Shown here: positions 1 to 17,437 of the stretch, one piece after another
Position numbering within the stretch: position 1 is the stretch's first letter
Layout of the letters: each line of letters opens with the position of its first letter
Assembly (NCBI GenBank): GCA_035543435.1
Contig: DATKKD010000011.1
Coordinates: 1 to 17,437, forward strand
Direction: 5' to 3'
Length of the DNA: 17,437 bases
From: Thermoplasmatota archaeon
GTDB taxonomy: Archaea > Thermoplasmatota > E2 > DHVEG-1
Translations under genes and position numbers: made by a program
Notes under the pieces: model-generated
What the model was told of the DNA's origin: nothing
The model's input: only the letters and a program-made list of their open reading frames with translations
The model's database searches: none

Positions 1-163
1 CGACCGAGACGTACACAGACCTGGTGGCGCCTTCGGGAGGGATGTTGGTGATGACCAGGATGAACGACGCCGTGGCGCTCTTGAGGTCGTTGACCGGATC
101 CAGCTCTCTGAGGATGATGGCTTTGGCTTGCTCGACCCACGAGGGTGAGAGGAACTTCACCAC
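1..163 (-). CDS. SCP2/sterol-carrier-like domain protein, N-terminal part only (gene runs off the left edge of the window)
   Basis: My own reverse translation of 163..2 gives VVKFLSPSWVEQAKAIILRELDPVNDLKSATASFILVITNIPPEGATRSVYVSV with no stop. The pattern FLS-x-x-W ... charged linker ... hydrophobic beta strand ... PPEG resembles the N-termini of SCP2-domain proteins. Third-codon positions are GC-rich, as in neighbouring genes. GTG codons lie at 163 and 160, just after GAGG (169-166) and the TAG stop of the upstream gene. The ORF is absent from the ORF track because it is partial and under 60 aa. Confidence 0.4.
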   Translation of the reverse strand, partial: MVKFLSPSWVEQAKAIILRELDPVNDLKSATASFILVITNIPPEGATRSVYVSV

Positions 164-168
164 AGCCT

Positions 169-2157
169 CTAGGCTCCCACCACGGTACGGATCATCCCAC
201 CCAGCACCTTGAGTTCTTCATCGGACAGGCCCTGCGGCATCGGATACAGCAACTGCTCTTTTCGGAACATTCCTTTATGGACGACGTACTCGACGGGGAG
301 CAGATCCTTCATCCGTAGCTCCCGCTGTAACGTCTCGATCACAGACTGATTCAGCCGGTTACGCGCATCAGGGTCCAGATGATCGAAGTAGTAGTCATAC
401 TCCAGGAACGCGAACCTGCCTTGGTTGATGAACACGATGAACCCGAGGGCGTGCTCGAGGTGATACTTCAGTGCAACCTCATCAAGCATGGAGGTGAGCG
501 TAAGGATATTCTGCTTGTCAGCGACGAGGTACCCACCCCTCAGGAGAAACATCTTCTGACGCATCAACCTGCTCGGAAGGATCCGGAAGTCATGCAGCCA
601 GACCACGTCGGTCATCTCCGGTTTCGCATACATCTTCTCAAAGAACCCTTGTAAATCCTTGTCGAACTTCTGTGCCATCTGTTTCGGTGACGGGTCGAGT
701 CCCTTCTCAAGATGTTTCCGGAGGGGACCGGCAAAGACCGCCTTCAACGGATTCTCCTCCTTTGAGAGGGCGTTGAGCAACTCACTGTCTTTGAGCGATG
801 CGAGGGCCGGTGAACTGAGCATCAGGGTCTTGAGCATGGGCTGATCGATCACGACATCAGCGAGTTGCTCGACGATCTTCTTTGAGTATGAATCGCAGAT
901 GACATCGACAAGATAGTGCAGTTTGAGGTCGTTTTTCAGGATAGAATCGAAGTCCTCTGCGATCTCGTTCGTCGGGCAGATGAACTCTGAGAGGTACTTG
1001 CTTGACATCAACGTCAAAGACAGACCGATCTTACGTGTGGCAAGGAGCAGTGCAAAGTCAAGGGCATCACCGAGGTGTTCGAAAGGGACAAACAACGCCT
1101 CCTCGTCCTTGAAGATCGGGTGCAGCTTCACCGTCGCCTCGGTGATGATCTTTGACGGCGTGAGCGTAAGGTTCGTGAACCTGTTGTTCGTGGTAAAGGG
1201 ATTCGCCACCCCTTGATCGCTGACATGGGTGATCACGCCCTTCGGGTCGACCAGGGTGAGGTCGATGTAGTTCTCCGGGCCCCCGCCCCAGTTGTTCCCC
1301 CACGGTGAGATGATACCGAAGGTAGTGATATTCGGGCAGACGTGGGCGCTCGCCTCTGCGACGAGCGCACGCAATCCATGCTTATGCGCTGCTTCCTGGA
1401 GCTCGTAGGATGAGATGCCTGCGCCGACCGTCGCGGTCTGGTTCTTCGCATCGATCTGCAGTTTCTTCATCCGCCTGAGATCAAGGATGATGCCTTTCTC
1501 AAGGCTGATCGCTTTCGCGAGGAGCGTGTCAGCGAACAGGGAAAGCAACGTCCCGTTCCCCCGGGGCATGCAGGGGATGTTGCGGGTGCTTGCGTAGCTC
1601 ATGACCGCTGCGATCTCCTCGGTCGTTTCCGGCATGATCACATAGAAATTCGACCCGGCGTTCTCCGTGATCACGGTCTTCGCATACGCCACGATGATCG
1701 CGGGGTCGTTCGAAGCCCACTGCTCCCCGACGAGCGAGCGTAGGTCCCGTAGCGTGTCGTCCTCAGGGATAGATTGGATGTCTTTTTCATCACAATGATT
1801 GACGTACTCTTTGATCGCGTCGCACACCTTCTGCGGGCGCAAGTGCGTGATGAAATGGCACTGCCGGTCGCAGATTCCGCACGACGTGCAGGACTCCGCG
1901 ATCTCGACCAGGGTCTCTGTCGGCCGGAGTCTGCCGTCGTGAAGCGCCTTGAGGATCTCCATCTTCCCCTCAGGCCAGTAGGCTGCGAACCCGTGCTCCA
2001 TCCCTGAAGGGCACAGTCCGGTCCCGAGGAAATCAACCTTGCACATCCCGCAGTGCGTGGCCAGTCGAGCGGTCATCACTGCGTCGTCCAGCTTCTTATT
2101 TTGCACATTTAAAACTTCGTGAGTCACCTGAAAACCCCCACATTGATTTGGAAACAT
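169..2157 (-). CDS. FAD-binding (PCMH / FAD_binding_4-type) oxidoreductase with an N-terminal ferredoxin-like Cys-cluster domain
   Basis: 662-aa ORF. N-terminal Cys motifs are HCGMCKVDFLGTGLCPS (C-x2-C-x9-CP) and CTSCGICDRQC (C-x2-C-x2-C-x3-C). These are followed by a GlcD/FAD-linked-oxidase-like segment, VIMPETTEEIAAVMSYASTRNIPCMPRGNGT, and a long C-terminal substrate-domain-like region. The true start may be internal (Met28 at 2076), because a TATA-like box at 2172-2179 lies very close to the first ATG. Confidence 0.8.
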   Translation of the reverse strand: MFPNQCGGFQVTHEVLNVQNKKLDDAVMTARLATHCGMCKVDFLGTGLCPSGMEHGFAAYWPEGKMEILKALHDGRLRPTETLVEIAESCTSCGICDRQCHFITHLRPQKVCDAIKEYVNHCDEKDIQSIPEDDTLRDLRSLVGEQWASNDPAIIVAYAKTVITENAGSNFYVIMPETTEEIAAVMSYASTRNIPCMPRGNGTLLSLFADTLLAKAISLEKGIILDLRRMKKLQIDAKNQTATVGAGISSYELQEAAHKHGLRALVAEASAHVCPNITTFGIISPWGNNWGGGPENYIDLTLVDPKGVITHVSDQGVANPFTTNNRFTNLTLTPSKIITEATVKLHPIFKDEEALFVPFEHLGDALDFALLLATRKIGLSLTLMSSKYLSEFICPTNEIAEDFDSILKNDLKLHYLVDVICDSYSKKIVEQLADVVIDQPMLKTLMLSSPALASLKDSELLNALSKEENPLKAVFAGPLRKHLEKGLDPSPKQMAQKFDKDLQGFFEKMYAKPEMTDVVWLHDFRILPSRLMRQKMFLLRGGYLVADKQNILTLTSMLDEVALKYHLEHALGFIVFINQGRFAFLEYDYYFDHLDPDARNRLNQSVIETLQRELRMKDLLPVEYVVHKGMFRKEQLLYPMPQGLSDEELKVLGGMIRTVVGA

Positions 2158-2208
2158 TGATAATCAGGCCATGTATAAATGGTTTTTCCCAGGACCCCTG
2201 AAGGCACT

Positions 2209-2898
2209 ATGAAAGGAACCATCGACAGGAATCCGCACCGTCTTTGCACGCTCGATCCAAACGCACCCTGCGCTACGTGTGAAAACAACAACCTGCTTGA
2301 CTGTAAGCTCAACAGAAAACAGACCTTGATCACGACCTCCTTGATTTATTCCTTCATCATCGTCTCACTGCTTGGTTTGTACATCGTCTGTTCCCTCACC
2401 CAGCTGTGGTTGCTCCTCATCGTCTTTGGCGTGTTCGTCCCTCTGTTTTTCCTGGTGATAGAGCCGCGGATCACCTGCAGCCATTGCCCGTACTACGCGG
2501 AAAAACGCGTTCGCTTCAACTGCCCCGGTAACATGCTGACACCGAAGATATGGAAGTACCACCCGGAGCCCATCAACAAGTACGAGCAGGCTGGGACTCT
2601 GGTCGGCTTCATCCTCTTCGGCGCCTACCCGATATTCTCAGAACTGTATGGAATATGGGTGTTCTCCATAGAGGATCTGACCGTCACCGATCCACGACTT
2701 CTCGAGCTGATCGTGATCCTCCTTGTGACCGTCGTCCTCATCGGCGCCCTCTATGCGGTCTTCCTGTTCGTGTTCTGTAAGAAATGTGTGAACTTCTCCT
2801 GCCAGTTCAACAGGGTGCCGAAAGCTGTCGCGGACCGATATATCAAAGCGAACCCGGTGATGCGGGAGGCCTGGGAGAAAAGCGGCTATAAATTGTAA
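2209..2898 (+). CDS. Cys-rich integral membrane protein (4 predicted TM helices), function unknown
   Basis: The ORF-track entry is 2179..2898. I prefer Met11 (ATG 2209) because TGTATAAATG (2171-2180) overlaps the ATG at 2179 and sits about 30 nt upstream of 2209, consistent with a near-leaderless mRNA. Hydrophobic stretches are LITTSLIYSFIIVSLLGLYIV, LWLLLIVFGVFVPLFFLVI, LVGFILFGAYPIFSELYGIWVF and LIVILLVTVVLIGALYAVFLFVF. Ten Cys residues occur in CxxC-type groupings (CATC, CSHCPYY...C, CKKCVNFSC). Confidence 0.6.
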   Translation: MKGTIDRNPHRLCTLDPNAPCATCENNNLLDCKLNRKQTLITTSLIYSFIIVSLLGLYIVCSLTQLWLLLIVFGVFVPLFFLVIEPRITCSHCPYYAEKRVRFNCPGNMLTPKIWKYHPEPINKYEQAGTLVGFILFGAYPIFSELYGIWVFSIEDLTVTDPRLLELIVILLVTVVLIGALYAVFLFVFCKKCVNFSCQFNRVPKAVADRYIKANPVMREAWEKSGYKL

Positions 2899-2925
2899 GA
2901 AAAATGGGGGGAGAAAGAAACCGGG

Positions 2926-3039
2926 TTATTTCAGTCCGAGGACGAACACCCCGAGGAGGTAACCCTGTGCGTTTTTCTGTGCGGACACGTCCTTCGCGCT
3001 GCTGGCGTTGACGTGAACCGTTATTTTCCCGAGGCCCAC
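2926..3039 (-). CDS. Possible small protein (37 aa from GTG; the open frame allows up to about 51 codons), hypothetical
   Basis: My translation is (GTG)MGLGKITVHVNASSAKDVSAQKNAQGYLLGVFVLGLK-TAA. Third-codon positions are strongly GC-rich, as in real genes here. The ORF is followed on its own strand by a pyrimidine-rich/T-run motif (complement of 2898-2922) resembling the one after the chagasin-like gene. There is no clear SD and no ATG, so confidence is low. Confidence 0.25.
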   Translation of the reverse strand: MGLGKITVHVNASSAKDVSAQKNAQGYLLGVFVLGLK

Positions 3040-3115
3040 AGGGAACGGCTTTATCGCTGTCGAGTTCTGTGGGTGATAAACTTCTTATGCTTCTTGGTTA
3101 TTTTTATACGTCGGT

Positions 3116-3934
3116 ATGAAAAAACCTCCAGTCTTTGCCGTGTTTCTCGAAAAAGGGTTTCCGCTCAGGTTCCTCATCGCGAAAATGACCAGGGTGCCGC
3201 CCATGAAACGAGTGCTGAACCATCTTCTGTTTTCTCAGACGAACCTGACGTATCTTGTCAAAGACTCTGTCGTGGAAATCTCGGTGAACCAGTCATTCCA
3301 ATCACCTGACAGCATGGTGCTTCCCTCGCAAGTCGTCGATCGTTTCATTCATGGCGCGTCGCATCGGTTCATCATGGATTTCTGCATCTGCCGTCAGGCG
3401 ATGCACTGTAAGAACCATCCAGAGGAGCTCGGTTGCTTGTTCCTCGGTGACGCGGTCAAAGAGATCGACCCGGCCTACGGCAGGGAGGTCAGCCTTGAGG
3501 AGGCGCTTGCGCATGTTCAGAAGTGCAGGCAGTCAGGGCTTATTCATCTCATCGGTAGGGACCAGATTGATAAAACCTGGCTTCAGGTGAAACACGGCGA
3601 GAAACTCATGACCATTTGCAACTGCTGCAGCTGCTGCTGCCTCTGGAAGTGGCTGCCGGAGCTGGATCCTTCGATCCGGGCGAAAGTGAAACGGATGCCA
3701 GGGGTCACTGTGTATGTATCAGAGGATTGCACTGGATGTGGGGCCTGCGTCGACACCTGTTTCATGCATGCGATCGGGTTTCAGAACGGTAAGGCCACCA
3801 TCAGTGACGAGTGCCGAGGGTGCGGCCGGTGTCTTGACGTCTGTCCCCAGCACGCGATCCACCTCCGCATCGATGATGACCGGTTCTTCGATCAGACCAT
3901 CGATCGTGTTGCCTCAGCCGTCGATAGCACGTGA
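3116..3934 (+). CDS. Fe-S protein: Cys-rich N-terminal domain plus a C-terminal 2x[4Fe-4S] ferredoxin-type domain
   Basis: 272-aa ORF. The C-terminus carries two canonical motifs, CTGCGACVDTC and CRGCGRCLDVCP. The upstream domain has CICRQAMHC...GCLFLG and the unusual run CNCCSCCCLW. The start is uncertain (alternatives Met24 at 3185 and Met30 at 3203), because TTATTTTTATA (3098-3108) is very close to the ATG at 3116. Confidence 0.75.
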   Translation: MKKPPVFAVFLEKGFPLRFLIAKMTRVPPMKRVLNHLLFSQTNLTYLVKDSVVEISVNQSFQSPDSMVLPSQVVDRFIHGASHRFIMDFCICRQAMHCKNHPEELGCLFLGDAVKEIDPAYGREVSLEEALAHVQKCRQSGLIHLIGRDQIDKTWLQVKHGEKLMTICNCCSCCCLWKWLPELDPSIRAKVKRMPGVTVYVSEDCTGCGACVDTCFMHAIGFQNGKATISDECRGCGRCLDVCPQHAIHLRIDDDRFFDQTIDRVASAVDST

Positions 3935-3950
3935 TATGATAGTGTGACAC

Positions 3951-4967
3951 TCAGAAAAGGGCCGGTAGCAGGAAGGACCGAAAGACGGAATGGAGATACA
4001 GGTTGTTGGCGCCATCCCCGATTTTTTGGAGAGCTCTGCCCGCTTTGAGGAACGTTTTTCCTATCAGATCCCACATCAGGAATTCCTGTTTGATGAGAGG
4101 TGGATAGCGCTGTGGTTTTTCCGAGGCGATGCAGCGCGCCGCGATGATGCCGCTTAGGATTGCACGGGGCGTGCCTTCACCGCTAAAGGGGAAGGTCCCG
4201 ACGCCCGCATCCCCGACGAAAACGATGTTGTCATGTCGCAACGGTTTTTGCAACCCGATGGGGATTAACCCACCGGTGACATGGTTCACGACCCCTTGGA
4301 TACCCAACTCCTGTTTGAATGCTGACAGCAGCTCCTTGGGGCTGCCGTAGGACGGATCCAGAACCCCAATGCCTAGATTGATTTCTCTTTTCGCAGTATC
4401 GCGGGGGAAAATCCAATAGTACCCTAGGGAATTTTTGAAAAAAAATCGTACCGTGTCCGCTAAAAACACGTTGGCCTCCTCGAGCGTCTGCTGGTAGCTT
4501 TTTGCCGCCCTCTCGACGGGAAACCCCAGATCCTTGCGAAGGAGGCTGGGGCATCCAGAGGCATCGACGATGTAGTGACCATCGAGCTGCGAGACTTTGG
4601 TGATGGCGTTATGGGTACGCACGTCCACCCCGAGCTCTTGTGCCTGGCTACCGAGACGGGCGATGAACCTCTGCTTGTTGATAATCACTGTCGCAAGCAA
4701 GCGGGGGTCGATGGGTGGGTTGTACGACGTCCCCCCAAGGACGAGCTCCTGGTCCTTGATGACCGTGTAGACGCAGTCGCTCGGGGGCCCCCATTCCGGG
4801 AGGTCTGGGTACCAGATGTACCCCTCCGCGCAGCGTCTTCCTTCGGGGTTATACCCGATGGTGCGGTGTTTTTCATGCACGGTCACCGCGATGCTCTTAT
4901 CGAGGCGCCTGAGAGTTATCGCGGTGCTGAGGCCGCCAACACCGCCTCCAACGATATCGACGTAAAT
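3951..4967 (-). CDS. Geranylgeranyl-reductase-family (FixC/COG0644-like) FAD-dependent oxidoreductase; start extended relative to the ORF track
   Basis: The ORF-track entry 3951..4886 begins at a GTG and lacks a dinucleotide-binding motif. Reading the same frame 27 codons further upstream gives (ATT)YVDIVGGGVGGLSTAITLRRLDKSIA, a typical Rossmann GxGxxG N-terminus. Family-like motifs downstream are RRCAEG, GYYWIFPR...INLGIGV and FVGDAGVGTFPFSGEG. The upstream limit is an in-frame TGA at 4976-4974. The only plausible initiator is ATT at 4967-4965, six nt after AGGTGATC (4979-4972). Confidence 0.75.
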   Translation of the reverse strand: MYVDIVGGGVGGLSTAITLRRLDKSIAVTVHEKHRTIGYNPEGRRCAEGYIWYPDLPEWGPPSDCVYTVIKDQELVLGGTSYNPPIDPRLLATVIINKQRFIARLGSQAQELGVDVRTHNAITKVSQLDGHYIVDASGCPSLLRKDLGFPVERAAKSYQQTLEEANVFLADTVRFFFKNSLGYYWIFPRDTAKREINLGIGVLDPSYGSPKELLSAFKQELGIQGVVNHVTGGLIPIGLQKPLRHDNIVFVGDAGVGTFPFSGEGTPRAILSGIIAARCIASEKPQRYPPLIKQEFLMWDLIGKTFLKAGRALQKIGDGANNLYLHSVFRSFLLPALF

Positions 4968-5010
4968 TTCAGATCACCTAACTAAGTTGTTACGTCTGGT
5001 ATTATTCAGC

Positions 5011-5042
5011 TTATTAATCATTTTTCTTCATGGATTATAAGC
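5011..5042 (-). promoter_or_regulatory. Candidate archaeal TATA region for the GGR-family gene
   Basis: On the minus strand this region reads CGCTTATAATCC and GATTAATAAG, which lie 45-75 nt upstream of the proposed ATT start. A T5 run further upstream on the minus strand (CTATCTTTTTCGC, about 5046-5050) could terminate the tRNA-Gln(UUG) transcript. Confidence 0.3.
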
Positions 5043-5098
5043 GAAAAAGATAGACAACCATGAGAATCGCGCATCAACGCCTGCTTCACTTTTCAAGA

Positions 5099-5169
5099 CA
5101 GCCCCGGGCGGATTTGAACCGCCGACGTTGGCTCCAAAGGCCAAAATGTTGCCACTACACCACGGGGCT
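5099..5169 (-). tRNA. tRNA-Gln(UUG): tRNA-Gln, anticodon UUG; 71 nt including discriminator G73; no encoded CCA; no intron
   Basis: The reverse complement folds as AGCCCCG TG GTGT AGTGGCA ACAT T TTGGC CTTTGGA GCCAA CGTC GGCGG TTCAAAT CCGCC CGGGGCT G. It has a 7-bp acceptor stem, a 4-bp D stem, a 5-bp anticodon stem with a 7-nt loop (U33, anticodon TTG), and a 5-bp T stem with a TTCAAAT loop. Confidence 0.9.
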
Positions 5170-5195
5170 ATACTTCGGTATCCGGGATTCCTTGA

Positions 5196-5205
5196 TTTTA
5201 TTTAA
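5196..5205 (-). promoter_or_regulatory. TATA box for tRNA-Gln(UUG)
   Basis: The minus strand reads TTAAATAAAA, centred about 31 nt upstream of the mature tRNA 5' end (5169). This fits the archaeal TATA-to-TSS distance with a very short leader. It lies in the 67-nt spacer after the glnS stop. Confidence 0.5.
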
Positions 5206-5236
5206 CTCTATGCATTGGGACCACGTGTTGATCCGA

Positions 5237-6928
5237 TTATTTCGCCTGCCCTGCCTTCTGCAATTTCGCCCAGGTGTCACGCAGCTCCACCGTCCTGTTG
5301 ATGACCAGGTTGTTTGTGGTGCTGTCAGGGTCGACGCAGAAGTACCCGAGGCGTTCGAACTGGAAACGGTCGAATGGCTTCAGGTGGCTTACCGCTGGTT
5401 CCACCTTGCAACCAGAGAGCTTTTCGAGCGACTGCGGGTTGAGGAACTCTTTGAACTCCCTGCCTTTCTCACCGGTCGGGTCTTTGACGGTGAACAGCCG
5501 GTCGTACAGCCGCACCTCCGCGGTGGCCGCGTGGCTCTCAGAGACCCAATGGATCGTTGACTTGACTTTCCTGCCGTCAGCCGCGTACCCTCCTTTGGTC
5601 GCGGGGTCGTAGCTGCAGTGGAGCTCCATGACGCGCCCGTCTTTTTTCACCACGCTTGTGCATTTGATGAAATAGGCGTATCGCAAACGTACCTCTCGGC
5701 CTGGTGCGAGCCGGTAGAAATCCTTCGGTGGGTTCTCCATGAAGTCGTCCTGTTCGATGAACAACGTCTGAGCAAAGGGGATCGTGCGCGACCCCATCGC
5801 TGGGTCCTCGGGGTTGTTTACGGCCTCAAGCTCCTCCGTGTGAGCCGCCGGGTAGTTATCGATGATGACCCTGAGCGGGTGGAGCACACCCATGTACCGA
5901 GGCGAGGTCTTGTTCAGGTCCTCCCTGATGCAGTGTTCGAGGAACTCGATGTCGACGATGCTGTTGAACTTCGCGACGCCGATGCGTTTGCAGAACGTCC
6001 TGATCGCGGACGGAGAGTACCCGCGCCTGCGCATCCCGCTGATGGTGGGGAGCCGCGGGTCGTCCCAGCCTGAGACGAGCTTTGCGTCCACGAGCTGCAG
6101 CAGCAGCCGTTTGCTCATGACCGTGAAGGTGAGGTTGAGTCGTGCGAACTCTATCTGCTGCGGGTGGTACACCCCGAGCGCGTCCAGGAACCAGTCGTAG
6201 AGCGGGCGGTGGTTCTCGAACTCGAGCGTGCAGATGGAATGTGTGATGCCTTCGATGGAATCCTCCAGTCCGTGCGCCCAGTCGTACATCGGGTAGATGC
6301 ACCACTTGTCGCCGGTCCGATGGTGGGACGCATGCAGGATCCGGTACATCACTGGGTCGCGCATGTTGAGGTTCGGGTCCGCCATTTCGATTTTTGCACG
6401 CAGTACCTTCTCGCCGTCGCCGAATTCCCCTGCTTTCATCCGTTCGAGTAGCTCGAGGTTCTCCTCGACGGGTCGATCGCGGAACGGGCTGTTCCTCCCG
6501 GGTTTGGTGAGCGTCCCTCGGTAGTCGGTGATCTGGTCCGCGGTGAGGTCGTCGACGTACGCCTTGCCGTCTTTGACGAGGTGCACCGCGTACTCGTACA
6601 TCTGGTCGAAGTAATCGGAGGCGAAGAACAGGCGGTCCTGCCAATCGAACCCGAGCCATTTGACGTTGTCGATGATGGAGCGGACGTACTCCTCTTCCTC
6701 TTTCGCGGGGTTCGTGTCATCAAAGCGGAGGTTGCAGAGGCCCTTGTATTCCTGGGCGATGCCGAAGTTGAGGCAGATGGATTTCGCATGGCCGATGTGG
6801 AGGTACCCGTTTGGTTCTGGGGGGAACCTGGTGTGCACCCTGCCTTGGTACTTGTTGGTTCTGAGGTCTTCATCGATGATGTCTCTGATAAAATCCTTGG
6901 TAGCTGTCTCGGTTGATTCCATAGCCAT
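5237..6928 (-). CDS. glnS: Glutaminyl-tRNA synthetase (GlnRS), bacterial type
   Basis: 563-aa ORF. It is near-colinear with the E. coli GlnRS sequence as I remember it: N-terminal [10 protein letters not shown]; [41 protein letters not shown] (HIGH motif); [11 protein letters not shown]; THSICTLEF; [11 protein letters not shown] (the KMSKS equivalent); [18 protein letters not shown]; [14 protein letters not shown]; LYDRLF; and C-terminal [12 protein letters not shown]...[12 protein letters not shown]. These strings distinguish GlnRS from archaeal or bacterial GluRS. Confidence 0.95.
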
Positions 6929-6954
6929 CTCCCACTTCCTCGAGGTGTGGTGGA

Positions 6955-7026
6955 CAGCCCCGACCAGATTCGAACTGGTGTTTAGAGATCCAGAGTCTCT
7001 TGTGCTAACCGCTGCACCACGGGGCT
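6955..7026 (-). tRNA. tRNA-Gln(CUG): tRNA-Gln, anticodon CUG; 72 nt including discriminator G73; no encoded CCA; no intron
   Basis: The reverse complement folds as AGCCCCG TG GTGC AGCGGTTA GCAC A AGAGA CTCTGGA TCTCT AAAC ACCAG TTCGAAT CTGGT CGGGGCT G. This is a canonical cloverleaf with anticodon CTG. Its 3' end lies only 26 nt upstream of the glnS ATG. Confidence 0.9.
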
Positions 7027-7062
7027 ACGGTGTTTCGTGCACACCGGAAGAGAAAACACCTC

Positions 7063-7070
7063 ATATATAA
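7063..7070 (-). promoter_or_regulatory. TATA box for the tRNA-Gln(CUG)-glnS transcription unit
   Basis: The minus strand reads AAAAATTATATATGA (A-rich BRE-like stretch plus TTATATAT). Its downstream edge is 37 nt from the tRNA 5' end. No other TATA-like element lies between it and the glnS ATG. Confidence 0.5.
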
Positions 7071-7212
7071 TTTTTCATTCCCATAGGAAATTCCTACTTA
7101 TACGTTCGTCCTTGCTCGGTCTTAGAAAGGCAAAGGAAGGCAACGATACCCTTAAATAAACAGCTTGTTTTTGTTTCAAAAACCATCGATTTTAACTGGA
7201 GAGTATAGAAGT

Positions 7213-7875
7213 ATGAAACCGAGTAAGCCGAGCGTCGTCCTCATCGTGATGCTTCTTGTTGTCGTGGGTCTCGCTGGCTGCACCCAGCAGCAGGTTCCTC
7301 TGAGTGGGACGGAGATTAGAGAGTATCAAGGACACAAGCTCAACTCGATCTTTGACATGCATCAGAACACCATCAAGGGCGCGCAGTATGTGAACGAAAC
7401 CACCTACCGTCTGCACATTTACGGGCTTGTCGACTCGCCGGTGAACCTCACCTATCAGGACATCACGACCAATTTCACGCAGTATCGAAAAGTCGCGACC
7501 CTCGACTGTGTGGAGGGCTGGAGCGTGACGCTACTCTGGGAAGGGCCGCTCGTGAGGGATCTCCTGAACGAGTCCCGTCCAAAGCCTGGGGCGACCACCC
7601 TGGTCTTTTTCTCAAGCGATGGGTTCACCACCTCCGTTCCCTTCGCATATGTGATGAACAACTCGATCATCCTTGCATGGAGGATGAACAACGTCACGAT
7701 CCCACCGCAGTACGGATTCCCGTTCCAGCTCGTCGCTGAGGGGAAATGGGGGTACAAGTGGAGCAAGTGGGTCACCGGCATCGAGGTGATCGACAACCCG
7801 AACTACAAGGGGTTCTGGGAGAGCAGAGGGTACTCCGTCTCAGGTGATTTGAACCAAAGTTTTTCAGGAGGATGA
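7213..7875 (+). CDS. Exported lipoprotein with a sulfite-oxidase-family (Oxidored_molyb, MsrP/YedY-like) molybdopterin-binding fold
   Basis: The ORF track starts at a TTG at 7165. I prefer ATG 7213, which is preceded by TGGAGAG. The signal peptide MKPSKPSVVLIVMLLVVVGLAGC ends in a lipobox-like LAGC. LDCVEGWS resembles the Cys-containing Mo-ligand motif of the family. GFPFQLVAEGKWGYKWSKWV resembles the conserved C-terminal part. There are seven N-x-S/T sequons. Confidence 0.75.
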   Translation: MKPSKPSVVLIVMLLVVVGLAGCTQQQVPLSGTEIREYQGHKLNSIFDMHQNTIKGAQYVNETTYRLHIYGLVDSPVNLTYQDITTNFTQYRKVATLDCVEGWSVTLLWEGPLVRDLLNESRPKPGATTLVFFSSDGFTTSVPFAYVMNNSIILAWRMNNVTIPPQYGFPFQLVAEGKWGYKWSKWVTGIEVIDNPNYKGFWESRGYSVSGDLNQSFSGG

Positions 7876-7882
7876 ACGCCCT

Positions 7883-8134
7883 ATGGATCTCTTCTTGTTT
7901 CTTCGTAGAATTGTGCACTGGTTGGTGACTATCCTTATTGGACTGTACATCTTCACTGGTTTGGGGATCACGAACTTTCAAGTCATCGAAGCGGTCACGT
8001 TCGGCCAGGTGTCTAAACTCGGAGCTTATCAAGTACATACTTTTCTTTTGTATCCCTTTATCGTTGTTCTCGGGCTGCACATCGCCTTTGCTCTCATTCA
8101 GAATCGTCAAAAAAGGAACATTAATGTAGCATGA
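7883..8134 (+). CDS. Small 2-TM membrane protein with conserved-looking His residues (possible heme-b/electron-transfer partner, DUF4405-like)
   Basis: 83-aa ORF starting 8 nt after the upstream stop, which itself lies inside AGGAGGATGA (an SD). The two hydrophobic helices are IVHWLVTILIGLYIFTGLGI and VHTFLLYPFIVVLGLHIAFALI, with His12, His52 and His66. Synteny with the Mo-fold protein mirrors MsrP-MsrQ logic. Confidence 0.55.
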   Translation: MDLFLFLRRIVHWLVTILIGLYIFTGLGITNFQVIEAVTFGQVSKLGAYQVHTFLLYPFIVVLGLHIAFALIQNRQKRNINVA

Positions 8135-8175
8135 CATCTATCGCAGCCTGCGTGTCTTTAGGAGGATAGGGAAAC

Positions 8176-8661
8176 ATGGAAAAAAACCATTCGATAAAAG
8201 TATCTGATGCTGCACCTGATTTCACGCTTGAGGACCAGAACGGTAGGCGGTTCAAACTTTCCGATTTTAAGGGAAAAATTGTGGTACTATCGTTCCACCC
8301 GCTCGCTTGGACGCCCGTGTGCTCGAAGCAGATGAAATCATTGGAGAACAACAAGGAGCGGTTCGATGCAGTGCACACAATCGCGGTAGGGATCAGCGTC
8401 GACTCGGTCCCGTGCAAGAATGCATGGGCCAAAGACCTTGCGATTGAACATACCAGACTGCTCTCTGATTTCTGGCCGCATGGTGAGGTGTCTCAATGCT
8501 ACGGTCTGTTCTATGATAAAGACGGGTTCTCGATGCGGGCGAACGTCATCGTCGATGAAAATCAGAAGGTCGCCTGGGTGAAAGTGTACCCGACCTCACA
8601 GGTACCAGATATCAACGAGGTGCTCCGGGTGCTTGAGGGGATGACGAAGACGAAGCAATAA
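8176..8661 (+). CDS. Peroxiredoxin (AhpC/TSA thiol peroxidase family)
   Basis: 161-aa ORF with an AGGAGGAT SD upstream. It has the typical N-terminus [38 protein letters not shown], with the peroxidatic Cys in the T-P-V-C context. Confidence 0.9.
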
Positions 8662-8675
8662 ATTTCTTGGGACAC

Positions 8676-8683
8676 TTTTTTTT
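8676..8683 (+). terminator. Oligo-T (T8) archaeal-type terminator after the peroxiredoxin gene
   Basis: CACTTTTTTTTATTT lies 15 nt after the TAA stop, in a 20-nt convergent spacer. It overlaps the stop codon of the minus-strand aldolase gene. Confidence 0.4.
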
Positions 8684-9731
8684 ATTTACCGTGTATGGTC
8701 GTACGGATAAACCGTGCGAACTCCCGGACGTCTTCTTTCCTGGTAGAGAATGAACACATGAGACGTGCCTCGTAGGTGCGTTCATCAAGGATATGGAAAT
8801 CGTATCGCTTGTGCAACGCGGGAACGTCTTTCTTCGGGAAGCGGACGAACACCGCGTTCGCCTCGACTTTCTGCGCGATCTCAAGCTCCGGGATGCCCTT
8901 GAGCTCCTGGGAGAGCAGCTGTGCCATGGCGTTAGCATGCTGGGCGTTCCTGCGCCAGAGGTCCCCGGCAAGATACTCGGAGAACTGTGCTGCGATGTAC
9001 CGCATTTTGCTCGCCAGGTTCATGCCTTGCTTGCGGAAAAATTCGAAGTTCTCCGCAAACGTTTTGTTGAAGAACACGACCGCGTCCCCGAACATCATCC
9101 CGTTCTTCGTGCCGCCGAACGACAGGACATCGACTCCGACCCTACTGCTGATTTCATCGAGGCCCGTGTTGAGGAATGCGGCCGCATTGCAGAGCCGGGC
9201 CCCGTCCATATGCAGCAGCATCCGGTTCCGGTGCGCAAACTCGGCTAGCTTACGGATCTCTCCGGGCCGGTACGTCGTCCCCTTCTCCGATGATTGGGTG
9301 ATGGAGATGACGTGGGGTTGTGCCATGTGGGGGTCCCCGATGCCGGCCAGGTAGGGTGTGATGAGGTCCGTGGTGAGTTTTCCGTCTGGTGTCGGGATGT
9401 TGACGAGCTTGCAGCCGATGAAGCGCTCAGGCCCGCAGCATTCATGGACCGTGAGGTGCGCGCTCTCCGCGCAGAAGATGGAATGGAAGGAATCGGTGAC
9501 GCTCCGCAGCCCGAGGATGTTGGCTGCGGTGCCGTTGTACACGAAGTACGTCTCGGCATTCTCCCCGAACACCTCCTTGAATCGTTTCACGGCGCTCGCG
9601 GTGTACTCGTCGAGGCCGTAGGCGACCGTGTAACCGCTGTTCGCCTTTTCGAGGGCCTCAAGGATCTTTGGGTGAACGCCTGAGTGGTTGTCGCTTCCGA
9701 ACCCGGTGAAGACTGCCATGGGGGTCATCAA
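8682..9731 (-). CDS. PLP-dependent threonine aldolase family protein (beta-eliminating lyase fold)
   Basis: 349-aa ORF. Family-typical strings are GSDNHSGVHPKILEAL, NGTAANILGL, HMDGARL and SFGGTKNG (PLP-lysine region). Confidence 0.8.
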   Translation of the reverse strand: MMTPMAVFTGFGSDNHSGVHPKILEALEKANSGYTVAYGLDEYTASAVKRFKEVFGENAETYFVYNGTAANILGLRSVTDSFHSIFCAESAHLTVHECCGPERFIGCKLVNIPTPDGKLTTDLITPYLAGIGDPHMAQPHVISITQSSEKGTTYRPGEIRKLAEFAHRNRMLLHMDGARLCNAAAFLNTGLDEISSRVGVDVLSFGGTKNGMMFGDAVVFFNKTFAENFEFFRKQGMNLASKMRYIAAQFSEYLAGDLWRRNAQHANAMAQLLSQELKGIPELEIAQKVEANAVFVRFPKKDVPALHKRYDFHILDERTYEARLMCSFSTRKEDVREFARFIRTTIHGK

Positions 9732-9841
9732 GCAGCGATCATCTTAAAAAATCTTCGACAAGGCCATGCATGAGCTTATAAAGATGGTTGTTCTATGAAG
9801 CGTGAAGGCTCGTCGCAGATTCGTATTGTAGGTAGTCACCC

Positions 9842-10543
9842 ATGAACGCTCCGAAGAGGATCCCCGGAATGCTTTCGGTTGTTGTTCCCATCCACTTCTT
9901 GTATCCTGAGCTTGACCGGGTGCGCGCATCGATTCAACGCGCGAGCACACCGGTCGAGGTCCTGCTTGTGACCCAGGAGGCGCTCAAGGAGTCTCTTGGT
10001 CCGCTCCTCCCCCGTGAAACGCTCATCGTCACCGCGAAGCAGGGAAGGGGTCCTGTCCTTGCCGAGGGTGTACGAGAAGCTCACGGTGATATCATCGTCT
10101 TTGTCCATGCCGACACGATTCTGCCTGACCATTGGGATCACACCATCGTCGACGCGCTGCGTGATGAGGAGGTCCTCGGGGGCGGGTTTTCGCTCTCTAT
10201 GGATACCCCTGCTGCGTATTTGAAGCTCCTCATCGCCCTCACCGATTTCTTGTACTATGTCAACGGGGAGCTCTGGGGGGACCGTGCCCTGTTTGTGCGC
10301 TCCAGCTTCATCAGACAGCATCTTACGGAGATCGAGATTCCGATGATGGAGGACGTGCGGCTCACCCTGATGATGCAGCGGTACGGGGCCGTGGTGCTCC
10401 TCAAGGAGAAGGTGGTCACCAGCGCGGCGACGTTTCGCAAGTACGGATTTTTGCGCAACTCGATCCGCATCATCCTTGTTCGCCTCTGGTACGGGGCGGG
10501 TAGGGACCCGAAAAAAATCTATGAGTACTATTACCGTAGGTAA
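9842..10543 (+). CDS. GT-A fold family-2 glycosyltransferase, resembling the TIGR04283-type subfamily
   Basis: 233-aa ORF. Recognisable strings are LSVVVPI (N-terminal beta strand), GRGPVLAEG, IIVFVHADTILP (the DxD-equivalent), GGGFSL, WGDRALFVR, MMEDVRL and TSAATFRKYG. The start could be Met10 (9869). Confidence 0.7.
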   Translation: MNAPKRIPGMLSVVVPIHFLYPELDRVRASIQRASTPVEVLLVTQEALKESLGPLLPRETLIVTAKQGRGPVLAEGVREAHGDIIVFVHADTILPDHWDHTIVDALRDEEVLGGGFSLSMDTPAAYLKLLIALTDFLYYVNGELWGDRALFVRSSFIRQHLTEIEIPMMEDVRLTLMMQRYGAVVLLKEKVVTSAATFRKYGFLRNSIRIILVRLWYGAGRDPKKIYEYYYRR

Positions 10544-10554
10544 GAGGGTATGGG

Positions 10555-10569
10555 AAAAAAAGAAAAAAA
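10555..10569 (-). terminator. T7-C-T7 oligo-T terminator for the chagasin-like gene
   Basis: The plus strand shows A7 G A7. On the minus strand this reads CTCTCCCCCTTTTTTTCTTTTTTT, starting 16 nt after the TAA stop. Confidence 0.45.
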
Positions 10570-10584
10570 GGGGGAGAGAACAGA

Positions 10585-11016
10585 TTAATTTATCTGGATT
10601 TGTAGAGTCAGGGTCTGGCAGATGTCCAGCTGATCGAATGCTCGTTCGCATTCGAGTTTCAGGGTGGTGCTTCCTGCTTTGAGCGCGGTGAACAGGAAGG
10701 TGTCCTTGCCGAAGTCGCCCATCATCCCGGAGCTTCCCCAGTTGGTTTGCTGGTCTTGTCGCAGCATGGTGGTGTCGATGCTTTTGATGACCCAGGTGTA
10801 GCCGCCGTCGCCGTAGTCATGGAGTGTCACGTTCAACAGGTCGCCTTGTTTGATCGAGATGATGGTGCCGTTGTTTTGTTCCGTGACATACACCGTCGAA
10901 GGAGTCAAAGGTTTGTTGACGGGTTTTTCAGAGAGGGTGACCGCAAGGACGGTCCCGGCTGCGATCGCAGCGAGCATCACTAGCCCTACAAAGACAATGG
11001 TTGTTTTCGTTTTCAT
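10585..11016 (-). CDS. Membrane-anchored/secreted chagasin-family (I42) cysteine-peptidase inhibitor-like protein
   Basis: The ORF-track entry is 10585..11106. I prefer Met31 (ATG 11016), which has TGAGGAT as an SD and a TATA box at 11051-11060. The N-terminal signal/anchor is MKTKTTIVFVGLVMLAAIAAGTVLAV. The Ig-like domain contains GDLLNVTLHDYGDGGYTW (compare the L-x-L-x-x-N-x-T-T-G-Y-x-W motif) and GKDTFLFTALKAGSTTLKLEC. Confidence 0.7.
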   Translation of the reverse strand: MKTKTTIVFVGLVMLAAIAAGTVLAVTLSEKPVNKPLTPSTVYVTEQNNGTIISIKQGDLLNVTLHDYGDGGYTWVIKSIDTTMLRQDQQTNWGSSGMMGDFGKDTFLFTALKAGSTTLKLECERAFDQLDICQTLTLQIQIN

Positions 11017-11050
11017 AGGTATCCTCAAGGACTGGTTATGGTCGTTGACG

Positions 11051-11060
11051 GTATATAAAA
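11051..11060 (-). promoter_or_regulatory. TATA box for the chagasin-like gene
   Basis: The minus strand reads CCTTTTATATACC, 35-44 nt upstream of ATG 11016. This leaves room for a short SD-containing leader. Confidence 0.45.
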
Positions 11061-11174
11061 GGTCAGAAAATGTTTGGGAAAGGCCGAACGGCAAGGATCT
11101 TAGCACGGCTGCTACTGGGATCTTTTGTTTGCGGTTTTTTTATGGAGAAAATCTGTGAATTGGAGCGGCAATAC

Positions 11175-11203
11175 GTATATATTATTGTATATATAAGTAT
11201 ATG
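11175..11203. repeat. Three closely spaced GTATAT(A) copies (starts at 11175, 11187 and 11197)
   Basis: The sequence reads directly as cGTATATAttattGTATATATAaGTATATGtgg, with spacing of 12 and 10 nt (about one helical turn). It is not positioned to be the core promoter of either flanking gene, since each has its own better-placed TATA box. Confidence 0.5.
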
Positions 11204-11315
11204 TGGATACTTGCGTGATTTTTCACTTTGTCATTTTCCCGCACCAACTATATAAGCTATGATAGATAAAATACAACATTGGGTTAAGAATGAGAAATGG
11301 TGGAGGTGGCGAGTC

Positions 11316-11390
11316 ATGGAAATATACGTCATCGGCGCTATTGCCGCGCTAGGTGCTATGTATCCCGTTGTTCGATCACTCGTGGGATGA
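11316..11390 (+). CDS. Possible 24-aa hydrophobic micro-protein
   Basis: My translation is MEIYVIGAIAALGAMYPVVRSLVG-TGA. GGAGGTG (11302-11308) lies 7 nt upstream of the ATG. A TATA-like CTATATAAG sits at 11248-11256. T5 (11409-11413) and T6 (11426-11431) runs lie downstream on the same strand. The ORF is too short for the ORF track. Confidence 0.3.
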   Translation: MEIYVIGAIAALGAMYPVVRSLVG

Positions 11391-11433
11391 GCACCTCTCC
11401 TCTTTCAATTTTTCTGAGAAGTCTCTTTTTTGC

Positions 11434-12420
11434 TTATATCTCCGGCATCCATCGGTACTTATGGACCTGCTTGAGCATGAAATACTCGTATTTTCGGACA
11501 GCCCCCGGGAACTTCGCATTGATGTCCTCAAGCATCGAATGAATCATGTCTGAGTCTGGGAGGTCGGGTTCCAGTTCCAGGTCGGAGACACCCGCGGAGG
11601 TGCCGATGAACACCAGGTGCGGATTGTTTCTCGCGTACTCCATGATCGCCTTACGTTGGGTGTGCTGTTTCAGGTAAATGTCGATTTTAAACGGTTTCAG
11701 CCCAAGCTTCGAGATGTCGACACCGACACGGAACGCCTGGATGACCCCTTTCTTCATGAGGTTCTTCATCCTGCTGTTGACCATCTGGGTTGAACAGTGA
11801 AGCTCCCGTGCGAGGTCCACGAGCGGCATGCGAGCGTTCTCAGCGATGAGATTCAACAGGCGTCTGTCGTACTCATCTGTGTCGACCTTCTTCCCGACCC
11901 CGGTGATCTCGTACTTCCTCCTGTCAGATGTTTTGAACTCGTCCCCAAGCAAATACGAGGAGGGGTACGAGTACGCCTGGACATAGATGGAGAAGATCTT
12001 CTCTGAGAGGTAGTCCCCGTACTTATCAAGGAACTTCTCCCAGAAGTGATAGAACTCGCTGATGTCCTTCACCCAGACAAAGACACCGAGGTCGTAGCGT
12101 CCGATAATCGACTCGATCACCCAGGTTCGCTTGTCCTTCACGAGGTAATCGATGAGGTTGGCTTTGATCTCCGGGGTGACGTACTGGAAGACGAGGTAGA
12201 AACGGAACACGATGTAGCCGAGCTTGTAGGCGTCGATGACTGTCCAAAAACCGGTGATGATTCCCTCCTGCTGCATCCGTTTGATGCGATACGCGACGAT
12301 GTCTTTGCGCAGCCTGACCTTTTTCCCCAGCTGCGATAAGGACTGACGCGAGTTGATGTCGAGTTGGTACAGAATCCTGCGGTCCTTCACGTCCAGCGAA
12401 TACATAATTCTCCCAAACAT
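11434..12420 (-). CDS. Lrp/AsnC-family transcriptional regulator with an internally duplicated (tandem) HTH plus effector-domain architecture
   Basis: 328-aa ORF. There are two copies of the family N-terminal pattern: DRRILYQLDINSRQSLSQLGKKVRLRKDIVAYRIKRMQQEGIITGF (residues about 13-57) and DRRLLNLIAENARMPLVDLARELHCSTQMVNSRMKNLMKKGVIQAF (about 185-229). Each is followed by an alpha/beta-sandwich-length segment. Confidence 0.85.
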   Translation of the reverse strand: MFGRIMYSLDVKDRRILYQLDINSRQSLSQLGKKVRLRKDIVAYRIKRMQQEGIITGFWTVIDAYKLGYIVFRFYLVFQYVTPEIKANLIDYLVKDKRTWVIESIIGRYDLGVFVWVKDISEFYHFWEKFLDKYGDYLSEKIFSIYVQAYSYPSSYLLGDEFKTSDRRKYEITGVGKKVDTDEYDRRLLNLIAENARMPLVDLARELHCSTQMVNSRMKNLMKKGVIQAFRVGVDISKLGLKPFKIDIYLKQHTQRKAIMEYARNNPHLVFIGTSAGVSDLELEPDLPDSDMIHSMLEDINAKFPGAVRKYEYFMLKQVHKYRWMPEI

Positions 12421-12460
12421 GTAAAATTCGTCTAGTATTTCATTGTTTTGCTAGATTTTT

Positions 12461-12505
12461 AAGGGAACTATACTTATATTTCTCCCCTGACATGGGTAGT
12501 TCCTT
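12461..12505. promoter_or_regulatory. Inverted repeat AAGGGAACTA / TAGTTCCTT bracketing a TATA-like element upstream of the Lrp/AsnC gene
   Basis: GGAACTA (12464-12470) and TAGTTCC (12497-12503) are perfect reverse complements 26 nt apart. The flanking AAG/CTT extend the match with one bulge. The sequence between them contains TACTTATATTT (AAATATAAGTA on the minus strand), 50-60 nt upstream of the regulator ATG at 12420. Confidence 0.35.
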
Positions 12506-13016
12506 GGGGAGAGTATGATAAACAACATCGGTCGACCGTCCCAGTACATCCAGACTGGTATCACGCAGATCCACAGCCAGATTTATGTTGTTGACTTCTT
12601 CGGTGACTCCGTCGATGCTATGGTCACCATCGATAGCGGCACGGACCATGCCCCGGAAAGCGCCGCTTGTCTCGTTCTCCTCTTCGTTGACCCTAAGGTC
12701 GGCGCCGTCACCGAGGACATAACAAGTAATTAATAAATGTTCAGTCAAGAATAATACGCGCGATAATCAACAGATTAGGAGCCTTTCTTAACTTCATTCA
12801 GGCACTGCGTAGGAAACCGCTTACGAAAACACAGGCTGATGCACTGAGTAGTGGTGCCCAGATACTCATTAACATGCTGACCAACTCTTTTTTTCTTATC
12901 AATTTTTTTAAACATAGCGACCATGAGTAGACAATCGTAGTGATGATTTGAACAAACCTTTGAGAGGGATACCTTAAAAAAGATGTGGCTAATTCGCTAG
13001 CATCGTGTGATAGTAT

Positions 13017-13661
13017 ATGGGAAGCGCCCTTGTGGACAGACTTGCTGATAGATCGATGACGACCGGGGAACTCCGAGGCATGATCCAGCGAAACCCCGCG
13101 CTTCTCCCGGAGGTTCTCGAAGGAATCGGATCTACCAAAGCCTCGATCCGTTACGGGTGCTCAAAGGTGTGTATGGAACTGAGCAGGGACCGTCCGGAGT
13201 TGCTCTACCCCCATATGGATTTTTTCGTCGACCTCCTGGATAGCACGTATCGGATCTTGACCTGGAACGCCCTTGCGGTCATCGCGCAGCTGACCCGCGT
13301 GGACACGCAAAAAAAATTCGATGCAATCTTCGAACAATACTTTGGTTTTTTACAGAGTGACTATATGGTCACGGTCGCCAATGTCGTGGATAATTCAGGG
13401 GTGATCGCCCTGGCAAAACCATACCTCATCCCGAAAATCACCAAAGAACTGCTGAAGGTCGCTTCGCTGAAAACCGGGAAGCATCTCACCTCTGAATGTA
13501 AACTTGTGATTGCTGAGAAAACCATCGAGTCGTTTGACCTGTTCTTTGACAAGGTGGAAGACAAGCAGGGCGTGCTCCTGCTCGTGAAAGGATGGTGCAC
13601 GAGCAGACGCAGACCATTGCGGGACAAAGCGCGACGTTTCCTCACCCAGTGGGGTGGATAG
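13017..13661 (+). CDS. All-alpha, HEAT/ARM-repeat-like hypothetical protein
   Basis: 214-aa ORF. TATA-like CTTAAAAAAG lies about 35-45 nt upstream. The sequence shows a helical-repeat character (LLPEVLEGIGS...RYGCSKVCMELS...LLYPHMDFFVDLLDS...WNALAVIAQL). No catalytic motif was recognised. Confidence 0.65.
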   Translation: MGSALVDRLADRSMTTGELRGMIQRNPALLPEVLEGIGSTKASIRYGCSKVCMELSRDRPELLYPHMDFFVDLLDSTYRILTWNALAVIAQLTRVDTQKKFDAIFEQYFGFLQSDYMVTVANVVDNSGVIALAKPYLIPKITKELLKVASLKTGKHLTSECKLVIAEKTIESFDLFFDKVEDKQGVLLLVKGWCTSRRRPLRDKARRFLTQWGG

Positions 13662-13666
13662 GACCC

Positions 13667-14824
13667 ATGGAAACCGCCTCAGTGCATCAGGAGGTCGTGT
13701 ACGCCAAGACCCTAGACGGATGGGATCTTAAGCTTTTCCATTATCTGCCTCGCAAAGACCAGATAAGCAACTACCCCGTCGTCCTGTGCCATGGGCTTCT
13801 CGCGAATAAGAACAGCTGCGACTTCGGCGAGATGGGGACCCCTGAATGGAGACAGTACAGCCTCGCCGCGTTTCTCCTTGAAGAAACACAAGACGGAGGG
13901 CCGGTGTTCGATGTCTGGGTGCCGGAGCTTCGCGGATGCGGATGCCCGACGCTCGACCCTGGGAAGCATCCTGAGAGGTACCGATGGGACCTGGATGACT
14001 TCGTGGACTACGACGTACCTGCGATCATCGGTCGGGTCCAGCAGTGGTACACAGAAAGGAAGCGGCCTGCGCCCCCGGTGTTTTGGGTGGGAAAAAGCAT
14101 GGGCGGGATGATCGCCTATGCGTACGGTGAGACACCTGCTGGTCAGAGGAATCTGAAGGGTGTGGTGACGCTTGGCTCGCCCGTGGTCTTTGGCAAAAGC
14201 AACGTGCTGCTTGAGTTTCTGACGCGGGTCAGTCCCAGGAGAGTCTCGCTCCCTTTGCGAATCCGGGAGATTGTCGCAAGATCAGCGGAGGTGTCCAATC
14301 ATTTCAAAGGGTTAGGCATCAACCCATCGAACATCGACCCCGAGGTGTTCCGCATGTACCTGAAGGTCGGCTTGTGCGAGACGTACTCCTCCAAGGTGCT
14401 GAGCCAGTTCTCCATTTTCATCAAGCATTCCAACTTCTGCCGGTACCCGCGGTATCCATGGATGTACGACCTTTTTGGGAGGATCCCTGGCATCAAGCAC
14501 CTGGTGGCGCCCTACAGCTATAAGGATCATCTGCGTGAGTTCGTCACCCCCTTGCTCGCGATCGCAGGGGGCCATGACAAGCTGGGGCCAACACAGGATG
14601 TGCGGTACGCTGTCGAACATGTCGGGAGTTCGGATGTGACGTACTTGGAGTTTTCGAAAGAGGCGGGGTACCGGGATGATTACGGGCATCTCGATTTGAA
14701 CCTCGGCCTCCACGCCCGTGAGGACGTGTACCCGGCCGTCCAGGCATGGCTCCGGAAACGAAGTGACGTCCAGAGACCTCGGGACGACGGTGCACGGAAA
14801 AAAGGAGAGAAAAGGGAGATATAG
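13667..14824 (+). CDS. Alpha/beta-fold hydrolase (lipase/esterase-like), 385 aa
   Basis: The ORF-track entry starts at 13592 inside the upstream gene. I prefer ATG 13667, 5 nt after the upstream TAG and preceded by GGTGGATAGG. Motifs are VVLCHGLLAN (oxyanion-region HG), the nucleophile elbow GKSMGG, GGHDKL (Asp) and YGHLDL (His). The C-terminal tail is highly basic (RKRSDVQRPRDDGARKKGEKREI). Confidence 0.8.
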   Translation: METASVHQEVVYAKTLDGWDLKLFHYLPRKDQISNYPVVLCHGLLANKNSCDFGEMGTPEWRQYSLAAFLLEETQDGGPVFDVWVPELRGCGCPTLDPGKHPERYRWDLDDFVDYDVPAIIGRVQQWYTERKRPAPPVFWVGKSMGGMIAYAYGETPAGQRNLKGVVTLGSPVVFGKSNVLLEFLTRVSPRRVSLPLRIREIVARSAEVSNHFKGLGINPSNIDPEVFRMYLKVGLCETYSSKVLSQFSIFIKHSNFCRYPRYPWMYDLFGRIPGIKHLVAPYSYKDHLREFVTPLLAIAGGHDKLGPTQDVRYAVEHVGSSDVTYLEFSKEAGYRDDYGHLDLNLGLHAREDVYPAVQAWLRKRSDVQRPRDDGARKKGEKREI

Positions 14825-14885
14825 GGGATAATACGAAGCAGAAAAATCTTTCCTCCCTTTCTCCACATCATCTATACAACATCGC

Positions 14886-14893
14886 TATATAAA
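14886..14893. promoter_or_regulatory. Strong TATA-like box (TATATAAA) in the 430-nt spacer, orientation unresolved
   Basis: The sequence is GCTATATAAATTTTTCG. Read on the minus strand it has a CGAAAAA BRE-like stretch upstream. Read on the plus strand it would place a TSS about 25 nt before a 34-codon ORF (14943-15047) that has AGAGG 9 nt upstream. Confidence 0.35.
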
Positions 14894-15256
14894 TTTTTCG
14901 ATAAATTGGACATTTCTTAACAAAAAATAGAGGCCTTTCGTTATGTTTTCTCAGAATGAGAAATCCATCCAGAGAACTATGGATGGTGTGGGCCACGACG
15001 AAGAAGATCAGTTCTCCTTGGGACGAAGAGAAACCACACGATTTTAATGCTGCCGAGGTAAAAACCAAAGGAGACTTCAGGGAGATGAACCCGCATCATT
15101 TCGATGACAAAACGTTAATAAGCGGACCTTTTATTGCGTGGACTCGTGCGATGTAGACGCAAGCTCGACCCGGTGGTGAGAATAACAATGATGCACTGCC
15201 TGGGAAAAAGCACAACGTGACACATCCTCAGCGCCAAGATCAGGAGGTATATCGAA

Positions 15257-16549
15257 ATGAAAACCATAGTTACCGCAACCATGACCTTATTACTTGTCAT
15301 AGGGATGATGACGATAGTACTACCGACCGCTCATGCGAGCGATCCGGCCATCATCATCTCCCAATACCAACTCTCCCCGGAGATCCTCTCGCCGGGTGAT
15401 ACCGCGATCCTGAGCCTCACGGTGAGGAACGGGGAGATGACCGCGACCGAGTCGACGACCTCGGTCAACGGCGGAGGCACGACCACCACGGTCCACACCC
15501 TCGGAGCAACGATTCATGCCATCAGCATCATCCCGGCGCAATCCGGCGGCAGGCAGATCCGTGCGACACAGGAGTACGACGATCTAGGGTTTCTTGCAGC
15601 GGGAACAAGCATCGAGGTGTCGTTCACCCTTCTTGTTGACCAGAACATGAGCGAGGGCGTGTATTACCCCCTGGTCGACATCGACGTCGGCACCGACACC
15701 GACATCCAGTACCCACTCCTTGTCAAGGTGAGCGATGCTGCTGTCACCCTACTGCCTACGAGCATTCCCTCGAAGGTCTCCCGGGGCGGGACGACGGATC
15801 TCACCATCACCGCGGTCAACACAAGGGGCAATTCGGTCAACGACATCACGATCACGCCGCAGGGCGACCACGTCGAGTTCGTACCGCAGAGTTATTACCT
15901 CGGCTCACTAGCCTCGGCAACATCCAGGGACATCGTCTTTTCTCTCAAACCAAGCGAGATGGGAGTCAGCAATCTCACGTTCACCATGACCTATAAGAAC
16001 GGAGACAACCTGCATGAAAGCACGCTCGTCGCCCCGATCACCGTGATCGATGCCTTGGACGTCGCGCCCATCATCACCGGGTTCCCCATCAGCATCACGA
16101 AAGGAGGGTCCTCGCGGATCACGATCGAGGTCTACAACGCGAAAACCGAGAAGATCACGGGGGTGCTCATCACCCCGATCTGCGACACAACCGTGATCCC
16201 CTCCCAGTATTTCATCGGTGCCATGGACCCAGATGACGTGTTCTCCGCGTCCTTCGACATCTACGCGGACAGCGAGGGGTTCGGCACGCACACGATCAGC
16301 TTCATGGTCTCCTTCAAGCAAGGGAACGATTACTACGAAACACCCTTAGTGAGCAAGTCGTTCGAGGTCGTCTCAGGCAAAGGGGTCAGTTACCTTGCCT
16401 CGGGAAGCACGAGCAGTCAATCCACCGCAACCACAGCAGGAGCTCCCGCGCTGATGACCTGTGTGCTTTCCTTCGTCGTCATCATTGTCATCATCGTCGT
16501 CATCGTCCTCTTCTACATGAGGTGGAGAAAACGCCGGCAAGCATCATGA
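15257..16549 (+). CDS. Secreted, C-terminally membrane-anchored protein with three Ig-like (CARDB / S-layer-domain-like) repeats
   Basis: 430-aa ORF with AGGAGGT 8 nt upstream. The signal peptide ends in AHA-S. Three repeats of about 110-130 aa are present; compare VSRGGTTDLTITAVNTRGNSVNDITITP...YYLGSL with ITKGGSSRITIEVYNAKTEKITGVLITP...YFIGAM. A Ser/Thr-rich linker is followed by a poly-Val/Ile TM segment and a basic RWRKRRQAS tail. Confidence 0.8.
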   Translation: MKTIVTATMTLLLVIGMMTIVLPTAHASDPAIIISQYQLSPEILSPGDTAILSLTVRNGEMTATESTTSVNGGGTTTTVHTLGATIHAISIIPAQSGGRQIRATQEYDDLGFLAAGTSIEVSFTLLVDQNMSEGVYYPLVDIDVGTDTDIQYPLLVKVSDAAVTLLPTSIPSKVSRGGTTDLTITAVNTRGNSVNDITITPQGDHVEFVPQSYYLGSLASATSRDIVFSLKPSEMGVSNLTFTMTYKNGDNLHESTLVAPITVIDALDVAPIITGFPISITKGGSSRITIEVYNAKTEKITGVLITPICDTTVIPSQYFIGAMDPDDVFSASFDIYADSEGFGTHTISFMVSFKQGNDYYETPLVSKSFEVVSGKGVSYLASGSTSSQSTATTAGAPALMTCVLSFVVIIVIIVVIVLFYMRWRKRRQAS

Positions 16550-17229
16550 GGACAGACATCATCGTCACCCAGCACCTCTCAAAGACCTACGGCAGGCCGC
16601 CTCTCCAAGTCCATGCGTTGCGAGAGACCGATCTCTCGATCAAAAAAGGGGACTACATCGCGATCATCGGCCCCTCCGGGTCAGGGAAATCCACGCTCAT
16701 GAACCTCCTCGGCTGCCTCGACAAGCCGTCCACCGGGAAGATTTTCATCGACGGCAAGGACGTCTCGACCTTGAACGAAAAAGAGCTCGCCCGGATCCGA
16801 CGCGAGAAGATCGGATTCATTTTTCAGAAATACAACTTGATCCCGACCCTCAACGCGCTCGAGAACGTCGAGCTTTCCATGGGGTTCGCCGGGGTCGATA
16901 CGCAGACCCGCACGAAACGAGCCAAGCAGTTGCTTGCGCTGGTGGAGCTTTCCCAGCGGCTCACCCATAAACCCTCGGAGATGAGCGGCGGTGAGCAGCA
17001 GCGGGTGGCGATCGCGCGCGCCCTTGCGAACAACCCCTCGATCATCCTTGCCGACGAGCCGACGGGGAACGTCGACACCAAGTCAGGGGACAACATCATG
17101 CGCATCCTCGAGGAGGTCAACGCGCGAGGCGAAACGATCATCGTCGTGACCCACAACATGGCGATCGCGCAGCGCGCGAAACGGGTGCTTCGCATCCAGG
17201 ACGGGATCGTGTCGGAGGGGTATGTTTAG
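16546..17229 (+). CDS. ABC transporter ATP-binding protein, MacB/LolD-type
   Basis: The ORF-track entry starts at 16522 inside the upstream gene. ATG 16546 overlaps the upstream TGA (ATGA). Motifs are Walker A GPSGSGKST, Q-loop, signature MSGGEQQRVAIARAL, Walker B IILADEPT and an H-loop (VTHN). Confidence 0.95.
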   Translation: MRTDIIVTQHLSKTYGRPPLQVHALRETDLSIKKGDYIAIIGPSGSGKSTLMNLLGCLDKPSTGKIFIDGKDVSTLNEKELARIRREKIGFIFQKYNLIPTLNALENVELSMGFAGVDTQTRTKRAKQLLALVELSQRLTHKPSEMSGGEQQRVAIARALANNPSIILADEPTGNVDTKSGDNIMRILEEVNARGETIIVVTHNMAIAQRAKRVLRIQDGIVSEGYV

Positions 17230-17437
17230 GGACCATGTGAAACTCGCGATCAAGAACCTTCGACATCGTCTGTCGCGGTCACTGTTGACCCTGCTTGGCA
17301 TCGCCATCGGCATCATGGCGATCATCTCGCTCATGGCGCTCGGGGAAGGCATGCAGCAGGCGGTCACCGGGCAGCTGTCCTCGCTTTCCGATGTCATCAT
17401 CGTCACCACAGGGGGCAATATCTATTCGGCATTCACA
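17222..17437 (+). CDS. ABC transporter permease, MacB/FtsX-type, N-terminal part (runs off the right edge)
   Basis: ATG 17222 overlaps the ATPase stop (ATGTTTAG). My translation is MFRDHVKLAIKNLRHRLSRSLLTLLGIAIGIMAIISLMALGEGMQQAVTGQLSSLSDVIIV.... This is the typical MacB_PCD/FtsX N-terminus: A-x-x-N-L-x-x-x-x-x-R-S-x-L-T-x-L-G-I-x-I-G. Confidence 0.8.
   Translation, partial: MFRDHVKLAIKNLRHRLSRSLLTLLGIAIGIMAIISLMALGEGMQQAVTGQLSSLSDVIIVTTGGNIYSAFT

Follow-up and report, generated by a model that had tools for sequence, protein, structure and literature searches.

To our knowledge, the view held since 2000 has been that glutaminyl-tRNA synthetase (GlnRS) was never acquired by archaea. Reviews from 2022 describe archaea as organisms without GlnRS, and the usual explanation is that archaeal tRNA-Gln, with its A1:U72 pair and discriminator base A73, is not a substrate of this enzyme and has co-evolved with the amidotransferase GatDE (PMC9499178, PMC8762117). 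A 17.4-kb stretch of DNA (the window), taken from a MAG contig of an uncultured Thermoplasmatota archaeon, carries a GlnRS gene (glnS) between two tRNA-Gln genes, and raises the question of how an archaeon came to have this synthetase and whether the tRNAs beside it are its substrates.

The window contains only two tRNA genes (as called by ARAGORN), both for tRNA-Gln, both on the minus strand and on either side of one ORF. The order on this strand is a BRE/TATA promoter, tRNA-Gln(CUG), a 26-nt spacer, glnS, a 67-nt spacer that contains a TATA box of its own, and tRNA-Gln(UUG) (Table 1). The ends of the tRNAs were fixed with the Rfam tRNA model RF00005, ARAGORN starting both one base too early. 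With these ends and the ORF, the gene order given in a preliminary description of the locus is correct to the base, its spacer lengths are exact, and the archaeal-style A1:U72 ends that it had claimed for both tRNAs are present in the Rfam alignment (AGCCCCG...CGGGGCU). Both tRNAs also have G2:C71, C3:G70, G12:C23 and G73; they differ in the pair at 10:25 (G10:C25 in CUG, G10:U25 in UUG) and in the anticodon loop (CU-CUG-GA and CU-UUG-GA, respectively), and no in-register CCA is encoded in tRNA-Gln(CUG). Core-clade loci carry this tRNA at 97% identity, and loci L165, L087, L089 and L171-173 at 86-92%; for tRNA-Gln(UUG), identity to the UUG tRNAs of the G73 type in L165, L171, L173 and L086 is 85-88%.

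Table 1. Features of the tRNA-glnS-tRNA locus, in order of their position on the minus strand.
Feature	Position	Strand	Remarks
Putative promoter P1 of tRNA-Gln(CUG) and glnS	7063..7076	-	purine-rich BRE-like GAAAAA, then TATA box TTATATAT (7063-7070), which ends 36 nt upstream of tRNA(CUG) position 1
tRNA-Gln(CUG)	6955..7026	-	72 nt; RF00005 65.7 bits, full-length model; also called by ARAGORN
Spacer from tRNA(CUG) G73 to glnS ATG	6929..6954	-	26 nt; conserved SD-like GAGGAAGTGGGAG; no TATA box, no T-run
glnS	5237..6928	-	563 aa; 561 aa from second ATG at 6922
Putative promoter P2 of tRNA-Gln(UUG)	5193..5213	-	block GCATAgagTTAAATAAAATCA, conserved in all core-clade loci; TATA box TTAAATAAAA (5196-5205), which ends 26 nt upstream of tRNA(UUG) position 1
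tRNA-Gln(UUG)	5099..5169	-	71 nt; RF00005 63.2 bits, full-length model; also called by ARAGORN
T5 run, possible terminator	5043..5047	-	~50 nt 3' of tRNA(UUG); read from sequence, position only

As judged from its sequence, the glnS product is a true GlnRS of the bacterial type, which is predicted to charge tRNA-Gln with glutamine. It scores 740.3 bits with TIGR00440 (glnS, cutoff 425.8) and 343 bits, under the cutoff of 402, with the archaeal GluRS model TIGR00463, and its residues 7-556 are colinear with residues 4-551 of E. coli GlnRS (E ~1e-210), which bears out the near-colinearity noted in the preliminary description. The protein contains the domains PF00749, PF03950 and PF20974 (tRNA-synt_1c, _C and _C2), and its class I motifs align with E. 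coli residues 40-43 (HIGH) and 267-271 (VMSKR). In pairwise alignment to 1QRS/1GTS the four glutamine-pocket residues Arg30, Tyr211, Cys229 and Gln255 are all kept, and alignment to E. coli GlnRS shows the same for L136, R260 and R341. The best-scoring NCBIfam model is NF011291 (862 bits), whose match stops at position 561 of 769 (it covers 7-561); the C-terminal YqeY (GatB-like) domain is missing, the protein ending at residue 563, so that the locus exposes the PGAP name 'GlnRS/YqeY fusion' as misleading. P0122 (832 aa) was rejected as a fusion protein, since it has an internal duplication and is most likely an assembly artefact.

Archaeal remodelling of the enzyme was considered and rejected, because only four alignment columns are archaeal-specific and none of them lies in the acceptor-binding domain. 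The window GlnRS has Asn at the position of E. coli Asp235, a residue that reads G3:C70 in E. coli, but the same Asn is found in 36 of the 155 bacterial relatives, indicating a pre-existing state rather than an archaeal adaptation. In the loci sampled, the state of position 235 correlates with the 3:70 pair of the tRNA, Asn going with tRNAs that do not have G3:C70, so that the enzyme would be expected to accept the archaeal C3:G70, and Asn235 is likely a pre-adaptation. The enzyme itself is of the usual bacterial type and has hardly been altered in ways peculiar to archaea.

The host is an archaeon. The window GlnRS is 100% identical to NCBI HVP99953.1, whose source is a Thermoplasmatota MAG, and related proteins form more than 300 clusters at 90% identity, five of which lie on archaeal chromosomes of 1.8-4.2 Mb (the complete CP070798.1, CP070724.1, CP070712.1, CP070739.1 and CP070672.1). 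At least 10 independent MAGs are labelled by NCBI as Thermoplasmatota, Thermoplasmata, Thermoplasmatales or Methanomassiliicoccales, and among the neighbours of glnS in L175 are genes for an archaeal ThrRS with an editing domain, RpoL, LonB, PurP and an archaeal phosphopantothenate synthetase. In neighbour-joining (NJ) trees, the only kind built, 82 archaeal GlnRS are monophyletic in 100 of 100 bootstraps and nested among 155 bacterial sequences. The horizontal acquisition of a bacterial-type glnS, as originally proposed, is supported by this topology; the phylogeny had also been called for as a means of finding the donor clade, and in this respect the NJ trees single out no lineage. Genes for MsrP-like, AhpC, threonine-aldolase-like and chagasin-like proteins are syntenic over the core clade. 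These data fit one old transfer of glnS from bacteria to archaea, which would have placed the gene into or beside the native tRNA-Gln cluster of a Thermoplasmatota ancestor, followed by vertical descent. It may be added that glnS travels on phage D6 and on plasmids; neither kind of element yielded a close relative of the window GlnRS, the nearest sequence being 61% identical.

The linkage of glnS to tRNA-Gln is conserved among these archaea. A tRNA-Gln gene lies at most 1 kb from glnS in 15 of 15 archaeal lineages, and of the 14 independent lineages whose flanking sequence is long enough, 10 show the full tRNA(CUG)-glnS-tRNA(UUG) order, at GlnRS identities of 77-100%. CUG tRNA genes with G73 are immediately upstream of glnS in 12/15 lineages and UUG genes with G73 downstream in 11/14, the exact arrangement being departed from in L086, L089, L174 and L175. 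Among the matches listed from bacteria, used as an outgroup and a control, any tRNA-Gln occurs in the flanks of 13 of about 150 glnS loci, a tRNA-Gln(CUG) directly adjoins the gene in 7, and two tRNA-Gln genes are found in none. The archaeal arrangement is not due to chance. The preliminary description would have been withdrawn if glnS proved common, vertically inherited and free of any fixed linkage to tRNA-Gln; the gene is indeed common and vertically inherited, yet the linkage has been retained, and the objection therefore does not apply. The two linked tRNAs are not necessarily all the substrates of the enzyme, as further tRNA-Gln genes may exist elsewhere in the genome.

TATA elements had been reported for both tRNA genes, and they were located in the window and found conserved in relatives, at fixed distances close to the ~25-35 nt expected for archaeal transcription units, the start sites being predicted. 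The P1 block aTGAAAAgTTATATATg is kept at equal distance in L081, L082, L166, L168, L169 and L165, and more weakly in L087; both P1 and P2 presumably function as promoters. Alignment of the upstream regions shows that the tRNA(CUG)-glnS spacer measures 15-35 nt across the core clade and contains neither a promoter nor a T-run. Such a spacer is too short for a separate promoter, so core-clade glnS has none of its own and would depend on that of the tRNA, and co-transcription of tRNA(CUG) and glnS, which had been thought probable, appears to be the only simple reading. A single archaeal promoter would then give one transcript with tRNA-Gln(CUG) and glnS, from which RNase P and RNase Z would free the tRNA, leaving an mRNA for GlnRS whose short leader carries the SD, and tRNA-Gln(UUG) would be expressed from the separate promoter just downstream of glnS. 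The T5 run beyond this gene is, from its position, a weak candidate for an archaeal oligo-T terminator of the module; in relatives, T-runs follow the tRNA directly in L081 (TTTTT) and L168 (T8).

The most informative detail of the locus, absent from the preliminary description, is that both tRNAs carry G73 instead of the archaeal A73. A73 is the norm for archaeal tRNA-Gln and G73 is a bacterial identity element (PMC9499178; PMC13433404), and A73 has also been reconstructed for LACA (PMC13433404). The C12:G23 pair stated for canonical archaeal tRNA-Gln (PMC9499178) is replaced by G12:C23 in both window tRNAs (D-stems GUGC/GCAC and GUGU/ACAU), so that A1:U72 is kept and neither A73 nor C12:G23 is present. 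When compared with the identity set of E. coli tRNA-Gln (PMC9976931, PMC13433404), both tRNAs have G73, G2:C71, G10, U35 and G36, and depart from it at U1:A72, where their A1:U72 pair is also weak but reversed, and at G3:C70, where they have C3:G70. In 14 of 15 lineages the tRNAs linked to glnS combine an archaeal A1:U72 body with G73. Some sister lineages carry an additional, third tRNA-Gln gene beside glnS, which is of the A73 type and tRNA-Glu-like; it is intact in two of them and decayed in one. A73 copies occur in L165, L087, L171 and L174. From these copies and from the literature, G73 appears to be derived within Thermoplasmatota. In L174 an intact A73 tRNA-Gln(CUG) adjoins glnS and there is no G73 tRNA within 10 kb; therefore G73 is not strictly coupled to glnS, and GlnRS may accept A73 too. 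It would be the tRNAs that adapted, by exchanging A73 for G73 while they kept their archaeal body and an A1:U72 pair weak enough for GlnRS to open.

Other readings of the locus have to be weighed against this one. That the contig is bacterial, or a bacterial fragment misbinned into an archaeal MAG, with an ordinary glnS and neighbouring tRNAs, might be suspected from its small size (17 kb, from a MAG), from the bacterial fusion-protein model after which PGAP names the protein, and from the closest non-archaeal GlnRS, which are bacterial and reach up to 71-74% identity among the matches listed. However, close relatives are on the megabase-sized archaeal chromosomes with archaeal-only neighbours, synteny extends over many independent assemblies, the BRE/TATA promoters are conserved, the tRNA-Glu of L086 has an archaeal-type intron (55 nt, at position 37/38), and the bacterial tRNA-Gln at glnS loci have U1:A72 in 13 of 13 cases against A1:U72 in the window, and this reading is effectively refuted. 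It is also very improbable that the tRNAs were co-transferred with glnS as a cassette from a bacterial donor and later archaealised from U1:A72 to A1:U72. The seven bacterial loci with an adjoining tRNA-Gln(CUG) speak for such a cassette, as do G73 and the CU-CUG-GA anticodon loop, both shared with the bacterial tRNA-Gln of related GlnRS lineages, but both isoacceptors together were seen in none of the bacterial loci listed, and the archaeal-locus tRNAs, which are 67-99% alike among themselves, are 67-81% identical to A73-type tRNA-Gln and to neighbouring archaeal tRNA-Glu and only 49-64% identical to bacterial tRNA-Gln, on which ground a bacterial origin was rejected. Moreover, the G73 CUG tRNA agrees with the A73 UUG tRNA in its acceptor stem (AGCCCCG) and in its T-arm, and by these sequence comparisons the linked tRNAs are best taken as native to the archaeal host.

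A more serious rival holds that the flanking tRNAs are an integration scar with no functional meaning, that G73 is unrelated to GlnRS, and that the tRNAs are mainly served by the non-discriminating GluRS (ND-GluRS) and GatDE. tRNA genes are classical integration sites, glnS is mobile on phage D6 and plasmids, the arrangement varies in the four loci named above, L174 has repeated fragments like the 5' end of tRNA-Gln and one like a 3' half beside glnS, and a duplicated tRNA-Glu 3' end lies nearby in L165; the arrangement could indeed be a passive relic of the site where glnS landed and not a selected operon. In addition, according to the supplement of PMC6461988, gatE is expressed in one Thermoprofundales (MBG-D) MAG, which may not be of the lineage of the window. 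Nevertheless, remnants of integrases or other elements were found in 0 of 15 loci, the linkage is kept across about 30% protein divergence, core-clade glnS presumably depends on the tRNA promoter, nearly all the lineages have G73 where A73 would be normal for archaea, several of them have lost the Glu-like A73 copy or show it in decay, and a GlnRS that is intact, conserved and complete in its active site would not persist without substrates, all of which makes a mere scar unlikely. The reading that we prefer, and consider probable, is a working direct-glutaminylation module in Thermoplasmatota, which would have arisen from a single old glnS transfer and vertical descent, with G73 on native tRNAs and a shared promoter. 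It is conceivable, though we put this forward only tentatively, that the lineage of the window has completed the switch from GluRS/GatDE to direct glutaminylation through the A73-to-G73 change on its native tRNA-Gln and lost GatDE, L165, L087 and L174 being in a dual state. If so, the 'signature' amidotransferase GatDE would be missing from one lineage of archaea, and the A73 tRNA for GluRS/GatDE and the G73 tRNAs for GlnRS in L165, L087 and L174 would constitute two naturally orthogonal routes for one amino acid.

Contrary to the reviews, a large and widespread archaeal clade did acquire GlnRS; no published description of a tRNA-Gln-flanked archaeal GlnRS system was found in the literature, and no publication under the accessions of the glnS-bearing complete genomes. 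With this locus the old explanation for the absence of the enzyme becomes testable, and acquisition seems to have required, on the side of the enzyme, pre-adaptation by Asn235 and, on that of the tRNA, a changed discriminator. The natural synthetase-tRNA pair of hybrid identity could also be of use in genetic-code engineering.

Among known systems, E. coli GlnRS/tRNA-Gln (PDB 1GTS, 1QTQ) resembles that of the window in family, domain order, HIGH and VMSKR motifs, glutamine pocket, Leu136, the anticodon-reading Arg341 and the tRNA elements G73, G2:C71, G10, U35 and G36, and differs in having U1:A72, G3:C70 and A37/U38 where the window tRNAs have A1:U72, C3:G70 and G37/A38; the window, moreover, has an archaeal host, Asn at the Asp235 position, archaeal promoters and a glnS gene enclosed by those of its tRNAs. 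The ND-GluRS and GatDE route of archaea shares with it the end product Gln-tRNA-Gln, the domain of life and A1:U72, a GatDE recognition element, but uses a tRNA with A1:U72 and A73, whereas the window has G73 and a predicted one-step direct route by an acquired enzyme. A GlnRS-annotated gene has been reported next to cox genes in Heimdallarchaeia, likewise archaeal but of another phylum and context, in a preprint whose text reports no analysis of tRNA linkage or identity (bioRxiv 10.1101/2024.07.04.601786). The Deinococcus-type GlnRS/YqeY fusion (NF011291, PDB 2HZ7) supplies the best-scoring model, but its YqeY domain is absent from the window enzyme. Sporadic adjacency of glnS and tRNA-Gln(CUG), at most about 100 nt apart, is seen in Bacteroidota, Chloroflexota and other bacteria (L006, L051, L077, L138, L147, L152, L159), although there the tRNA is single, in many cases downstream or on the other strand, never accompanied by the other isoacceptor, and has U1:A72. 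In the pylT-pylS cassette, inherited or transferred as a unit, the tRNA-Pyl gene adjoins the PylRS gene, and in the E. coli thrU-tyrU-glyT-thrT-tufB operon tRNAs are co-transcribed with the mRNA of a translation factor and freed by tRNA processing. The former is like the window in placing a synthetase gene beside that of its cognate tRNA, and the latter is like the proposed transcript in joining a tRNA and a translation-factor mRNA in one operon; unlike both, the window would combine native tRNAs with a foreign enzyme, with both isoacceptors flanking the gene and with archaeal promoters.

The two tRNA genes that ARAGORN finds in the window are both tRNA-Gln (anticodons CUG and UUG) on the minus strand, and the preliminary description of a glnS gene placed between them is confirmed by ARAGORN, Rfam and the ORF coordinates. 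The tRNA register was fixed with the Rfam tRNA model; ARAGORN starts one base too early for both genes, in the case of tRNA(CUG) partly because TCCA comes after its G73. With the ends set by Rfam, the spacers are therefore 26 nt (tRNA(CUG)-glnS) and 67 nt (glnS-tRNA(UUG)), exactly the lengths initially described, and both TATA boxes proposed then were located.

Positions in the window and in related glnS loci (L-handles), and chromosome-sized records of clade members
Feature	Locus or record	Position or size	Strand	Remarks
tRNA-Gln(UUG)	window	5099-5169	-	Rfam tRNA model; A1:U72, unpaired G73
TATA box TTAAATAAAA	window	5196-5205		
glnS ORF	window	5237-6928	-	563 codons; between the two tRNA-Gln genes
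tRNA-Gln(CUG)	window	6955-7026	-	Rfam tRNA model; A1:U72, unpaired G73
TATA box TTATATAT	window	7063-7070		
MsrP/SorA-like gene	window	7165-7875	+	molybdopterin oxidoreductase
Low-GC segment	window	10500-13000		GC 0.46-0.49 vs ~0.55 elsewhere
Chagasin-family (I42) gene	window	10585-11106	-	cysteine-peptidase inhibitor
Lrp/AsnC-type gene	window	11434-12420	-	328 aa
tRNA-Glu(UUC) with intron	L086	5908-6040		
tRNA-Glu(UUC) end and repeat	L165	6050-6115		
MsrP/SorA-like and cytochrome-b-like genes	L167 and L169	8700-9700		
Decayed tRNA-Gln(UUG)	L171	11740-11812		A73-type
Two ~65-nt elements	L174	11760-11940		
tRNA 3'-half-like fragment	L174	12130-12165		
Element similar to those of L174	L175	11755-11830		
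Clade member	CP070798.1	1.92 Mb		
Clade member	CP070712.1	1.82 Mb		
Clade member	CP070724.1	2.32 Mb		
Clade member	CP070739.1	3.22 Mb		
Clade member (L175)	CP070672.1	4.23 Mb		

The encoded protein is identical to NCBI HVP99953.1, from a 17,439-bp contig of a 'Candidatus Thermoplasmatota archaeon' MAG, and pooled homology searches gave at least 338 distinct related clusters at 90% identity, labelled, where named, as Thermoplasmata, Thermoplasmatota, Thermoplasmatales (including ex4484_30), Methanomassiliicoccales or Euryarchaeota archaeon. Five clade members are also present on single chromosome-sized records, and others on JGI contigs (961 kb and 240 kb). The glnS gene of CP070672.1 is flanked, within 10 kb on each side, by genes for an archaeal ThrRS with editing domain, RNA polymerase subunit L, LonB, PurP and an archaeal phosphopantothenate synthetase. 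In L086, the adjoining tRNA-Glu(UUC), missed by ARAGORN in bacterial mode, is split by a ~55-nt intron at position 37/38, which is typical of archaeal spliced tRNAs. The chromosome-sized records, the archaeal neighbours and this intron exclude misbinning and, with the MAG label, bear out the archaeal host first proposed.

According to reviews from 2022, no known archaeon has GlnRS and archaea always make Gln-tRNA indirectly, the absence being treated as an anomaly explained by tRNA-Gln identity (PMC9499178, PMC8762117); a 2017 survey did not find GlnRS in archaeal genomes. A 2024 preprint mentions a GlnRS gene adjoining cox genes in Heimdallarchaeia (bioRxiv 10.1101/2024.07.04.601786). One Thermoprofundales MAG, for which no link to the window lineage was found, expresses gatE (PMC6461988). 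A full-text literature search gave no account of a Thermoplasmatota GlnRS or of the tRNA-glnS-tRNA arrangement. The clade sequences have long been public and annotated (e.g., the GlnRS homologue P0248, labelled 'Thermoplasmatales archaeon ex4484_30').

The tree was built from 82 archaeal GlnRS, including a sample of the 90% clusters, and 155 bacterial GlnRS from two collection scans. All archaeal sequences (82/82) form one clade in 100/100 neighbour-joining bootstraps, and this clade is nested within the bacterial GlnRS, in agreement with the horizontally acquired, bacterial-type enzyme initially proposed. In the phylogeny, suggested earlier for finding the donor, no sister group of the archaeal clade gains majority support: a Pirellulales/Sumerlaeota set takes this place in 27-36% of replicates, against 9% for Dehalococcoidia. 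Among the matches listed, the closest bacterial GlnRS are 71-74% identical. Copies of glnS exist on plasmids and phages, and none of those checked is closely related to the archaeal clade. The core clade, formed by the closer archaeal relatives of the window, keeps MsrP-like, AhpC, threonine-aldolase-like and chagasin-like genes in synteny around glnS. The simplest reading of these sequences is a single old transfer from bacteria to archaea, followed by vertical descent.

Linkage was surveyed in 15 independent archaeal lineages (window, L081, L082, L086, L087, L089, L165, L166, L168, L169 and L171-L175), and in all of them a tRNA-Gln gene lies no more than 1 kb from glnS. In 12/15, glnS is directly preceded by tRNA-Gln(CUG) in the same orientation, at a distance of 15-68 nt, and a G73 tRNA-Gln(UUG) lies downstream in 11 of the 14 with enough downstream sequence. 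The complete sandwich is found in 10/14. L089, the basal branch, has the order tRNA-Val, tRNA-Gln(CUG), glnS, with nothing downstream; L086 misses the upstream tRNA; L174 also lacks it and has an intact A73 tRNA-Gln(CUG) 250 nt downstream; in L175 the G73 tRNA-Gln(UUG) is 620 nt upstream, with an intervening opposite-strand gene. As a bacterial control, tRNA-Gln occurs in the flanks of 13 of ~150 glnS loci listed, directly adjacent in 7, and two tRNA-Gln in none. Judged from these comparisons, the linkage is old and conserved, although not invariant; this and a bacterial-type discriminator base go beyond the preliminary description, whose overall interpretation is supported.

A block, aTGAAAAgTTATATATg, conserved in the core clade and L165, precedes tRNA(CUG) by 36 nt. 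The tRNA(CUG)-glnS spacer (15-35 nt) contains the conserved sequence GAGGAAGTGGGAG and lacks both TATA box and T-run, from which we infer that core-clade glnS would be transcribed from the predicted tRNA(CUG) promoter and freed when the tRNA is processed. tRNA(UUG) is preceded, at 26 nt, by another conserved block, GCATAnnnTTAAATAAAATCA, and in most loci it is followed by T-runs. L174, L175 and perhaps L089 have an AT-rich region of their own upstream of glnS.

In L165, an intact A73 tRNA-Gln(UUG) sits between glnS and the G73 UUG tRNA and is 81% identical to the adjoining tRNA-Glu(UUC), as would be expected of a tRNA charged by a non-discriminating GluRS. The start of the same gene is found at the cut sequence end of L087, and L171 holds a decayed copy, uncalled by ARAGORN and 90% identical to the intact one, with broken acceptor (G2.A71 mismatch) and anticodon stems; L172, L173 and the entire core clade lack this A73-type gene. 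These relics and the A73 CUG tRNA of L174 suggest, from a few loci, that glnS landed in a native tRNA-Gln/tRNA-Glu cluster and that A73-type genes are being lost where G73-type genes are present.

Other tRNA-derived sequences were observed. The final 13 nt of the L165 tRNA-Glu(UUC), CCCGACGGGAGCA, recur ~45 nt downstream of the gene, which looks like an att-type duplication from an integrating element. Between glnS and the A73 tRNA of L174 there are two ~65-nt elements, each with a start like a tRNA-Gln 5' end (AGCCCCGTAGT), a GGGGAT end and an internal A-run/T-run hairpin; a fragment resembling a tRNA 3' half lies farther downstream, and L175 has a similar element. The L174 and L175 elements may represent repeats derived from tRNA or scars of integration.

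Regarding other window genes, the chagasin-family gene is conserved near glnS in L081, L082, L169 and L173, and in relatives its neighbourhood includes genes for large secreted peptidases with PKD domains, of families C25 (gingipain-like), C1 and C11, suggesting a protein-degrading sediment lifestyle. The Lrp/AsnC-type protein has two tandem HTH domains, being a duplicated regulator, and is syntenic in L166. The low-GC segment, with strong positive GC skew at ~10.5-11.5 kb, may be foreign or intergenic-rich. The MsrP/SorA-like gene is divergent from the predicted tRNA(CUG) promoter and, in relatives (L167, L169), an 83-aa cytochrome-b-like (Ni_hydr_CYTB) gene comes next to it downstream, giving a pair that resembles bacterial MsrPQ.

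The window ORF contains all three GlnRS/GluRS Pfam domains, scores 740 bits with TIGR00440 (glnS equivalog; cutoff 426) and falls under the cutoff of the archaeal GluRS models. Against solved structures, it aligns with E. coli GlnRS from one end to the other (7-556 vs 4-551, E ~1e-210), with conservation of Arg30, HIGH, Leu136, Tyr211, Cys229, Gln255, Arg260, VMSKR and Arg341. The top NCBIfam model is a Deinococcus-type GlnRS/YqeY fusion, matched only over positions 7-561 of 769; unlike that fusion, the window protein has no YqeY domain, and the PGAP name of these proteins is therefore misleading. P0122 (ENA, 832 aa), considered as a new GlnRS architecture, has ~270 residues duplicated internally and is most likely an assembly artefact.

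E. coli Asp235 reads G3:C70 of tRNA-Gln. Its equivalent is Asn in 130/130 archaeal sequences of the first alignment and in 36/155 bacterial relatives among the matches listed. Where enzyme and adjacent tRNA are both known, Asp occurs solely with G3:C70 (5/5), and bacterial tRNAs without this pair go with Asn or Val enzymes (6/6). In five bacterial loci (L041, L043, L051, L152 and L159), GlnRS has Val at the Asp235 and Pro at the Leu136 position, and the adjoining tRNA-Gln has A73 and U3:A70 or C3:G70, which suggests a separate variant of the glutamine identity set in these bacteria.

The tRNA-Gln of the archaeal loci are 67-99% identical among themselves and 49-64% to bacterial tRNA-Gln, and are therefore native, not imported; the first pair is A1:U72 in all of them and U1:A72 in every bacterial tRNA-Gln examined. 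Linked tRNAs with the discriminator G73 occur in 14 of 15 lineages, where archaea normally have A73 (PMC9499178, a review that cites Marck and Grosjean; the reconstructed last archaeal ancestor, PMC13433404), and G73 belongs to the E. coli glutamine identity set (PMC9976931, PMC13433404). Since only four alignment columns are archaeal-specific, none of them in the acceptor-binding domain, it seems, from sequence, to be the tRNA rather than the enzyme that was adjusted. The linked archaeal tRNAs also share G2:C71, G10, U35 and G36 with the E. coli set and differ from it in C3:G70 instead of G3:C70, which fits the Asn of their enzyme at the Asp235 position.
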